From an uncultured Candidatus Saccharibacteria bacterium (GTDB taxonomy: Bacteria > Patescibacteriota > Minisyncoccia > Phycocordibacterales > UBA918), in contig CAYGTP010000002.1 in the NCBI GenBank assembly GCA_964352875.1, positions 4,244 to 68,243 on the forward strand: a DNA stretch of 64,000 nucleotides. Direction: 5' to 3'. The notes under the pieces are model-generated. The model was not told the origin of the DNA. It saw only the letters and a list, made by a program, of their open reading frames with translations, and made no database searches. A program made the translations under genes and the position numbers. Shown in pieces: positions 1 to 64,000 of the stretch; position 1 is the first letter of the stretch; every line of letters begins with the position of its first letter.

Positions 1-2
1 GT

Positions 3-146
3 ACCTTACAAGACTCACGCAAAACCAAGCGTCTTACTGCTGCGGAGACGGCATTGATAGATCAGGTTGCAAATGCGCTTTCAGAATCTGAAAAGCGAGT
101 AGAGAAAGAAATCGCTGATGTGTCAGCCTTAGTCAATAATAAATAA
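3..146 (+). CDS. C-terminal fragment of hypothetical protein (helical, ends ...ADVSALVNNK*)
   Basis: Open frame 3 from window edge to TAA at 144-146; next gene starts 7 nt later. Confidence 0.35.
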   Translation, partial: TLQDSRKTKRLTAAETALIDQVANALSESEKRVEKEIADVSALVNNK

Positions 147-153
147 ATTCCGT

Positions 154-819
154 ATGTCTTCAAATTCACCACTTACCACCATTATTTTTGTCCTTATCGG
201 GATTGGGGTTAGTGCATTTGCTACCTATACTTACCTCCAAAAGGAATTAGATACGAGAACCGCTACCGTATATGATCGAGTCATCGAAGCTGAACAAACA
301 CTTATAACTCTCGCCAACGAAGTGGATCGTGGTGTTCCTAACCAAGCAGTTCGCGGTGTCGTAAGTGATTGCCGCGGGGATAGACGTAATCGCTTCGATA
401 GTTTATTAGGGCAGTTGGATAATTTGGCTGGAGCTGATCTCGTTGAGTTGCAAAATTTATTTAGTCAATGTGGTCATTATTTTTCAACTGAAAAATCTGT
501 TTTGGCACTGCAATTAAATCGTGAAGTACAAGTGTATATTGACACGGTAACCCTATGGGGAGATTTGACCGGTGAAGCACTTGAGCGATATCAGCTGGAT
601 AAATGGCAGTCACTGGCTGCTGCCGAGTCAAAGCAGAGTATGGCCTATACTTCACTGGTCCGACTGCAGGGTCAAATTATTGACGCTCGGGTGTCTGGTT
701 CCGTGCGAGGTTCAGATGAGATCAATGCCTTGCTAGCAGAAGTCAGTGAAGTACAAGACACAATTGCCGTCCAAGGTATTCAAATCAAACAACAACGAGA
801 AGCCTTATTTGATGTATGA
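154..819 (+). CDS. hypothetical membrane-anchored protein (N-terminal TM helix, helical/coiled C-terminal domain)
   Basis: 221-aa ORF with hydrophobic N-terminal segment IIFVLIGIGVSAFATYTYL; ATGA overlap with next gene indicates operon. Confidence 0.5.
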   Translation: MSSNSPLTTIIFVLIGIGVSAFATYTYLQKELDTRTATVYDRVIEAEQTLITLANEVDRGVPNQAVRGVVSDCRGDRRNRFDSLLGQLDNLAGADLVELQNLFSQCGHYFSTEKSVLALQLNREVQVYIDTVTLWGDLTGEALERYQLDKWQSLAAAESKQSMAYTSLVRLQGQIIDARVSGSVRGSDEINALLAEVSEVQDTIAVQGIQIKQQREALFDV

Positions 820-1592
820 GATTTATCCAGTGGCTAGCGTATCAACTCTGTACCACCTGCAAACCAAATCGCAGTCGGACAGTGCGGTATGCCTATCCAT
901 TGATTTTTGCTACGGCTGCGGTCTTAGGAGCTGCGGTAATTACCTCGCAAGACGTGTCTTATGTCCGTATTGAATCGAGCCGCAGTCAAGTGATGGCAGG
1001 GGAACGCTTTGTGGTCAGTGTATATGCTTATGCTAAAGAAGCAGTGAACGCCGTTGATATAGCTCTCGCGTACCCAGATGATCGAATTGAAGTAACTGGG
1101 ATTGATACTGGTGAATCAGTGATTACACTCTGGACTCAAGAACCCTATGTTGCTGATGGCGAAATAATTATGCGAGGCGGGACCTTTCGTCGTGGCTTTA
1201 TCGGCGAACATTTGATTGCTCAAATCAACATGCGCGCTATCAATACTGGAGTAGCAGCATTTTCAACGGCTGGAATTCAATTTTTGAAGGGTGACGGAAG
1301 TGGCGATTTTGCTGAAACTGATATTACAGATGATGGACAACTTAATCTCTATATTGTTGGTGAAGGACAGACAGCAGCTGATTTGGCTGATGTTCCAAGT
1401 GATACGCTCAGGGTTACTGCCGAACTCGTGGTTGTGACCGACGTTGATGGTGATGGGCAAGTCACCTTGGCTGATATAAGTGCCTTTATGGCTGCGTGGG
1501 CAACTGGGGATCGAGTGTTTGACTTTAACGGTGATGGTCGGATGACATTTAGAGATTTCGGTATCATCCTCGCCGACTCATTCTTCAAATGA
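816..1592 (+). CDS. cohesin-like plus dockerin-like domain protein (non-cellulosomal)
   Basis: Central segment VNAVDIALAYPDDRIEVTGIDTGESVITLW resembles the cohesin beta-sandwich. The C-terminus carries two Ca-binding dockerin-like loops, DVDGDGQVTLADISAFMAAW and DFNGDGRMTFRDFGII. Confidence 0.5.
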   Translation: MRFIQWLAYQLCTTCKPNRSRTVRYAYPLIFATAAVLGAAVITSQDVSYVRIESSRSQVMAGERFVVSVYAYAKEAVNAVDIALAYPDDRIEVTGIDTGESVITLWTQEPYVADGEIIMRGGTFRRGFIGEHLIAQINMRAINTGVAAFSTAGIQFLKGDGSGDFAETDITDDGQLNLYIVGEGQTAADLADVPSDTLRVTAELVVVTDVDGDGQVTLADISAFMAAWATGDRVFDFNGDGRMTFRDFGIILADSFFK

Positions 1593-1611
1593 ACAAAGGA
1601 GTGAAACGACT

Positions 1612-1788
1612 ATGTGTGAATTTGGTTCCGTTAGCTGGCTATTCTTAATGCCAGCGAGGAACGGGTCGAATGCTTGTGGTAGTAAAACTGTTACTAGAAA
1701 TAAAGAGCAAAGCGATTATAGAAATAGAGGTGCCAGCGGTGCAGTTTTCGACGAAGTGAACAAAGAAGCGTTCGCACCCCATTTTTAA
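1612..1788 (+). CDS. small ORF (58 aa, Cys-containing) with strong SD (AGGAG 10 nt upstream)
   Basis: ATG at 1612 preceded by AAGGAG at 1596-1601; not in ORF track because shorter than 60 aa; overlaps a CCGTT...AACGG hairpin. Confidence 0.2.
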   Translation: MCEFGSVSWLFLMPARNGSNACGSKTVTRNKEQSDYRNRGASGAVFDEVNKEAFAPHF

Positions 1789-1865
1789 AGAGTGAAGCGA
1801 CTATAAAAATGGAAGTACTCTTGGGGTGACTATGGCGAACTTATGTCGAAAACTGCCGACTGCAG

Positions 1866-1903
1866 AAATAACACAATTAATTTCGAAATTAATTGTGTTA
1901 TTT
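1866..1903. promoter_or_regulatory. 38-bp perfect palindrome AAATAACACAATTAATTTCGAAATTAATTGTGTTATTT (copy 1 of a two-member family)
   Basis: Exact reverse-complement symmetry checked base by base; intergenic, 140 nt upstream of the gene at 2044. Confidence 0.8.
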
Positions 1904-2043
1904 TGCTGTTAATACCACATATCCTACGATTAATCATAGGATTCGTGGTGTTGACAGCCGGCAGTGCCCTTGTTCGGCACCTGCTATTATAGTATTGATG
2001 GGAACGATGTAAGAAATTGTCGTGATTTGGCTGCACCAAAACC

Positions 2044-3912
2044 ATGACGCAAAGCTTTAATACTCCCAAAACCAGCATACAGAGCGTTATGCTCTATCAG
2101 ATTGTCTATCGCAGCCGTTTCGTATGGTACGCAGTTTTCTTATTGATTGTCGTTTTTTTAGTGCAACCAATTGAACAAGCGGTCGCTGCTGAAGTGGGTG
2201 AAGAGGAACCAGCCGAAGAAGCACCTGCTGTTGCAAATGAGCCTGATGTAGTATCCACGCAGGCACCTGAAGCGGTAGAGGAAGAGATAGTAGATGAAAT
2301 AGAGGTAGACGATGAAATAGAAGTCGTTGAGGATGACACTTCTACAGAAACAATTGATACACCAAACCAAAACACTGCTATCACTGATGTAGTGCCTGAA
2401 CCTAATGCAGCTGATTCAGTTGAGGAGTCCGAGTATCCAGCTGACAATAGCGAAGATACACAACCGAAGGCTACCGGTACTGTCGTTACGACTGTAGAAG
2501 GAGATAGTAGTACTGAATCAACGGAGTCTGACAGTGGCGAATCAATTTCTACTGTAGCAATTGATGCAGCTAGCACCAGCGCTACCACAGCCCTGAGTAC
2601 AACAACAACCAATACTGGCGATAGTACTGTGGGTGGTGGTGAAACAGCTAACTCAGAAGTGGAGTCAACGACTGCAACTAGTACTGCAGCAACCACAACT
2701 GTTGAAACTACCTCAGTAACTGATGAGGGTGAAACCCAGAATGTAGATGAGGTGGTAGAAGTTGTCAGCTCTGATGCAACTGACAATGCAACTACTACCG
2801 TACTAAATGAACTTCCAGACATCGAAGACACAATAGCTACTACTACGGTAATACAACCGCCAGTTGTGGTTGACTCATATGTGGGTGAGTTTGAGTTTAA
2901 TGCTAATCAATGTTTTGAAGTCGGAGACGGTACATTTTATTGTAGTAAAGACACAAGTAAGACAGTCGAAACAGTAATCGAAGACGATCTATTTGCCGCA
3001 CCAGACGCTGACGGTGATTTAGAAATCTATCTCACCATCAATGGTGAAACCCAAAAAATCACTGATAATCAGTTAGACGATTCGGCCCCGCAGTTTGATA
3101 GTCAGTCAAATACTATGGTATGGCACCGACTGGTGAACGATCGGTATCAAATTATTCAATACAATTACGCCACGCAAGAAGAAACTCAATTAACTGACGG
3201 TCGTTTTAATAACATGGAACCGAGTGTGTACGGGGATTATATTGCTTGGCAAACCTGGGATGGACAAGATTGGGAGATTGCGCTCTATGACGGGGAGTTA
3301 AAAGAAATGATCACCAACAACAATGTGCCTGATATTGGTCCGATGATCAACGACGGTTACGTCATTTGGAATGCGGTCGGGGCTGCAGGACAAAAACAAG
3401 TCCTACTATATGATTTGGCCACTGAGCAGACCGAAGTGATTGATGATGCTGATGGGGGAGCTGTCAGTAACCCACGGTTCATTTTGGTATACGATGCGGA
3501 GTACGACAATGGCGATGTGGTAACGAGAGGTTACGACCCAGACACTGGCCGAGTTGAGCCACTGTCAGCGATCCCAGGGCAGTTACCAAAAGAACTCCCG
3601 CCCGTTGATCAGACCGGAGAAACTAGGGCCTTGATTGCCAACAAAGGTAGTTCTGGTCGTGAAGATTCTCTTGACTTGGGTGACTTTGACATCGAAACTG
3701 AACCAGAACCAACGGCCAGTACTACTGTTGCGGCCGTGGTTGCTACTTCGACGCAAGTAGTGCAGCCACCGACTGAATTAATTATTGAGAAAATTGATTT
3801 TTCTACTACCACAGAAACGATTGCGAGCAGTACACCAATCGACCCAGCTGAAATAATCGAAGACTTAATTATCCCACCTCTCCAAGGCACAACTTCAGAC
3901 GAAGCGCGGTAG
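2044..3912 (+). CDS. membrane-anchored acidic (D/E/T/S-rich) surface protein with beta-propeller-like repeats
   Basis: N-terminal TM YAVFLLIVVFLVQPI; long E/D/T/S low-complexity tract; then repeats of the TolB/PD40 flavour (YGDYIAWQTWDGQDWEIALYDGE, GYVIWNAVGAAGQKQVLLYDLAT); S/T-rich C-terminus. Confidence 0.6.
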   Translation: MTQSFNTPKTSIQSVMLYQIVYRSRFVWYAVFLLIVVFLVQPIEQAVAAEVGEEEPAEEAPAVANEPDVVSTQAPEAVEEEIVDEIEVDDEIEVVEDDTSTETIDTPNQNTAITDVVPEPNAADSVEESEYPADNSEDTQPKATGTVVTTVEGDSSTESTESDSGESISTVAIDAASTSATTALSTTTTNTGDSTVGGGETANSEVESTTATSTAATTTVETTSVTDEGETQNVDEVVEVVSSDATDNATTTVLNELPDIEDTIATTTVIQPPVVVDSYVGEFEFNANQCFEVGDGTFYCSKDTSKTVETVIEDDLFAAPDADGDLEIYLTINGETQKITDNQLDDSAPQFDSQSNTMVWHRLVNDRYQIIQYNYATQEETQLTDGRFNNMEPSVYGDYIAWQTWDGQDWEIALYDGELKEMITNNNVPDIGPMINDGYVIWNAVGAAGQKQVLLYDLATEQTEVIDDADGGAVSNPRFILVYDAEYDNGDVVTRGYDPDTGRVEPLSAIPGQLPKELPPVDQTGETRALIANKGSSGREDSLDLGDFDIETEPEPTASTTVAAVVATSTQVVQPPTELIIEKIDFSTTTETIASSTPIDPAEIIEDLIIPPLQGTTSDEAR

Positions 3913-3932
3913 AATATACCCACAATTCAAGC

Positions 3933-6900
3933 ATGAGTACATGGTTTAAACATAACCGGCTTTTTAACTGTGGTCAAAAGCTTATCACAGGCTTTTTACT
4001 TTGTTTGCTACTATTTTCAGATGTTGTACCGCTCTTATTGTATGGTCCACTGAGCTATAACAAAATTGAGGCGGCCGAAGCACAAATCGATGACTTGGCT
4101 AGTGGCGCCCAAGCTGAACATATTCAAGCTGGTGCCAATACTGTATTTATAGATGACCAGACGGGGTATAAATTTTATGTTGAATCAAATGGTCGGTGCT
4201 TTTATAAAAAAACTACTAATGGTGGAGCTTCGTGGGGGAGTCAAACACAGTTTGATGATGATCCCAATTGTACGAGTCCGGTAGTGTGGTATGACCGATG
4301 GACGCCAGGTGACACTGGCAATTATATCCATATAACAACGCTAGCGATCGGAACTGGTGCTGAAAATATTAATTATAATCGTTTAGATACCGCAGATAAT
4401 GACGCGTTGTTGATGGGTAGCTCGCCAGTAAATATTTCTTCCACAACTATTACAACATTGAGTTTAGGAGCAGGCAACAAACAGGCGATGACTAAAGGGA
4501 CCGATGGTACGATCTACGCTGCCATTAATGACAACGGCGGGTCCCCGGTAGTTGAGTGTTCAGCTGATTGTCAGCTAGAGGGTAGTTGGAGTGCAACGGG
4601 AGTTTCACCAATGGATCTTTCGAATGACTTTTTATTACTGCAGCCAATGCTGGGGGATAATATCATGTTGATTGTTCGCGATGTGTCTGCTGAGGATATA
4701 GAGTATCAGATTTGGAATAACGCTATTTGGGGTGGAGCTTGGAATACCATTGATGCTAATGCATTTGATAACACTACCTATGACGTTGGTATGTCTGCAG
4801 TTACCCATCCTGAAACCGGTGACATCTATCTTGCCTATGTTACAGACCATCAAACCTTAGGGACCGATGATGATATACGCACAGCAAAATACACAGAAAG
4901 TTCTGGTCTATGGACCAATACGGCAGATGTCGTCACTGACGACAGTAAAGGGCTCCTCAGTGTTGCCTTAGCGCTTGATGCTAATACAAGTGATGTGTAT
5001 GTAGCGTATGCAGCTCGCACCACACCAGGTACCGCTAATAGCGCTAATGTGTATTGGGCAAGCTCGACGGCGGCAATGAGTAGTTGGAGCGGGGAGCAAG
5101 GACCGGTTAATAGTGGGAGCGATAATAACTACGGCCTTTCGTTAAATCATTATTCAGACGAGCGAATCCACGCGTCATGGTACGATGACGCTTCGCGTGA
5201 TGTGTTGAGTGACACTATTGCAGATATCACGCCAGTTACTGTCGTTACAGCAACCGGCACACAACGTGCGACGGTACGGGCCAGTACATCAGCAACTTAC
5301 ATTGGTGGGGCGTTTGTCATTAAAGAGAATGTCACAACGAGAAATGTAACTAGTATTACAATCACTGAGCAAGGTACAATAGACGGAGCAACTGCAATTG
5401 GAAATATTGCGCTCTTCTATGATATTTCGACCACTTCCCCGTACAATTGCAGTGAAGACTCATACCAAGGCAATGAGCCACAATTTGACGTCACTGATAC
5501 GAATGGATTTTCAGGTGCTAATGGAATCGCCAGCTTTTCTGATCTTGTGGCTATTTCACCTACTGACACGCTGTGCGTCTATCCAGTGGTAGAGGTTTTA
5601 AAATCTGCCAATGACGGCGATACTATCGATATTACTATTACGAACCCAGCCACTGACGTGTTGGTTGGTGGAAGTGTGACAGCAGTACCGTCGAGTGTGA
5701 TTTCTATTACTGGCAGTACCACTGTGCGTGATGATGTGCTGACGCAGACCCACTATCATTGGCGACAAGATACGGGTAGTGAAGCGCTCTCACCGTCCGC
5801 AACCGGTGGTATAGAAGATACCCCAATTAGTGCTTTGCAGACCGAAGTACCTCGACGACTCCGCATTGGGCTGTCAAACGATGGTTCGACCACAACGTTT
5901 CCGACTACATTTCGGCTTGAGTATGGCGTAGCGGCACCAACCTGCAATGATGTCGGGACGTGGATTGATGTTGCGGAGGCGGATGATGATTGGAATATGT
6001 TTGATTCTAGTAATCTTACCAACGGAGCTGATACCACAGACGTGGCAGTTGGGCTCGGAGGGGTATCGCCAGAAAATAACTTCTTCCTTACACCCAATGG
6101 TGGCGTCCGCGATACCGAATCTGAGACCGGCAGTATGCAAGTAGATTTTGATGAATACACTGCCCTTGAGTATTCGATTGTCGCTTCAACTACGGCCACG
6201 GAAGGAAATACGTATTGCTTTCGTGTGTCGGATCAGGGTCAACCAATTGAACAGTACGATGTGTTGCCACAAGTGACTATTTCAGCAGATGTGCGGGTTC
6301 GAGCCACTGGTACCCAGGCAGTCTCAGCTGATATCCCAACTGATAATCTCTATATCGGAGGTGCTTTTACCATTACCGAAAATGTTTCCAGTCGTGATGT
6401 TACAAGCGTCACATTGACTGAAGTTGGCACGGTTGACGGTGCTGCTGGTGTGACTGACATTCGATTATATTATGATCTTGATACGACGTTCCCATATAAC
6501 TGTGCGAGCGAATCATTTACTGGAAATGAATTGCAGTATGGAGCAACCTCGACAGCGTTCTCGAGTGCCAACGGATCAACTACGTTTACTGCCACAGTGG
6601 GGATTAGTACTACCAGTACACTCTGTCTCTATCCAGTACTCGATATCACACCAGATGCTACCGATGGGGAGACGGTGGATGTGATTCTCAGTTCTGGTTC
6701 TGGTGATGTTGTAGTGTCTGGCGGGGGGTCGGTAGCACCAACGACACCAATCGACATAACTGGCTCCACGACCCTCAATGGCGCGATTGTGACGCAGACA
6801 CACTACCACTGGCGAAATGATTCAGGGAGTGAAACTGGTGCCAGTTCAGCAACTGGCGGTATCGAAGATACGCCACTGACAGATTTCGATTTAGGAGCTG

Positions 6901-9900
6901 AAATCCGTCTCCGTGTTGGTGTATCAAACGAAGGAGCAACCACGTCGATTCCAAAACGTTACGGCCTGGAATATGGTATTAAGCTCGATGAATGTTCTGA
7001 TGTTACCGTGTGGATTGACGTTGCTGATACAGCTGACGCCTGGGACATGTTTGACTCTTCAAATCTTACTAATGGAGAAACGACCACTGATATTAGTACG
7101 ACCACGGGTGGGGTGAGTGATGAAAACGCTGTCTTCTTAGGCAGTAATGGTGGGGTAGTTGATACGGAATCTTTTACAGCTACTACTACTCTTAGGAATA
7201 ATGAATATACTGATTTTGAATACAGCATCACGTCGACAGCCGACACGCTGTATGACAGTACCTATTGTTTCCGTGTGACGCAAAACGGTGTGAGTCTACT
7301 AGCCTATAACACGTATCCTGAAATCACTATGACTCCCAAACGAGACTTCAGAATCCAACGCGGTCAAGTTGTATTAACTGGCACATCAACCACATTACTA
7401 GCAGGGGTTGATTACGTTGCTCCGAGTGCCTCAACTAGCGCGTTTGTCCGGATTACCAACGCACACCATACCGGGGCTGGTCGTAATGATTTGGGTGGTA
7501 ACCAAAACGCCAGAGACTATAGTTCGTATATTGAAAATCCAGAAAATCTAGAAACTAGCATTACCTTTACTCGTAGCCAAGTTAACCCAATCCAAAATAC
7601 TTTTATTTCTTGGGAGCTAGTTGAGTTTGTGGGTGATCCTGGGACAGATAACGAAATGATTGTGCGCGACCATGGCACCATCAATTACAGTGCGTCAGAA
7701 TTAGTAGCCACTGGTACTGCGCTCGGTACAGTTGATACCGATGGTGACGTAGTGGTATTTATTACCGCCCAATCGCATCCAGGAAATACTAGAGCAGAAG
7801 GATATGCTCATCAGTCAACCAGCGAGTGGAATAGTGCCACCGGTGAACCGGTGTTCAGGCGGAGTGCAACTGGTGGCAATGAAGGATTTGTCAGTTATGC
7901 CGTAGTTGAATTCACTGGTATCAACTGGAAAGTGCAGCGAGTTGAACATGATTACGCAGGCACAACTCCAGGTGAGCCAGATTTGGTTCCGATTACTCCA
8001 GTCAATAGTCTTAATCGAACGTTCTTACATACACAGAAGCGGGTTGATGGGAATGGGTTGATGACGGACTTTGGGCACTTGGTGTGGGTGTCGAGTATGG
8101 GGGCGCTGTCGTTCCAGCTAGAAGCTAGTGCTGCAACCACCACAGTCAATCATGTCTCGGTGGCATGGGTAATTGAAAATACGCAAACCAGTGACGGGGC
8201 GATGACAGTGCAACGTGAAGGGAGTACCTTCACTGGAGGTGCTGACGTGCAGACTCGTGCTATTGGTATCTTGACTGAACTTGAAGCTACCAACAATGCG
8301 TCAATTTTTGCAGTTACCAGTCATAGTCAAACAGTAAATAACATGCCACGAGGTTTGGCGAGCTTTTACATTGCTTCAACTACAGCCTATGAAATTTACC
8401 GTGCTGAATCAGCTGGTATTTTATCGTACTGGACCGAGGTTGTGTCATGGCCAGTAGCAAACATATCGGTGCGACAAAATTATTATAATTTCTACGTCGA
8501 AGATGGTCAGCTTGATCCACAAGACCAGTGGCCAGTAGGGCCAAGCAGTGTTGGGGAAAACGCTCCTATCACTGCTTTAGATGAACCTCTCGGAGAAGGT
8601 GAGCGCATTCGTATTAGAATGAGTACTCGGATTGGTAACGCTAACTTACCAGCGGGATTGTTGTCAGTTAAGCTCCAATATGGTGTACGAACAGCAACTT
8701 GCTCGGCAGTGGGCGACTGGTTCGACGTCGGTCAATTTGCCAGCAGTACGATATGGCGCGGGTATGACGTCGCAGCATTAACTGATGGCGTGGCACTTTC
8801 AACCGAACCCCCCGGAATCGGAGATTTGAATCTTTCAGTGTCTGACGTGTCTGGTAGTTACATTGAAGCGAATCCTTCGGTAGCTAACCCGTTTGATGTG
8901 CAAGATGGAGAAGACGTGGAGTTTGATTGGGTAATCGAGCATAATGGAGCAAATAGTAGTACATTTTATTGTTTCCGCATGGTAAATAGCGACGGTACAC
9001 CACTGGATGGCTACTTTAATTACCCAGAATTACGTACCGCTGGATTTACGCCCGTTGGCGGTGATTGGCGTTGGTACGATGATGCTGAAAATATCACACC
9101 AAGTTTAGCGTTGGCAGCAGAGAATGTAGCTCCAACTGATATCGCAAATTCCAATACTATCGTGTTGCGTACGGTCGTTGACGAGCTAAAAGTCGTCCAA
9201 GGCAATAACGTTAAATTTAAGCTGCAATTTTCGCAATCACCAAACTTCTTAACCGCAAGTGATGTAGTTGCGAGTAGTACGTGCCAGGCTGATTCATTGT
9301 GGTGTTATGCCGACGGAGGTGCGAATGATAATACTGTCTTGGCCAGTTCCACGTTAGGTCAGGCGGACAGTTGTTTTGGTGGTGTGGGTAATGGCTGCGG
9401 TAGCTACAATGAATCTGGGACATTAGTTGCAGGCTTGACCCATGCTGCAGGCGCAGCAGCTGAATACGCCTTTGTTTTGCAGCACGCTGGTGCACGCGCG
9501 AATGGGGTATATTATTTCCGTCTGTATGACGTAACAAATGACGCTCCATTAATTGCATCCAGTACCTACCCATCGCTAGTGACCGAAGGAGCGCAACTGG
9601 TATTTGGGGTGGCCGGGTTGCCAAGCGCAACAACTACTGAAGGTGTTGTTACTGATGTAGCAAGTACCCCTGATGCTATTAATTTTGGCACCTTAGGACT
9701 TAATATGGCAATCGAAGCAGCTCATCGACTTTCAGTTGATACTAATGCCACCGAAGGGTATCAGGTATTTGTCTTTGCTACCCAAGACCTGATCAATAGT
9801 TACGGTACCGCTATTGATCCCATCATCAGCACCAACGAAGTGCCAGCGGGCTGGTCCAGCGCCTGTCCCGTTGAGGCTACTGGTTGCTTTGGCTACCATG

Positions 9901-10109
9901 CTGGCGACGATATCTTATCGGGGGCATCCACTCGATTCTCAGCCAATGACAGTTTTGCCGCCTTAACTACGGTGCCGGCCGAAGTACTGTATAACCCCAC
10001 TCCAATTGATGAGTACCATGATGTACTATACAAGATTGAAGTACGTGAAGGACTACCAGCCGGTGACTATGAAACTGACATCGTCTATCTCGCCGTTCCA
10101 GTATTTTAA
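3933..10109 (+). CDS. giant secreted repeat protein (2058 aa) with a possible N-terminal BNR/Asp-box-like region and four copies of a Cys/Trp-marked module
   Basis: Signal/anchor LLCLLLFSDVVPLLLYG; Asp-box-like TTNGGASWG; internal 350-aa tandem repeat plus two further degenerate C-terminal sub-module copies sharing R.R.........Y.GV....C.....W.DV ..... YCFR....G..L..Y..YPE. Confidence 0.7.
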   Translation: MSTWFKHNRLFNCGQKLITGFLLCLLLFSDVVPLLLYGPLSYNKIEAAEAQIDDLASGAQAEHIQAGANTVFIDDQTGYKFYVESNGRCFYKKTTNGGASWGSQTQFDDDPNCTSPVVWYDRWTPGDTGNYIHITTLAIGTGAENINYNRLDTADNDALLMGSSPVNISSTTITTLSLGAGNKQAMTKGTDGTIYAAINDNGGSPVVECSADCQLEGSWSATGVSPMDLSNDFLLLQPMLGDNIMLIVRDVSAEDIEYQIWNNAIWGGAWNTIDANAFDNTTYDVGMSAVTHPETGDIYLAYVTDHQTLGTDDDIRTAKYTESSGLWTNTADVVTDDSKGLLSVALALDANTSDVYVAYAARTTPGTANSANVYWASSTAAMSSWSGEQGPVNSGSDNNYGLSLNHYSDERIHASWYDDASRDVLSDTIADITPVTVVTATGTQRATVRASTSATYIGGAFVIKENVTTRNVTSITITEQGTIDGATAIGNIALFYDISTTSPYNCSEDSYQGNEPQFDVTDTNGFSGANGIASFSDLVAISPTDTLCVYPVVEVLKSANDGDTIDITITNPATDVLVGGSVTAVPSSVISITGSTTVRDDVLTQTHYHWRQDTGSEALSPSATGGIEDTPISALQTEVPRRLRIGLSNDGSTTTFPTTFRLEYGVAAPTCNDVGTWIDVAEADDDWNMFDSSNLTNGADTTDVAVGLGGVSPENNFFLTPNGGVRDTESETGSMQVDFDEYTALEYSIVASTTATEGNTYCFRVSDQGQPIEQYDVLPQVTISADVRVRATGTQAVSADIPTDNLYIGGAFTITENVSSRDVTSVTLTEVGTVDGAAGVTDIRLYYDLDTTFPYNCASESFTGNELQYGATSTAFSSANGSTTFTATVGISTTSTLCLYPVLDITPDATDGETVDVILSSGSGDVVVSGGGSVAPTTPIDITGSTTLNGAIVTQTHYHWRNDSGSETGASSATGGIEDTPLTDFDLGAEIRLRVGVSNEGATTSIPKRYGLEYGIKLDECSDVTVWIDVADTADAWDMFDSSNLTNGETTTDISTTTGGVSDENAVFLGSNGGVVDTESFTATTTLRNNEYTDFEYSITSTADTLYDSTYCFRVTQNGVSLLAYNTYPEITMTPKRDFRIQRGQVVLTGTSTTLLAGVDYVAPSASTSAFVRITNAHHTGAGRNDLGGNQNARDYSSYIENPENLETSITFTRSQVNPIQNTFISWELVEFVGDPGTDNEMIVRDHGTINYSASELVATGTALGTVDTDGDVVVFITAQSHPGNTRAEGYAHQSTSEWNSATGEPVFRRSATGGNEGFVSYAVVEFTGINWKVQRVEHDYAGTTPGEPDLVPITPVNSLNRTFLHTQKRVDGNGLMTDFGHLVWVSSMGALSFQLEASAATTTVNHVSVAWVIENTQTSDGAMTVQREGSTFTGGADVQTRAIGILTELEATNNASIFAVTSHSQTVNNMPRGLASFYIASTTAYEIYRAESAGILSYWTEVVSWPVANISVRQNYYNFYVEDGQLDPQDQWPVGPSSVGENAPITALDEPLGEGERIRIRMSTRIGNANLPAGLLSVKLQYGVRTATCSAVGDWFDVGQFASSTIWRGYDVAALTDGVALSTEPPGIGDLNLSVSDVSGSYIEANPSVANPFDVQDGEDVEFDWVIEHNGANSSTFYCFRMVNSDGTPLDGYFNYPELRTAGFTPVGGDWRWYDDAENITPSLALAAENVAPTDIANSNTIVLRTVVDELKVVQGNNVKFKLQFSQSPNFLTASDVVASSTCQADSLWCYADGGANDNTVLASSTLGQADSCFGGVGNGCGSYNESGTLVAGLTHAAGAAAEYAFVLQHAGARANGVYYFRLYDVTNDAPLIASSTYPSLVTEGAQLVFGVAGLPSATTTEGVVTDVASTPDAINFGTLGLNMAIEAAHRLSVDTNATEGYQVFVFATQDLINSYGTAIDPIISTNEVPAGWSSACPVEATGCFGYHAGDDILSGASTRFSANDSFAALTTVPAEVLYNPTPIDEYHDVLYKIEVREGLPAGDYETDIVYLAVPVF
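5235..6287 (+). repeat. intragenic repeat unit 1 (about 351 aa) of giant protein
   Basis: VTVVTATGTQRATVRAS...YCFRVSDQGQPIEQYDVLPQVTISA aligns colinearly with unit 2 at roughly 50% identity (TQTHYHWR, ATGGIEDTP, WIDVA, MFDSSNLTNG conserved). Confidence 0.8.
6288..7330 (+). repeat. intragenic repeat unit 2 (about 348 aa) of giant protein
   Basis: DVRVRATGTQAVSAD...YCFRVTQNGVSLLAYNTYPEITMT; tandem with unit 1. Confidence 0.8.
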
Positions 10110-10124
10110 GCTACTATACACACT

Positions 10125-11132
10125 ATGCGTTTATTTCTCATTACATTACTCATCCTTGCAAGCATCACGCCAGGGGTGATTAGTGCGTACTCAGTGAGCC
10201 CGCTACTCATTGATCGCGAGACGGAAGGTCGCGATATTATTAAGCAAACTATCACGCTGTCAAATCCGTCTAATAGCCCAGCTAGAATTTATGCCTCAGT
10301 CCATGAAGTGGCACTTGATGAAGGAGGCACTATTAAAGAATTTATTCCGCCTTCAGAGGTAGACAATAAAACTGCTATTACCAGTTGGATAGAAATTACT
10401 CGTGGTCGGATAGTTCTCGAGCCAGGTGAAGTGAGGGAAATCCCCGTGACTATCCGCATGAATCCTAATGCAGCACCAGGGCAGTATCACGGGTTGATTG
10501 GGTTTGGAACTGGTTCTAACCGCACAGATGCGGAAGCTCGGGTACTAGCCGGCACAGCACCAGCGACTATTGTCAGGCTGTCGCTTAACGAAAAGCGAAC
10601 AGAATTTCTCAGGCTTAAAAATTTTATTATTAATAGATTTGTCACAGATGATACTGACGGTGCTATCTCGTACGAAATTGAAAACCCAGGTGAATCCCCA
10701 GTCACGCCAACTGGCGAAATAATTTTTTATGACAATCGTGGCAACGAAGTCGGTGCTACCGCAGTAAATCCTGAAGGGGTAGTCGTGGAGGCAGGGAAGT
10801 CTGCCGCCTTTACTAGCTCGGTTCCAGATAATCAGTCGCTCGGTCGTTACAAAGCTTTTTTGTCAGTTGAGTACGGTAAAAAACAACTCGCTTCAGTGCA
10901 TGACACAGCTTTCTTTTATATGATTCCATTTAAACAGCTTATAATGCTATTTGGACTATTTCTGCTGCTCGCTGTATTGTTAACGTGGTGGCTCCACCGC
11001 CGGATGTACCGCGCTCATGGAATAGCACATCCTGATCACGAAGTAGTGCCAATGTACATTCGGAGCGGTTCAGATGCCCCTAAATTTGATCATGATATCG
11101 ACCTTAAGAAAAAACCTGAAGAAAACAACTAG
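10125..11132 (+). CDS. DUF916/DUF3324-like (CscA-type) cell-surface protein with C-terminal TM anchor and basic tail
   Basis: Signal peptide; post-signal YSVSPLLIDRETEGRDIIKQTITLSNPSN pattern recalled from Gram-positive DUF916 proteins; C-terminal TM LIMLFGLFLLLAVLLTWWLHRRMYR. Confidence 0.5.
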   Translation: MRLFLITLLILASITPGVISAYSVSPLLIDRETEGRDIIKQTITLSNPSNSPARIYASVHEVALDEGGTIKEFIPPSEVDNKTAITSWIEITRGRIVLEPGEVREIPVTIRMNPNAAPGQYHGLIGFGTGSNRTDAEARVLAGTAPATIVRLSLNEKRTEFLRLKNFIINRFVTDDTDGAISYEIENPGESPVTPTGEIIFYDNRGNEVGATAVNPEGVVVEAGKSAAFTSSVPDNQSLGRYKAFLSVEYGKKQLASVHDTAFFYMIPFKQLIMLFGLFLLLAVLLTWWLHRRMYRAHGIAHPDHEVVPMYIRSGSDAPKFDHDIDLKKKPEENN

Positions 11133-12738
11133 TACTCTCTTGCTTGGAGGTCTATTGTTTGTCCTGTTACCGAGCCAAACTGTTCTAGCGCAGGAAACGT
11201 TGACACTCAGCGTGACACCGACGCTATTTGAGATGTCAGCTGAACCAGGGCAAGTATGGAATAGTAGCATTAAGGTAGCTAACCCAAATCAGTATAAGTT
11301 AACGGTCTATCCTTCGGTAGTAAATTTTGCGCCGCAGGGTGAGCGGGGAATGGGTAAATTTTTACCAGTATTTGACACTGGAACATCAGGCGCCACCCTC
11401 GCTGAGTGGATTACCGTTTCGCCCGACCCTGTAGTGATAGAGCGTGAAAAAAGTGCAGTCATTCCTATTTCAGTAGTTGTTCCACCCGACGCTGCGCCAG
11501 GAGGACATTTTGCCGCTATTTTAGTTGGTACCAAACCGCCAGAGGCAACTGGTGAATTAGCTGTTCGAACCAGCCAGATGGTCACGTCGTTATTTTTTGT
11601 ACGAATTGCCGGAGATGTGATAGAGGAGGGTACAATTCGTAGCTTTAGAGCAGCTAATTCTTTTGTGGATGCCCCGCAAGCCGATTTTGAGTTACGTTTT
11701 GAAAATAAAGGTAATGTACATCTGCAGCCCCAAGGAACAATTATTATTACCAATATGTGGGGCGAAGAGCGCGGACGGATTCCGATTAATCACGATACGC
11801 ACTTTGGTAACGTACTGCCAGATAGTGTTCGTAATTTTGAATTTAGTTGGTCAAGTGCTGCGGGTTTTTCTGAAATTGGCCGATACAAAGCAGTCGCAAC
11901 GTTGGCTTATGGTCGCGATGCCCGGAATTTTCAAACGAGAGAGATTGCGTTTTGGGTAGTTCCCGTTAAAGAAGTGTTGCTCACCATTGCACTATTGGTT
12001 GCTATTGCTTGGTTTGTGAGCTGGGTAGTAAAAGCGTATATTCGTCGCATGTTGATTCTCTCTGGTATCAACCCGGATGACGCTAAGCGCCGCGCTCGGG
12101 TACAGCGAGATGTGGCTGGGGCGCACACGGTTGAACTTCGCAACTATCGCACTATCAGTGCGCCGGTTCGCTCGGGTTGGTTAGACTTACGTCAGCAGTT
12201 GGAAACAGTTAAAGCAGTGAGTGGTTATATGCGAGTGCTCGGACAGTTTGCTTGGCAGTATCGATTATTCTTCATAGGAATAATTGGATTTATGGTAATT
12301 GGAGTGATTGCCTGGTGGTATGCGATTGGGGCCACTGCTTCACGTGATTATCAGGTTACTATTGGCACAGAAGAAACGGCTGTTACATTGACCGCAGAAG
12401 AAATTTACTATAACCAACTCAGGCAAGTAGAGCGCAGTCCATTGGTAGTTACGCAATCCACTTCTACTCCAATTTCAGTCGTGAATGTCAGTGGTGAAAA
12501 CGGTACCGCGGCCCAAGTGCGGTTAATACTAGAAAAAGCTGGATACGTTGTAACGGACATGGGTAGCGATAGTGAGCGAAATGATCGACGTACTGTGGTG
12601 GTCTATAGTGTCGATGTTCAACAGCAGGCAGCTGCTATTAGTCGCGAACTGGATGGGGCTTTGCTCTCAGCTAGTACCGGCAGTAGTACCAACGAAATCA
12701 TTATTTATGCTGGCCAAGACAGCATTGTGTCCGAATAG
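11074..12738 (+). CDS. DUF916-like extracellular domain fused via TM segments to a C-terminal LytR_C-like domain
   Basis: Signal peptide; LTLSVTPTLFEMSAEPGQVWNSSIKVANPN (same pattern as upstream gene); TM LLTIALLVAIAWFVSWVV and LFFIGIIGFMVIGVIAWWYAIG; C-terminal ISVVNVSGENGTAAQVRLILEKAGYVV...TVVVYSVDVQQQAAAISREL matches the LytR_C consensus; overlaps the upstream gene in a different frame. Confidence 0.55.
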   Translation: MPLNLIMISTLRKNLKKTTSTLLLGGLLFVLLPSQTVLAQETLTLSVTPTLFEMSAEPGQVWNSSIKVANPNQYKLTVYPSVVNFAPQGERGMGKFLPVFDTGTSGATLAEWITVSPDPVVIEREKSAVIPISVVVPPDAAPGGHFAAILVGTKPPEATGELAVRTSQMVTSLFFVRIAGDVIEEGTIRSFRAANSFVDAPQADFELRFENKGNVHLQPQGTIIITNMWGEERGRIPINHDTHFGNVLPDSVRNFEFSWSSAAGFSEIGRYKAVATLAYGRDARNFQTREIAFWVVPVKEVLLTIALLVAIAWFVSWVVKAYIRRMLILSGINPDDAKRRARVQRDVAGAHTVELRNYRTISAPVRSGWLDLRQQLETVKAVSGYMRVLGQFAWQYRLFFIGIIGFMVIGVIAWWYAIGATASRDYQVTIGTEETAVTLTAEEIYYNQLRQVERSPLVVTQSTSTPISVVNVSGENGTAAQVRLILEKAGYVVTDMGSDSERNDRRTVVVYSVDVQQQAAAISRELDGALLSASTGSSTNEIIIYAGQDSIVSE

Positions 12739-12753
12739 TGATATAATTAAGGA

Positions 12754-13242
12754 ATGAGTAAAAGAGGAATCATTCTATCAATAGTACTATTTTTATTACT
12801 AGTGGTTGGTATGTTTAGCTACACTTTCCTTAAAAGTACCGAACTTGAACAGATGAATGATGTGTCAAATGATACGGTAGTTACTGATGATGCTAATCAA
12901 CGAGGGTATATGCCTGACGATATCACTGCCAAACATTTCTTTATCGACGGTGTGCATACCCTGGTTGGAGACATTCCACTTTCTACTCCGTGCGATTTGT
13001 TAGAATGGAATGCCTTTGTGGCTGAATCGTATCCAGAACAAGTACGGATTGATTACTCTACCTTAAATACATCTGAAGATTGTATCCAAGTAATTACGTC
13101 ACAACGATTTAAAGTCACTTTTACTGCTAGTGCAGACGCTGATATATCAGCTCGGTTTAATACAAACAATATTCCACTTAACCTGATTCCGGCGGCACCA
13201 GGAGAAACACCTGATAATTTTGATGTGTTTATTAAAGGGTAG
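12754..13242 (+). CDS. hypothetical membrane-anchored protein
   Basis: 162-aa ORF, N-terminal TM ILSIVLFLLLVVGMFSYTFL. Confidence 0.45.
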   Translation: MSKRGIILSIVLFLLLVVGMFSYTFLKSTELEQMNDVSNDTVVTDDANQRGYMPDDITAKHFFIDGVHTLVGDIPLSTPCDLLEWNAFVAESYPEQVRIDYSTLNTSEDCIQVITSQRFKVTFTASADADISARFNTNNIPLNLIPAAPGETPDNFDVFIKG

Positions 13243-13283
13243 TGAAAGATATTGCCTAAGGTAACGTACCAACATAGAACTGT

Positions 13284-14402
13284 ATGAAATATCTATTTTC
13301 TATTCTATTAGTGGCCGGCGTAACTTACTTTACATTTCATTACTTTTTTGGTTCAAATACTGAACCTGAAATGACTACCGCTGCAGTCAATACTGCGGAT
13401 GATATCGCAGTGGAATCTACAGAAAATAAACAAACCATTGTGCCAGCCACGGTGGTGAGGACCAGACCACTTGATACTTACGAAGCTGAAACAAAGCCAT
13501 CTCCCAGAACCCTGTACCAGTCTGATGAAGTAGAACTTCCGCTAGCTGGAAGTGCCCCAACGACAAATGTGACCCATTCAATTTCGATTGAAGAAATTCG
13601 ACAAGGTTGCTTTATTCAAGATTGTATACAGTCGGTAGACAATCCAGAATTTATTAGCGTGACCGAGGCCGAAGCGTTATTGCCGCCAGATAGTATTGGT
13701 ATCGCACTAACGTATAAAGATGAAGTGCGATTTTATCCATTTCCTATGCTCGAAACGCACGAGTTGGTCAATGATGTGGTAGCGGGGGACCCGTTACTTG
13801 TTTCGTATTGTCCGCTGTGTGGTACGGGAATTGTATTTGATCGTCGTTTAGATGGAGCAGCAGTTGAGTTTGGAGTATCTGGAATGTTGTGGCAATCAAA
13901 TTTATTGATGTATAACCGCGCTGAAGCGATAGAAGACCGCAATCTGTGGTCTCAAGTATTGGGAGAGGCAGTAGTCGGCAATCGAGCTGGTCAAGCATTA
14001 CAAATTGTCCCTAGTGACATCGTCCGGTTCAGTGACTGGAAAGTGTTACATCCAGAGGGACTCGTACTAACAACGGGTAGCCCACGTGATCCTTATGGGG
14101 GCAACTATTATGCGGTGGCCAGCAATTTTGCCCCTAATTTCAGTGCTGCTGATTCTCCACTTGACCCTTCGACCTATGTCTACGGCATTACGCTTGAGGG
14201 TGTGAGTAAGGCATATCCACGAGATATGGTACCGCCCGGGATAACTACTGATGTGGTAAATGGTCAAACTGTTATACTCGAACGACAAGGAGATACTGTC
14301 TCATTTACCACTGAGACCGGAACGTTGATACCAGACAAAGAAGGCTTTTGGTTTTCTTGGGTCTCTGCCTATCCAGAGACTGAATTGTGGAATAATACGT
14401 AA
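13284..14402 (+). CDS. DUF3179 family protein (membrane-anchored)
   Basis: N-terminal TM; conserved YCPLCGTG and WSQ..GEAVVG motifs typical of DUF3179. Confidence 0.55.
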   Translation: MKYLFSILLVAGVTYFTFHYFFGSNTEPEMTTAAVNTADDIAVESTENKQTIVPATVVRTRPLDTYEAETKPSPRTLYQSDEVELPLAGSAPTTNVTHSISIEEIRQGCFIQDCIQSVDNPEFISVTEAEALLPPDSIGIALTYKDEVRFYPFPMLETHELVNDVVAGDPLLVSYCPLCGTGIVFDRRLDGAAVEFGVSGMLWQSNLLMYNRAEAIEDRNLWSQVLGEAVVGNRAGQALQIVPSDIVRFSDWKVLHPEGLVLTTGSPRDPYGGNYYAVASNFAPNFSAADSPLDPSTYVYGITLEGVSKAYPRDMVPPGITTDVVNGQTVILERQGDTVSFTTETGTLIPDKEGFWFSWVSAYPETELWNNT

Positions 14403-14404
14403 CT

Positions 14405-15073
14405 ATGAATACCATCAAAGAATTAGCCACACCATTTGCCATTGTAATTGGGTTCGGTATGGTCGCTGCTGCTCTCTATGTTACTGGTGGTGCAACTGGG
14501 GCATCGGCAAAACAAAGCGATCAAGCTCTGGCACCACAGACCGGTCAATCAGTCGAACGAATCGCTGAGGCTAGAATATACGGAGACATTAATGCGCCGG
14601 TGACGATTGTTGAATTCTCAGATGTTGAATGTCCGTTTTGTGGTCGCCTGCATCCCACGCTAAAGCGCTTGGTTGATGAATCTGCCGGAGAAATTAATTG
14701 GGAGTACCGACATTTACCACTACCGAGTCATCGTAACGCAGTGGCGGGAGCTGTGGCTAGTGAATGTGTTGCAACACTCGCGGGGGATAAATCATTTTGG
14801 GATTATCTAGATATTCTTTTTGCCAATCAAGGTGGTCACTCACAAGCATTTTATACTGATGCAGCCGTCAGTTTAGGAATCGAAGCGGAGGACTTCAATG
14901 TCTGTATGTCGAGCGAAGCCCCACTTGCCTTAGTGCAGCAAGATGCTGAGACCGCCCAAGCACTCGGAGGGCAGGGGACGCCCTTCAGTGTCATCGTGTT
15001 TGCCGATGGATCGACTCGCCCCGTGTCGGGCGCGTTGCCGTATGAGCAATGGAAAAGCTTGTTGACCCTATAA
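14405..15073 (+). CDS. DsbA-like thioredoxin-fold thiol:disulfide oxidoreductase (CPFC active site)
   Basis: N-terminal TM anchor, VEFSDVECPFCGRLHP motif. Confidence 0.7.
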   Translation: MNTIKELATPFAIVIGFGMVAAALYVTGGATGASAKQSDQALAPQTGQSVERIAEARIYGDINAPVTIVEFSDVECPFCGRLHPTLKRLVDESAGEINWEYRHLPLPSHRNAVAGAVASECVATLAGDKSFWDYLDILFANQGGHSQAFYTDAAVSLGIEAEDFNVCMSSEAPLALVQQDAETAQALGGQGTPFSVIVFADGSTRPVSGALPYEQWKSLLTL

Positions 15074-15078
15074 ACAAT

Positions 15079-15639
15079 ATGGATCGCAGTAGCCTTATTA
15101 CGTTGGGAGTTATCACAACAGTCATACTAGTGGTTGGATTGTATGTATGGTATGCAGTCAATCAATCACACATTGCCAACCAGATACCCAGTGATGCTGT
15201 TGTTGCCTTGACTACGACTGACGATACGTACACAGATTTGGATGGTAATCCGGTCAGTTTAGAGCAATATCTCGGAGCCCCTCTCGTTGTTAATTCGTGG
15301 GCCAGTTGGTGTCCGTTTTGTGTCACTGAATTGCCGGACTTAAATACCCTCGCTGAAGAATTTGCTGACCAAAATGTTACCGTTCTGGCAATCAACCGAA
15401 AAGAAAGTAAGGTCCAAGCCCAACGGTATCTGAGTACTGTGCCTGACTTAAATAATCTAGTGATTGTACTTGATACCAAAGATACCTTTTACAAATCTAT
15501 TGGTGGTTTTACTATGCCAGAGACTATTTTTTATGACGCAGCTGGTAACGTGATAGTGCATAAACGTGGCTTCATGAAATTGCCAGAAATGCGACAGCAC
15601 CTTGACTCAGCAATTACTGCAACAAATGACGATCAATAG
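15079..15639 (+). CDS. TlpA/ResA-like thiol-disulfide oxidoreductase (WCPFC)
   Basis: TM anchor then redoxin fold with SWASWCPFC; ORF track starts at 15049 but ATG at 15079 avoids overlap with the previous gene. Confidence 0.7.
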   Translation: MDRSSLITLGVITTVILVVGLYVWYAVNQSHIANQIPSDAVVALTTTDDTYTDLDGNPVSLEQYLGAPLVVNSWASWCPFCVTELPDLNTLAEEFADQNVTVLAINRKESKVQAQRYLSTVPDLNNLVIVLDTKDTFYKSIGGFTMPETIFYDAAGNVIVHKRGFMKLPEMRQHLDSAITATNDDQ

Positions 15640-15651
15640 CGTATCACTAGT

Positions 15652-16416
15652 ATGGTTGAGTTAGACATTGCCTTCGCTACCGCTGCATTTGTGGCCGGAG
15701 TGCTGATGTTTTTAGCTCCTTGTACACTGCCTCTCGTACCAGCCTACTTAGCGTTTATTAGTGGGCTTACGCCAAACGATCTGAGAGACCCGGCTACAGC
15801 TACAGCAGCTAGGCGATCAATTTTGATCAATGGTCTACTATTTTGCATTGGTTTTTCAGTAATTTTTATCGTATTCGGCTTGCTCGCTGGGATGTTTGGA
15901 GCATATGTCGGTCAGTTTCGAGCAATATTGTCACAAGTCGGCGGTGCATTTATTATTGTCTTTGGCTTGATGATGCTAAATATTGTGCGCTTCACGCCAT
16001 TGCTACGAGAGCGACGCCTTAGAGTTCCCAGAATTTTTACTCCAGGCAATCCTTTGAGTGCGTTTGTGATCGGGTCGACTTTTGCTCTAGGATGGACACC
16101 GTGCGTCGGACCGGTACTTGCGTCAGTGTTGCTCCTAGCGTCAACATCAGCCACAATCTGGTCTGGAGGACTCTTGCTAACAATCTTTTCGCTTGGATTA
16201 TCAGTGCCGTTTATCGTGACTGCAGTACTCTATGCACGAGCCACAAAAGTAATTAACAGCGTAACGCGTATTAGTAAATGGATATCTTGGATTGGGGGTC
16301 TGTTTTTAATTCTAATTGGTTTGTTATTACTGACTGAAAATTTTGGCCTTATGCTTGAATATGGCTACCGGATCTTTTACTTTATCGGTTTTGAAGCATT
16401 ATTTAATTATCTCTAA
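15652..16416 (+). CDS. ccdA: cytochrome c-type biogenesis / disulfide-transfer membrane protein CcdA (DsbD core)
   Basis: Six-TM protein with LAPCTLPLVP and GWTPCVGP motifs. Confidence 0.75.
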   Translation: MVELDIAFATAAFVAGVLMFLAPCTLPLVPAYLAFISGLTPNDLRDPATATAARRSILINGLLFCIGFSVIFIVFGLLAGMFGAYVGQFRAILSQVGGAFIIVFGLMMLNIVRFTPLLRERRLRVPRIFTPGNPLSAFVIGSTFALGWTPCVGPVLASVLLLASTSATIWSGGLLLTIFSLGLSVPFIVTAVLYARATKVINSVTRISKWISWIGGLFLILIGLLLLTENFGLMLEYGYRIFYFIGFEALFNYL

Positions 16417-16420
16417 TATT

Positions 16421-17659
16421 ATGAACCCGTTTGAACAAATATTGTCATACATCACTAAAGCCGCTGATGCTCACACCCTTACTGAGGCAGAAAAAAAATG
16501 TTTGTTTACGCCGTACCAGGTGCATGACACGAGTATTACTGTCGATCTTGAATCAGGACTACAATCATTACCTGCCTACCGTGTGCAATTCAATAACGCC
16601 CGTGGCCCATACAAAGGTGGCATTCGATTTCATCCCGACGCTGATATCGAAGAAGTAAAAGCCCTAGCAGCGGCCATGGCAATCAAATGCGCGGTAGTAA
16701 ATATCCCACTTGGCGGCGCCAAAGGTGGGGTAGTGGTTGATCCAAAGTTACTTTCTCCAGCTGATTTAGAAAAGGTGGCCCGTGCGTATATTGGTGTGAT
16801 GCATACGCATATTGGCGTTGACCAAGACATTCCAGCCCCGGATGTGTATACAAATCCACAAATTATGGCTTGGATGCTTGATGAATACGAAAAGATTACC
16901 GGTCGCAGTGAACCAGGTATGATTACCGGTAAACCACTAGAGCTTGGCGGGAGCGCCGGACGAGGGACAGCTACCGCGCAAGGTGGGGTGTATATTCTGG
17001 AAAAAGCAGTCGAGGATAAAAAATTAAAACGGAGCAATCTCAAAGTTGCGATTCAAGGTTTCGGTAACGCTGGAGCTGTCGTGGCGCAACTGTTGCATGG
17101 GCTAGGTTATACCATCACGGCAGTTTCAGACAGTCGGGGTACCGTCATTGGTGATCGTGGCTTAAATCCGCATGAAGTTGAGCGAATTAAAACTGAGCAA
17201 GGTAGTGTCACCGCTTGTTCTGGAGAATATATTACCGTCTCCAGTGATCCTAACGACGTACTCTATGCTGACGTTGATATACTCATTCCGGCAGCGCTTG
17301 ATAATGCCATTTCTGAGGCAAATGTAGATCAGGTGAAAGCTCGTATTATTTTAGAATTAGCCAATAATCCGATTACTCCACAAGCTGACAAAATACTGTT
17401 TGAGCGTGGCGTTACAGTACTGCCGGATGTGCTTGCTAATGCCGGTGGGGTAACGGTATCGTATTTAGAATGGGTACAGAATCGCCAGCAGTACTACTGG
17501 ACTGAAGAAGATGTACTCAAAGAACTGAAAAAAATTATGGCGAAGTCATACCACACCTTACGTCGACGGGTGAGTAGCACCGTGTCATTTAGGGATGCTG
17601 CGTACGAGATTGCAGTAGAACGGATTATTGTAGCCATGCGCCTGCGCGGGCACGTGTAA
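16421..17659 (+). CDS. gdh: NAD(P)-specific glutamate dehydrogenase
   Basis: GPYKGGIRFHP, GGAKGG, GFGNAGA Rossmann motifs; start chosen at MNPFEQ after the ccdA stop. Confidence 0.85.
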   Translation: MNPFEQILSYITKAADAHTLTEAEKKCLFTPYQVHDTSITVDLESGLQSLPAYRVQFNNARGPYKGGIRFHPDADIEEVKALAAAMAIKCAVVNIPLGGAKGGVVVDPKLLSPADLEKVARAYIGVMHTHIGVDQDIPAPDVYTNPQIMAWMLDEYEKITGRSEPGMITGKPLELGGSAGRGTATAQGGVYILEKAVEDKKLKRSNLKVAIQGFGNAGAVVAQLLHGLGYTITAVSDSRGTVIGDRGLNPHEVERIKTEQGSVTACSGEYITVSSDPNDVLYADVDILIPAALDNAISEANVDQVKARIILELANNPITPQADKILFERGVTVLPDVLANAGGVTVSYLEWVQNRQQYYWTEEDVLKELKKIMAKSYHTLRRRVSSTVSFRDAAYEIAVERIIVAMRLRGHV

Positions 17660-17676
17660 TAATTTTAAAAACTGGT

Positions 17677-17711
17677 AAAGAGCCACTTTGACTCCGTCAA
17701 AGTGGCTCTTT
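17677..17711 (+). terminator. rho-independent terminator after gdh
   Basis: AAAGAGCCACTTTGAC-TCCG-GTCAAAGTGGCTCTTT hairpin followed by T. Confidence 0.7.
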
Positions 17712-17839
17712 ACATATAGCAGATATGCTATATAGTAAAAGTAGAAGAGTTCTTTGCGGAACTCTGTTTTGTTTTTCGGCTCTGTGAATTAGTCACAGGT
17801 TATCACTAGTCATGATAACCGAGTCGCAAAAAACAAAAT

Positions 17840-18007
17840 ATGGGAATCTTTCGCGCTCTAGGGTTTATAATTGTTCTTTACGCGTTAAGTAACATTTTTA
17901 ATTCTGCATTTATAGCGTTTGAAGGAGCTGCTACACAGACCTTCAAAACCTTCGAGGCAGCAGCGATCCAGTCGCAGCGCCAGTTTGAACAAATGCAAAC
18001 TGATTAA
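17840..18007 (+). CDS. small ORF (55 aa, hydrophobic N-terminus) with its own downstream hairpin (18024-18046)
   Basis: ATG-initiated frame MGIFRALGFIIVLYALS...; AAGCCAGAC-GGAT-GTCTGGCTT hairpin follows. Confidence 0.2.
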   Translation: MGIFRALGFIIVLYALSNIFNSAFIAFEGAATQTFKTFEAAAIQSQRQFEQMQTD

Positions 18008-18074
18008 AAAGTTATTCGCCTAAAGCCAGACGGATGTCTGGCTTTACTGCTGCTGACTTGCTACAATTCAAATA

Positions 18075-19121
18075 ATGTTGACTAATCGGATTGTCGAGTA
18101 CGTATTCTTTTTTGGACTGTTAGCGTTTGTAGGATATTTGGTGTGGCAGATTATTGCACCGTTTATGGCCGCGCTCGCGCTGGCGGCTATCATCGTTACT
18201 ATCACGTATCCGCTCTACGAACGAATTATAAAACGTATGCCCTGGCAAAACGCTACCCTCGCAGCGGGACTCACTACATTCTTGGTAGTAGTGGTAATCA
18301 TTTTGCCAGTATTCTTTTTAACTTCTGCGTTGGTGGGTGAGGCAGTGGCTATTTATAAAATTGTGGGCAACGACCAGCAGCTTGGGTTCATTACCATTGT
18401 GCAAGATTTAGAGCAATCAATTCAAGTCTATGCTCCCGCCTTTGAATTAAATGCGACCGAATACCTTCGCCAAGGCGCTGATTGGCTGACTGGAAATTTG
18501 AACGCAATTTTTACCGGGACTGTCTCTACTATTTTTTTGTTTTTTATTGCACTCATTGCGTCGTTTTATTTCTTTCGGGATGGTAGAGATTTTACTAAAG
18601 TGTTGGTTCGAATCAGTCCATTGCCTGACAAAGAAGATGAGCTAATTTTACGACGACTCGCCACAGCAGTACGGTCAGTGGCTACCGGCACCGTCTTAGT
18701 AGCTTTGATTCAAGGTACTCTGACAGCTATTGGATTAGGGATATTTGGGTTTGAACGTGCGATTTTGTGGGGCTCAATAGCTGCCTTGGGAGCATTGATA
18801 CCGAGTGTCGGGACATCAATTGTTTTTGTGCCGTCAGTTTTGTATTTGATACTGACGGGCGATTATTTCGGAGCTGCTGGATTGGCTGCGTGGGGCATCG
18901 TCGCTGTCGGTTTGATAGACAATTTACTCGGTCCGTATTTGATGAGTCGTGGTAGTCCGCAACACCCGTTTATTATTCTATTAGCCGTGCTCGGTGGAAT
19001 TTCGCTATTTGGTCCAATCGGATTCATCGTTGGTCCTGTTGTCATCAGTTTCTTTACCGTGATGCTTGAACTCTATTCGACACATATCGCAGACAACATT
19101 GAAGCTAATCATGTTAAATAA
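18075..19121 (+). CDS. AI-2E family transporter (PerM-like permease)
   Basis: 348-aa multi-TM protein with architecture and motifs of the AI-2E/UPF0118 family. Confidence 0.7.
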   Translation: MLTNRIVEYVFFFGLLAFVGYLVWQIIAPFMAALALAAIIVTITYPLYERIIKRMPWQNATLAAGLTTFLVVVVIILPVFFLTSALVGEAVAIYKIVGNDQQLGFITIVQDLEQSIQVYAPAFELNATEYLRQGADWLTGNLNAIFTGTVSTIFLFFIALIASFYFFRDGRDFTKVLVRISPLPDKEDELILRRLATAVRSVATGTVLVALIQGTLTAIGLGIFGFERAILWGSIAALGALIPSVGTSIVFVPSVLYLILTGDYFGAAGLAAWGIVAVGLIDNLLGPYLMSRGSPQHPFIILLAVLGGISLFGPIGFIVGPVVISFFTVMLELYSTHIADNIEANHVK

Positions 19122-19521
19122 GCACCACATCGAAAAAATTTTAAAGCTCAATGGGGTAGAGCCGAGCTCTCCCGATGGAGACATCAAGTCAGTGCTACTC
19201 CGAGCTCGCTGGAAAGAGGATGATATTGAAACAGCGCTCGTTGTACTCCGAGAAAATAAAGAAACTATGGAACGAAAAATTGATACGTTACATCGTGTTT
19301 TTCATTCAGATGATCACTTGGAACCAGAAATGGTATCGTCGCTTTTAGGAGTTGATATTACTGAAAATCTAAGAAATCACAAAATTAGATACGAACAATC
19401 TCAAGCCAATATGGCACATGCTACTATCGGCATAATTACCGTATCTTTGGTAATTTGTTGTTCCTTATTACTACTCAGTATGTGGATGTGGAAAATTGGA
19501 CCTTTTCATGCAATGTATTAA
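19111..19521 (+). CDS. hypothetical protein with C-terminal TM
   Basis: ORF overlapping the previous stop; C-terminal hydrophobic IGIITVSLVICCSLLLLSMWMW. Confidence 0.35.
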   Translation: MLNKHHIEKILKLNGVEPSSPDGDIKSVLLRARWKEDDIETALVVLRENKETMERKIDTLHRVFHSDDHLEPEMVSSLLGVDITENLRNHKIRYEQSQANMAHATIGIITVSLVICCSLLLLSMWMWKIGPFHAMY

Positions 19522-19530
19522 ACTACCGCG

Positions 19531-20598
19531 GTGGAATTTTTTACATTTATTCTAACGGCTCTTATCGGACTGTTTGCATCAACTGAATCAGCTGCCCTTG
19601 CAACCCGGGGTTATGTGTCTGAATTTATCCCACCTACACCAACCGAAGTGACCACTAGCACCACATCAGTTTCATTTGTGGGGGATGTGCTCCTGGCTCG
19701 TGACGTAGAGTGGCAGTATGTCAAAGACTCAACCTTTGACGCATTTAAATTTGTACGTCAGTCACCGCTTTTTACAGCCGACTATACGGTCGGTAACTTT
19801 GAGGCAGCCATACCAGCGACCCATATACCAACTCCAGTTAATCAAGTGCGCTTTTCTGTCTCAACCACTACAATAGAAAAAGCCAACCTCCCATTTACGC
19901 ACCTGAGTCTTGCCAATAACCATTCGTTTGATCATGGTTTGGAAGCGTATCAAAATACTCGTACAGTCTTGGCAGACGCTGGAATTACATCATTTGGACA
20001 CCCAAACGAGACTAACGATACATCGGTTTCGTATATTGAACATAACGGTAATACCATCAGTATTATTGGTCTGCATACCTTTCTGAGACCGCTTGATCCT
20101 GGGCAACTTGAACCATACCTACAAGAAATGCGGGAGCAGAGTGATATACAAATTGCGTATGTTCACGATGGTCAAGAATATAAGCTCACCCCAGTTTTGA
20201 CTCAAGAGCGATTTGCCAGATATTTGATTGAACAGGGAATCGACGTATATATTGGTCATCACCCACACGTAGTACAGTCGATTGATTGGTATCAGGATCG
20301 ACCAATTTTTTATTCCTTAGGCAACTTTGTCTTTGATCAGTACTTTTCAACTCCTGTCCAGCAAGGGCTGGGGTTAGTAGTGCAGTTACATAATGAGCGA
20401 GTTTCAATTGCTTTACATCCAATTTCATCTATCGACAGTAAAGCGACGCCGTATCTAATGGACGCTAAAGCAAAAAATCAATTCCTTAGTACACTCGCTC
20501 TGCGTAGTACGAGTACTTTAAATGCGGCTGTAAATAAGGGTATAGTGAGTTTTACCCTTGCATCTAGCAGTCAAAACGCTATGATGGGCATTCAATAA
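19531..20598 (+). CDS. CapA/PgsA-family metallophosphatase-like protein
   Basis: Signal peptide, then GHHPHVVQS and LGNFVFDQ motifs of the CapA family. Confidence 0.65.
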   Translation: MEFFTFILTALIGLFASTESAALATRGYVSEFIPPTPTEVTTSTTSVSFVGDVLLARDVEWQYVKDSTFDAFKFVRQSPLFTADYTVGNFEAAIPATHIPTPVNQVRFSVSTTTIEKANLPFTHLSLANNHSFDHGLEAYQNTRTVLADAGITSFGHPNETNDTSVSYIEHNGNTISIIGLHTFLRPLDPGQLEPYLQEMREQSDIQIAYVHDGQEYKLTPVLTQERFARYLIEQGIDVYIGHHPHVVQSIDWYQDRPIFYSLGNFVFDQYFSTPVQQGLGLVVQLHNERVSIALHPISSIDSKATPYLMDAKAKNQFLSTLALRSTSTLNAAVNKGIVSFTLASSSQNAMMGIQ

Positions 20599-20604
20599 CT
20601 ATAT

Positions 20605-21138
20605 ATGGTAAATCGATTTGAATTTTTTGGAATTGCCCTCAGTATCATTGCGATGGCTGGAGCATTGTGGCTTATTAATCTACAAGAGAATACTGGCCAA
20701 GTAGCCAGTGTAGTGACTGCAACTGACGTTGATCCAATTGTTGTGGTTGGAGGTGAACGAACTGATGCAGATATCGCAGATGCGGTGGTCGATGCTTCGA
20801 GTGTCAATGGAGACTTGCAAAAGCTCATTGTTGACGACGTAGTGGCCGGGAACGGGGCAGCAGCGACTTCGGGCGACACCGTAACAGTAAATTACATCGG
20901 TACGCTGCAGAATGGTCAAGAGTTTGATAACTCATATAAACGGGGTGCACCATTTACCTTTACTCTCGGAGAAGGCAAAGTCATTGCTGGTTGGGAACAA
21001 GGTCTTGAAGGGATGCAAGTCGGTGGACAGCGCATCCTCGTGATCCCATCTGATTTAGCGTATGGTGACAGTGGTTATGGTCCGATTCCGGGTGGGGCAA
21101 CACTGGTGTTTGCTGTTGAACTACTAGCAATTGAGTAA
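20605..21138 (+). CDS. FKBP-type peptidyl-prolyl cis-trans isomerase (membrane-anchored)
   Basis: GDTVTVNYIGTLQNGQEFDNSY...FTLGEGKVIAGWEQGLEGMQVGGQR is a canonical FKBP domain. Confidence 0.8.
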   Translation: MVNRFEFFGIALSIIAMAGALWLINLQENTGQVASVVTATDVDPIVVVGGERTDADIADAVVDASSVNGDLQKLIVDDVVAGNGAAATSGDTVTVNYIGTLQNGQEFDNSYKRGAPFTFTLGEGKVIAGWEQGLEGMQVGGQRILVIPSDLAYGDSGYGPIPGGATLVFAVELLAIE

Positions 21139-21423
21139 AATTACTTCGTCTACTTTGTCAGACTACGAAAAAATCTCCTCACCGTACACTTGTACGACTC
21201 GTCAATTTTCTCTTGTCTTCCTCGTATCCAAAGCAATTTAATGCAATTGCTTTGGTAGAACACCAGCACTAAGCAACGACCACACTGCCGTTTGGCGAGC
21301 ATCAGCAGGCCAAAAGTTCGGACTTTTGTTCGCAAAAGTTTTGGCCGAAGCCGCAGTGCCAGACCGTCGGAGGCTGGCACGTTCGTCAGATGGCAGTATG
21401 GTTGATGCGTTATCTAAGTAAAT

Positions 21424-22635
21424 ATGACCAAACCTATTACTTTCGAAATCACTCACTATAAACCAAACTCGTTAGCCCGGGCTGGTGTTATTCATACTCC
21501 CCATGGTGATATCGAAACTCCAGCCTTTGTAACCGTGGGTACCAAAGGTACGGTTAAATCATTAAAATCTGACGACTTACTGAATCTCGTCGGTACCCAG
21601 GTAGCACTGGCTAATACCTACCACCTCTATCTGCAACCAGGACATGATGTAATCAAAGAAGCTGGTGGACTGCACCAGTTTGCTAACTGGCAATTACCGA
21701 CCATGACAGACAGTGGTGGCTTTCAAGTTTTCTCGCTTGGAGCAGCGTTTGGAAAAGGAGTGACTAAGTTTGCCAAAGGTGACGTAACCGCTGACGAAAA
21801 AGCCGGCCTAAATGTCTACAGCAAAGAAATTGCCTCCGAACACGGCAAACTATGTATAATTGATGAAGATGGAGTAACGTTTACGTCCCATATTGATGGT
21901 TCAATGCATCGCTTTACTGCTGAGCGCTCAATCGAAATTCAGCACGCTATTGGGGCAGATATTATTATTGCTTTTGACGAGTGCACCAGTCCGTCTGCTG
22001 ACTACGAATACCAAAAAGAAGCTATGGACCGGACCCATCGCTGGGCTAAACGCAGTGTCTTGGCCCACAAGCAAAACTACGACGCGCTCAAGAAGCAAGG
22101 TCTCTACGGCGTGGTCCAGGGCGGTCGATTCTTAGATTTACGGACTGAAAGTGCCAAGGTACTGTCCGGGATGGACTTTGACGGTTTTGGTATTGGTGGC
22201 AGCTTCAGTAAAGACGACCTTGGTGACGCACTTCGTGTCGTCAACGAAGTCTTGCCAGAAGAGAAGCCACGTCACTTGCTTGGTATTGGAGAGCCTGAAG
22301 ATATTGTGAAGGGAGTGTTGATGGGTTGTGATACGTTTGATTGTGTGGCACCAACTAGACTCGGTCGGACCGGCACCATTTATGCTGAAACTGGCCAGCT
22401 CAATGACCTTGGCTTACCAACCTATACAAAAATCAATTTATTGAACAGCAAATACCAACGAGACTTTTCGCTCCTTGATGCGAGTGATAGCCCAATTGCG
22501 ACCATATATAGCAAAGCATATTTAGCTCACTTATTTCGCAGCCAGGAGATGCTCGGACCGCATCTGGCCAGTTTGCATAACCTTTGGACGATTGTGAACT
22601 TTACAAAACGTCTGCGTGTGAGTATTCTTGGCTGA
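21424..22635 (+). CDS. tgt: queuine/tRNA-guanine transglycosylase
   Basis: TPAFVTVGTKGTVK, MTDSGGFQVFSL and GIGEPEDI motifs. Confidence 0.85.
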   Translation: MTKPITFEITHYKPNSLARAGVIHTPHGDIETPAFVTVGTKGTVKSLKSDDLLNLVGTQVALANTYHLYLQPGHDVIKEAGGLHQFANWQLPTMTDSGGFQVFSLGAAFGKGVTKFAKGDVTADEKAGLNVYSKEIASEHGKLCIIDEDGVTFTSHIDGSMHRFTAERSIEIQHAIGADIIIAFDECTSPSADYEYQKEAMDRTHRWAKRSVLAHKQNYDALKKQGLYGVVQGGRFLDLRTESAKVLSGMDFDGFGIGGSFSKDDLGDALRVVNEVLPEEKPRHLLGIGEPEDIVKGVLMGCDTFDCVAPTRLGRTGTIYAETGQLNDLGLPTYTKINLLNSKYQRDFSLLDASDSPIATIYSKAYLAHLFRSQEMLGPHLASLHNLWTIVNFTKRLRVSILG

Positions 22636-22672
22636 AGTAGTCACGGAGGGAAAGACATACGGAGGGAAAGAC

Positions 22673-22852
22673 ATGATGACTATCGTATTCACACTTGCGA
22701 CACTGTTCTTTATGATGTTGACCAGTGTTTTCGTATACGTGTCGAGGATCGACACGTTGAGATACACCGAGGATGGTGAGACTGCGAAGGATGTGGCATT
22801 GGTGCTGGGGGTAGTGACGCTCATCTGCGGCACTATCTCCTACTTTGGTTAA
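22673..22852 (+). CDS. small membrane protein (59 aa)
   Basis: MMTIVFTLATLFFMMLTSVFVYV...; GGAGGG 9 nt upstream; rho-independent terminator AACGGGCGC-TACG-GCGCCCGTT at 22853-22880. Confidence 0.4.
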   Translation: MMTIVFTLATLFFMMLTSVFVYVSRIDTLRYTEDGETAKDVALVLGVVTLICGTISYFG

Positions 22853-22916
22853 TCAACGGGCGCTACGGCGCCCGTTTCGACTTTTTATATTCTAAGTCTC
22901 GCGGTATAGTTAGCGC

Positions 22917-24935
22917 GTGAATTTTAAAATTTCAACTGAAAAAACTCCAGCCGGGGACCAGCCAAAAGCGATTGAGACACTAGTGGCAGGGTACGAAGCG
23001 GGTATGCAGCATCAGACTTTGATGGGGGTGACTGGCTCTGGTAAAACGTTTACCGCCGCCAACGTTATTCAGCATGTGCAGAAACCAACGCTCGTGATCG
23101 CCCACAACAAAACGCTTGCTGCCCAGCTCGCCCAAGAATACCGGGATTTCTTCCCTGATAACGCTGTGCATTATTTTGTTTCGTACTACGACTACTACCA
23201 ACCAGAAGCCTACGTATCAGTCTCTGACACCTATATTGAAAAGGAAGCGCAGATCAATGAAGAAATTGACCGACTACGCCATGCGTCGACCCAAGCGCTG
23301 TTGACCCGTGATGATGTGATTATCGTAGCGTCTGTATCGTGCATTTATGGATTGGGTTCGCCGGAACAATACGAAAAAGTGCACAAGAAAATTGAACGAG
23401 GATTTACCTCATCTCGAGCCGAGATGCTCCGTTTCTTGGTCAATATGTACTTTGAACGTACAAATGCCGATTTGACCCCAGGGCACTTTAGGGCCGTCGG
23501 TAATACGGTGGAAATTATGCCGACCAATGAACGGGTGATTTACCGGCTTGGCTTTTCTGGTGATAGCGTTAGCAGTATCACAAAGATTGATGGGGTATCT
23601 CGACAAATTATTGAAGAACCTGAGGTTTTCTATTTGTTTCCAGCCAAGCACTTTGTTACTCCAGAAGAGGAGCGCAAGCGAGCAATTGCTGATATTCAAG
23701 CCGAGCTTGATGAGCAGTTGAAGAAATTTAAGCAAGAAGGCAAGCTGCTTGAGGCTGAACGACTAAAGCGTCGCACCCAACATGACTTAGCGTTGATTCG
23801 TGAGATTGGTTTTTGCCAGGGGATAGAGAACTACTCACGGCATTTTGATGGACGAAAACCAGGCGAAGCGCCCTACACACTCTTATCATATTTCCCGCAC
23901 ACCGACGACGGTAAACCTGACTTCTTAACTATCATCGACGAATCACATGTTGCCATCCCACAAATTGGGGGGATGTATGCCGGTGACCGATCACGAAAAA
24001 ACAATTTAGTAGAATTTGGCTTTCGGCTTCCGTCAGCCGTTGATAACCGACCACTCAATTTTGAAGAATTTGAAGATCGGGTTGGGCAGCGTATCTACAC
24101 CTCAGCGACTCCGGGTAAGTATGAATTTGAGAGAGCGGATGGTAAGGTTGGCCAAATCGTCGAACAAATCATCCGCCCAACTGGTCTTATTGATCCCGAA
24201 ATAGACGTTCGTCCGATTGTACAAACTGGTGATTATCCAGGACAAGTTAAAGACTTTATTACAGAAGCTGAAAAGATAATCAACGGTGGAGCCCGCGTCT
24301 TAGTAACAACGTTAACTAAAAAAATGGCTGAAGACTTAGCCGATTTCTTGGAAGAACGTCAGATAAAATCCAAATATATACACAGTGATGTGCAAACCTT
24401 GGAACGGATTGAGATTTTAACTGATTTTCGCAAAGGAAACTTTGACTGCTTGGTTGGAGTAAACTTGTTGCGAGAAGGACTCGATTTACCAGAGGTAGAG
24501 TTGGTGGCTATTATGGACGCTGACAAAGAAGGATTTTTACGGAGTGAAACATCATTAATACAGACTATTGGCCGGGCAGCTCGTAACGTGAATGGGCGAG
24601 TGGTCCTCTATGCGGACGAAATGACCGGTTCACTTGAGAAGGCAATTGGTGAAACCAACAGACGCCGAGCGATTCAGCTGGCTTATAATATAAAACATGG
24701 CATTACACCAAAGACGATAGCTAAAGAAATCAGATCGATTGCTGATCAGATGCGGACAGAGCATCAGGAGACAGTACAAACCTTGCTTGTTGTGGACAAA
24801 GAGCTCTACAAAAAGAATCCTCAAAAAGTTATGAAAGAAAAACGTGCTGCCATGGCCGAAGCAGTAAAACTACTTGATTTTGAAACTGCCGCTATTCTTC
24901 GCGACGAAATTCGCGCACTAGAATCAATTAAATAG
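22917..24935 (+). CDS. uvrB: excinuclease ABC subunit B
   Basis: PAGDQPKAIETL, GVTGSGKT, helicase motifs and C-terminal UVR-like helix; GTG start. Confidence 0.9.
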   Translation: MNFKISTEKTPAGDQPKAIETLVAGYEAGMQHQTLMGVTGSGKTFTAANVIQHVQKPTLVIAHNKTLAAQLAQEYRDFFPDNAVHYFVSYYDYYQPEAYVSVSDTYIEKEAQINEEIDRLRHASTQALLTRDDVIIVASVSCIYGLGSPEQYEKVHKKIERGFTSSRAEMLRFLVNMYFERTNADLTPGHFRAVGNTVEIMPTNERVIYRLGFSGDSVSSITKIDGVSRQIIEEPEVFYLFPAKHFVTPEEERKRAIADIQAELDEQLKKFKQEGKLLEAERLKRRTQHDLALIREIGFCQGIENYSRHFDGRKPGEAPYTLLSYFPHTDDGKPDFLTIIDESHVAIPQIGGMYAGDRSRKNNLVEFGFRLPSAVDNRPLNFEEFEDRVGQRIYTSATPGKYEFERADGKVGQIVEQIIRPTGLIDPEIDVRPIVQTGDYPGQVKDFITEAEKIINGGARVLVTTLTKKMAEDLADFLEERQIKSKYIHSDVQTLERIEILTDFRKGNFDCLVGVNLLREGLDLPEVELVAIMDADKEGFLRSETSLIQTIGRAARNVNGRVVLYADEMTGSLEKAIGETNRRRAIQLAYNIKHGITPKTIAKEIRSIADQMRTEHQETVQTLLVVDKELYKKNPQKVMKEKRAAMAEAVKLLDFETAAILRDEIRALESIK

Positions 24936-25008
24936 TTAGCCACAACCAAGGTGTCTAGTTTTAGATCAGCCTGGTACACTGTAGTTATTACTGTGATAAT
25001 TTCTATAT

Positions 25009-26226
25009 ATGTTTGAAGCTGGAGTTGGAATTGCTGATGGAAGTGACGAATATGCAGTTGGGGTAAAAGCAGCCTCTGATGCAATGGCAAAATTGCAGGA
25101 AAAGCAAGTTGATGCAAAAGCTAATGTCGCTATTGTCTTTGCCTCGTCAAAATACAATCATAGTACAGTATTGTCTGGGATAGAGTCTGTGGTCGGCCCA
25201 GACACCAAGATTGTCGGCGCTAGTACAGCCGGCGAAATCACTCAAGCTGGACCATCGATACGTGAATCTGTAGTTGTGATGGTGTTGGCCTCTGATTCAG
25301 TGCAGTTTGCTAGCACCTATAGCGAAAATATTCATACTACTTCACATGAAGCTGGTATACATTTAGCTCAAGAAATTAAAACGGCATTACATGAACCACA
25401 ACTCATTACTATGTTTGCCGATGGTCTTCGCGGCAATGGTTCAGCTATTATTCGAGGTATTTTGGAAGTATGTGGGGACAACTTTCCAGTGGTGGGTGGT
25501 TCAGCTGGCGACGATGGAAAATTTGAAAAAACCTTCCAATTTCATGGTACTGATGTACGTTCCAACTCTGTGACCGGACTTGGATTTGCTGGCCCAGTAG
25601 ATTTTTCAGTGGGGGTCAATCACGGCTGGAGCGCGGTTGGGGCGGCTAGAACTGTTACTGACTCAGATGGTGCTACGGTCAAGACTATTGACGGTAAACC
25701 AGCGTTTGAACTATACAAAGATTATTTGGGAGATGAAGCTGATAATCTAAAGCAATATACACTCGGTGAAATTGCACTTTCCTACCCACTTGGGATTTTG
25801 GACGAAGCGTCCGGTGAAGTCTTATTGCGGGCACCTTTTGCCGTTGATGACAATGGCGCCATTGTATGCGGTGGGGAAGTGGCAGTAGGATCTAAGGTAC
25901 AGCTTATGATGGGAACTAAAGAAGATGCGATTGTAGCAGCTAAAAAAGCCGCGACGGTAGCCAAGGCAGGGTTTGTTGGCGACCATATCAGCGCCGCTTT
26001 AATCTTTAGTTGTCACGTTCGTAATACATTGTTTGCAAACAGTGATGCGGCCAAGGGCGAAGTTGATGCCATTAGCCAGGTTATTGGAGTAGACGTCCCA
26101 TTGATTGGCTTTTACACGTATGCTGAACAAGCACCGGTTGGAGGCACTGCTCACAACATAAAAAATTGCAATCCAGAATTTCACAACGAGACAGTGGTTG
26201 TGGTGTTGTTGGGAGAAACAAAATAA
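25009..26226 (+). CDS. FIST sensory domain protein (FIST_N + FIST_C)
   Basis: NVAIVFASSKY...IVGASTAGEI and C-terminal FIST_C-like segment; 3-nt gap to the downstream kinase. Confidence 0.65.
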   Translation: MFEAGVGIADGSDEYAVGVKAASDAMAKLQEKQVDAKANVAIVFASSKYNHSTVLSGIESVVGPDTKIVGASTAGEITQAGPSIRESVVVMVLASDSVQFASTYSENIHTTSHEAGIHLAQEIKTALHEPQLITMFADGLRGNGSAIIRGILEVCGDNFPVVGGSAGDDGKFEKTFQFHGTDVRSNSVTGLGFAGPVDFSVGVNHGWSAVGAARTVTDSDGATVKTIDGKPAFELYKDYLGDEADNLKQYTLGEIALSYPLGILDEASGEVLLRAPFAVDDNGAIVCGGEVAVGSKVQLMMGTKEDAIVAAKKAATVAKAGFVGDHISAALIFSCHVRNTLFANSDAAKGEVDAISQVIGVDVPLIGFYTYAEQAPVGGTAHNIKNCNPEFHNETVVVVLLGETK

Positions 26227-26229
26227 CCC

Positions 26230-27057
26230 ATGAGCGAAACCGAGACATTACAAAACCGGATTGCAGAGCTGGAAGCCGAACTCAAGAGTATGGATAAAAG
26301 CGCTCAAATGCTCGTACGCCGCGATCTTGAACTACGTCGAGCCAATGGTCGCTTGCAAGCACTCGACAGTGCCAAATCAGAATTTGTCTCAATCGCAGCC
26401 CACCAGATGCGCACGCCACTTTCGGCTATAAAATGGTCACAACAAATGCTCTATGACGAAGAGCTTGGACCGTTGACGGTAGAACAAAAACAAATGGTTT
26501 CGCAAACTAGTAAAAGCGCGACTAGACTCATACGTCTAGTGAACAACTTGTTAGACGCAGATCATTTAGAAGTAGGTCGGGCTCAATACGATACAACAGA
26601 AGTTGACCTGATTGTGGTATTGCAAGAAATTATCACTGATTTGCAATCGGCAGCTCAAGAAAAAAAGATTGATATAAAATTATTAGTAGATCGAGAAATC
26701 CCGTTACTGCATTTTAATCGGGAACGACTAAAGGACATTTTCTTTAATTTAGTCGATAATGCTATTAAATATACTCCGGCTACTGGTACTATAACTATTC
26801 AAGCTACTCCAGTTAGTGGGGTGACGGTTATGGTGTCAGATACAGGCATTGGTGTACCTGAGATTCACAAGGAGAAGCTGTTCAGTCGCTTTGCTCGAGC
26901 CGAAAACGCCAAGCGGGTAGATGCTGATGGTTCCGGGTTGGGACTATACATTGTTAAGAAGATTATTGAAGCTAACGACGGTACTATCACTTGTGATAGT
27001 ACCGAAGGAGTTGGTACGCGGTTTACTATCAATCTGCCAAACGTTGTGCAGAAATGA
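26230..27057 (+). CDS. cytoplasmic sensor histidine kinase (coiled coil, HisKA, HATPase_c)
   Basis: H-box SIAAHQMRTPL; N, G1 and G2 boxes (DNAIKYT, DTGIGV, GSGLGL); no TM. Confidence 0.8.
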   Translation: MSETETLQNRIAELEAELKSMDKSAQMLVRRDLELRRANGRLQALDSAKSEFVSIAAHQMRTPLSAIKWSQQMLYDEELGPLTVEQKQMVSQTSKSATRLIRLVNNLLDADHLEVGRAQYDTTEVDLIVVLQEIITDLQSAAQEKKIDIKLLVDREIPLLHFNRERLKDIFFNLVDNAIKYTPATGTITIQATPVSGVTVMVSDTGIGVPEIHKEKLFSRFARAENAKRVDADGSGLGLYIVKKIIEANDGTITCDSTEGVGTRFTINLPNVVQK

Positions 27058-27094
27058 TTATTTTGCCTGCAAATACAGTATAATAATAAACAAT

Positions 27095-27913
27095 ATGTCA
27101 GGAAAAGTACTCGAAAAAAAGAAAATTGTATTGATAGAAGATAACTTGTTTTTGTCAGATATCATTACCAAAAAACTTGAGTATCACGGTGCAAAGATAA
27201 TCAGATTTTCAAATGGACTTGAAGGACTCGCAGGTATCAGAAAAGAGCAGCCAGATTTAGTGTTATTAGATATTGCAATGCCAGTAATGAATGGCTATGA
27301 AGTATTGCAAGTCATGTATGCAGAAAAACTCACAGAAAAAATTCCAGTGATTGTCATTTCTAATTCTGGTCAACCAGTTGAAATTGAACGGGTAAAACAA
27401 CTAGGTGTTCGTGACTATTTGGTAAAAGCTAATTTTGAACCGACGGAAGTTTTAGAAAAGGTATTTGCGGTCATGAATATTGAGTCTGGTGCAAAACCTG
27501 CTTTTGAAACCAACCACGAATCCCAATCAGGTGACAAAGTAGTAAAAGTGATGGTGGTAGAAGATGACCCGTTACTCCGTAACTTATTGTCAGTAAAACT
27601 ATCAAAATCAGGTTGTCCCCACATGTTTAGTAGCGACGGATCAGAGGCATTTTCAATGATTTCTCAATACCAACCAACGGTGATTGTGTTAGACATGATG
27701 CTCCCGGGTAAAACAGGACTAGAAATTCTAGCTGAACTCAAAGCTGATGCAGCTTTAAAAAATATTCCTGTGGTAATTTTTTCAAACAAAAGTGATGACG
27801 CGGACAAGATAAAAGCCAAAGAACTTGGAGCTGAACAGTATTATGTAAAAGCTATGACTGACCTAACCGAATTTGTGACTGAGCTGCGATCCATTGCACA
27901 GAGTACACAGTAA
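27095..27913 (+). CDS. tandem-receiver (REC-REC) response regulator without output domain
   Basis: Two CheY-like domains (IVLIEDN...LLDIAMPVMNG and VMVVEDDP...VLDMMLPGKTG). Confidence 0.8.
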   Translation: MSGKVLEKKKIVLIEDNLFLSDIITKKLEYHGAKIIRFSNGLEGLAGIRKEQPDLVLLDIAMPVMNGYEVLQVMYAEKLTEKIPVIVISNSGQPVEIERVKQLGVRDYLVKANFEPTEVLEKVFAVMNIESGAKPAFETNHESQSGDKVVKVMVVEDDPLLRNLLSVKLSKSGCPHMFSSDGSEAFSMISQYQPTVIVLDMMLPGKTGLEILAELKADAALKNIPVVIFSNKSDDADKIKAKELGAEQYYVKAMTDLTEFVTELRSIAQSTQ

Positions 27914-27914
27914 C

Positions 27915-27938
27915 TGTCTATAACACAGATTATAGACA
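27915..27938. promoter_or_regulatory. palindrome TGTCTATAA-N6-TTATAGACA upstream of the surface-protein gene
   Basis: 9-bp perfect inverted arms, 25 nt before the ATG at 27963, no T-run. Confidence 0.4.
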
Positions 27939-27962
27939 ACTGTACACGGTATACTATTATCA

Positions 27963-30710
27963 ATGCCGTCAAAGAAAGCGGAATCTAGCAAGATAGTACA
28001 TAAACCAAAGCGGACTAAACTCGCTGCTGCCAAAAAGACAGTCACACCAAAAGCAAAAGCGAAGGTAAAACCAGCTATTGTTCGTGTGCCAAAGCAGGTT
28101 GCCAAACCTAAAATCTCAAAAAAGATAGTCCCAGTTAAAAAATCTCTGACCAAAAAGTCTTTACCAGCGCCGACAGTCACTTTGACTAAGGTAGCGGAAC
28201 CTGTCTTGATTGCCGATAAACGTTTTAGCCTAGTGGCTTTGGCACCACTCAAGCCGATGCAAATAGCAATGTTTACCCGGGTCGCCGGTTTATTTTTTGT
28301 AATGCTCGGGGCCTTCTTTTCGTTGTACCACATGCCCTATGTGTTTGATGCGAACGTCCAAATGGCGCAAGTCAGTAGTTCTGTTACCACGACCACATCG
28401 CAGACAACCCCAACCAATTCACTAGGAGTGTCCGGAGAGTTTGTTGTTCCAACTGGTGAACTACATGGCGATGTTCGGCTTGAATACACTCACAATGAAG
28501 CGCAATCAGTAAAATTTTTAGCGTACCAAGTTTCTACTGATGAATTCATTACTCTTGGTACTGCTGAGCGAACCACTAACACTCGTTGGAGAAAAACTAT
28601 CAACACTGAACATTTAGACGATGGACAATATAAATTTATCGCGATAGTGACAGTAGCTGGCAACGCTTGGCAAGATCCATTGCAAATCACTCGCACCATT
28701 AAAAACACAATTCATATTATTCCTGACGTGTCCCTTACTGTAAAACAAAATGGGCAACTAGTTAGCTCACCAGTTACAGCTACATTAGACGACCAAGTGT
28801 CTTTGGTCTGGACGATTGAACCTGCAAGTGCAGAGTGTACTTTGGCGCGAGATGGTGACGGGTTTAAAACTATTAACGGCACGAACTCCTTTGCTATATC
28901 ACTGACTGATATTGATTCATCAGTATTTTCTGTTTTGTGTGTACATGAAACAGATGAAATTGAAAAACAAGTAGTCATTTCTGTAACGGATGCGTTAACA
29001 GAAGATTTGGAAGAGATTACTACGAATACGAACGACGTTGTAACCGAGACTCAATCTGTAAATGAAGCAGACAACACAGCCGACTCGACTAAAGAAACCG
29101 ACGCTGACAATGACGAGATTGATGAAGTTACAGCTGTCACAGTAGACATTGATGAAATTGACGTAGTCGTACCCACCGAAGTATCTGAAGAGGTAGACGA
29201 ATCAGAGCAACCGACCGAATCAACACCACTACTTAAAACTCCCGAGACCATCCAAACCCCAACCCCTACACCAGCAGAAATAAAGCCATCAGTTGTATTA
29301 GAATTACCAGAGCGAGATTTTTTGACTGACACCATTGAGATATCGATTGCAGTAGACGGAGCGCAGTTTATTGAATTATATGTACAGAGTGAACGTTCAG
29401 GTGAAGCTCGGTTTGTCGGACTAGCCAAAAAGCGCAGTGATGGTACCTGGCGAGCTAGACTTGAAACAGTCAATATTCCAAATGGTCGGTACGCTCTCTA
29501 TGCTAAAGTAAAAAATATTTATGGTTTATATCAAAGCTCATCGGTCAACATAGCTATTCAAAATAAAAACGAAACCACACCAACACCAGCTCAAGTTGAA
29601 ACCTTTGGTCTGATTCAGACTGTCGGCTCTGACCTCAAAGAACTAGTAACGGACCCACCAGTCATCGATACCCTGGTTGCCAATCAGTTAAAAACCAGTG
29701 CACGTGACCAAGTTTCAGATGACTCTGAAACAAATATAATCAACGATGAAACAATTGCGGCAACTGAGCAAAATTTAGAAGAGCAGTTCCAAGCCCTCCG
29801 TCTTGCTATACGTAATAATGATCAAAATGCCATTCAAGCAATCAAACAGTCTGTACGAACCATTCAGAACGATATTATTTCACAGACCGCCAGCGCAGAC
29901 GACGAACAAACAGCGATAGCCGACAGTATAGAAAAGCGTATTGTTGAACGTGAGAAAGATATTGAGCGAAAAGAATTAATCATCCGTGATCGCGTCGGTG
30001 ACGCTGCGTTACTTGACTCTGACCAAGACGGAGTAACTGATTATGACGAAATAAATCTCTACCAAACCAACCCACTGGCGGCAGACTCTGACCTGGATGG
30101 AGTGATAGACAGTGCAGAAATTGAACGAGGCTTTAATCCTAACGATGCTTCACCAGAAGCGCTGGTTCGCTTTGAATCACCAAAAGAAGTCGGTGAAGTA
30201 CGAAAGGATATTCTTGAGATCACTACGTTGGCAACTATTGTAGACTCAGACAACACTGGTGCAGGAACTAGTGATGGGGTTGCTGCCCAAGCTATGATTT
30301 CAGGACGTGGACTACCAAACAGCTTTGTTACGGTGTATATCTTTAGTACACCGGTAGTAGTAACAGTAAAAACCGACAGCACTGGCGCCTGGTCATACAC
30401 CTTTGAGAAAGAGCTAGAAGATGGTACTCACGAAGTATATGTTGGTATTACTGATAACGCAGGTAGAATTGTGGCAAAAAGTGAACCATTAGCGTTTGTA
30501 AAGCAAGCTCAAGCCTTTTCACCAGTAAATGCCGCCTCAGTTGAAACTCCAACTATCACTACAGCAACACCAGAGCGTTCACTGAGCTCGACTTCGTCTA
30601 TGCTCTTAATTGCTTCAATTTCAGTAGTAGCGATTGGTTTAGTGTTGATATTACTTGGACTTTACATTGACCGACGTGAACGAAGCGAAATAACTCCGGT
30701 GACTGCATGA
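27963..30710 (+). CDS. bitopic cell-surface protein with K/P/A-rich cytoplasmic N-tail, large extracellular region with thrombospondin-type-3-like Ca-binding repeats, and C-terminal TM
   Basis: N-terminal KPKRTKLAAAKKTVTPKAKAKVKPAIV... (histone H1-like); TM VAGLFFVMLGAFFSLY; DSDQDGVTDYDE and DSDLDGVIDSAE; C-terminal TM LLIASISVVAIGLVLILLGLYI. Confidence 0.65.
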   Translation: MPSKKAESSKIVHKPKRTKLAAAKKTVTPKAKAKVKPAIVRVPKQVAKPKISKKIVPVKKSLTKKSLPAPTVTLTKVAEPVLIADKRFSLVALAPLKPMQIAMFTRVAGLFFVMLGAFFSLYHMPYVFDANVQMAQVSSSVTTTTSQTTPTNSLGVSGEFVVPTGELHGDVRLEYTHNEAQSVKFLAYQVSTDEFITLGTAERTTNTRWRKTINTEHLDDGQYKFIAIVTVAGNAWQDPLQITRTIKNTIHIIPDVSLTVKQNGQLVSSPVTATLDDQVSLVWTIEPASAECTLARDGDGFKTINGTNSFAISLTDIDSSVFSVLCVHETDEIEKQVVISVTDALTEDLEEITTNTNDVVTETQSVNEADNTADSTKETDADNDEIDEVTAVTVDIDEIDVVVPTEVSEEVDESEQPTESTPLLKTPETIQTPTPTPAEIKPSVVLELPERDFLTDTIEISIAVDGAQFIELYVQSERSGEARFVGLAKKRSDGTWRARLETVNIPNGRYALYAKVKNIYGLYQSSSVNIAIQNKNETTPTPAQVETFGLIQTVGSDLKELVTDPPVIDTLVANQLKTSARDQVSDDSETNIINDETIAATEQNLEEQFQALRLAIRNNDQNAIQAIKQSVRTIQNDIISQTASADDEQTAIADSIEKRIVEREKDIERKELIIRDRVGDAALLDSDQDGVTDYDEINLYQTNPLAADSDLDGVIDSAEIERGFNPNDASPEALVRFESPKEVGEVRKDILEITTLATIVDSDNTGAGTSDGVAAQAMISGRGLPNSFVTVYIFSTPVVVTVKTDSTGAWSYTFEKELEDGTHEVYVGITDNAGRIVAKSEPLAFVKQAQAFSPVNAASVETPTITTATPERSLSSTSSMLLIASISVVAIGLVLILLGLYIDRRERSEITPVTA

Positions 30711-32050
30711 TTTCAACGGCACTGTATGCGTTTGAACGAAGTGTTAAATATTTGCGGCATCACCCGCAAGTCATTTTCATTCTATTATTGATTATCGTAA
30801 TGCCAGTGCTATTTCTTTATAGCGGGCAACAGTTTCTTGATGCTGGCAGATCAAATCAAGAACGGCTTCAGAAAGATCGCATCGGACTTCTCCATGATTC
30901 ATTTGTTGCTGTATTGAGTGCAACTAACGTTGATACAGCTATTTTGCAGTCCCAAATTACAGAACTAGTAAAAAACAATCCTGATTTTATCCAGTTTCAA
31001 GTTGTAATACACAAACCTGGCGAAGTCCGTGTTATAGCGGCCGCGAATCAAGAAATGGTTGGTACAATTGAGACCAATGTCGAACCATATCGTTTTTCTA
31101 CCATTAATCTAGACGAATCGTTTATTGTAGAAGTACAACGAAGTAAAGAGCACTACTGGCAAGCCTTCCGTAGTGTCCGACACACTGACGATAACCTCTA
31201 TACCATTTTTACAGAACAGTCATTAACACAAATCGATGCTGTATTTTCAGCCCGGGAACGCGAAGCATATTACTCATTAGTCGTTATTTACTTATTCATT
31301 TTTGGCTTGGCTTTCTGGCATATCAAACTTACTGATTACCGCTATCTCTATCAAAAAGTGGCTAAAGCTAACGAAATGAAAGACCTCTTTACCAACATGA
31401 TTGCTCACGAATTGAGGGCACCGATTACAGCGATTCGAGGTTATGCGAGTCTACTAGAAGAAGACACTACCCTCGCTGGTACCCAGCGCGAACAAGCCGG
31501 TAAAATTTCCAAGTCTAGTATCCGATTGTTAACGGTGATAAATGATTTTTTAGATATTGCTCGTATGCAATCTGGTAAATTGTCAGTCGAAAAAAAGCCA
31601 ACCAACATATCAGAAGTGGTCCAAGCAGTTTGCAGTGAGCTCAGTATCCAAGCTAAAGAAAAAAATATAGCTCTTATTCATTCTGACACTGATATAGCTC
31701 ACATCATCAACACTGACGGCAAGCGGCTTCATCAAGTTTTAATTAATATAGTAAATAACTCGATAAAATATACTGAATCAGGCACTATCGAAGTGGCTTT
31801 GTTTGAAAACGACACCAAGCTCGAAATCAGAGTTAAAGACACTGGTATGGGAATCAACGCCGACGAACAGAAAAATCTTTTTGTACCATTTCATCGAGTT
31901 GAGGGTGAGGAAACCAAAACTATCACTGGGACCGGACTGGGTATGTGGATTACTAAACAGTTGGTTGACTTGTTGGGAGCTTCGATTGGAGTCGAATCTA
32001 TAAAAAGCGTTGGTACCCACGTTGTTATTACGTTTCCTAAGCACTCATAA
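30707..32050 (+). CDS. membrane sensor histidine kinase (2 TM with extracytoplasmic sensor domain)
   Basis: TMs VIFILLLIIVMPVLFLY and LVVIYLFIFGLAFW; H-box MIAHELRAPI; HATPase boxes; ATGA overlap with the upstream gene. Confidence 0.8.
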   Translation: MISTALYAFERSVKYLRHHPQVIFILLLIIVMPVLFLYSGQQFLDAGRSNQERLQKDRIGLLHDSFVAVLSATNVDTAILQSQITELVKNNPDFIQFQVVIHKPGEVRVIAAANQEMVGTIETNVEPYRFSTINLDESFIVEVQRSKEHYWQAFRSVRHTDDNLYTIFTEQSLTQIDAVFSAREREAYYSLVVIYLFIFGLAFWHIKLTDYRYLYQKVAKANEMKDLFTNMIAHELRAPITAIRGYASLLEEDTTLAGTQREQAGKISKSSIRLLTVINDFLDIARMQSGKLSVEKKPTNISEVVQAVCSELSIQAKEKNIALIHSDTDIAHIINTDGKRLHQVLINIVNNSIKYTESGTIEVALFENDTKLEIRVKDTGMGINADEQKNLFVPFHRVEGEETKTITGTGLGMWITKQLVDLLGASIGVESIKSVGTHVVITFPKHS

Positions 32051-32125
32051 GTCGAGCTGCAGAATTTATCTAGCCGTGTATAATAGGTGTATACAACCTT
32101 CACCGACACGTGGAGGCGTTATGCT

Positions 32126-34756
32126 ATGGCCAAATCAAAACCTAATAAAACCAAGTGGGAGAGCCCTGATTCAGATAAAATCGTAGTGCGTGGAGCCCGT
32201 ACCCACAATCTTAAAAACATCGATGTAGAAATGCCACGTGGCAAAATGATTGCCATCACCGGACCCTCTGGTTCGGGTAAATCGTCCTTGGCTTTTGATA
32301 CTATTTTCGCTGAAGGTCAACGCCGCTATGTTGAGTCACTATCACCCTATGCGAGGCAGTTTCTGAATAAAATGCAGAAACCAGACGTTGATGAAATCTC
32401 TGGCTTATCACCAGCGATTTCGATTGATCAAAAGTCAGCTAGCCGCAATCCTCGCTCAACGGTAGCGACTATTACCGAGATTTACGACTACCTACGAATT
32501 CTGTATGCGCGAGTCGGTCAGCCGTACTGTTTAGATGTTGATGTGCCAATTGAAAAGTTATCGCAAGATGAAATTTTAAACATCATTCTAAAATCAATCG
32601 AAGACAAAGAAGTAAAGTCTGCCCAAAAGAAAGAGCAAGTAATGGGAATCGAGCTATCCAAAGGTCGGGTGAGTATCTTTTCACCAGTGGTAGTGGGGCG
32701 AAAAGGTGAATACTACCAGATGCTGTATGACCTACTCGCCAAAGGGTACGAAACGGTAAAAATCGACGGCGAAATCAAACAATTACGCGAAAAAATTGAA
32801 CTCAAAAAAACTAAACGACATGATATTGATGTGTTGGTGGACGAAATATACGTAAGTGAATTTACTGATGACCCTAAAAACTCACGGGAACGACTTTCCG
32901 AAGCAGTTGAGTTAGCCCTAGCTGAATCAAATGGACTGGTAAAAATCATGAGTCCTGACAAAACCGAACGTACGCTGTCAGCAAAATTCATTTGCCCGGT
33001 CGACGGCTCATCGTTTCCCGAGGTTGAACCACGATTGTTTTCATTTAACTCACCCTACGGTGCCTGTCCTGAATGTAACGGTCTCGGTATGATTGGGATT
33101 TTCCATACCGATGAATGTCCGTCGTGCCATGGTGCGCGCCTACGACCCGAGGCGCTTCGGGTATACCTGGGTGGAGATGGTAAAAAAGACTTAGGGGTAA
33201 ATATTGTAGCGTTTACTGGTATGACTGTTAAGGCTGCGAGCGAATTTATTGCCGGTTTAAAGCTATCCAAGCAACAGCAAGAAATCGCCTGGCCGGCCCT
33301 ACGTGAAATCATCGAACGCTTAGAATTTATGAACAACGTTGGGATCGAGTATCTTACGCTTGATCGCCGTGCCAATACCTTGTCGGGTGGAGAAGCTCAG
33401 CGGATTCGCTTGGCGTCGCAACTTGGCTCAGGCTTGGTGGGCGCACTCTACGTTCTAGATGAACCAACCATCGGGTTGCATCAGCGTGACAATGATTTAC
33501 TCATCAAGACATTAACTGATCTCCGAGACTTAGGAAACACCATTATTGTGGTTGAACACGATGAAGATACCATCTATGCAGCTGACTATTTAATCGATAT
33601 CGGTCCTGGGGCTGGGGTACATGGTGGGGAAGTGATTGTCGCTGATTACCTGGAAGGTCTTCTCACCGCCAAGAAAAACGATTCTGGTTCAGTCACGCTC
33701 GACTATCTGCGGGGTGACAAATCAATCAAAGTACCGGAACGTCGAACAGGAGAAAAAGGCTCTATTAAAATCCGAGGTGGTAAAGCTTTTAATATCAAAA
33801 ATCTTATCGTCGACATCCCACTCGGGCGCTTGATTACGGTGACTGGTGTATCCGGTTCTGGTAAATCCACGTTTATGTATGAGATTTTGTACAAAAACCT
33901 ACAACGCAAATTAGACAAGAAATATCGTCGGGCCGAAGTTGTTAATTGCACGAGTTTTACCGGTACGGAGTACCTTGGTCGCTCTGTACTGATTGACCAG
34001 TCACCAATCGGGCGCACCCCGCGCTCTAATCCTGCCACGTACACTGGTGCCTTTACGCATATTCGCGATCTCTTTGCTGCGAGCAGCGAAGCGCGGGCGC
34101 GGGGTTGGAAACCGGGACGATTCTCGTTTAATGTCAAAGGTGGTCGCTGTGAAGCCTGCCAGGGGAACGGCGTCATTGCTGTTGAAATGCACTTCTTGCC
34201 GACCGTGTTTGTGACTTGTGACGTCTGTGACGGCAAACGCTTCACCAAAGAAACGCTTGAAGTAACCTACAAACACCGCAATATTCATGAGGTGTTGCAT
34301 ATGACGATTGAAGATGCGCACAAATTTTTTAACGATGTGCCGGCCATAGAAGAACGACTAAAAACACTGCTTGATGTAGGGCTGGGCTATCTACAGCTTG
34401 GGCAGAGCGCTACAACGCTCTCTGGCGGGGAAGCCCAGCGCGTCAAAATTGCCTCTGAACTATACAAACCACACACCCAGAAAAGCATCTACCTATTGGA
34501 CGAACCAACCATCGGGTTGCACTACGAAGACGTCAAAAAGCTGATCGAAATCCTGCAACATCTCGTCGACAAAGGAAATACCGTGTTAGTAATTGAGCAC
34601 AACCTTGATTTGATCAAATCATCTGATTACATTTTAGATATTGGTCCCGAAGGTGGTGCCGGTGGAGGACAACTGATCGCCAAAGGAACGCCAGAGGAAG
34701 TGGCAGAAAACCCCAAATCATTTACCGGTCAATATCTCAAGAAGCATCTCAAGTAA
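32126..34756 (+). CDS. uvrA: excinuclease ABC subunit A
   Basis: Two ABC modules ([19 protein letters not shown]), Zn-finger CxxC pairs, LSGGEAQR signatures; start at MAKSKP with GGAGG 9 nt upstream. Confidence 0.9.
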
Positions 34757-34757
34757 C

Positions 34758-35387
34758 ATGTCATCGAACACATTTGTCAGTCTTGTTCTCGCGATGGCGC
34801 TGGTGGTAGTAGTGTCTAATGTCTTGGTGCAATTTTTGTTCGGTGATTGGTTGACCTGGGCAGCCTTTACGTATCCAATTGCTTTTCTTATTACTGATCT
34901 AGCCAATCGACTCCTAGGACCGGCAGCGGCTCGAAAGATTGTTTTCTACGGCTTTATCGTGGGAGTACTATGTTCACTGTTGGCTAGTCAGCTCGAAACT
35001 GCCGATGGGGTGCCGTATACTACGTTGCGTATTGCACTTGGTTCTGGTTTAGCATTCTTGATTGCGCAACTCACCGATGTGTATGTCTTTTCAAGACTGC
35101 GCCACGCGAGTTGGTGGAAGGCACCAGCCCTCTCTTCAGTTGCCGGTTCGGTCATTGATACAGCAATTTTCTTTACCGTGGCATTCTCGGCGGCGTTTAT
35201 ATTTCTTGAACCAACCAACGATGTCTCATGGGCAACCGAACTAATCCCACTGCTTGGCGTGGGGCCAGTGGTACCACTGTGGGTGAGTCTGGCAACTGCT
35301 GACTTCGGAGTGAAATTACTCTTGGTGGCATTAGCTCTGCTACCGTTTAAATTACTCGTCTCCCATTTTTCTCGGTCCAATGACTAA
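34758..35387 (+). CDS. queuosine-precursor transporter (YhhQ/DUF165 family)
   Basis: FTYPIAFLITDLANRLLGPAAARK matches the YhhQ signature region; 6 TM. Confidence 0.65.
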   Translation: MSSNTFVSLVLAMALVVVVSNVLVQFLFGDWLTWAAFTYPIAFLITDLANRLLGPAAARKIVFYGFIVGVLCSLLASQLETADGVPYTTLRIALGSGLAFLIAQLTDVYVFSRLRHASWWKAPALSSVAGSVIDTAIFFTVAFSAAFIFLEPTNDVSWATELIPLLGVGPVVPLWVSLATADFGVKLLLVALALLPFKLLVSHFSRSND

Positions 35388-36615
35388 GACTGCGTTAATA
35401 AAAAAGAAGTTACCTGATACGCCTGGAGTGTATTTTTTTCTTGGGTCAAAAAAAGAGATTTTATACATTGGTAAAGCCACCAGTCTCCGCAATCGGGTCC
35501 GGAGCTATTTTACTGATGACATCAAAGAAAAACGATCAGAATTAATCGAGCAAATGGTCACTGAGGCAAAAACCATTGAAGTTACTGAAACCGATAGTGT
35601 ACTAGAGGCCCTGATTCTAGAAACAAACTTAATCCGCACGCACAAACCTCGCTACAATACTCGCAGCAAAGACGACAAAAGTTACAACCATCTTATTATT
35701 ACCAACGAAGCATTTCCGCGCGTGTTGGTCGTCCGAGGCAAGGACATGACTGAGCAATTTGAGGCGTCAGAAATCAAGTACCACTTTGGCCCGTTCCCGA
35801 GCAGCATGCTGTTTCGAGAAGCACTAAAAATCATCCGTAAATTATTTAAATTTTACGATACGGCAGTACCAATTGGCCAAGAAAAATCCAAGCTGGCAAA
35901 AGGGAGCATCAACTTCAACCGGCAAATCGGTCTGTATCCCGAACAAACATCAAAAAAAGAGTACCTGAAAACCATTCGTCACATACGGCTATTTTTCCAA
36001 GGTAAGAAACAGCAAATCATTGCAGAATTACGAGCCGAAATGATGCAGCTTGCAGCTGAGGAAGCCTTTGAAGCTGCCAACCAGATCAAACGGCGAATCT
36101 TTGCCCTCGAGCACATTCAAGATATTGCCTTAATCAAAGACGACGCTCGAATTTATCGAGATGACAAAAATATTAGAATCGAAGCCTATGATGTAGCGCA
36201 CATCAGTGGCACGGATATGGTCGGAGTGATGACGGTGGTTGAGGGTGGTGAGCCCAAGCACGCTGAGTACCGCAAGTTTAAAATTAAGAGCGTTACCGGA
36301 AGCAACGATCCTGCAGCGCTCCAAGAAGTGTTAGACCGGCGGCTCGCTCATCCGGAATGGCCCTACCCGCAAGTAATTGTCGTTGACGGGAGTACCGCTC
36401 AAAAAAATGTAGCCGAGCACACATTGCGGAAGTGTGGAGCAATGATTCCGGTGGTGGCGGTGGTAAAAGACGATAAGCACCGCCCGCTGCGCATCATTGC
36501 AGCCAAAAAACTCAAAACCCAATACGAAACTGCTATACTACTAGCCAATGCCGAGGCACATCGGTTTGCAGTGGCCTATCACCGAGCCAAGCGCAGCAAG
36601 CGAATGAGACTTTAG
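35380..36615 (+). CDS. uvrC: excinuclease ABC subunit C, short form lacking C-terminal (HhH)2
   Basis: GIY-YIG (PGVYFFLGSKKEILYIGKATSLRNR), UVR domain, RNase H-like endonuclease domain (RIEAYDVAHISGTDMVGVMTV); ends at 411 aa. Confidence 0.8.
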   Translation: MTKTALIKKKLPDTPGVYFFLGSKKEILYIGKATSLRNRVRSYFTDDIKEKRSELIEQMVTEAKTIEVTETDSVLEALILETNLIRTHKPRYNTRSKDDKSYNHLIITNEAFPRVLVVRGKDMTEQFEASEIKYHFGPFPSSMLFREALKIIRKLFKFYDTAVPIGQEKSKLAKGSINFNRQIGLYPEQTSKKEYLKTIRHIRLFFQGKKQQIIAELRAEMMQLAAEEAFEAANQIKRRIFALEHIQDIALIKDDARIYRDDKNIRIEAYDVAHISGTDMVGVMTVVEGGEPKHAEYRKFKIKSVTGSNDPAALQEVLDRRLAHPEWPYPQVIVVDGSTAQKNVAEHTLRKCGAMIPVVAVVKDDKHRPLRIIAAKKLKTQYETAILLANAEAHRFAVAYHRAKRSKRMRL

Positions 36616-36640
36616 ACAGAAAACGATTGTTATACCAGAT

Positions 36641-37513
36641 ATGCAAACAAAAATTGGATTTATTGGACAAGGATGGATTGGGAAGCACTACGCTGACGAA
36701 TTTGAGAATCGATTGTACGCAGTTGTGCGCTACGCGCTTGAAGAACCCTATGTCCAAAACAAAGATCAGATAAAAGAGTGTCAGGTGGTATTTTTGGCGG
36801 TACCAACCCCCACCACCAGCGCAGGCTTTAGTTATGAACCGGTTCGCAGTGCGCTTGGTGCGGTAGGGAGTGGTAGTACGGTGGTGATTAAGTCCACGTT
36901 GATTCCAGGTACCACCGAAGCGCTGCAAGCAGAATTTCCAAACTTGTTCATTCTCCACAGCCCGGAATTTTTGGTGGAAGCAACTGCCGCGCACGACGCT
37001 GCCAAACCATTGCGGAATATTGTAGGGATTCCGATAGATACTGACGTCTTTAGAGCCAAGGCCGAGCAGGTACTCAAAATCCTCCCTGAAGCCCCGTACA
37101 ATCAAATTATGAGTAGCCGCGAGGCCGAGATTGTAAAGTATGCTGGTAATGGCTTCTTGTTCACTAAGGTCATTTTTTTCAATCTTCTGTATGACTTTGT
37201 GGCCCAGCATGGTGGCGATTGGGAAATGGTGCGGCAAGCGATCACCTATGATCCGCGCATTGCTAGTAGCCATACCAATCCCATCCACCGGTCGGGGCAC
37301 GACACCGAAACAAACGGAACAGCCAAGCGAGGTGCGGGTGGACACTGTTTTATCAAAGATTTTGAAGCATTGCGCCGTCAGTACGCTGAGCTGCTCCCAA
37401 AGGATGCGACCGGTCAGGCAGTCTTGGCGAGCTTGATTGATAAAAACATTGAGCTACTCACTGCATCCAACAAGGATCTTGATCTACTCGAAGGCGTCTA
37501 CGGCAAAAAATAA
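36641..37513 (+). CDS. UDP-glucose/GDP-mannose dehydrogenase family protein, short (no C-terminal UDP-binding domain)
   Basis: GFIGQGWIGK NAD fold, SPEFLVEATAAHD (NPEFLREG-like), catalytic GGHCFIKD; stops 100-150 aa earlier than canonical Ugd. Confidence 0.6.
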   Translation: MQTKIGFIGQGWIGKHYADEFENRLYAVVRYALEEPYVQNKDQIKECQVVFLAVPTPTTSAGFSYEPVRSALGAVGSGSTVVIKSTLIPGTTEALQAEFPNLFILHSPEFLVEATAAHDAAKPLRNIVGIPIDTDVFRAKAEQVLKILPEAPYNQIMSSREAEIVKYAGNGFLFTKVIFFNLLYDFVAQHGGDWEMVRQAITYDPRIASSHTNPIHRSGHDTETNGTAKRGAGGHCFIKDFEALRRQYAELLPKDATGQAVLASLIDKNIELLTASNKDLDLLEGVYGKK

Positions 37514-37531
37514 GCATGGTAGAATACTGTC

Positions 37532-38509
37532 ATGAATAAGGCAGTAGTGGCAGTACTTCGTGGTGGTCCTGATGATGAACACCACGTGTCAATGGAAACT
37601 GGCTCGAGTGTGCTCTCAGCCCTCGTGGTTTCTCCGTATGCCAGCCGTGACGTCATTATTACCAAAGCGGGAGAATGGGTCGTGGATGGTTTTGTAAAAC
37701 GACCAGACCAAGCCCTGGCTGGCATCGATGTCACGTTCAACGCCCTCCATGGGCACTACGGCGAAGGTGGGGGAGTCCAGCGAGTGCTGCAACAAGTGGG
37801 CGTCCCCTACACCGGCAGCGGCATTTACCCAGCGGCAGCCTCCATCAACAAAGCTTTGGCCAAACAGTACGCCAAAAAAGCCGGCTTTCTCACCCCGGAG
37901 TTTTTTCGGGTCAGGCGCGAATCAGTCAATGATCCCTATCTCTTGGCTACCCAAATCGCCAAACTCTTTGGCCCCGACTATGTCATCAAGCCAACCTTGT
38001 CAGGGTCATCGAGAGGCTTGTTTTTTGCTTCAAGTGTAGCGGATTTAGCCTTTGGTCTCTCAGAATTATTAATGGAATACGAGGATATTTTAGTTGAAGA
38101 GCGCATCTATGGGCGAGAAATCGCCAGCGCCAGCCTAGAACGCTACCGCAATCAAGCCTTTTACCACTTGCCGCTGACGCAGGTAAAGCGGCCAGACGTA
38201 GTCGGAGTAGCACTCAATCCAGACGATTTTGTGAAAGCCAGTCAGTATGTCTGCCCAGCCCAGCTAGCGCGTGATGAACAATCAATGGTATACGAAGCCA
38301 CCAAGCAGATCCATACCGCACTCGGCTTGCGACAGTATTCATTAACTGATTTTATCTTGAGTGACAAAGGGCTGTATTTCCTAGAAATTAATTCGCAACC
38401 AGGTCTCACTCCGCGCTCGATCTTCCCCCAAGCAGCTGACGCTATTGGTGGCAGCTTTGTTTCATTGGTCGAACACTTGGTAGCTGATTCCTTCACTAAG
38501 CGGTATTGA
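37532..38509 (+). CDS. ddl: D-alanine--D-alanine ligase
   Basis: N-terminal VAVLRGGPDDEHHVS, ATP-grasp motifs, C-terminal EINSQPGLT. Confidence 0.85.
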   Translation: MNKAVVAVLRGGPDDEHHVSMETGSSVLSALVVSPYASRDVIITKAGEWVVDGFVKRPDQALAGIDVTFNALHGHYGEGGGVQRVLQQVGVPYTGSGIYPAAASINKALAKQYAKKAGFLTPEFFRVRRESVNDPYLLATQIAKLFGPDYVIKPTLSGSSRGLFFASSVADLAFGLSELLMEYEDILVEERIYGREIASASLERYRNQAFYHLPLTQVKRPDVVGVALNPDDFVKASQYVCPAQLARDEQSMVYEATKQIHTALGLRQYSLTDFILSDKGLYFLEINSQPGLTPRSIFPQAADAIGGSFVSLVEHLVADSFTKRY

Positions 38510-38572
38510 CTATAGAGCTGTAAGTCCGTATTATAGTGCCCACTTAAGTCAATAGCTTAATTGCCCACATAA

Positions 38573-38645
38573 GGGCTCGTAGCTCATCTGGTAGAGCGCC
38601 TCATTTGCACTGAGGAGGTAGCGGGTTCAAGTCCTGTCGAGTCCA
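38573..38645 (+). tRNA. tRNA-Ala (anticodon TGC), CCA not encoded
   Basis: Hand-folded cloverleaf: acceptor GGGCTCG/CGAGTCC with G3:U70 Ala identity pair, D arm GCTC/GAGC, anticodon loop TT-TGC-AC, T arm GCGGG-TTCAAGT-CCTGT. Confidence 0.85.
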
Positions 38646-38650
38646 CATTA

Positions 38651-38674
38651 AAACAGCCTTTCGAGGCTGTTTTT
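38651..38674 (+). terminator. rho-independent terminator immediately after tRNA-Ala
   Basis: AAACAGCCT-TTCG-AGGCTGTTTTT. Confidence 0.75.
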
Positions 38675-38833
38675 GTGTGGACTCGAAGCAAGCAAACTGC
38701 TTTGCTTGTGTCAGGACTTGAACGCCGGAGACATGTCGAACGCAGCGGAGCGAGTACGACAGTCGAGGTGTGTCCCGCGGCACCTGCTAGATTGTGAGCA
38801 GAGCGAAACAATATAGCTTGGTGACCGTCAGGA

Positions 38834-38852
38834 CAAGTCCTGTCGAGTCCAC
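38834..38852 (+). repeat. 19-nt direct repeat of the tRNA-Ala 3' end (CAAGTCCTGTCGAGTCCAC), att-like
   Basis: Exact copy of 38628-38646 located 188 nt downstream; an inverted partial copy (rc of 38676-38686 and 38712-38723) lies between them. Confidence 0.8.
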
Positions 38853-38875
38853 CAAACCTGTTGAAAAATCACCTT

Positions 38876-38897
38876 GTTACGTAACATGTTACGTAAC
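38876..38897. promoter_or_regulatory. tandem palindromic decamers GTTACGTAAC-AT-GTTACGTAAC (candidate operator)
   Basis: Two exact copies of a self-complementary 10-mer, 12 nt upstream of the AbrB-like ORF. Confidence 0.55.
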
Positions 38898-38908
38898 AAA
38901 CTGTAGCT

Positions 38909-39070
38909 ATGAAGCAAAAACAAAATATTAGAAAAATAACTCGGGTAGGACAGCGGAGTTTAGCAGTAGTACTACCAGCCGCAATAGTGAAAGAGTTGGG
39001 GTGGCGAGAACGACAAAAGTTGGTGGTAAAGCGAGTAGGGAAGAGGGTGATAATTGAAGATTGGGAGTGA
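38909..39070 (+). CDS. AbrB/MazE/SpoVT-family small DNA-binding protein (53 aa)
   Basis: MKQKQNIRKITRVGQRSLAVVLPAAIVKELGWRERQKLVVKRVGKRVIIEDWE; swapped-hairpin LP..IVKELGW signature; under 60 aa so absent from the ORF track. Confidence 0.5.
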   Translation: MKQKQNIRKITRVGQRSLAVVLPAAIVKELGWRERQKLVVKRVGKRVIIEDWE

Positions 39071-39097
39071 TTATATCACGCTGCTCGAACCGCTTTC

Positions 39098-39541
39098 ATG
39101 AAAGCCACCAAAACTCAGAAGGAGTTGGTCATTTTTACCACCGGCCGCAAGCAGGTAAAGCTGCGCGGCGATTTTCGTAATGAGACACTCTGGGCTACTC
39201 AGGCAGAACTAGTGAAGCTGTTTGACGTTGATCAATCTGTTATTTCTCGCCATATACAAAATATCTTTAAAGATGCTGAGGTAGAGCAGGAAAGCAATAT
39301 GCAAAAAATGCATATTGCAAATTCTGACAAGCCAGTAACACTATATTCCTTAGATATCGTTCTAGCAGTGGGGTATAGAACTAACTCAGCAGTAGCAATT
39401 AAGTTCCGTCAATGGGCCACTACCGTCCTCCGGCAACACATAACCGACGGCTATACCATTAACCGGTCGCGCATCGGTGAAAACTACGAAGCCTTTATGG
39501 CGGCGGTTGAAAATCTCAAAGCCCTGGCGCCTGCCCGGTAG
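39098..39541 (+). CDS. RhuM-family protein, N-terminal conserved domain only (truncated)
   Basis: KELVIFTTGRKQVKLRGDFRNETLWATQAELVKLFDVDQSVISRHIQNIFKDAEV...LDIVLAVGYRTNSAVAIKFRQWATTVL matches the RhuM N-domain; full-length members are about 330 aa. Confidence 0.6.
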   Translation: MKATKTQKELVIFTTGRKQVKLRGDFRNETLWATQAELVKLFDVDQSVISRHIQNIFKDAEVEQESNMQKMHIANSDKPVTLYSLDIVLAVGYRTNSAVAIKFRQWATTVLRQHITDGYTINRSRIGENYEAFMAAVENLKALAPAR

Positions 39542-39548
39542 TAACAGA

Positions 39549-39580
39549 CGCCCGGCCCGCTCACGCTCGCCGGGCGTTTG
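39549..39580 (+). terminator. GC-rich hairpin terminator ACGCCCGGC-N12-GCCGGGCGT-TTGTG
   Basis: 9-bp GC stem followed by a T-containing tail; followed by the extended -10 TGGTATACT at 39585-39593. Confidence 0.55.
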
Positions 39581-39605
39581 TGCGGTTTGGTATACTCAGG
39601 CGGTT

Positions 39606-40751
39606 ATGTCTTTCAAATTCCATCTGCTGATTATTGGTGTTGTGGCAGTGCTGTCTGTGCTCGCGTTTCTATGGTGGCCGCAGCTTGCGCTCGAGTGGGG
39701 TACTGCCGCTACTTCCACCGCTTCATTCACCGACACCGAAGCGGGCTTTGAGGCAGAGCCAGAGAATGGTGATGTCGCAGCGCACCTCACCGCAACTCCG
39801 ACGCCCGAGTACCGAGTGGGACGCGGGCAGTACACGCTCGCCGAGCTAGCTAGCTGGGAACGGCCCGCTGGTCCGCTGCGGGTGGGAGTGCAGATTGGCC
39901 ACCTCGATAATGGCGATGTGCCAGAGGAACTCTCGGGCCTGACACGCAATGGCGCCGGGGCAGTCTGGGGGCCATACAACGAACGCGACACGATGGCCGT
40001 GATTGCCGAGCTCGTTGCGGCTGAACTCCGAGCAAATGACATTGAAGTAGAACTGCTGCCAGCGGTGGTGCCACCCGGCTATGTAGCTGATGCGTTTGTC
40101 TCCATCCATGCTGATGGAAATACCAATGAATCAGTGCGGGGGTTTAAGATTGCTGGTCCACGGCGCGACTACGCCGGCACCTCCGAAGCGCTGGTCGACG
40201 CGCTGTACGAGAGCTACGCTGCCGCGACTGGTCTCCCGCAAGACCCGTCCATCTCGCGCCGCATGACCGCCTATTACGCCTTCAACTGGCCACGCTATGA
40301 GCACGCGATCCATCCTTTCACCCCATCGGTGATTGTCGAGACGGGCTTTCTCACCAACGCAGCCGACCGCGCTTTTCTACTCAATGAACCAGAACGTGCT
40401 GCCGCCGGCATCGCGGCCGGCATTGTAGCGTTTCTTGAGAGTAATCCAGAGCCGGTGCCGCCACCGGGCTCGCTCACTGCGCCGGCCTTGCCACTTTCTG
40501 GCGCCGTCGAATGCGCACCGGTGCGTGCTGAACGTCGCGACCGCGATAGCCGTCCGTGTGAGGCGGCGCTACGCGATGCCGACGGCTACCATTACCTCCT
40601 CCTGTCTGAGCCTCCGCTGGCCACCAGTAGCCTGCCGTACGAAGCGACAATCTCTGGGCAGTATATGCCGGTGCAGGTGCTTGATAATTACTTTTGGTTT
40701 CAGTACGAAGTGCGTGGACTTATTATAGTCGAAGATATTGAATCAGAATGA
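39606..40751 (+). CDS. N-acetylmuramoyl-L-alanine amidase (Amidase_3 family), membrane-anchored, GC-rich foreign gene
   Basis: N-terminal TM; VQIGHLDNG...FVSIHADGN...SVIVETGFLTN motif set of Amidase_3; GC visibly above 60% versus about 45% in flanks. Confidence 0.65.
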   Translation: MSFKFHLLIIGVVAVLSVLAFLWWPQLALEWGTAATSTASFTDTEAGFEAEPENGDVAAHLTATPTPEYRVGRGQYTLAELASWERPAGPLRVGVQIGHLDNGDVPEELSGLTRNGAGAVWGPYNERDTMAVIAELVAAELRANDIEVELLPAVVPPGYVADAFVSIHADGNTNESVRGFKIAGPRRDYAGTSEALVDALYESYAAATGLPQDPSISRRMTAYYAFNWPRYEHAIHPFTPSVIVETGFLTNAADRAFLLNEPERAAAGIAAGIVAFLESNPEPVPPPGSLTAPALPLSGAVECAPVRAERRDRDSRPCEAALRDADGYHYLLLSEPPLATSSLPYEATISGQYMPVQVLDNYFWFQYEVRGLIIVEDIESE

Positions 40752-40762
40752 TTTAAGAGTTC

Positions 40763-41623
40763 GTGTATAATCCATCTATGACAACCGAAGAAAAATTCAA
40801 CGATTTAAAATATATAGTTGAAGGCATAGGGAAGCGGGCGCACGATTATTTTAACTCTGCTAGTGTTGATAATGAACAAAAGGCCGATGGTTCGGTGGTT
40901 ACTGAGATTGATAAAGCGATCGAACGATCTATTCGTGAATATATCCTCGTCAATTTCCCTGACGACACCATTATTGGTGAAGAACAAGATACGAGAGAAG
41001 GAACGAGCGGGTATGTGTGGCACGTCGATCCGATTGATGGCACGGACAATTTTCTTAGAAAGATTCCGTTTTTCGCTATTTCCATTGCACGCTTGGGTGA
41101 CACTCCGGCTGAGTCGTTTGCGATTATTCATAATCCCACCACCAAGCAAACTTTTTCGACTTTTATGGAAACAGAAGGTGGGGTGTTTGAAAATGAAAAG
41201 ATCTGTGAACTTTCAGCCGAACCGCTGGGCGGGAAGTTAATTATGTCGGTCGGGCGTGGCGGTGAGCCGTGGATGAAGAAAGCATTCTATCCTTTGTCTA
41301 AAAAAATCGGTCTCAAGTATGGACGCTGTGCATCATACAACTGTACCGCACTCGAGTTGGCGTACGTTGCAGCCAACAGAATTGACGCTTATCTAACGTA
41401 CGGTCTGCATACGTGGGACTACGCCGCTGGATTTTTCCTCGTCAAGGCAGCCGGCGGAGCGATCAGTGTATTTGAGAACGGAGAGTGGCAACGCTGGGAT
41501 AAAAGCATCAAGGAACTCTGTTCTGAGCACGGTAGATTCATCTTTACCTCTCATCCTGACATGCACGAAGAGTTTTTGACTGAGATAGGGAAACCAACGG
41601 AGTGGGAAGGGAGGGAGGAATGA
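40763..41623 (+). CDS. inositol monophosphatase family protein (SuhB-like)
   Basis: WHVDPIDGTDNFL and WDYAAG motifs. Confidence 0.8.
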   Translation: MYNPSMTTEEKFNDLKYIVEGIGKRAHDYFNSASVDNEQKADGSVVTEIDKAIERSIREYILVNFPDDTIIGEEQDTREGTSGYVWHVDPIDGTDNFLRKIPFFAISIARLGDTPAESFAIIHNPTTKQTFSTFMETEGGVFENEKICELSAEPLGGKLIMSVGRGGEPWMKKAFYPLSKKIGLKYGRCASYNCTALELAYVAANRIDAYLTYGLHTWDYAAGFFLVKAAGGAISVFENGEWQRWDKSIKELCSEHGRFIFTSHPDMHEEFLTEIGKPTEWEGREE

Positions 41624-41902
41624 TTTGTTGGGAATCGAACTCTGCTAATTCAGTACTGGTTGTTGCTATGGGGTGGGGAATCGACTATTTCTACACTCCT
41701 CTCCGTCGGTAGAAATATTGTTCGCGATCTTGACTCATTTGCCCCAAGGCAATCAACGGGGAATCTTTCGTTACACGAACAGTATACCTTGTGGCTATAT
41801 TATTTCGCTCTGCTCATAATCTAGCGCACAAGGTCTTCGATTCCCACGTAACGTGCCCCCGGCACGTTACTCGCGGGTCCACTCATTCACTTTGTTCATT
41901 CG

Positions 41903-41973
41903 TGGACCCGCGGGGAATCGAACCCCGAATTCATCCATGCCATGGATGTGTGTTACCGTTATACCACGGGCCC
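41903..41973 (-). tRNA. tRNA-Ala (anticodon GGC)
   Basis: Reverse-complement folds as GGGCCCG acceptor with G3:U70, anticodon loop AT-GGC-AT, T arm CGGGG-TTCGATT-CCCCG, 3' CGGGTCC-A; one A:C mismatch in the D stem. Confidence 0.6.
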
Positions 41974-42110
41974 AAGTTGGCGAGATTTTAGCATAGTTTT
42001 GCTGAATATCTAATTATTGTAGGGTACTACCGCAAGCACTTCCATTTTGCGTACAATTTGGTAGTATAGCGGGGAAGCAACGGATAGTTGCGGGACAGAA
42101 TTAGGAATCG

Positions 42111-42127
42111 AATAGAAATTCTATTCT
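42111..42127. promoter_or_regulatory. perfect inverted repeat GAATAGAA-A-TTCTATTC in the 360-nt leader of the V-ATPase operon
   Basis: 8-bp arms, 1-nt spacer, about 210 nt upstream of the first ATPase gene. Confidence 0.4.
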
Positions 42128-42339
42128 CGTTTTGTCTCGCAGCGCCAGCTTCACTGGTAGCTCGTATGGTATTGCCATACTCGTATAGTATTTTCCCCGT
42201 TCCTAGCTTGACTAACTACCCAAAGGCGGTAGTATGCAGTCGCACAAATGACGTTCTCAGAAAGGAGAATTCTACTCGGTGCGCTTGGTAGGCTGTCGAC
42301 TTACGTTTGGAGAGAGTGCTATCAAACTAAGTATATTTT

Positions 42340-42651
42340 ATGTCAGTAATTGAAGAAATTAAAGCCGCTGAAGCGGCAGCAGTACAAACTATCGAAGACG
42401 CCAAAATTGAAGGCGCTCGGCTCGTTGCTGAAGCGCAAACAGCTCAAAAATCAACCCTTGATGCCACCAAAAAGCAGCTTCAAGACATTGAGGTTGCCTC
42501 ACTGCAATCACATCAGGTAGTGATTAATGACAAGCAGCAAAAAATTGCAGCTGAAGCCGCTGATACCGTGGCTGCGTTTGAAACTACAGTCAAGGCTGCT
42601 GCAGGTGCCCATAAAGACTTGATAAAAAAGACTTTTCTCTCAAGTAACTAG
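42340..42651 (+). CDS. V/A-type ATPase small peripheral-stalk subunit (NtpF / subunit G-H-like)
   Basis: 103-aa all-helical A/E/K/Q-rich protein in the first position of an ntpFIKECGABD-ordered operon. Confidence 0.5.
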   Translation: MSVIEEIKAAEAAAVQTIEDAKIEGARLVAEAQTAQKSTLDATKKQLQDIEVASLQSHQVVINDKQQKIAAEAADTVAAFETTVKAAAGAHKDLIKKTFLSSN

Positions 42652-42660
42652 ATACATTTT

Positions 42661-44643
42661 ATGGCAGTTCTCCAGATGCAAAAACTCCGCTTGGTCATAC
42701 ATCAAAACGATGTCAATCGTCTGTTAGAACTAGTGCAACCAAGCGCTGCCGTTGAATTTATTGATACTAATACTGATGATTTGGTTGAGATAGCGGTAAT
42801 ATTTACGCACCAGGAGTTGCTTACCCACGTGCAGCAAGCCATTTTGTTTTTAGGAAATCATGAAGTAGCACCGGGGATGTGGCATACATTGCGAAATGGC
42901 TCTTTTACTACTCTTTCCGAAGCTGACATCAAAACCGCAGCTACTGATACTACGGTTATAAAGTCGTTATTAGAGCAAACTGATACACTGCAAGCCAACT
43001 ATACGGCAGCACAAAATGAAGTCAAAACCCTTACGGATCAAATTGCTGCCCTGACGGCCTGGCAAAGGCTGCCCTTTGCAGTCTCGGATTGCCAAACCAG
43101 CACTACCACCACATATCTCTTGGAATACGTAGGGAAGAAGCCATCGGTAGTAAGTCAGATTGTACAAACCCTTACTGAACGAAGCCAAGAAGCCGAACTA
43201 GCAGTGGTAGCGACGGCAATCAGTGATACACAATTGACCCTGACGGTACATACTGAAACGGTAACGATGTCACAAGTTACTGCACTGCTGGACGACCTTG
43301 AAATAACTATTGCAGCCGACCTCCCAGGTACTGAATTACCTACGATTGAATTACAACGGACACAAGAACGACTGACGAATGCTACCGTATCCTTGGCGGC
43401 TATCTCAGCTCAGTGTGCAAATTTTGCTAACGCTCACCTCCGTGAGCTTAGAATTTGTGGGGAAGTACTCAACTGGGAGCGCGATCGTGTTAGTGCTTTA
43501 GCGACTGCGAAAGCCACTGCCGAAACTACCGTGATGGATGCCTGGGTAGTAGCCGACTATCGCCCGACTTTAGAAAGAGTTATTGCAAATAATCATATAG
43601 CCGCAGTCATTCAAGATCTAGAACTAGAAGCCGATGAAGAACCACCAGTTGAGATTCGTAATTCTGAATTTTTCAAGCCGTTTGAAGTGATTACTAGACT
43701 CTATGGTATGCCGGGTTATAAAGACTTAGATCCAACTGCGTTCTTGGCAGGTTTCTTCTTTCTATTTTTCGGTTTGTCACTTACGGATGTAGGGTACGGT
43801 GCCTTTTTGATGATTGTATCAGTTGGAGTATTAACATTGTTTGTCGTCCCACCAATTGTCCGAACTTTTACAAAACTGTTATTTTTGATGGGCCTTGGTT
43901 CTTTTTTGGTTGGGTTACTCTTTGGTGGATATCTTGGAATTGCACCAGAATCACTACCAGCTGTGCTTCGAGCCATCCAAGTATTTGATCCAATTGGTAA
44001 CCCGTTGCCAGTCTTTTATCTCGCGCTTGGTCTCGGCGTCTTCCAAGTAATGGTTGGTATGGTACTTAAAATATACAGTGAGGCACGTAATAACCGTCTG
44101 GTATCAGGGTTACTGGATCAAGGTCCATGGTTGTTCGTATTCTGTCTGGGTATTGCGTATATTGGGGTAGTGACTGGATACCTCAGTGGTATCACTGAAT
44201 CGCAACTGATCAACCTTATGTACGTCGGGGTAGTACTCATCGTGGTTGCCAGTGGCCGGCACGGAAAGACGTTTTTTGAAATGATCCAAAAAAGTCTCCT
44301 CAGCCTTTACGATAGTATCGGATATTTTTCAGACATCCTTTCGTACTCTAGACTCTTAGCACTTGGATTAGCCACTACTGCACTAGCTTTTGCAGTTAAC
44401 CTTATTGCTGAAATTGTCAGTGACTCAGTGCCATATCTGGGGCCAGTGCTTGCAATCGTTGTGCTCGTTATCGGCCACCTTTTCACCCTGGCCGTGAACA
44501 CACTAGGAGCATTTATTCACAGCGCTCGACTTCAATTTGTAGAGTTTTTTGGCAAGTTCATTAGTGGAACTGGCCGAGAATTCAAACCGCTGGCTAGGTC
44601 CTATCGCTACATCGCAGCCAAGGACGAGTCGTCATCGGCTTGA
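42661..44643 (+). CDS. ntpI: V/A-type ATPase subunit I (a subunit)
   Basis: 660 aa, hydrophilic N-terminal half then multi-TM C-terminal half with the conserved Arg-containing helix region. Confidence 0.8.
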   Translation: MAVLQMQKLRLVIHQNDVNRLLELVQPSAAVEFIDTNTDDLVEIAVIFTHQELLTHVQQAILFLGNHEVAPGMWHTLRNGSFTTLSEADIKTAATDTTVIKSLLEQTDTLQANYTAAQNEVKTLTDQIAALTAWQRLPFAVSDCQTSTTTTYLLEYVGKKPSVVSQIVQTLTERSQEAELAVVATAISDTQLTLTVHTETVTMSQVTALLDDLEITIAADLPGTELPTIELQRTQERLTNATVSLAAISAQCANFANAHLRELRICGEVLNWERDRVSALATAKATAETTVMDAWVVADYRPTLERVIANNHIAAVIQDLELEADEEPPVEIRNSEFFKPFEVITRLYGMPGYKDLDPTAFLAGFFFLFFGLSLTDVGYGAFLMIVSVGVLTLFVVPPIVRTFTKLLFLMGLGSFLVGLLFGGYLGIAPESLPAVLRAIQVFDPIGNPLPVFYLALGLGVFQVMVGMVLKIYSEARNNRLVSGLLDQGPWLFVFCLGIAYIGVVTGYLSGITESQLINLMYVGVVLIVVASGRHGKTFFEMIQKSLLSLYDSIGYFSDILSYSRLLALGLATTALAFAVNLIAEIVSDSVPYLGPVLAIVVLVIGHLFTLAVNTLGAFIHSARLQFVEFFGKFISGTGREFKPLARSYRYIAAKDESSSA

Positions 44644-44672
44644 AGCGGAAATTAACAGTATTATTACACTAA

Positions 44673-45164
<492 letters not shown>

Positions 45165-45166
45165 TC

Positions 45167-45742
45167 ATGAGTACTAACCCTCTCATTACTAAAATCAATA
45201 CTGATGCTAAAGCCAAGGCTGACGCAGTTTTGGTAGAGGCTAAGCAAACAGTCGGTCAGATCGAACAGGCGATGGCAACAGCAGTAGCCGACCTCGAATC
45301 AGTCGCTAAGGACCGTTTAGCAAAACGCATGAAGCAAGCTGAATTGGTAGCGCTAGCCAAAGCAACTCAGGCCGGAAAGTTGGCTTTGCAGCAAGCCAAA
45401 CGATCATATCTAGACGCACTGTTTGCTTCAGTGTATACCGAACTTAGTGAATTATCAGACACTGACTACATAGCACTTGTAACCAGTATTGCTGCTAATG
45501 TGCTGCCAGCAGACTTGCAGACAGTGACCGTAGCTTCCTACCCAAGTAACCGACAAGCTCTCACTGAATCTCTACTTAAGACATTACATATTACTGCTGT
45601 AACTATGCAAGTAGATGATTCTCTTGATGCTGGCATGATACTTGAAACAGCTGACGGAGTGTATGACATTACACTCAATCGCGTATTTAGCGAGCGCCGA
45701 ACTGATTTAGAAATCAAAATTGCCGCATCGCTCAACGCATAA
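45167..45742 (+). CDS. ntpE: V/A-type ATPase subunit E
   Basis: Helical N-terminus then globular C-terminus; operon position; start chosen after the ntpK stop. Confidence 0.65.
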   Translation: MSTNPLITKINTDAKAKADAVLVEAKQTVGQIEQAMATAVADLESVAKDRLAKRMKQAELVALAKATQAGKLALQQAKRSYLDALFASVYTELSELSDTDYIALVTSIAANVLPADLQTVTVASYPSNRQALTESLLKTLHITAVTMQVDDSLDAGMILETADGVYDITLNRVFSERRTDLEIKIAASLNA

Positions 45743-45749
45743 TCTCTGT

Positions 45750-46730
45750 ATGCAAACTAACTACATCTACAGTACCAATCGAGTTACCGCTGTTGCCACC
45801 ACGCTTCTGCAGACAGCTGATATCGAACGTTTGCTCCAAACTACCTCAAGTATGGAGCTAGTAGATGTACTTAAAGAAACGTATCTTGGTGCATACTTAG
45901 ACACAGTTACTGCAGAGCAAGTAACGTCAGCTCTTGAAACAGCCGTCATGGACGCAAAAAGAACAATAGAAACAATTTCACCAGTTAAAGATTTGTTTCA
46001 ATTACTGTGGATTCAACACGATATTCACAATCTTCGCACTTTTGCGAAAGCCACTCGTCATGAGGTGTCGTATAGCGATCTGACTGGACTACTTTCAGAA
46101 CGAGGGCACTATTCGTCAACTGTATTACATAGCTACTTAGAGCGGAACGAGCTAAATCGGTTGCAAACTGGGTGGCAAGAAGTCTACGATCAGGCGGTTC
46201 GACACGTTGCTGATGGAGAGATAGACAAAGTCGATGCGCTTTTTGATCAGCTGTACTTCAATACAATTATACGGCTCGCGACTTGGCACAGAGATGTCTT
46301 CCTTACTGTGTACGTGCGAGCTTTGATAGATTGCTACAACCTTAAAGCAAAGTTGCGCGTCCTACGGTATCCAGCTCTCACTGCCACCACTGCACATGTA
46401 TCAGGCGGCACCTTTGCAGCTTCAGAACTTGAGACTAAAGATCAAGTAAAGCAAGCTGCTGCAGTACTCGGCACAGTTGATTGGGAAGTTGCATTGACGC
46501 AGTATGAAGAAACTGGCAACACCACTGTCTTTGATGTTTGTGTCGACGCCTATTTATTTCAACTAGCAAAACAAGCGAGCTACGATGCATTCTCTTCCGC
46601 TTCCATCGTACGCTACTACCGGCTAGCTGAAGCAAATGTAAGCAATGTGCGTGCAATCATAAATGGTAAAAATAGCCGTATGGATGAAACAATTATCCGA
46701 GCTAATCTGCGACTTGTGTATGACAACTAA
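45750..46730 (+). CDS. ntpC: V/A-type ATPase subunit C (d)
   Basis: about 327 aa all-helical; operon position. Confidence 0.65.
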   Translation: MQTNYIYSTNRVTAVATTLLQTADIERLLQTTSSMELVDVLKETYLGAYLDTVTAEQVTSALETAVMDAKRTIETISPVKDLFQLLWIQHDIHNLRTFAKATRHEVSYSDLTGLLSERGHYSSTVLHSYLERNELNRLQTGWQEVYDQAVRHVADGEIDKVDALFDQLYFNTIIRLATWHRDVFLTVYVRALIDCYNLKAKLRVLRYPALTATTAHVSGGTFAASELETKDQVKQAAAVLGTVDWEVALTQYEETGNTTVFDVCVDAYLFQLAKQASYDAFSSASIVRYYRLAEANVSNVRAIINGKNSRMDETIIRANLRLVYDN

Positions 46731-47064
46731 CCAATACAAAATTGCCATCATTGGTCCCAATGAAACTGTCTCTGGCTTTCGTGCGCTTGGAGTAGATGCA
46801 CTTGATGCAAGAACCGGTAGTGAAGCAATGGAACAACTGCGACAGATCAAAATCAACCGTGACAATGGCGACGGTCCGCACTATGCCGTCGTCTGCATTA
46901 TAGAAGACTTACTCACTGACGTAGATAGCAGTGAATACAGCAAGATTATATCTGGCCCACTACCAGCTGTGATTTCTTTACCCGGTCCACAAGGTAGCCA
47001 GGGTGTCGCACTGGCGCGTTTGCGTCGGCTCGCAGAACAAGCCGTTGGCTCCGCCATTATTTAA
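46720..47064 (+). CDS. ntpG: V/A-type ATPase subunit F
   Basis: KIAIIGPNETVSGFRALGV matches the subunit F N-terminus; overlaps the previous stop. Confidence 0.7.
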   Translation: MTTNQYKIAIIGPNETVSGFRALGVDALDARTGSEAMEQLRQIKINRDNGDGPHYAVVCIIEDLLTDVDSSEYSKIISGPLPAVISLPGPQGSQGVALARLRRLAEQAVGSAII

Positions 47065-47102
47065 ATTTAAAAACGATTATTACTACCAGTAATTATAAAA
47101 GT

Positions 47103-48893
47103 ATGACTACAACAAACAATACAACAGAATCAACTACTGCAGCCGGTGTCATCACTAGAGTAACAGGGCCGTTGGTACGTGCCTCGGGCATGGGTGCTGC
47201 CAAGCTCTACGAAGTGGTTCGGGTATCTGAAGAACGTTTGATGGGTGAAATCATTGAACTTCACGGTGACGAAGCGGCGATTCAGGTGTACGAAGAAACC
47301 GCTGGAATTGCACCAGGTGACCCTGTCTACCGAACTGGTCGTACTATGTCTGTGGCGTTGGCGCCAGGTTTGTTGGAGTCTATCTATGACGGTGTACAAC
47401 GTCCGCTCAAAGAAATCGAAGCAGTGGCCGGTAACTGCTACATCAAACGCGGTATCGAAGCAGAAGCAATTGATACAAAAAAGCAGTGGAAATTTACTGC
47501 TAGCGTGAAGGCTGGCGATACGGTGGTAGCTGGTGACGTGCTGGGTGAAGTGCAGGAAACTGCTTTGATTGTCCACAAAATAATGGTACCCCCTGGTATC
47601 TCTGGGCAAGTGGCCACCATCCAAACCGGCGACTTTACGGTTACAGAAACGATTGCCACTATCACCACTGAAACTGGAGAAGAAGCCGTGCAGATGTTGC
47701 AGTACTGGCCGATTCGAGTAGCTCGACCAAAGCAAGCAAAAATTTTCCCGTCTGAACCACTCCGTACCGGAGGGCGATCTATCGATACGTTTTTTCCAAT
47801 TGCCAAAGGTGGAGCAGGGTCAATTCCTGGACCATTTGGTGCTGGAAAAACCGTCACACAGCAGTCAATTGCAAAGTACTGCGATGCGGAAATCATTGTC
47901 TACATTGGTTGCGGGGAACGGGGTAACGAGATGACTGAAGTACTGTCAGAATTCCCGCACCTGATTGATCCGAATACTGGCGAACCGTTGATGAAACGAA
48001 CGATTTTGATTGCTAATACCTCAAACATGCCAGTAGCAGCGCGTGAAGCGTCTGTCTACACTGGTATTACAATTGCGGAATACTACCGTGACATGGGGTA
48101 CAACGTAGCTTTGATGGCCGACTCGACGTCGCGTTGGGCTGAGGCGATGCGTGAAATCTCTGGTCGACTCGAAGAAATGCCGGGCGAAGAAGGGTATCCA
48201 GCCTATCTCTCATCACGTACTGCTGAATTTTATGAACGAGCTGGAATCGTGACAACCCTTGGAAGTGAAGGACGAACTGGATCATTGACGGTCATTGGAG
48301 CGGTATCACCACCGGGAGGTGACCTTTCAGAACCAGTCTCGCAAGCAACCTTGCGGGTGACTAAAACGTTTTGGTCACTCGACTCAGGTCTAGCGTACAA
48401 GAAGCATTTCCCGTCAATCAACTGGTTGACTTCATACTCTCTGTACGCTCCGAACTTCCAAAACTTTTGGGCAACAGAAATTGCGCCAGATTTCGCTAGC
48501 GTACGAGAAAGAGCCATCACCCTCTTAGGGCAGGAATCAAAACTGCTTGAAATTGTTCGACTGGTCGGAATGGAGTCCTTGTCACCAAGCGACCGTTTAG
48601 TGATCGAGGTAGCGCGAATGATTCGCGAAGACTTCTTATTTCAAAATGCTTTTGATCCTGACGATGCCTATACACCGCTTGATCGGCAATACGGCATCCT
48701 TAAGTCAATTGTCACGTTTTATGATGCCGGTTTAGGTGTTGTTTCTACACCAGACTTTGAATTTGCAACCTTTACCAAAATCCCTTCCCTGGCACAGGTA
48801 GCCACCCTGAAAAACCAACTGGACTGGAAAGCAGCAGACTTTGAAGCGTTTCAAGCAACGGTCCGGGACGAAATTAATAGCCTCGTAAAATAA
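47103..48893 (+). CDS. ntpA: V/A-type ATPase catalytic subunit A
   Basis: P-loop GPFGAGKT, non-homologous insert region, GER motif. Confidence 0.9.
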
Positions 48894-48898
48894 TTCAT

Positions 48899-50284
48899 AT
48901 GAGTAACAAAGAATACAAATCAATCTCAGATATTGCAGGACCACTCTTGGTGGTAGAGGGGGTTGACGGAGCGCAATATGAAGAATTAGTCGAGGTAAAT
49001 GTACCAGGAGAGAGTGCGCCACGCTTTGGAAAGGTGCTTGATACAGCCAAAGGTAAAGCGGTAGTACAGATGTTTGCTACCACCGCCGGCATGACAGCTG
49101 ATAACACTACGGTACGCTTTAAGGGTGAAACACTTAAGCTTGGTGTATCAGAAGATATGCTCGGCCGTGTCTTTAATGGTTCTGGTGAAGTGATTGACGG
49201 CGGGCCTGAACTAGTAGCAGAACAACGTCTACCGATCTCTGGTGACCCAATCAACCCGTACTCACGTGAATTTCCTGACGACTTTATTCAAACTGGTATT
49301 GGCTCAATCGACGTTATGAACACGCTGGTTCGAGGCCAGAAACTACCGATTTTCTCAGGCGCTGGTCTCCCACACGCGCGGCTAGCAGCACAGATTGCTC
49401 GCCAAGCATCCGTTAAAGATGGGGGAGAATTCGCGATTGTTTTTGCTACTCTCGGTGTGTCGTTTGAAGAAGCTGAGTACTTCCGTCGTGAGTTTGAAGA
49501 AGCGGGAGCGCTCGGACGTTCAGTGTTGTTTATGAACACGGCGGCTGATCCAGTGGTAGAACGAATCTCAATTCCACGTATGGCACTCACTACGGCTGAA
49601 TACCTGGCGTTTGAAAAAGGTAAACACGTACTCGTTATTATGACCGACCTCACCAACTACTGTGAAGCATTGCGTGAAGTTTCAGCCGCCCGAAAAGAAG
49701 TTCCTGGACGTCGCGGGTACCCAGGCTACCTCTACACTGACCTTTCAACACTCTACGAACGAGCTGGGCGTGTCAAAGGAAAAGCTGGTACCATTACGCA
49801 GATTCCAATTCTCACGATGCCCGACGACGATAAGACACACCCGGTTCCAGACCTCACTGGGTACATTACTGAAGGACAATTTGTAGTGTCTCGCGAACTT
49901 TCAAATCAAGGGATTTTCCCGCCAATCGACGTACAAGGTTCACTATCTCGACTGTGGGCTGCAGGAGTCGGAGAAGGAAAGACTCGTGACGACCATAAGA
50001 ACCTCAAAGACCAACTGTTTGCCTCGTACGCAACGGGTAAAGAAGTCCGAGAACTCGCCGTTGTACTTGGTGAAGCATCGCTTGATGACTCTGACCTCGC
50101 TCATCTCAAATTTGCCGATGCCTTTGAAAAACAATTTATTGGACAGGGTGAGTTTGAAAATAGGTCGGTAGAAGAATCACTTGACCTGGGTTGGAAACTA
50201 CTCGAACTCTTGCCGCGCCAGTCACTCAAGCGTGTTAAGCCAGCTGAAATTGAAGCGCATATGTCTGCGGTTGTAGCTAACTAA
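48899..50284 (+). CDS. ntpB: V/A-type ATPase subunit B
   Basis: Strong homology pattern to A/V-type B subunits ([18 protein letters not shown]). Confidence 0.9.
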
Positions 50285-50308
50285 TACGATAGAATACAAA
50301 CACTATCT

Positions 50309-50944
50309 ATGGCAATTCTAAAAGTTAGTCCCACCCGCATCGCACTCCTTGGCCTTAAAAAGGAAGTCAAGGTAGCCAAAAAGGGTCACAAACTACTCAA
50401 AGACAAGCGAGATGGACTCGTGAAGAAGTTCATGTCTGTAATCTATGAAGCCAAGTCGCTTCGTGAAATGGTGGAGGCCAAGCTCGGCTCAGCTTTTGAT
50501 TCATATGCTAGAGCGAGTGCCATGACCCCAAAAAAGACTTTGGATGTTGCGTTTATGTTGCCAAATGCTGACGTGACACTCGGCGTCAAAGTTAGTAGTG
50601 TGATGTCGGTTAAAATCCCGGAGTTTACCGTCGAAAAGACTGGTTCAGCGTTTTCTTACGGACTATTGGAGACAACTGGTGATTTGGACAATGCGATTAC
50701 TAAGTTTGATGAAGTATTTGTTGATATTTTGAAACTTGCAGCACTCGAAAAGACGGCTGAAAGTCTGGCCGAAGAAATTGAAAAGACGCGACGGCGCGTA
50801 TCAGCGCTCGAAAATGTCCGTATTCCCAATCTCGAAGATACGATTAAATTCATCACCATGCAGCTCGATGAACGCAACCGCGACGCGGTGGTCTCAACCA
50901 TGCGCGTGAAGGCCATGATTATGGCGAAAGAAGCGGTTAAGTAG
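50309..50944 (+). CDS. ntpD: V/A-type ATPase subunit D
   Basis: 211-aa coiled-coil protein, conserved N-terminus PTRIALLGLKKE. Confidence 0.85.
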   Translation: MAILKVSPTRIALLGLKKEVKVAKKGHKLLKDKRDGLVKKFMSVIYEAKSLREMVEAKLGSAFDSYARASAMTPKKTLDVAFMLPNADVTLGVKVSSVMSVKIPEFTVEKTGSAFSYGLLETTGDLDNAITKFDEVFVDILKLAALEKTAESLAEEIEKTRRRVSALENVRIPNLEDTIKFITMQLDERNRDAVVSTMRVKAMIMAKEAVK

Positions 50945-50986
50945 TTATCCGAAACCGCAAGATACTACATATACTATTTAATCGTG

Positions 50987-52330
50987 TTACTCGGCTCGTA
51001 TAATTGCGAGTACTTCATCTCGTTTGCTTTCCATCAATTTCTTGTTGTCGGCTTCGAGGTTCATGCGCATGACAGGGTCGTTGGCAGAGGGGCGCACGTT
51101 ACACCACCAATCATCGTATTTGATAGTCAAACCATCGATGGTTTCAAAGGTGGCATCAGCAAAATTGGCTCGCAACGCTTCATAAATTTCTTCGGAAGTT
51201 CTTGTAATCGTGCTATTTATTTCAGTGGAATGAAAGTAAACGATGTGTTCAGCGGAGTAGGTAGAGAGTTTTTTATGATCGCGTTGCATGATTTGCATCA
51301 ACAAGAGAGCTGGGTAAATACCACCTTCGGAGTTATACATCTCTTTAAAAAAGTGGTGTCCGGTCAATTCAAACGCATACAGGGCATTAGTTTCAGCCAT
51401 TTTACGGCGTAAATGTGTATGGCCGATACGATACGGCAGTATTTCACCCCCTAGTTTAGTAACTACTTCACCAATATGTTTTGAGGAGCGAACATCTTGG
51501 ATAATCAAGCCTTTTTTCTGCTGCAGTAGTTCAGAAGCGATCATAATGCCAATCACGTCCTGCGTTACTGGCGTGCCGATTTCATCTACAATACCAATTC
51601 GGTCAGCGTCACCGTCAAGTGCAATACCGATAGCGGCGCCGACTGCTCGCACTTTCTCTCCCAAATCCTTCATAGTGTCGAGTTTCATCGGATTAGCTTC
51701 GTGGTTGGGGAGTGACCAGTCGTAGGTGTCATAAAGGGGAATGACTTCGAGCGCTGGAAACGACTGCAGCGTTTCGATTTCTAAAATACCGACCATGTTC
51801 GCCGGGTCAACAACTACCTTGATTGGTTTAGACTCGTCAAATGTAATGAGTGATTGACAGTGAGCTATCCATTTTGGTTTGATGTCTACTTCCGTCCGTG
51901 TTCCTGACTTCGTTACTGCCGGAAAGTTGTCTTCTTGTACGATGTCTCGAATTGTATCAAGACCGTACTCGAGTCCAATCGGAACGACATGTTTGATACA
52001 AGGCTTCAATCCATTGAATTGTGGAGCCATATGTGAACCACTCACCATGATACTCACGTCTGAGTCATACGTACCAGCACCAAAATACAACATTGGAGTA
52101 GTCACCAGTCCAAGCGCAATCACGTCAACGCCTTGCGCTAGAAAACCTTCTACCACTGCAGCATAGAGCGCTTGGGACGACGGACGATAATCATGTCCAA
52201 CCACCGCAATCGATGGTTGGTACACTACGCTCATGGCTTGGGCAACTTTTTTTGCTTCTGTTTCATTTATTTCAGTCGGGTATTCGCCCCGAATATCAAA
52301 ACTACGATAAATGCTTTTGAGATGCTCCAT
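50987..52330 (-). CDS. phosphoglucomutase/phosphomannomutase (alpha-D-phosphohexomutase)
   Basis: Four-domain architecture; active-site loop SGSHMAP (variant of TASHNP), Mg loop DGDADR, sugar loop GEISGH-like. Confidence 0.8.
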   Translation of the reverse strand: MEHLKSIYRSFDIRGEYPTEINETEAKKVAQAMSVVYQPSIAVVGHDYRPSSQALYAAVVEGFLAQGVDVIALGLVTTPMLYFGAGTYDSDVSIMVSGSHMAPQFNGLKPCIKHVVPIGLEYGLDTIRDIVQEDNFPAVTKSGTRTEVDIKPKWIAHCQSLITFDESKPIKVVVDPANMVGILEIETLQSFPALEVIPLYDTYDWSLPNHEANPMKLDTMKDLGEKVRAVGAAIGIALDGDADRIGIVDEIGTPVTQDVIGIMIASELLQQKKGLIIQDVRSSKHIGEVVTKLGGEILPYRIGHTHLRRKMAETNALYAFELTGHHFFKEMYNSEGGIYPALLLMQIMQRDHKKLSTYSAEHIVYFHSTEINSTITRTSEEIYEALRANFADATFETIDGLTIKYDDWWCNVRPSANDPVMRMNLEADNKKLMESKRDEVLAIIRAE

Positions 52331-52474
52331 AGGATTTATTAATTTGTATACTCACTATAATAGCGTATGCAACCCAAAAGTTATAAAAGCAGTCGGCTAT
52401 AGCATACGCCGCCCAAACGGCACTTGTACACAAAACAAGGGGTTATCGGGCAGACAATTTGCTATCATTTAGAT

Positions 52475-53002
52475 ATGGATGCACTGATTATTTTCCTTAC
52501 TGTTCTACAAGGCACGGCTATCTCTCTCGGGATGGGAGGGTCGACGTTTGCGATCCTCAATTTCTTTGCTGCTATTGCTGACGGGGTGATTAGTGAAGAA
52601 GAGCGTAATCTAATGGGTATTGTCTACACTGTCCTGCGGATTGTCATGGTTGTGATTTTGATTACCGCTGCAGCACTGGCAATTGATGGGTATCTGACCA
52701 GCGAGAAAGCGTACTTTACTCCGTATATCCTAGCGATTTGGACTTTGATTATTGTGCTATACAGCAATGCATTTTTGATGACCAAGCGCATCATGCCGAG
52801 TACCATTGGTCCGGCGTTGCAGGCTAGTACCTGGTATACACTTGGCATTTTTGGAGCCTTTTATTCACTTCGCCTGACTGACTTTACCTATATGCAATTT
52901 ATTTTGTCATATTTTGCTTTTATTATCTTTGCTGTTGCCTTAGTAAATGGCGTCATGGCGTATCTCAAAGAACAACGTAAATCTGGTGTACAAGCCGACT
53001 AA
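52475..53002 (+). CDS. hypothetical integral membrane protein
   Basis: about 175 aa with 4-5 hydrophobic helices. Confidence 0.4.
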   Translation: MDALIIFLTVLQGTAISLGMGGSTFAILNFFAAIADGVISEEERNLMGIVYTVLRIVMVVILITAAALAIDGYLTSEKAYFTPYILAIWTLIIVLYSNAFLMTKRIMPSTIGPALQASTWYTLGIFGAFYSLRLTDFTYMQFILSYFAFIIFAVALVNGVMAYLKEQRKSGVQAD

Positions 53003-53031
53003 CACGGCAAGTAACTTGGTATAATAAGCCG

Positions 53032-54822
53032 ATGCAGCATCAGCTGGGGCTTTTTTGGAATAAATACTGGAAAACAGTACTTAGTGGCATTTTGTTAGTG
53101 ATGCTAATTATTGGTGGCTTTACCTATTATCAGACAGCTTTTGGTGTTACCTATACCTGGGATGGAGAAGGGGCAACTAACGATTGGTCTGACTGTGACA
53201 ACTGGTCGAGTGATACTTGTCCTGACAGTGGAGACTCCGTCCTATTTAATGCAACAAGTATTAAGGATGCTACTTTTGATTCTGCTGCTACCAGTACTCT
53301 GGTTAACCTGTCACTTGCAAGTGGGTACACTGGTACCGTAACTATAAGTAAAGACCTCAACGTTACCGGACAACTCATCTTGGCAGATGGAACTTTTTTA
53401 GCTCCCACTACCAACCTAAGCGTCACTGACTTTATTCACACTGGAGGTACTTTTACTCATCGTGATGGCACGGTTCGTTTTGGTGATACTGGCATGTTGC
53501 AGTCACTGTCAAACACAACATTTTCTAATGTGTCCATTGGTTACAATCAACCTTTAAATTCGATGATAGCTTACTACAAGCTTGATGAAAGCACTGCGAA
53601 TACAACTGTGGTGGACAGTTCAGACAATGGTTTCAACGGTACCCCGTACGGCACAGGTGGAGCCAATAACTACCCTCAACCAACTACAGATGTACCGCCG
53701 GGTATTCATTTTTTGAATTCTTATGCGCTTGATTTTGATGGCACAAACGATGAAGTCATAGTTCCATACAACGCTGCATTTGAAGCCACGGACGACCTTA
53801 CAGTTTCGTTTTGGGTTAAACTAGACGGTGCGGGTGCCCTTGACGGAATTGTCGCTCGACGAGAATCATCTGGATCACGGTTTTCATGGATAGTTGCTGT
53901 AAACTCCTCTCGAAATGTACAATTTTACACATCAACCTCAGGCTTTAATTTTCCTGTAATTAACTCATCAATTACCCTAAGTCTTGATACATGGCACCAC
54001 ATACTCGTAACTAACGATGCGAGTAATGGCTCTAGTGGCAAAAAAATCTATATTGACGGTATAGAACGAGGTAGCGGAGGAGGTACGACATTATTTAAGA
54101 GCGCAACTGCACAAGTATACTTAGGAAGAGATGCCTGTTGCGGAGACAGATTTTTTGATGGTACGTTGGACGATGTACGTATCTACAGTGAAGTCTTAAC
54201 AGCAGATGAACGAGCTCTTTTGTTCAATGGACTATACGAATACACTGATTTTGTGTTAGCTAGTACTACGTTGCATGCAAATACCCTTGATACCGATGGC
54301 AACTTATTAATTGTAGAAGACTCTACTCTAGATGTTTCGACGTCTTCTTGTAGTGGTTCTTGTGATATTGAAGTGGCTGGTGACGTTACAAACTACGGGA
54401 CATTTATGGCACGGACAGGGAACGTTACGTTTAATGGCACTGATCAAACCCTTACCGGTTCAACCACGTTTTATAATTTTATTAAGAACGCTACTGCCTC
54501 AAGCACCCTACGCTTCGAAGCTGGTAGTCTGCAAACTATAACTAATCTACTAACCCTGCGAGGAGCAATCAGTACGTTTCTATCATTACGTTCAACTGTA
54601 CCAGGGAGTCAATGGTTTATTGATGCACCAGGCATAGCTTCTCGATCAATTGATCGCGTCTTGGTACAAGATTCTAATAACACTGGGGCTGAATCAATTG
54701 AGGTGCAACTGCCGACTTCCAACGATGCTGGAAACAACACAAATTGGACTTTTTTGCCACCGCGTGAGATTTTTAGACTTAATGGTGGTTTACGTTTGAT
54801 CGGAGATATTTTATTTAGGTAA
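53032..54822 (+). CDS. membrane-anchored LamG-like (concanavalin A-like lectin, Laminin_G_3) domain protein
   Basis: N-terminal TM; LDFDGTNDEVIVPY...LTVSFWVKLDG...IYIDGIERG...FDGTLDDVRIYSEVLTADE is the Laminin_G_3 jelly-roll signature. Confidence 0.7.
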   Translation: MQHQLGLFWNKYWKTVLSGILLVMLIIGGFTYYQTAFGVTYTWDGEGATNDWSDCDNWSSDTCPDSGDSVLFNATSIKDATFDSAATSTLVNLSLASGYTGTVTISKDLNVTGQLILADGTFLAPTTNLSVTDFIHTGGTFTHRDGTVRFGDTGMLQSLSNTTFSNVSIGYNQPLNSMIAYYKLDESTANTTVVDSSDNGFNGTPYGTGGANNYPQPTTDVPPGIHFLNSYALDFDGTNDEVIVPYNAAFEATDDLTVSFWVKLDGAGALDGIVARRESSGSRFSWIVAVNSSRNVQFYTSTSGFNFPVINSSITLSLDTWHHILVTNDASNGSSGKKIYIDGIERGSGGGTTLFKSATAQVYLGRDACCGDRFFDGTLDDVRIYSEVLTADERALLFNGLYEYTDFVLASTTLHANTLDTDGNLLIVEDSTLDVSTSSCSGSCDIEVAGDVTNYGTFMARTGNVTFNGTDQTLTGSTTFYNFIKNATASSTLRFEAGSLQTITNLLTLRGAISTFLSLRSTVPGSQWFIDAPGIASRSIDRVLVQDSNNTGAESIEVQLPTSNDAGNNTNWTFLPPREIFRLNGGLRLIGDILFR

Positions 54823-54825
54823 ATC

Positions 54826-54867
54826 AACCAAGACCCCAGCATTAGATGCTGGGGTCTTGGTTTATTT
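54826..54867. terminator. bidirectional terminator between convergent LamG and RND genes
   Basis: 17-bp perfect stem AACCAAGACCCCAGCAT-TAG-ATGCTGGGGTCTTGGTT followed by TATTT. Confidence 0.8.
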
Positions 54868-54876
54868 GATAGGTGT

Positions 54877-57800
54877 TTACCCAGGTTTACGGTTGTAGGC
54901 AACTGGAATCAATACCAAGGTAATAACTACTGAGAAAATGAGTCCAAACATCACGGCATACGCAAGTGGAGCCCATAGGTCGCCAGCGTAGGTAAGTGGC
55001 ACCATACCAATAACAGTAGTAGCTGTTGTTAGAAGAATTGGACGTAAGCGGTTGCCAGCAGCATCTAGCACTACTTCACGAATCGGTCGCAGTGGGTTTT
55101 TGGCGCGCATTTGATTCATCATGTCAATCAACAAAATTGAGTTGTTGACTACAATTCCAGATAAGGCAATAAAGCCCATGATAGACGGAAAGGAAAGTGG
55201 GTTTTGAGTAATCGCTAGTCCAATCATAATTCCAATTAATGAGTAGGGCAGAATAGACAACACATAAATCGTATAACGATACGAGTTGAATTGAAGCGTT
55301 AGGACTCCCACCATCAACCCAATTCCAACCAGTAAGGCAAGGAGCATTTCAATAAAGGCTTGGTTAGATTCGTCAGTTTCTCCGCCACCAGTGCTGATTT
55401 CCACATCATCTGGGATAGCTAACTCACTAGTAATGCGAGCCATGGCAGCCGCTTGTGCTTCGCGAGCATTCCCGTCAGCAGTCACGTCAGCAGTTACAGT
55501 AACTACCCGCTTACTATCTTCATGATTAATCACTGAACTTGATTCTCGCAATGATATATTGACGAGACTAGAAAGTGGCACTTCATTGCCAGTCGGCGTT
55601 GGGATACTAATCCGTGATAGTGAACCAATCGACGCTTGATTGGTAGTGTCACTGGTCACTATGCGGTTATTGTCCACGTTAAGTTTTACCACTACGTCAA
55701 TATCTTCGTTCAATGTCGTCAGTGAGGTCGCGTCAGTCCCAAACACAGCCGTACGAGCAATTTGAGAGATAGTAAACGGATTGAGACCTAGTGCCGTGGC
55801 CTTAGCTCGGTCTAGTTCTAGGACAAACTCAGTATTATTATTGTTAGTACTAGATTCGACGTTGGTTATATTTGGTGTTGATTTAAATATCTCAGCTGAT
55901 TCGTTAGCAAACCGAGTAATTTCCGTTAAATCATCGCCTAAAAATTTAACAATAATTGCAGCTCCCGTCGGCGGACCATCACTTGGTTGGTTTACGGTTA
56001 CTTTAATATCTCGAATCGAAGCCATCGCCAATCGCAAATCTTCGACAATCTCAGTACTGGTACGAGTCCGATCATCACGTAGTGAGACAAACATGTTGGC
56101 TAGTTTTTCACCACTACCACCTCCTCCAAACTGACTTCCGCTTCCGACTGTTACAGTGAATGATTCAATGTCTGGAGCTTCGTAGAGAATTTCTTCGACT
56201 CGGCGCGCCCCAATGTCTGTAATTTCTTTGACGGTACCTTCTGGGTTTTCTACCTCAACGATGATGAAGTCAACATCTCCTTGTTCGAAGAAGACAACTT
56301 TCACAATACCAACAGCAGGAAGAATTAAGGCAGCAACTAAGGCTAATCGGATGCCCCAGAGAAAGATCCGTTCGGCTTTCTTGTTGTTAAGGATTTTATC
56401 AAGCTGCTTTCTGTACCAACTTTCAAGTTGTCGTGAGTATTCAGTCTGACGTTGTTCCAGCTTAGTTTCACTCCGTCGGCGTAAGAAGCCTGCTGCGAGC
56501 AATGGAATGATAGCAAGTGCCACAAACATTGAAGCGAACAACAAGAAAATTAATGTAAATGGAATGCTGGCGATAAACTGTCCGATTACGCCCGAAACGA
56601 TAAATAACCCGACAAACATCGACACTGTAGTGAGGGTACCAGAAATCAGTGGCGCCTTAAATTCTTGAATAGTTTCAATCGCGGCTTGCTGCTTGTCTAT
56701 AGTCGGATTATCTTTCATCTTTCGGTTAATACCTTCAACCATCACGATGGCTGAGTCAACTAAAATACCAATTCCCAGAATCAAAGAAAATAAACTGAGG
56801 AAGTTAATGGTATTACCAGAAAAATACAGTCCAATAAAACCAAATAGGAATGATAGGGGAATAGCTGCTCCAGCCAACAAGCCTTCACGCCAGCCAATCG
56901 CAATTACTAAAAGTAGTACGACTAACAATACAGTTTGTAAGCCTGAAGATGATAGTCGGACCAGGTCTTTTTCGATTTGCTCTCCGGCATCAAGCACCGT
57001 CAATACGGTCAGGTTTTCGAGCAACTGGTTTGGTTCTTGCAGCTCAGCTAAACGATCATTGATCCCACGTGCAATCGCCGTAATATCGCCACCAGTTTGT
57101 TTGTAGACATCAAACGAGATGGAGTTTTGTGACGGTTCGTTGGCAACACTGAGTCGTGAGATTGATGACGCTGGTGCCAGTCCATCAACCACAGTTGCAA
57201 TATCACGAATATACACTGGTTGCCCACCTCTGGTGGTAATACCGATGTTAGCAATGTGTGCACTGTCAGTAATGTCGCCTTCAAAAGCGACGTTATATGC
57301 CACACCATTGTTTTCAATTTGACCAATTGGGAGCGTAATATTCGCGTTGCGTATAGCGTTTGTAATATCGCTAAGACTAAGTCCAAACCGCAATAAAGCA
57401 GCTTGGTCAACAATCACTGTAACTTCACGGTCTTGCACTCCACCAGTTTCTACTCGCGAGACACCGGCTAGTTTTTCGATTTCACGTTCGACGTCAATGG
57501 CCAATTCAGTGAACGCAAATGGACTTAGATCCCCAGCAATAGCAAAAGTAAGAATGGGTTGATCAACAAAGTTTACTTCGCTCACAAACGGATCTTCAGC
57601 GTTATCGGGGAGGTCCTGTTTTATTTTATCAACCTCGTCTTTTAAATCCTGAATAGACGTATCAAGGTCAGCGTTAGCATCAAATTCAACCGTGACAGAT
57701 GAAACCCCTTCGCGTGACACAGACGTAATCTGGTCGACGTTTTCCAGCGCTGTTAAACCTCGTTCGATTTCGTTAGTAATTAACGACTCAACATCAGCAG

Positions 57801-57960
57801 CTGGCGCACCTGGGAGTACTGTACTGACAATCCCTACCGGAATCACCACTTCTGGTGAAGATTCTTTTGGAATGGCAATCAAGGTATACATACCAAGTCC
57901 TATGAGTGCAATCAGAAACAAATACGCGAACTTGCTGTTGCGGATAAAAAATTCCCACAT
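54877..57960 (-). CDS. RND-family efflux transporter permease (AcrB/HAE-like)
   Basis: 1027 aa, 12-TM with two large extracytoplasmic loops; typical RND N-terminus and GxxxD motifs. Confidence 0.85.
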   Translation of the reverse strand: MWEFFIRNSKFAYLFLIALIGLGMYTLIAIPKESSPEVVIPVGIVSTVLPGAPAADVESLITNEIERGLTALENVDQITSVSREGVSSVTVEFDANADLDTSIQDLKDEVDKIKQDLPDNAEDPFVSEVNFVDQPILTFAIAGDLSPFAFTELAIDVEREIEKLAGVSRVETGGVQDREVTVIVDQAALLRFGLSLSDITNAIRNANITLPIGQIENNGVAYNVAFEGDITDSAHIANIGITTRGGQPVYIRDIATVVDGLAPASSISRLSVANEPSQNSISFDVYKQTGGDITAIARGINDRLAELQEPNQLLENLTVLTVLDAGEQIEKDLVRLSSSGLQTVLLVVLLLVIAIGWREGLLAGAAIPLSFLFGFIGLYFSGNTINFLSLFSLILGIGILVDSAIVMVEGINRKMKDNPTIDKQQAAIETIQEFKAPLISGTLTTVSMFVGLFIVSGVIGQFIASIPFTLIFLLFASMFVALAIIPLLAAGFLRRRSETKLEQRQTEYSRQLESWYRKQLDKILNNKKAERIFLWGIRLALVAALILPAVGIVKVVFFEQGDVDFIIVEVENPEGTVKEITDIGARRVEEILYEAPDIESFTVTVGSGSQFGGGGSGEKLANMFVSLRDDRTRTSTEIVEDLRLAMASIRDIKVTVNQPSDGPPTGAAIIVKFLGDDLTEITRFANESAEIFKSTPNITNVESSTNNNNTEFVLELDRAKATALGLNPFTISQIARTAVFGTDATSLTTLNEDIDVVVKLNVDNNRIVTSDTTNQASIGSLSRISIPTPTGNEVPLSSLVNISLRESSSVINHEDSKRVVTVTADVTADGNAREAQAAAMARITSELAIPDDVEISTGGGETDESNQAFIEMLLALLVGIGLMVGVLTLQFNSYRYTIYVLSILPYSLIGIMIGLAITQNPLSFPSIMGFIALSGIVVNNSILLIDMMNQMRAKNPLRPIREVVLDAAGNRLRPILLTTATTVIGMVPLTYAGDLWAPLAYAVMFGLIFSVVITLVLIPVAYNRKPG

Positions 57961-57962
57961 AA

Positions 57963-59537
57963 CTATTTTTTACTCATTACTTCCACTGACTGACCGGCTG
58001 AAAGACCACGGACGTCGACAACGAATTCAGTATCTTTATCAATCCCTTCAGTTATAGTTACAAACGAACCAGAAATCGGGCCAATCAAGACGGCTCGAGA
58101 TTCTAATATTCCATCGCTTGAAACGGTAAACATTGAGCCAGCGTCAGCTGTAAACTTAACGGCAGTCAGTGGTACAAGTAACGGAGCGTCGGCTTTTCCT
58201 AATAGCTCGGAATTCTTTAAGGAGACGGTCACCGTGTTGCCAGTTGTTAGGTTGGTGGATTCTGTAGCTACTTTGACTTCTGACTTGAGTGTGACTGGAT
58301 CAACAGCCGGAGCAATGTTGGTCACCACACCGATTTCAGAATCTTCAATCAACACTTCATCTTCGACTGAAATGTTTGCTAGATCGTTTTCGCCAACAAA
58401 AATAGAAATCTCGAGGGCGTCATTGTTGGCAATAATTGCCACTTGTTCAAATGAAGATATGAAATCGCCAGCCTGAACGTCGATCTTATTTACTGTTCCA
58501 GCAATCGGAGTTCTGATAATTGTTTTAGCAAAGTTAGCCTGAGCACTACGAAGGGAGCCGAGCGCTTGTTTAATTTGTGCGTCTGATGCCGAGGAAGAGC
58601 CGCCACTAGCAGCCAATGCAGCCCGTCTGACAGAATCGAGTGCTGAAGTTAATCCGGTAATGGCATTTTCCAAGGCTAGCTGAGTATTTAATATGGTTGT
58701 TCTAATAGCGGTAAAGTCGTTAGTTCTTGAGCTGTTCTCATCCTCTTTAAAGATGATGAGAAACGTATCTACCATATCGAGTATCTCGTCTACATTTTGG
58801 AGACTCGTTCCTAGTGCGTTAGCCAAATCAGAGTCGACCGTTACTCCATCAACATCTGATTTCCAATCAGCCATCATATCACCGACAGCGACTCTTTGTA
58901 TTTCTAACGTGCGAGTAGAACCTTTTCCAGCAATCACTAATTTTGGAGCGGGCGATTGTGGCTGATTAAAGTAACTATCAATATCAGAGACAAGAATATT
59001 ATTGATGGTGTTAAAAGCAGATTTGATTGTAGAAACAGCTGTTGTTTTAGCGTTATTTAAGTTTGTGGCAGATTCATCTACACCAATATCACTCTGTGCT
59101 GCCGCTGCTAACGCTGCTTCGTAGACTCCTTCGGCTTGTAACACAGCGGCAGCTTGGGAAGCATTTTCAAGTTGCGCGATAATAGATCCAGCCGCGACCT
59201 GGTCCCCGAGTGCAACGTTTACCCGCGTCACGCGACCAGATGCTTCACTTTCAATCACTGCTCGGTCGAGAGCTTCAACGGTACCAATAAAGCTAATAGA
59301 AGATTCAGTTGCACTGTTGGCAACAGTCGTAGTCTCGACTAATGGAGTCGTGTCAATTAACACTGGTGACTCAGTTGCACTAGAGCCGCCAAACATTTTT
59401 ACAATTCCAAATGTACTAACAATGATGAGCACAGCGAGTACTGCCAATACAGTACGCATGCCGTACCAGGTATATAATTTCTGTAACATAAAATAATTTA
59501 ATGGTAGAATAATGCCTAAAAATAAGGGTTTTGTCAA
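57963..59537 (-). CDS. efflux RND periplasmic adaptor (HlyD/MFP family) with extended helical hairpin
   Basis: TM anchor, biotinyl/lipoyl-like halves (GTVEALDRAVIESEASGRV ... IAGTVNKIDVQAGD), beta-barrel and MP domains; TTG start. Confidence 0.8.
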   Translation of the reverse strand: MTKPLFLGIILPLNYFMLQKLYTWYGMRTVLAVLAVLIIVSTFGIVKMFGGSSATESPVLIDTTPLVETTTVANSATESSISFIGTVEALDRAVIESEASGRVTRVNVALGDQVAAGSIIAQLENASQAAAVLQAEGVYEAALAAAAQSDIGVDESATNLNNAKTTAVSTIKSAFNTINNILVSDIDSYFNQPQSPAPKLVIAGKGSTRTLEIQRVAVGDMMADWKSDVDGVTVDSDLANALGTSLQNVDEILDMVDTFLIIFKEDENSSRTNDFTAIRTTILNTQLALENAITGLTSALDSVRRAALAASGGSSSASDAQIKQALGSLRSAQANFAKTIIRTPIAGTVNKIDVQAGDFISSFEQVAIIANNDALEISIFVGENDLANISVEDEVLIEDSEIGVVTNIAPAVDPVTLKSEVKVATESTNLTTGNTVTVSLKNSELLGKADAPLLVPLTAVKFTADAGSMFTVSSDGILESRAVLIGPISGSFVTITEGIDKDTEFVVDVRGLSAGQSVEVMSKK

Positions 59538-59590
59538 TGTCTACACAAGATGCTGCCAAACTACAGACAACCTGATACAATAGCCCAACT

Positions 59591-59905
59591 ATGTTTGGAA
59601 AAATCAAAAATTATGCAATGAAGAAGTTGCTGCAATCGCAACTCAAGAACGTACCCGAAGATCAGCAGCAATTAATTATGGAAATGGTTGAGAAGGATCC
59701 TCAATTGTTTGAAAAAATAGCCAAAGAAATGCAAGCTGAAATGAAGGTCAACGGGAATAACCAAATGGCAGCCGCAATGAAAGTAATGCCTAAATACCAA
59801 AAAGAAATGATGGCCGCCATGAGTCCAGAAATGCAACAAAAACTAGTGCAAATGCAAGCCGGTAGCCAAGGCAAATTTAATCCAAACGGATCCATCAGAC
59901 AGTAA
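59591..59905 (+). CDS. small Met/Gln-rich protein (14 Met in 104 aa)
   Basis: MxxM-type clusters AAMKVMPKYQKEMMAAMSPEMQQ; divergent from the RND adaptor. Confidence 0.4.
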   Translation: MFGKIKNYAMKKLLQSQLKNVPEDQQQLIMEMVEKDPQLFEKIAKEMQAEMKVNGNNQMAAAMKVMPKYQKEMMAAMSPEMQQKLVQMQAGSQGKFNPNGSIRQ

Positions 59906-59910
59906 CTAAT

Positions 59911-59948
59911 AAATACCGCAATTAATTTCGAAATTAATTGCGGTATTT
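59911..59948. terminator. 38-bp perfect palindrome AAATACCGCAATTAATTTCGAAATTAATTGCGGTATTT (copy 2); likely terminator hairpin
   Basis: Exact inverted symmetry, 6 nt after the stop of the gene at 59591-59905. Confidence 0.75.
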
Positions 59949-60006
59949 GCATTTATCAACACAAAAGGCGAGTCATTGACCCGGCAGTCTCGTATACTGT
60001 ACCCAC

Positions 60007-60585
60007 ATGAGTAAAAAAATCTTAGTACTACTTGGCCATCCTGATCACGAGACGTTTTCTGGAACTGTTGCTGACCGGTATCAGGCAGCAGCGCAAGATG
60101 CTGGACATGAAGTCCGTCGTAAAAATATCGGTCAATTACAATTCGACCCAATTCTCCATAAAGGCTACAAAGAAATCCAGCACCTCGAACCTGATTTAGT
60201 TGCCTTGCAAGAAGACTTTAATTGGGCGGATCACATTTTGATTGTATACCCTAATTGGTGGGTGACGATGCCAGCTATTTTGAAAGGGTTGTTTGACCGG
60301 ATGTGGCTGCCTGGTTTTGCCTTCAACTTTGACAAAACGACCAAACAACTCATTCAACGACTCAAAGGGAAGACAGCGCGCGTGATTATTATATCTGGAA
60401 CGCATAGTCCTTTTCAGACCTGGTGGAAATTTGGCGACTACTACAACGAAATCCAAGAAGGAATTCTTGGCTTCGCCGGTATTAAAACCAGCGTCAAAAC
60501 TATCGGTCCGTGCGAGAAAGTCGACGATACCTGCCGTGAGCGCTGGATGAAAGATGTGGAAAAGCTTGGGCGAAAGGCTTGCTAA
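60007..60585 (+). CDS. flavodoxin-like fold NAD(P)H-dependent oxidoreductase (Flavodoxin_2 / KefG-MdaB-like)
   Basis: KILVLLGHPDHETFSG...NWADHILIVYPNWWVTMPAILKGLFDR. Confidence 0.75.
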   Translation: MSKKILVLLGHPDHETFSGTVADRYQAAAQDAGHEVRRKNIGQLQFDPILHKGYKEIQHLEPDLVALQEDFNWADHILIVYPNWWVTMPAILKGLFDRMWLPGFAFNFDKTTKQLIQRLKGKTARVIIISGTHSPFQTWWKFGDYYNEIQEGILGFAGIKTSVKTIGPCEKVDDTCRERWMKDVEKLGRKAC

Positions 60586-60715
60586 ACATTACATTTTGGT
60601 GTTAAATCAAACTGCTGTGGGGAGAAGGAGCCCATTGTGCAGCGTCCCTGGTAGGGCCTCACCAACCCTACTCTCGTTCAGACGTCTTTGGGGTTCTTCG
60701 GGACCCCCTTTTTTT

Positions 60716-61816
60716 ATGTCACTCTCAGTCGGAATTGTCGGACTCCCTAACGTTGGTAAATCAACGCTTTTTAATGCACTAACAAAGAAATCTGTACCGG
60801 CTGAGAACTATCCGTTTTGTACTATTGATCCTTCGGTAGGAGTAGTGCCCGTGCCAGATTTACGACTACAGACCTTATCTAGTATCTCTGGTTCAGAGGA
60901 TATCATTCCCGCCATTATAGAATTTGTTGATATTGCCGGGTTGGTCAAAGGTGCCTCAACTGGAGAAGGCTTAGGAAATAAATTCCTGTCTAATATCCGC
61001 GAAGTCGATATGATTGCTGAAGTGGTCCGCATCTTTGAAGACGAAGATCTCCACCACGTCGCTGGCGTGGTAGACCCAATGAGTGATATTGAGGTCATTA
61101 ATCTAGAACTGATCATGGCTGATGCTGAAACTGTCTCCAAGCGACTCGGCAACGTCGAGCGTGACGCAAAGCGCGGTGACAAAACAGCAGTAGCTGAACA
61201 CTCCCTCTTGGAACGGCTGCTGCCACACCTCGAAGCAGGTCAACTCGCTCACAAGCTCGATATGAGCGAGGAAGAGCAGCTCATCATCAAAGGCCTCCAT
61301 CTACTCACCATGAAGCGTGTGCTGTATGTCTTAAATAAAAAGACCGGGGCTTACTGCTTTGACGAAAACAATGATGATCGTTGGTACGAACTATTGGAAT
61401 TTTTTGAAAAAACGAACTCAGAATACGTTATTGTTGACGCTGGGGTAGAACACGAACTAAAAGATTTGGCTGAAGACGAGAAAACTGAATTTAGACGAGA
61501 ATACGGCACACTTGATAGTGGGATTAACGAACTCATTAAAGCCAGTTACCGGACACTGGGCTTGATGTCATACTTTACTACTGGGGAGAAGGAGACAAGG
61601 GCCTGGACCGTAAAACAGGGGAGTACTGGTCCTGAAGCCGGGGCAGCGATTCATACTGACTTTAAAGACAAGTATATTCGAGCTCAAGTAGTAACCTTTG
61701 ACGACCTGGTGACTGCTGGCTCACTCGCAAAAGCCCGCGAGACCGGCAAACTTCGTACTGAAGGGAAAGAATATGTTGTACAAGACGGTGATGTGATTGA
61801 GTTTCTCCATAGCTAG
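60716..61816 (+). CDS. ychF: ribosome-binding ATPase YchF
   Basis: [20 protein letters not shown]1, [14 protein letters not shown]-terminal domain; start at MSLSVG (ORF track upstream extension unlikely). Confidence 0.85.
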
Positions 61817-61866
61817 TCTCCCCAGACAGTTTTCTATTCTGCAATCTAGAGCGGTAGAATACAGCT

Positions 61867-62409
61867 ATGGAATTTATAGCAAGTGCAGTCATGGCTATAT
61901 GGCTAGCGTTCATCGGTGTATTTGGATTTGGTCCAACTGAGCCCGTAGTAGAGATAGAACCTGCAGAACGTGTCCCCGTCGAAACTGTACCTACGGTCAC
62001 GCCTGAGGTAGCGATACCGACCCCAATCCCAACCAATACCAATGTGCCAGCTCCCGCAGTAGTGACTGCAAAAGAGGTAACACCTAGTTCGTCGGTACCG
62101 GTGCCGGACGTCGCCACAAGCATCACCGCTAACGATGTAGCGCCGATCGAGGTAGAAACAGCTACACCACCGAAAACAATAGAAGAAACAACGGTAGTAC
62201 AAACCACACCTGTACCAATTGAAAACCAAATCGAGTACGAACGAACTGAAGAAACCGAAGCAAGAGCGCAAGATTCCTGTGCTGACGAGATACTTGGGAA
62301 TCGTTGCGATTTTTTCGGAGTCAATGGCGAGAGTTTGGTTGGTACCTGTCAGGCAATAGATACTAGCTTGACGTGTGCACCGAACAACCTGCCGCCACAA
62401 ACTAACTAG
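61867..62409 (+). CDS. secreted/anchored Pro-Thr-Val-rich protein with C-terminal Cys motif
   Basis: N-terminal hydrophobic segment; PT-rich linker; CADEILGNRCDFFG...CQAIDTSLTCAPN. Confidence 0.4.
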   Translation: MEFIASAVMAIWLAFIGVFGFGPTEPVVEIEPAERVPVETVPTVTPEVAIPTPIPTNTNVPAPAVVTAKEVTPSSSVPVPDVATSITANDVAPIEVETATPPKTIEETTVVQTTPVPIENQIEYERTEETEARAQDSCADEILGNRCDFFGVNGESLVGTCQAIDTSLTCAPNNLPPQTN

Positions 62410-62675
62410 CTACCGTTAAGAGGAGGATTAGACCGCTGAACTGGGCTAACGACGTTTGGACTCCACTCTGCAGTGATTTCACCATGCTGTTTTTCGTAGT
62501 TTTCTACGTCATATTGCAACTTTTGCAACAATCGCTTAGCGTGAGCCGGACTAAACGAATACACTTGGGCATTTTGGCCACTTTGTAGTCCAACAATAAA
62601 ATACTCAGGTGAAAATCCTGTGGCCACATTTTCACAAAATAGTTTCGGTGCTTTCTTTAAATCTTCTGGTTTCAT
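62406..62675 (-). CDS. DUF3467 family protein
   Basis: ENVATGFSPEYFIVGLQ...FSPAHAKRLLQKLQYDVENYEKQHGEI matches the DUF3467 consensus; start placed at internal MKPEDLKK. Confidence 0.6.
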   Translation of the reverse strand: MKPEDLKKAPKLFCENVATGFSPEYFIVGLQSGQNAQVYSFSPAHAKRLLQKLQYDVENYEKQHGEITAEWSPNVVSPVQRSNPPLNGS

Positions 62676-62721
62676 GTCAGGTATTGTCCCACATTTGTTA
62701 CATTTTTGCCAAAAAAGGCGT

Positions 62722-63636
62722 ATGATTATGTATATGAATACAACAGCTCGCAACTTCGCGCTTCAGCTCGGTGCTTTGGCGTCGCTCTATCTATCATTAG
62801 CATTTTTACTCGTACTACTGTTTGGTGTCATTAATCTTACGTTTCCTGATGCCACTGACCAATATTGGAACATCGAAAGTGCTGCTTCAAGTGTCCGCTT
62901 AGGCTTTGCGATGGTAATTGTCTTTTTCCCGACCTACCTTATCCTCACTCGGACAGTAAACAAAATCCGTCGTAGTGAAGCTGAAGGAGCATATCTCGGT
63001 TTAACTCGCTGGTTAATCTATCTTTCACTACTCGTCGGTGGTGCGGTACTGCTTGGGGACTTGGTTGCTGTCATTATGGCTTTTCTGGAGGGTGAAATAA
63101 CTCAACGCTTTATTTTTAAAGCTGCGGCAGTACTGCTCGTCACTGGAGCAGCCTTCCACTACTACCTGCTTGATGCCCGAGGGCATTGGATGACAAATGA
63201 GCGACAGTCCATCATATATGGAGTTAGTGCGACTATAATCGTTCTCACATCACTTGGATACAGCATCATGAACGTTGCCGCACCTAGCGAGGTGCGCGAA
63301 TATAAACTTGACAATGAACAAGTCGGCCACTTACAAGACATGCAATGGCGAATCGAAGATTATTACCGTAGTAACGAAGCATTACCAGAAAATCTCGCCA
63401 CCGTATACGGTGCATTTGAGGTACCGACAGCACCAGAAGATCGTGAAACTTATCGCTACGAAATAACCGATGACCAAACCTACGAGCTTTGTGCCACATT
63501 TGCGTTCGATTCGACTGCGGCAGAATTCCAAACACGCTCAATTGCCGCACCTGGTCTCGAGAAAAATTACAACTGGAACTATAAAGCTGGCGACTGGTGC
63601 TTTGAGCGTCAGATTGAGGAAGTGTATAAACAGTAA
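62722..63636 (+). CDS. hypothetical integral membrane protein
   Basis: Multiple TM helices then soluble C-terminal domain; divergent from the DUF3467 gene. Confidence 0.45.
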   Translation: MIMYMNTTARNFALQLGALASLYLSLAFLLVLLFGVINLTFPDATDQYWNIESAASSVRLGFAMVIVFFPTYLILTRTVNKIRRSEAEGAYLGLTRWLIYLSLLVGGAVLLGDLVAVIMAFLEGEITQRFIFKAAAVLLVTGAAFHYYLLDARGHWMTNERQSIIYGVSATIIVLTSLGYSIMNVAAPSEVREYKLDNEQVGHLQDMQWRIEDYYRSNEALPENLATVYGAFEVPTAPEDRETYRYEITDDQTYELCATFAFDSTAAEFQTRSIAAPGLEKNYNWNYKAGDWCFERQIEEVYKQ

Positions 63637-63677
63637 CGTAGTTAAAAATTTACTTCTCGGAGTTTTGTGGCACACTG

Positions 63678-64000
63678 ATGGTTCATATGCATAAAAAGTT
63701 TGATCACCAGGCGATAGAACAGAGATGGCAACAACAATGGGCAGTTGATGGTATATATGACGTTGGGGAACGCGATCAGAACAAAGAAAAAGAATATGTC
63801 TTAGTGGAATTACCTTACCCCTCTGGGAATCTCCATATCGGCCATTGGTATGCCTTTGCGATTCCTGACATTTACGTACGTTACCGGCGAATGCAAGGAA
63901 AGCAGGTAGCATACCCAATGGGATTTGATGCCTTTGGCCTACCAGCTGAAAACGCAGCTATCAAACACAATGTCAATCCACGGGAATGGACCGAGGGCAA
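63678..64000 (+). CDS. leuS: leucyl-tRNA synthetase, N-terminal fragment (runs off window)
   Basis: HQAIEQRWQQQW...PYPSGNLHIGHWYAFAIPD (HIGH motif). Confidence 0.8.
   Translation, partial: MVHMHKKFDHQAIEQRWQQQWAVDGIYDVGERDQNKEKEYVLVELPYPSGNLHIGHWYAFAIPDIYVRYRRMQGKQVAYPMGFDAFGLPAENAAIKHNVNPREWTEG

Follow-up and report, generated by a model that had tools for sequence, protein, structure and literature searches.

Direct and inverted tRNA-Ala fragments are the two arms of one compact, folded module that recurs at gene ends in Patescibacteria-like genomes

The tRNA-Ala locus

The region described here lies between two tRNA-Ala genes in a 64-kb stretch of DNA that was analysed as a whole and is called the window (Table 1). 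A segment of tRNA-Ala(TGC) spanning positions 53-74, denoted X, is copied downstream of the gene in both orientations. Directly 3' of the tRNA, where the original prediction had placed a terminator, there is indeed a terminator-like hairpin (AAAACAGCCT-TTCG-AGGCTGTTTT, hairpin B), which forms with the acceptor strand of the tRNA 23-nt arms that are 91% complementary. The inverted copy follows, and its two parts, X'a and X'b, which are contiguous within the tRNA, are parted by hairpin hp1; the split had been recognised correctly, although the insert measures 25 nt and not 26 nt. The exact 19-nt direct repeat (CAAGTCCTGTCGAGTCCAC, at 38628-38646 and 38834-38852) was confirmed as well: the two sites are the only matches in 64 kb with up to three mismatches allowed, and none of 100 shuffles equals this. 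The 19-mer pair encloses just 187 nt (38647-38833), and the first gene begins at 38909. Thus, the AbrB-like, RhuM-like and amidase genes all lie outside the repeat pair, and the proposal of a 2-kb islet tied to the repeats does not hold. Together, hairpin B, the divided inverted copy and the direct copy constitute one unit of about 205 nt (38647-38854).

A module with a matching layout lies behind the convergent tRNA-Ala(GGC), but it is made from the 3' sequence of that tRNA, and a decayed second unit abuts the suhB-like gene. Model R1 finds sites in the window solely at the two flanking tRNAs, and the box, a motif within the core hairpin, is present twice with none expected.

Table 1. Features between and including the two tRNA-Ala genes (window coordinates).
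Feature	Position	Strand	Details
tRNA-Ala(TGC)	38573..38646	+	ARAGORN; Rfam tRNA 63.3 bits
Hairpin B, terminator-like	38647..38676	+	A-tract, GC stem, UUCG loop, T-tract
X'a	38677..38686	+	reverse complement of acceptor 3' strand, tRNA positions 65-74
hp1, hairpin splitting the inverted copy	38687..38711	+	25 nt; conserved in all tRNA-Ala(TGC) units
X'b	38712..38723	+	reverse complement of T-loop and T-stem 3' strand, positions 53-64
Junction	38724..38766	+	CGCCGGAG, variable hairpin D, GAGG
Long conserved hairpin, A-type core	38767..38833	+	GTGTCCCGCGGCACCT-box (38786-38817)-TTGGTGACCGTCAGGA; R1 34.4 bits
X, direct copy	38834..38854	+	tRNA positions 56-74 plus CA; pairs with X'a and X'b, closing the module
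Two tandem palindromic 12-mers	38874..38899	+	TGTTACGTAACA; just upstream of AbrB-like gene
AbrB/MazE-fold protein, 53 aa	38909..39070	+	Pfam MazE/AbrB, E 9e-7; GC 43%
Short RhuM-family protein, 147 aa, N-terminal domain only	39098..39541	+	PF13310; GC 46%
GC-rich hairpin, 13-nt arms	39544..39581	+	between rhuM-like gene and amidase
Membrane-anchored Amidase_3 protein, 381 aa	39606..40751	+	PF01520; GC 59.7%
Inositol-monophosphatase-family (SuhB-like) gene	40763..41623	+	Pfam Inositol_P; GC 46%, host-like
Decayed second B-type unit	41621..41699	-	GTACTG-hairpin-GTTCGATTCCC; abuts suhB stop codon; R1 13.8 bits, E 0.31
B-type module	41750..41901	-	R1 94.5 bits; spacer; X'a 41872-41882; hp1 41846-41871; X'b 41836-41845; core with box 41794-41825; partial direct copy 41757-41765
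tRNA-Ala(GGC)	41902..41973	-	convergent with tRNA-Ala(TGC)

Genes downstream of the repeats

The genes between the two tRNAs had been regarded as a decayed islet. The AbrB/MazE-like gene, preceded by palindromes that may be operator-like, was found as described, with no toxin gene beside it and a RhuM-family gene next; 52-aa homologues (~70% identical) occur alone in loci L110 and L140, where no recognisable toxin gene was seen among the neighbouring ORFs, judged by reading. The RhuM-like protein does match its family over an N-terminal portion only (Pfam E 7e-16; 58.8 bits against a cut-off of 33.7; profile positions 13-69 of 252), but it is not a fragment, as it aligns end to end with many Patescibacteria homologues of 140-165 aa; the closest homologues (137-165 aa) align over 93-99% of the query. 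To judge from these alignments, the short form appears to be the common one in Patescibacteria. The AbrB-like and short RhuM-like genes thus look intact, which speaks against a decayed islet. Among these two, suhB and the amidase only the last deviates in GC.

The amidase is a true Amidase_3 member (Pfam E 4e-13; 50.4 bits against a cut-off of 27), and its residues H99, E126, H168 and E245, invariant in eight homologues, are candidate zinc ligands. Its GC content had been put by eye at over 60%; the value falls just short of this but is far above the 45.1% found elsewhere in the window, and relative to 45 other ORFs the z values are 5.0 (GC) and 4.0 (GC3). The GC-rich block begins at about 39450-39500. 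The hairpin announced upstream of the amidase is present, while an extended -10 promoter of its own was not reported by the promoter scan. The amidase was probably acquired horizontally from a higher-GC Patescibacterium. Transfer from an actinobacterial host to its epibiont was rejected, as the source-named homologues among the best 120 all belong to Patescibacteria, and an argument for transfer from the identity of the best match (73%, against 53% for Ddl) was dropped because Ddl is simply fast-evolving: relatives with UvrC and UvrA 72-84% identical have a Ddl only about 40% identical. GC3 is 0.43 over the last 35 codons, and a mosaic of a native 3' end and a foreign body is weakly suggested. 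The GC-rich block lies roughly between two copies of a 10-nt repeat (CCGACGGCTA, at 39444 and 40579), probably by chance. All in all, the amidase result is an ordinary one, another intra-phylum transfer of a cell-wall enzyme. The next gene is suhB-like, as predicted, and, again in line with the prediction, no integrase was found among the ORFs tested at 38909-41623, whose only domains were MazE/AbrB, RhuM, Amidase_3 and Inositol_P.

Fold and covariation of the module

The B-type core is 93.5% paired, compared with 31-44% in slid controls. Double changes occur in 16 of its 24 pairs, with 195 covarying cells, a result reached by none of 500 shuffles. In particular, the helices covary strongly and the loops are conserved. 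Both window units fold into structures closed by X':X (z = -6.6 and -4.3). Hence, the copies of the tRNA-Ala end in direct and inverted orientation are a pair of closing arms, and they belong to a single module that is compact, conserved and folded. By its compensatory changes the module would count as a conserved structured RNA, and transcription is predicted. There are 32 G-U and 25 A-C cells, and a single column pair accounts for 12 of the latter, so that the count is at best a weak pointer to the transcribed strand. No Rfam 15 family reaches its gathering threshold at the modules, where only the tRNAs pass; self-cleaving ribozymes, Y RNA, group I introns and tmRNA were set aside on this basis, and a hammerhead ribozyme because the core, judged by eye, has no CUGANGA...GAAA motif. 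None of the other known RNA classes considered was a fit.

A module family at gene ends

The unit belongs to a family of compact (about 95-205 nt), multi-copy, structured modules of Patescibacteria-like genomes, which is unannotated in Patescibacteria and located at gene ends, always with a duplicate of that end. When linked to a tRNA, a module consists of a terminator hairpin, X' (often split by a hairpin), a junction core with a 32-nt box hairpin and the direct copy X, where X and X' both span the segment from T-loop to 3' end of the local tRNA. This tRNA-matched layout was seen in 54 non-redundant tRNA-linked metagenome instances. Some direct copies end in CCA.

The box motif (30 nt taken from the unit) matched 115 metagenome stretches and no viral contigs. 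A same-strand tRNA lies 65-310 nt upstream of 69 of the 124 motif instances, an opposite-strand tRNA in just one, and 47 of 93 full-length model matches in a hand-listed set follow a tRNA on their own strand at a distance of less than 500 nt. In all, about 29 anticodons occur. Model R1 gave 161 matches, up to seven per locus, in 683 kb of loci that had been selected for carrying the motif, and none in the non-Patescibacteria control loci L019-L052. Tandem arrays exist, as do free-standing multi-module arrays that are closed by long-range stems (e.g. L133 4239-4546). Full-text literature searches found no account of such modules; the group I introns in Patescibacteria tRNA genes are anticodon-loop introns and distinct from them (PMC13011429).

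Modules are found at other gene ends too. They also flank tRNA 5' halves, with duplicated ends of 30 and 28 nt, and one lies at the 5' end of msrA, where the old start is truncated and the new start is intact. Across modules, the duplicated gene end measures 12-55 nt. In Ga0306870_1000102 two identical units lie 16.5 kb apart, one of them away from its cognate tRNA with the Ser-specific X' retained, and the ~10.7 kb of the interval that was read carries metal-resistance-like accessory genes.

Retention in relatives and neighbouring genes

Relatives with a UvrC identity of 64-74% (72-74% for the four whose match is nearly full-length) keep the module at tRNA-Ala(TGC). Five of them have an exact direct copy of 19-22 nt there, and two others one of 13-17 nt. 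Orthologous units have X', core and X in common; hairpin B differs in sequence but is terminator-like in every one. The persistence of X and X' across such diverged relatives indicates maintenance rather than decay. Downstream of this tRNA the gene content is different in every relative examined, as the original prediction would have it, while the empty site that it envisaged was not found: no empty and filled pair occurs among the nearest relatives compared, which are just 72-74% (UvrC) and 83-84% (UvrA) identical.

In a Pfam survey, the 150 nearest ORFs downstream of modules were mostly housekeeping genes, and integrases and transposases are absent from the 25 commonest of their 133 Pfam families. 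When the ORFs up to 4 kb from modules were clustered, the clusters comprised only housekeeping genes in synteny or HTH/LAGLIDADG-like genes.

Origin of the modules

Chance similarity or an assembly artefact has to be considered, since the window comes from a metagenome-assembled genome, in which repeats can mis-join. This is effectively excluded by the shuffling results and by the two boxes where none is expected; moreover, an independent Logan assembly reproduces 39.3-41.96 kb, the GGC-side box included, and the family recurs in many independent samples. The original prediction read the fragments instead as layered, mutually unrelated att scars from islands that integrases inserted and excised one after another, with the AbrB, RhuM and amidase genes as a decayed remnant. 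The T-loop, where the duplication begins, is a classical crossover site of tRNA-targeting tyrosine integrases. The varying genes behind tRNA-Ala(TGC), the accessory genes between the two units of Ga0306870_1000102 and the GC of the amidase would fit as well. However, the fragments and the sequence between them make up one conserved fold common to more than 100 loci and recurring behind other tRNAs, the genes lie outside the 187 nt held by the repeats, X and X' remain exact where decay would be expected, the AbrB-like and RhuM-like genes look intact and phylum-typical, and no integrase is present in this region or enriched near modules. For the repeats, this explanation is therefore largely refuted, and we regard it as improbable. 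Our results do support the prediction in taking the fragments for duplications of the tRNA 3' end that go with insertion.

We lean, by a little, towards the modules being small non-autonomous insertion elements at gene ends that form a structured RNA. Such an element would integrate into a gene end, with a breakpoint in the T-loop or the anticodon arm, through a putative enzyme acting in trans. It would supply a replacement gene end and a terminator, so that the gene stays intact, and the original end would remain, displaced, at the far side of the element. The strand co-oriented with the tRNA would give rise to the structured RNA, whose closing helix may sequester the displaced tRNA fragment. 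Several results weaken this proposal: the modules show no link to a recombinase or transposase, duplications of 12-55 nt are unlike a fixed target-site duplication, no pair of empty and filled sites was seen among the relatives, the strand is weakly indicated, and the terminator between tRNA and core counts against the RNA part. Repeats may also be joined chimerically in metagenome assemblies. In addition, a functional RNA that stays in place would account equally well for the long retention at tRNA-Ala(TGC).

A resident, non-mobile, cis-acting RNA is indeed a possibility, though one that we hold to be rather unlikely. It could serve in processing, in termination or as an insulator, or be a stable small RNA, and it would co-evolve with its tRNA. 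The duplex of about 20 bp formed by X':X, or by the X of the tRNA with X'a, would be used in maturation (e.g. by RNase III, P or Z), and copies and arrays would come from local duplication and unequal recombination between X copies. Beyond retention of the module with its long exact direct copy, the strong covariation of helices with conserved loops, the housekeeping genes downstream with no recombinase nearby and the free-standing multi-module RNAs agree with this. Local duplication, however, poorly explains matching duplications at about 29 tRNAs, at tRNA 5' halves and at the 5' end of msrA, and it leaves unexplained why an identical unit lies 16.5 kb away from its tRNA and carries a non-cognate X'. 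The position of the terminator before the core is a further difficulty, as is an about two-fold enrichment of box matches near the ends of the searched sequence stretches, where many contigs also end. It is also conceivable, but quite doubtful, that the element is RNA-programmed and self-inserting, with X' and X directing a trans-acting recombinase or nuclease to the gene end after the model of bridge RNAs or guide RNAs, or that it is a ribozyme. If true, this would explain how one core is retargeted to the ends of about 30 tRNAs and of protein genes. A tRNA-primed retroelement with X' as primer-binding site was rejected, as X' complements the gene and its trailer and not the CCA-tailed mature tRNA.

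In the tiny genomes of Patescibacteria few mobile elements have been recognised, and repeats flanking tRNAs are routinely interpreted as island scars. The module family would be an abundant and overlooked component of these genomes; its members can pass for att sites and may help to break assemblies at tRNA genes. With a closing helix that is remade from the end of each target gene, they also provide an example of a structured nucleic acid that lends itself to testing. If mobile, the modules would represent a novel means of settling at gene ends that spares the genes; as resident RNAs, they would form a new class tied to tRNA maturation in reduced genomes.

Comparison with known systems

Like tRNA-targeting integrative elements and genomic islands, and the CIME-type cis-mobilizable elements that derive from them and lack an integrase, the modules lie at tRNA 3' ends, duplicate the segment from T-loop to 3' end, leave the tRNA intact, bring their own terminator and accrete in tandem with repeated att-like copies. 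In contrast to these, they are about 100-200 nt long, carry no genes, have no integrase nearby, contain the att segment in inverted orientation as well as an RNA-like core that covaries, and also occupy tRNA 5' halves and the 5' end of one protein gene. With REP/BIME, BOX, Correia and RUP elements they share a small, non-coding, multi-copy and intergenic nature, modular subtypes and arrays, and stable hairpins, but their inverted repeats copy the adjacent gene end instead of being fixed element ends, their duplications are long and variable (12-55 nt), and tRNA ends are strongly preferred. MITEs are likewise non-coding, multi-copy and about 100-300 nt long, yet have fixed terminal inverted repeats and a fixed short target-site duplication, which the modules do not.

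The succession of core site, short 'cassette', inverse core site, structured spacer and core site, in arrays, is common to the modules and integron attC/CALIN, as is a structure that is partly more conserved than sequence; the modules, however, have neither RYYYAAC/GTTRRRY boxes nor IntI, and their arms are tRNA-derived (10-22 nt), with highly conserved loops and junctions. Casposons similarly target tRNA 3' ends with long target duplications and tandem arrays, but these duplications are fixed at 14-15 bp and accompanied by terminal inverted repeats and Cas1 and PolB genes, none of which the modules have. Finally, two-piece (permuted) tmRNA has in common with the modules the order of T-arm, acceptor 3' strand, hairpin and complement of the acceptor 3' strand. 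The tmRNA matches in Rfam, of 12.5 and 25.5 bits, stay below the gathering score of 47. The modules lack both pseudoknots and a tag reading frame and have a complete tRNA upstream; thus, the resemblance is architectural only.

Duplicated tRNA segments behind the two tRNA-Ala genes

The repeats listed in the original prediction are all present in the sequence, and its gene calls are borne out by Pfam matches. The window has exactly two copies of the 19-mer CAAGTCCTGTCGAGTCCAC (38628-38646 and 38834-38852), with no additional site at up to 3 mismatches and no shuffle out of 100 reproducing the pair. The two pieces of the inverted copy (X') are adjacent within tRNA-Ala(TGC), and here a 25-nt hairpin (hp1) lies between them; the terminator-like hairpin directly behind the tRNA (hairpin B) reaches into the acceptor strand, with arms of 23 nt and 91% complementarity. 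The flank of tRNA-Ala(GGC) has an equal layout, made from that tRNA's own sequence. In particular, its 32-nt box hairpin differs at 2 positions from the box at 38786-38817 and is equally oriented relative to its own tRNA, while the direct copy of the T-loop segment is partial. In the predicted folds of both window units, pairings X'a:Xa and X'b:Xb, between the inverted and the direct copy (X), close the module (z = -6.6 and -4.3).

Features of the tRNA-Ala flanks and layout of the module subtypes
Feature	Position	Strand	Description
tRNA-Ala(TGC)	38573-38646	+	one of the two tRNA genes of the window
Inverted copy, piece 1	38677-38686		tRNA positions 65-74
Inverted copy, piece 2	38712-38723		tRNA positions 53-64
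tRNA-Ala(GGC)	41902-41973	-	second tRNA gene of the window
GGC unit, inverted acceptor strand	41872-41882
GGC unit, hairpin of 26 nt			between inverted acceptor strand and inverted T-loop segment
GGC unit, inverted T-loop segment	41836-41845
A-type (window TGC unit)			...TTCGAAC-CGNCGGAG-hairpin-GAG-GTGTCCCGCGGCACCT-box-TTGGTGACCGTCAGGAC-X
B-type (window GGC unit)			X'b-GA-P2-box-P2'-GTACTG-hairpin(UGUAA)-X
C-type			not adjoining a tRNA; tandem arrays, ~95 nt

Behind both tRNAs, sub-threshold matches to the Rfam permuted tmRNA (38621-38687, +, 12.5 bits; 41874-41927, -, 25.5 bits; gathering score 47) span T-arm, acceptor strand, hairpin and complementary strand, and merely reflect this order. 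Upstream of tRNA-Ala(GGC), a non-coding stretch of ~350 nt (41990-42330) holds T-loop-like fragments at 42069-42076 and 42104-42112 (minus strand) and no match to the module model. Two ORFs occupy the region 42340-44643, one of 103 aa and the other of 660 aa and coding for a multi-pass membrane protein, which may resemble V/A-type ATPase subunits; the related contigs L065 and L135 lack both at the corresponding position.

A family of covarying modules

The order tRNA, hairpin, inverted copy, direct copy is also found behind tRNAs in L009, L057 and L061, loci taken up for reasons other than the module search. The family was searched with a degenerate 30-nt box pattern, first verified locally, which matched 115 metagenome stretches and none of the IMG/VR viral contigs. 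A same-strand tRNA lies 65-310 nt upstream of the box in 69 of 124 instances and an opposite-strand tRNA is nearby in 1 only; the inverted and direct copies agree with the local tRNA in 54 non-redundant tRNA-linked cases. A covariance model of the module (R1) gave 161 matches in 100 motif-selected loci (683 kb in total) and none in the non-Patescibacteria loci L019-L052 within a 715-kb search; its matches in the window are confined to the two tRNA flanks, apart from a weak one to a decayed second unit (41621-41699). Box instances and model matches together represent about 29 anticodons. No Rfam family matches the module, and our literature search found no description of such modules. It is this family that makes the locus interesting, and not the decayed islet originally proposed, which alone would be ordinary.

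Three module subtypes share the box hairpin. Covariation was tested on an ungapped B-type alignment of 37 sequences, in which 93.5% of cells are paired, two-sided changes occur in 16 of 24 pairs and 195 cells covary; none of 500 shuffles equals this, and slid controls are only 31-44% paired. The long A-type hairpin is almost invariant, with few compensatory changes and a G-U pair kept in 22 of 23 sequences. G-U cells are only slightly more numerous than A-C cells (32 versus 25, with 12 of the A-C cells in one column pair), and the tRNA co-oriented strand is the favoured candidate for the RNA strand. A stand-alone structured region of ~310 nt in metagenome locus L133 (4239-4546, +), flanked by two minus-strand genes, holds a C-type array of three module variants in tandem, enclosed by the long-range stem CATGGATTGC...GCAATCCATG; it has the appearance of a large non-coding RNA gene in its own right, made of module variants. 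Endings like GCAATCCA also occur in L081, L084, L113 and L143.

Retention of the unit at a variable locus

The unit at tRNA-Ala(TGC) is kept in relatives (L065, L127, L135, L172, L074, L138 and L162) whose UvrC is 64-74% identical (72-74% in four near-full-length matches) and UvrA 83-84%. X', hp1 and core are near-identical among these units, and hairpin B keeps its terminator-like character with a wholly different sequence. The direct copy is exact over 19-22 nt in five relatives and measures 17 nt in L162 and 13-14 nt in L129. Such retention in diverged relatives argues for maintenance rather than decay.

The linkage of ddl with tRNA-Ala(TGC) is widely conserved across the phylum. The genes downstream of the tRNA differ in every relative examined, and many contigs end at or just past it, so the locus is variable; this much of the predicted integration hotspot is supported. 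Among related Saccharibacteria, the contigs L060 (3433-3507), L001, L008 and L018 end at, or up to ~200 nt past, the tRNA behind ddl, L060 only 2 nt past it. In L138 (7550-9610), tRNA and unit are inverted relative to ddl (convergent) and adjoin, on the other side, homologues of the window genes at 52.4-60.6 kb, which implies a rearrangement with its breakpoint at tRNA plus unit.

The three downstream genes

The AbrB-like, RhuM and amidase genes, read in the original prediction as a decayed islet, all lie outside the direct-repeat pair. The AbrB-like protein has 52-aa homologues, ~70% identical, in L110 and L140, where no recognizable toxin gene adjoins among the neighbouring ORFs read; ahead of the gene, the palindrome TGTTACGTAACA stands twice in tandem and is presumably an operator. 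The RhuM-family protein, taken for a fragment, aligns end to end with many Patescibacteria homologues of 137-165 aa, some on large contigs, and is at most ~10 residues shorter; it is therefore the common short form and no evidence of decay.

The amidase is, as predicted, richer in GC than its background (59.7% versus 45.1% in the rest of the window). The protein has its full length and a conserved C-terminus, and its gene is the top GC outlier among 46 ORFs (z = 5.0 for GC, 4.0 for GC3). The contigs that carry its closest homologues (65-71% identical in an alignment of eight sequences, 67-73% by BLASTP) have 52-59% GC in the rest of their sequence, and those of more distant homologues have ~46%; no tRNA, RhuM-family or suhB-like (Inositol_P) gene adjoins the amidase in any of the seven homologue contexts examined. 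These findings support acquisition from a higher-GC Patescibacterium. In the last ~35 codons, GC3 is host-like (0.43), a weak hint of a mosaic allele, and third-position identity is highest to the low-GC homologue L054. An exact 10-nt direct repeat, CCGACGGCTA, at 39444-39453 and 40579-40588, roughly flanks the GC-rich block.

Insertion-like behaviour and neighbouring genes

Some units precede tRNAs, with direct copies of the 5' half of the tRNA (30 and 28 nt) on their flanks, and at one locus, L154, the complement spans the anticodon-loop breakpoint. In L057, two units stand ahead of msrA, and behind each of them the 5' coding end of msrA is present: the upstream copy (MSQEYKKAVLAGGCFW...) is truncated and the downstream copy (MNQKAVLAGGCFWGLE...) intact, with synonymous-site differences between them. 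On contig Ga0306870_1000102 (L157/L174), two identical units of ~170 nt, at about 2.2 kb and 18.7 kb, lie 16.5 kb apart in equal orientation, one behind tRNA-Ser(GCT) and the other without an adjoining tRNA, yet with the Ser-specific X' kept. The part of the interval that was read encodes DUF305, DUF411, cupredoxin, DsbA-like, MauE, ferric-reductase-like and AbiEii-like ATPase proteins; these genes are accessory and metal-resistance-like, and an integrase may lie in the other ~5.8 kb. Tandem arrays are common, and box matches near the ends of the sequences examined are enriched about two-fold (31 observed versus ~15 expected). The 5'-half and msrA copies, the displaced Ser unit, the arrays and the end enrichment all count for insertion-like behaviour.

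Also in L057 (2340-2725), tRNA-Gln(TTG) has such sequences on either side: upstream a 22-nt 5'-end copy at ~155 nt and an inverted D-loop fragment at ~40 nt, downstream a B-type unit with a direct copy of 16 nt. A family of ~225-aa HTH proteins is encoded repeatedly at 0.2-3.5 kb from the box (L067 3924-5322, with two tandem paralogues, L063, L064, L069, L071, L116, L141, L145, L148, L167, L168 and L170), always, L063 excepted, on the side of the tRNA and on the strand of the module, near module-bearing tRNA-Gly, tRNA-Pro and tRNA-Arg. Apart from this family, a 331-aa ORF that precedes tRNA-Ser in L157 matches LAGLIDADG_3 weakly. These HTH and LAGLIDADG-like neighbours probably represent conserved synteny.

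Nature of the module and comparison with known systems

The signs of maintenance and of insertion-like behaviour have to be weighed against a survey of the ORFs around modules that, among the 25 commonest of 133 matched families downstream, linked no recombinase to them, a variable duplication length (12 to 55 nt) and a search for filled and empty site pairs that found none, all of which count against a self-contained mobile element. Taken together, they lead us to lean towards a small insertion element, non-autonomous and forming a structured RNA, which settles at gene ends and restores them as it does so. The main rival, a resident cis-acting RNA, would fit the maintenance and has to accommodate the insertion-like behaviour as well; we hold it to be possible and clearly the less probable of the two. 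An RNA-programmed insertion system seems improbable. Beside the observed architecture, family, covariation and gene-end duplications, the non-autonomous element would integrate at the T-loop or anticodon arm through an enzyme acting in trans, and the module would be transcribed.

The module falls outside what defines a classical island, a MITE, an attC site or any Rfam family. In its working, it most resembles a miniature tRNA-targeting integrative element, from which it differs in that it carries no genes, repeats the att segment in inverted form and has a core that covaries.
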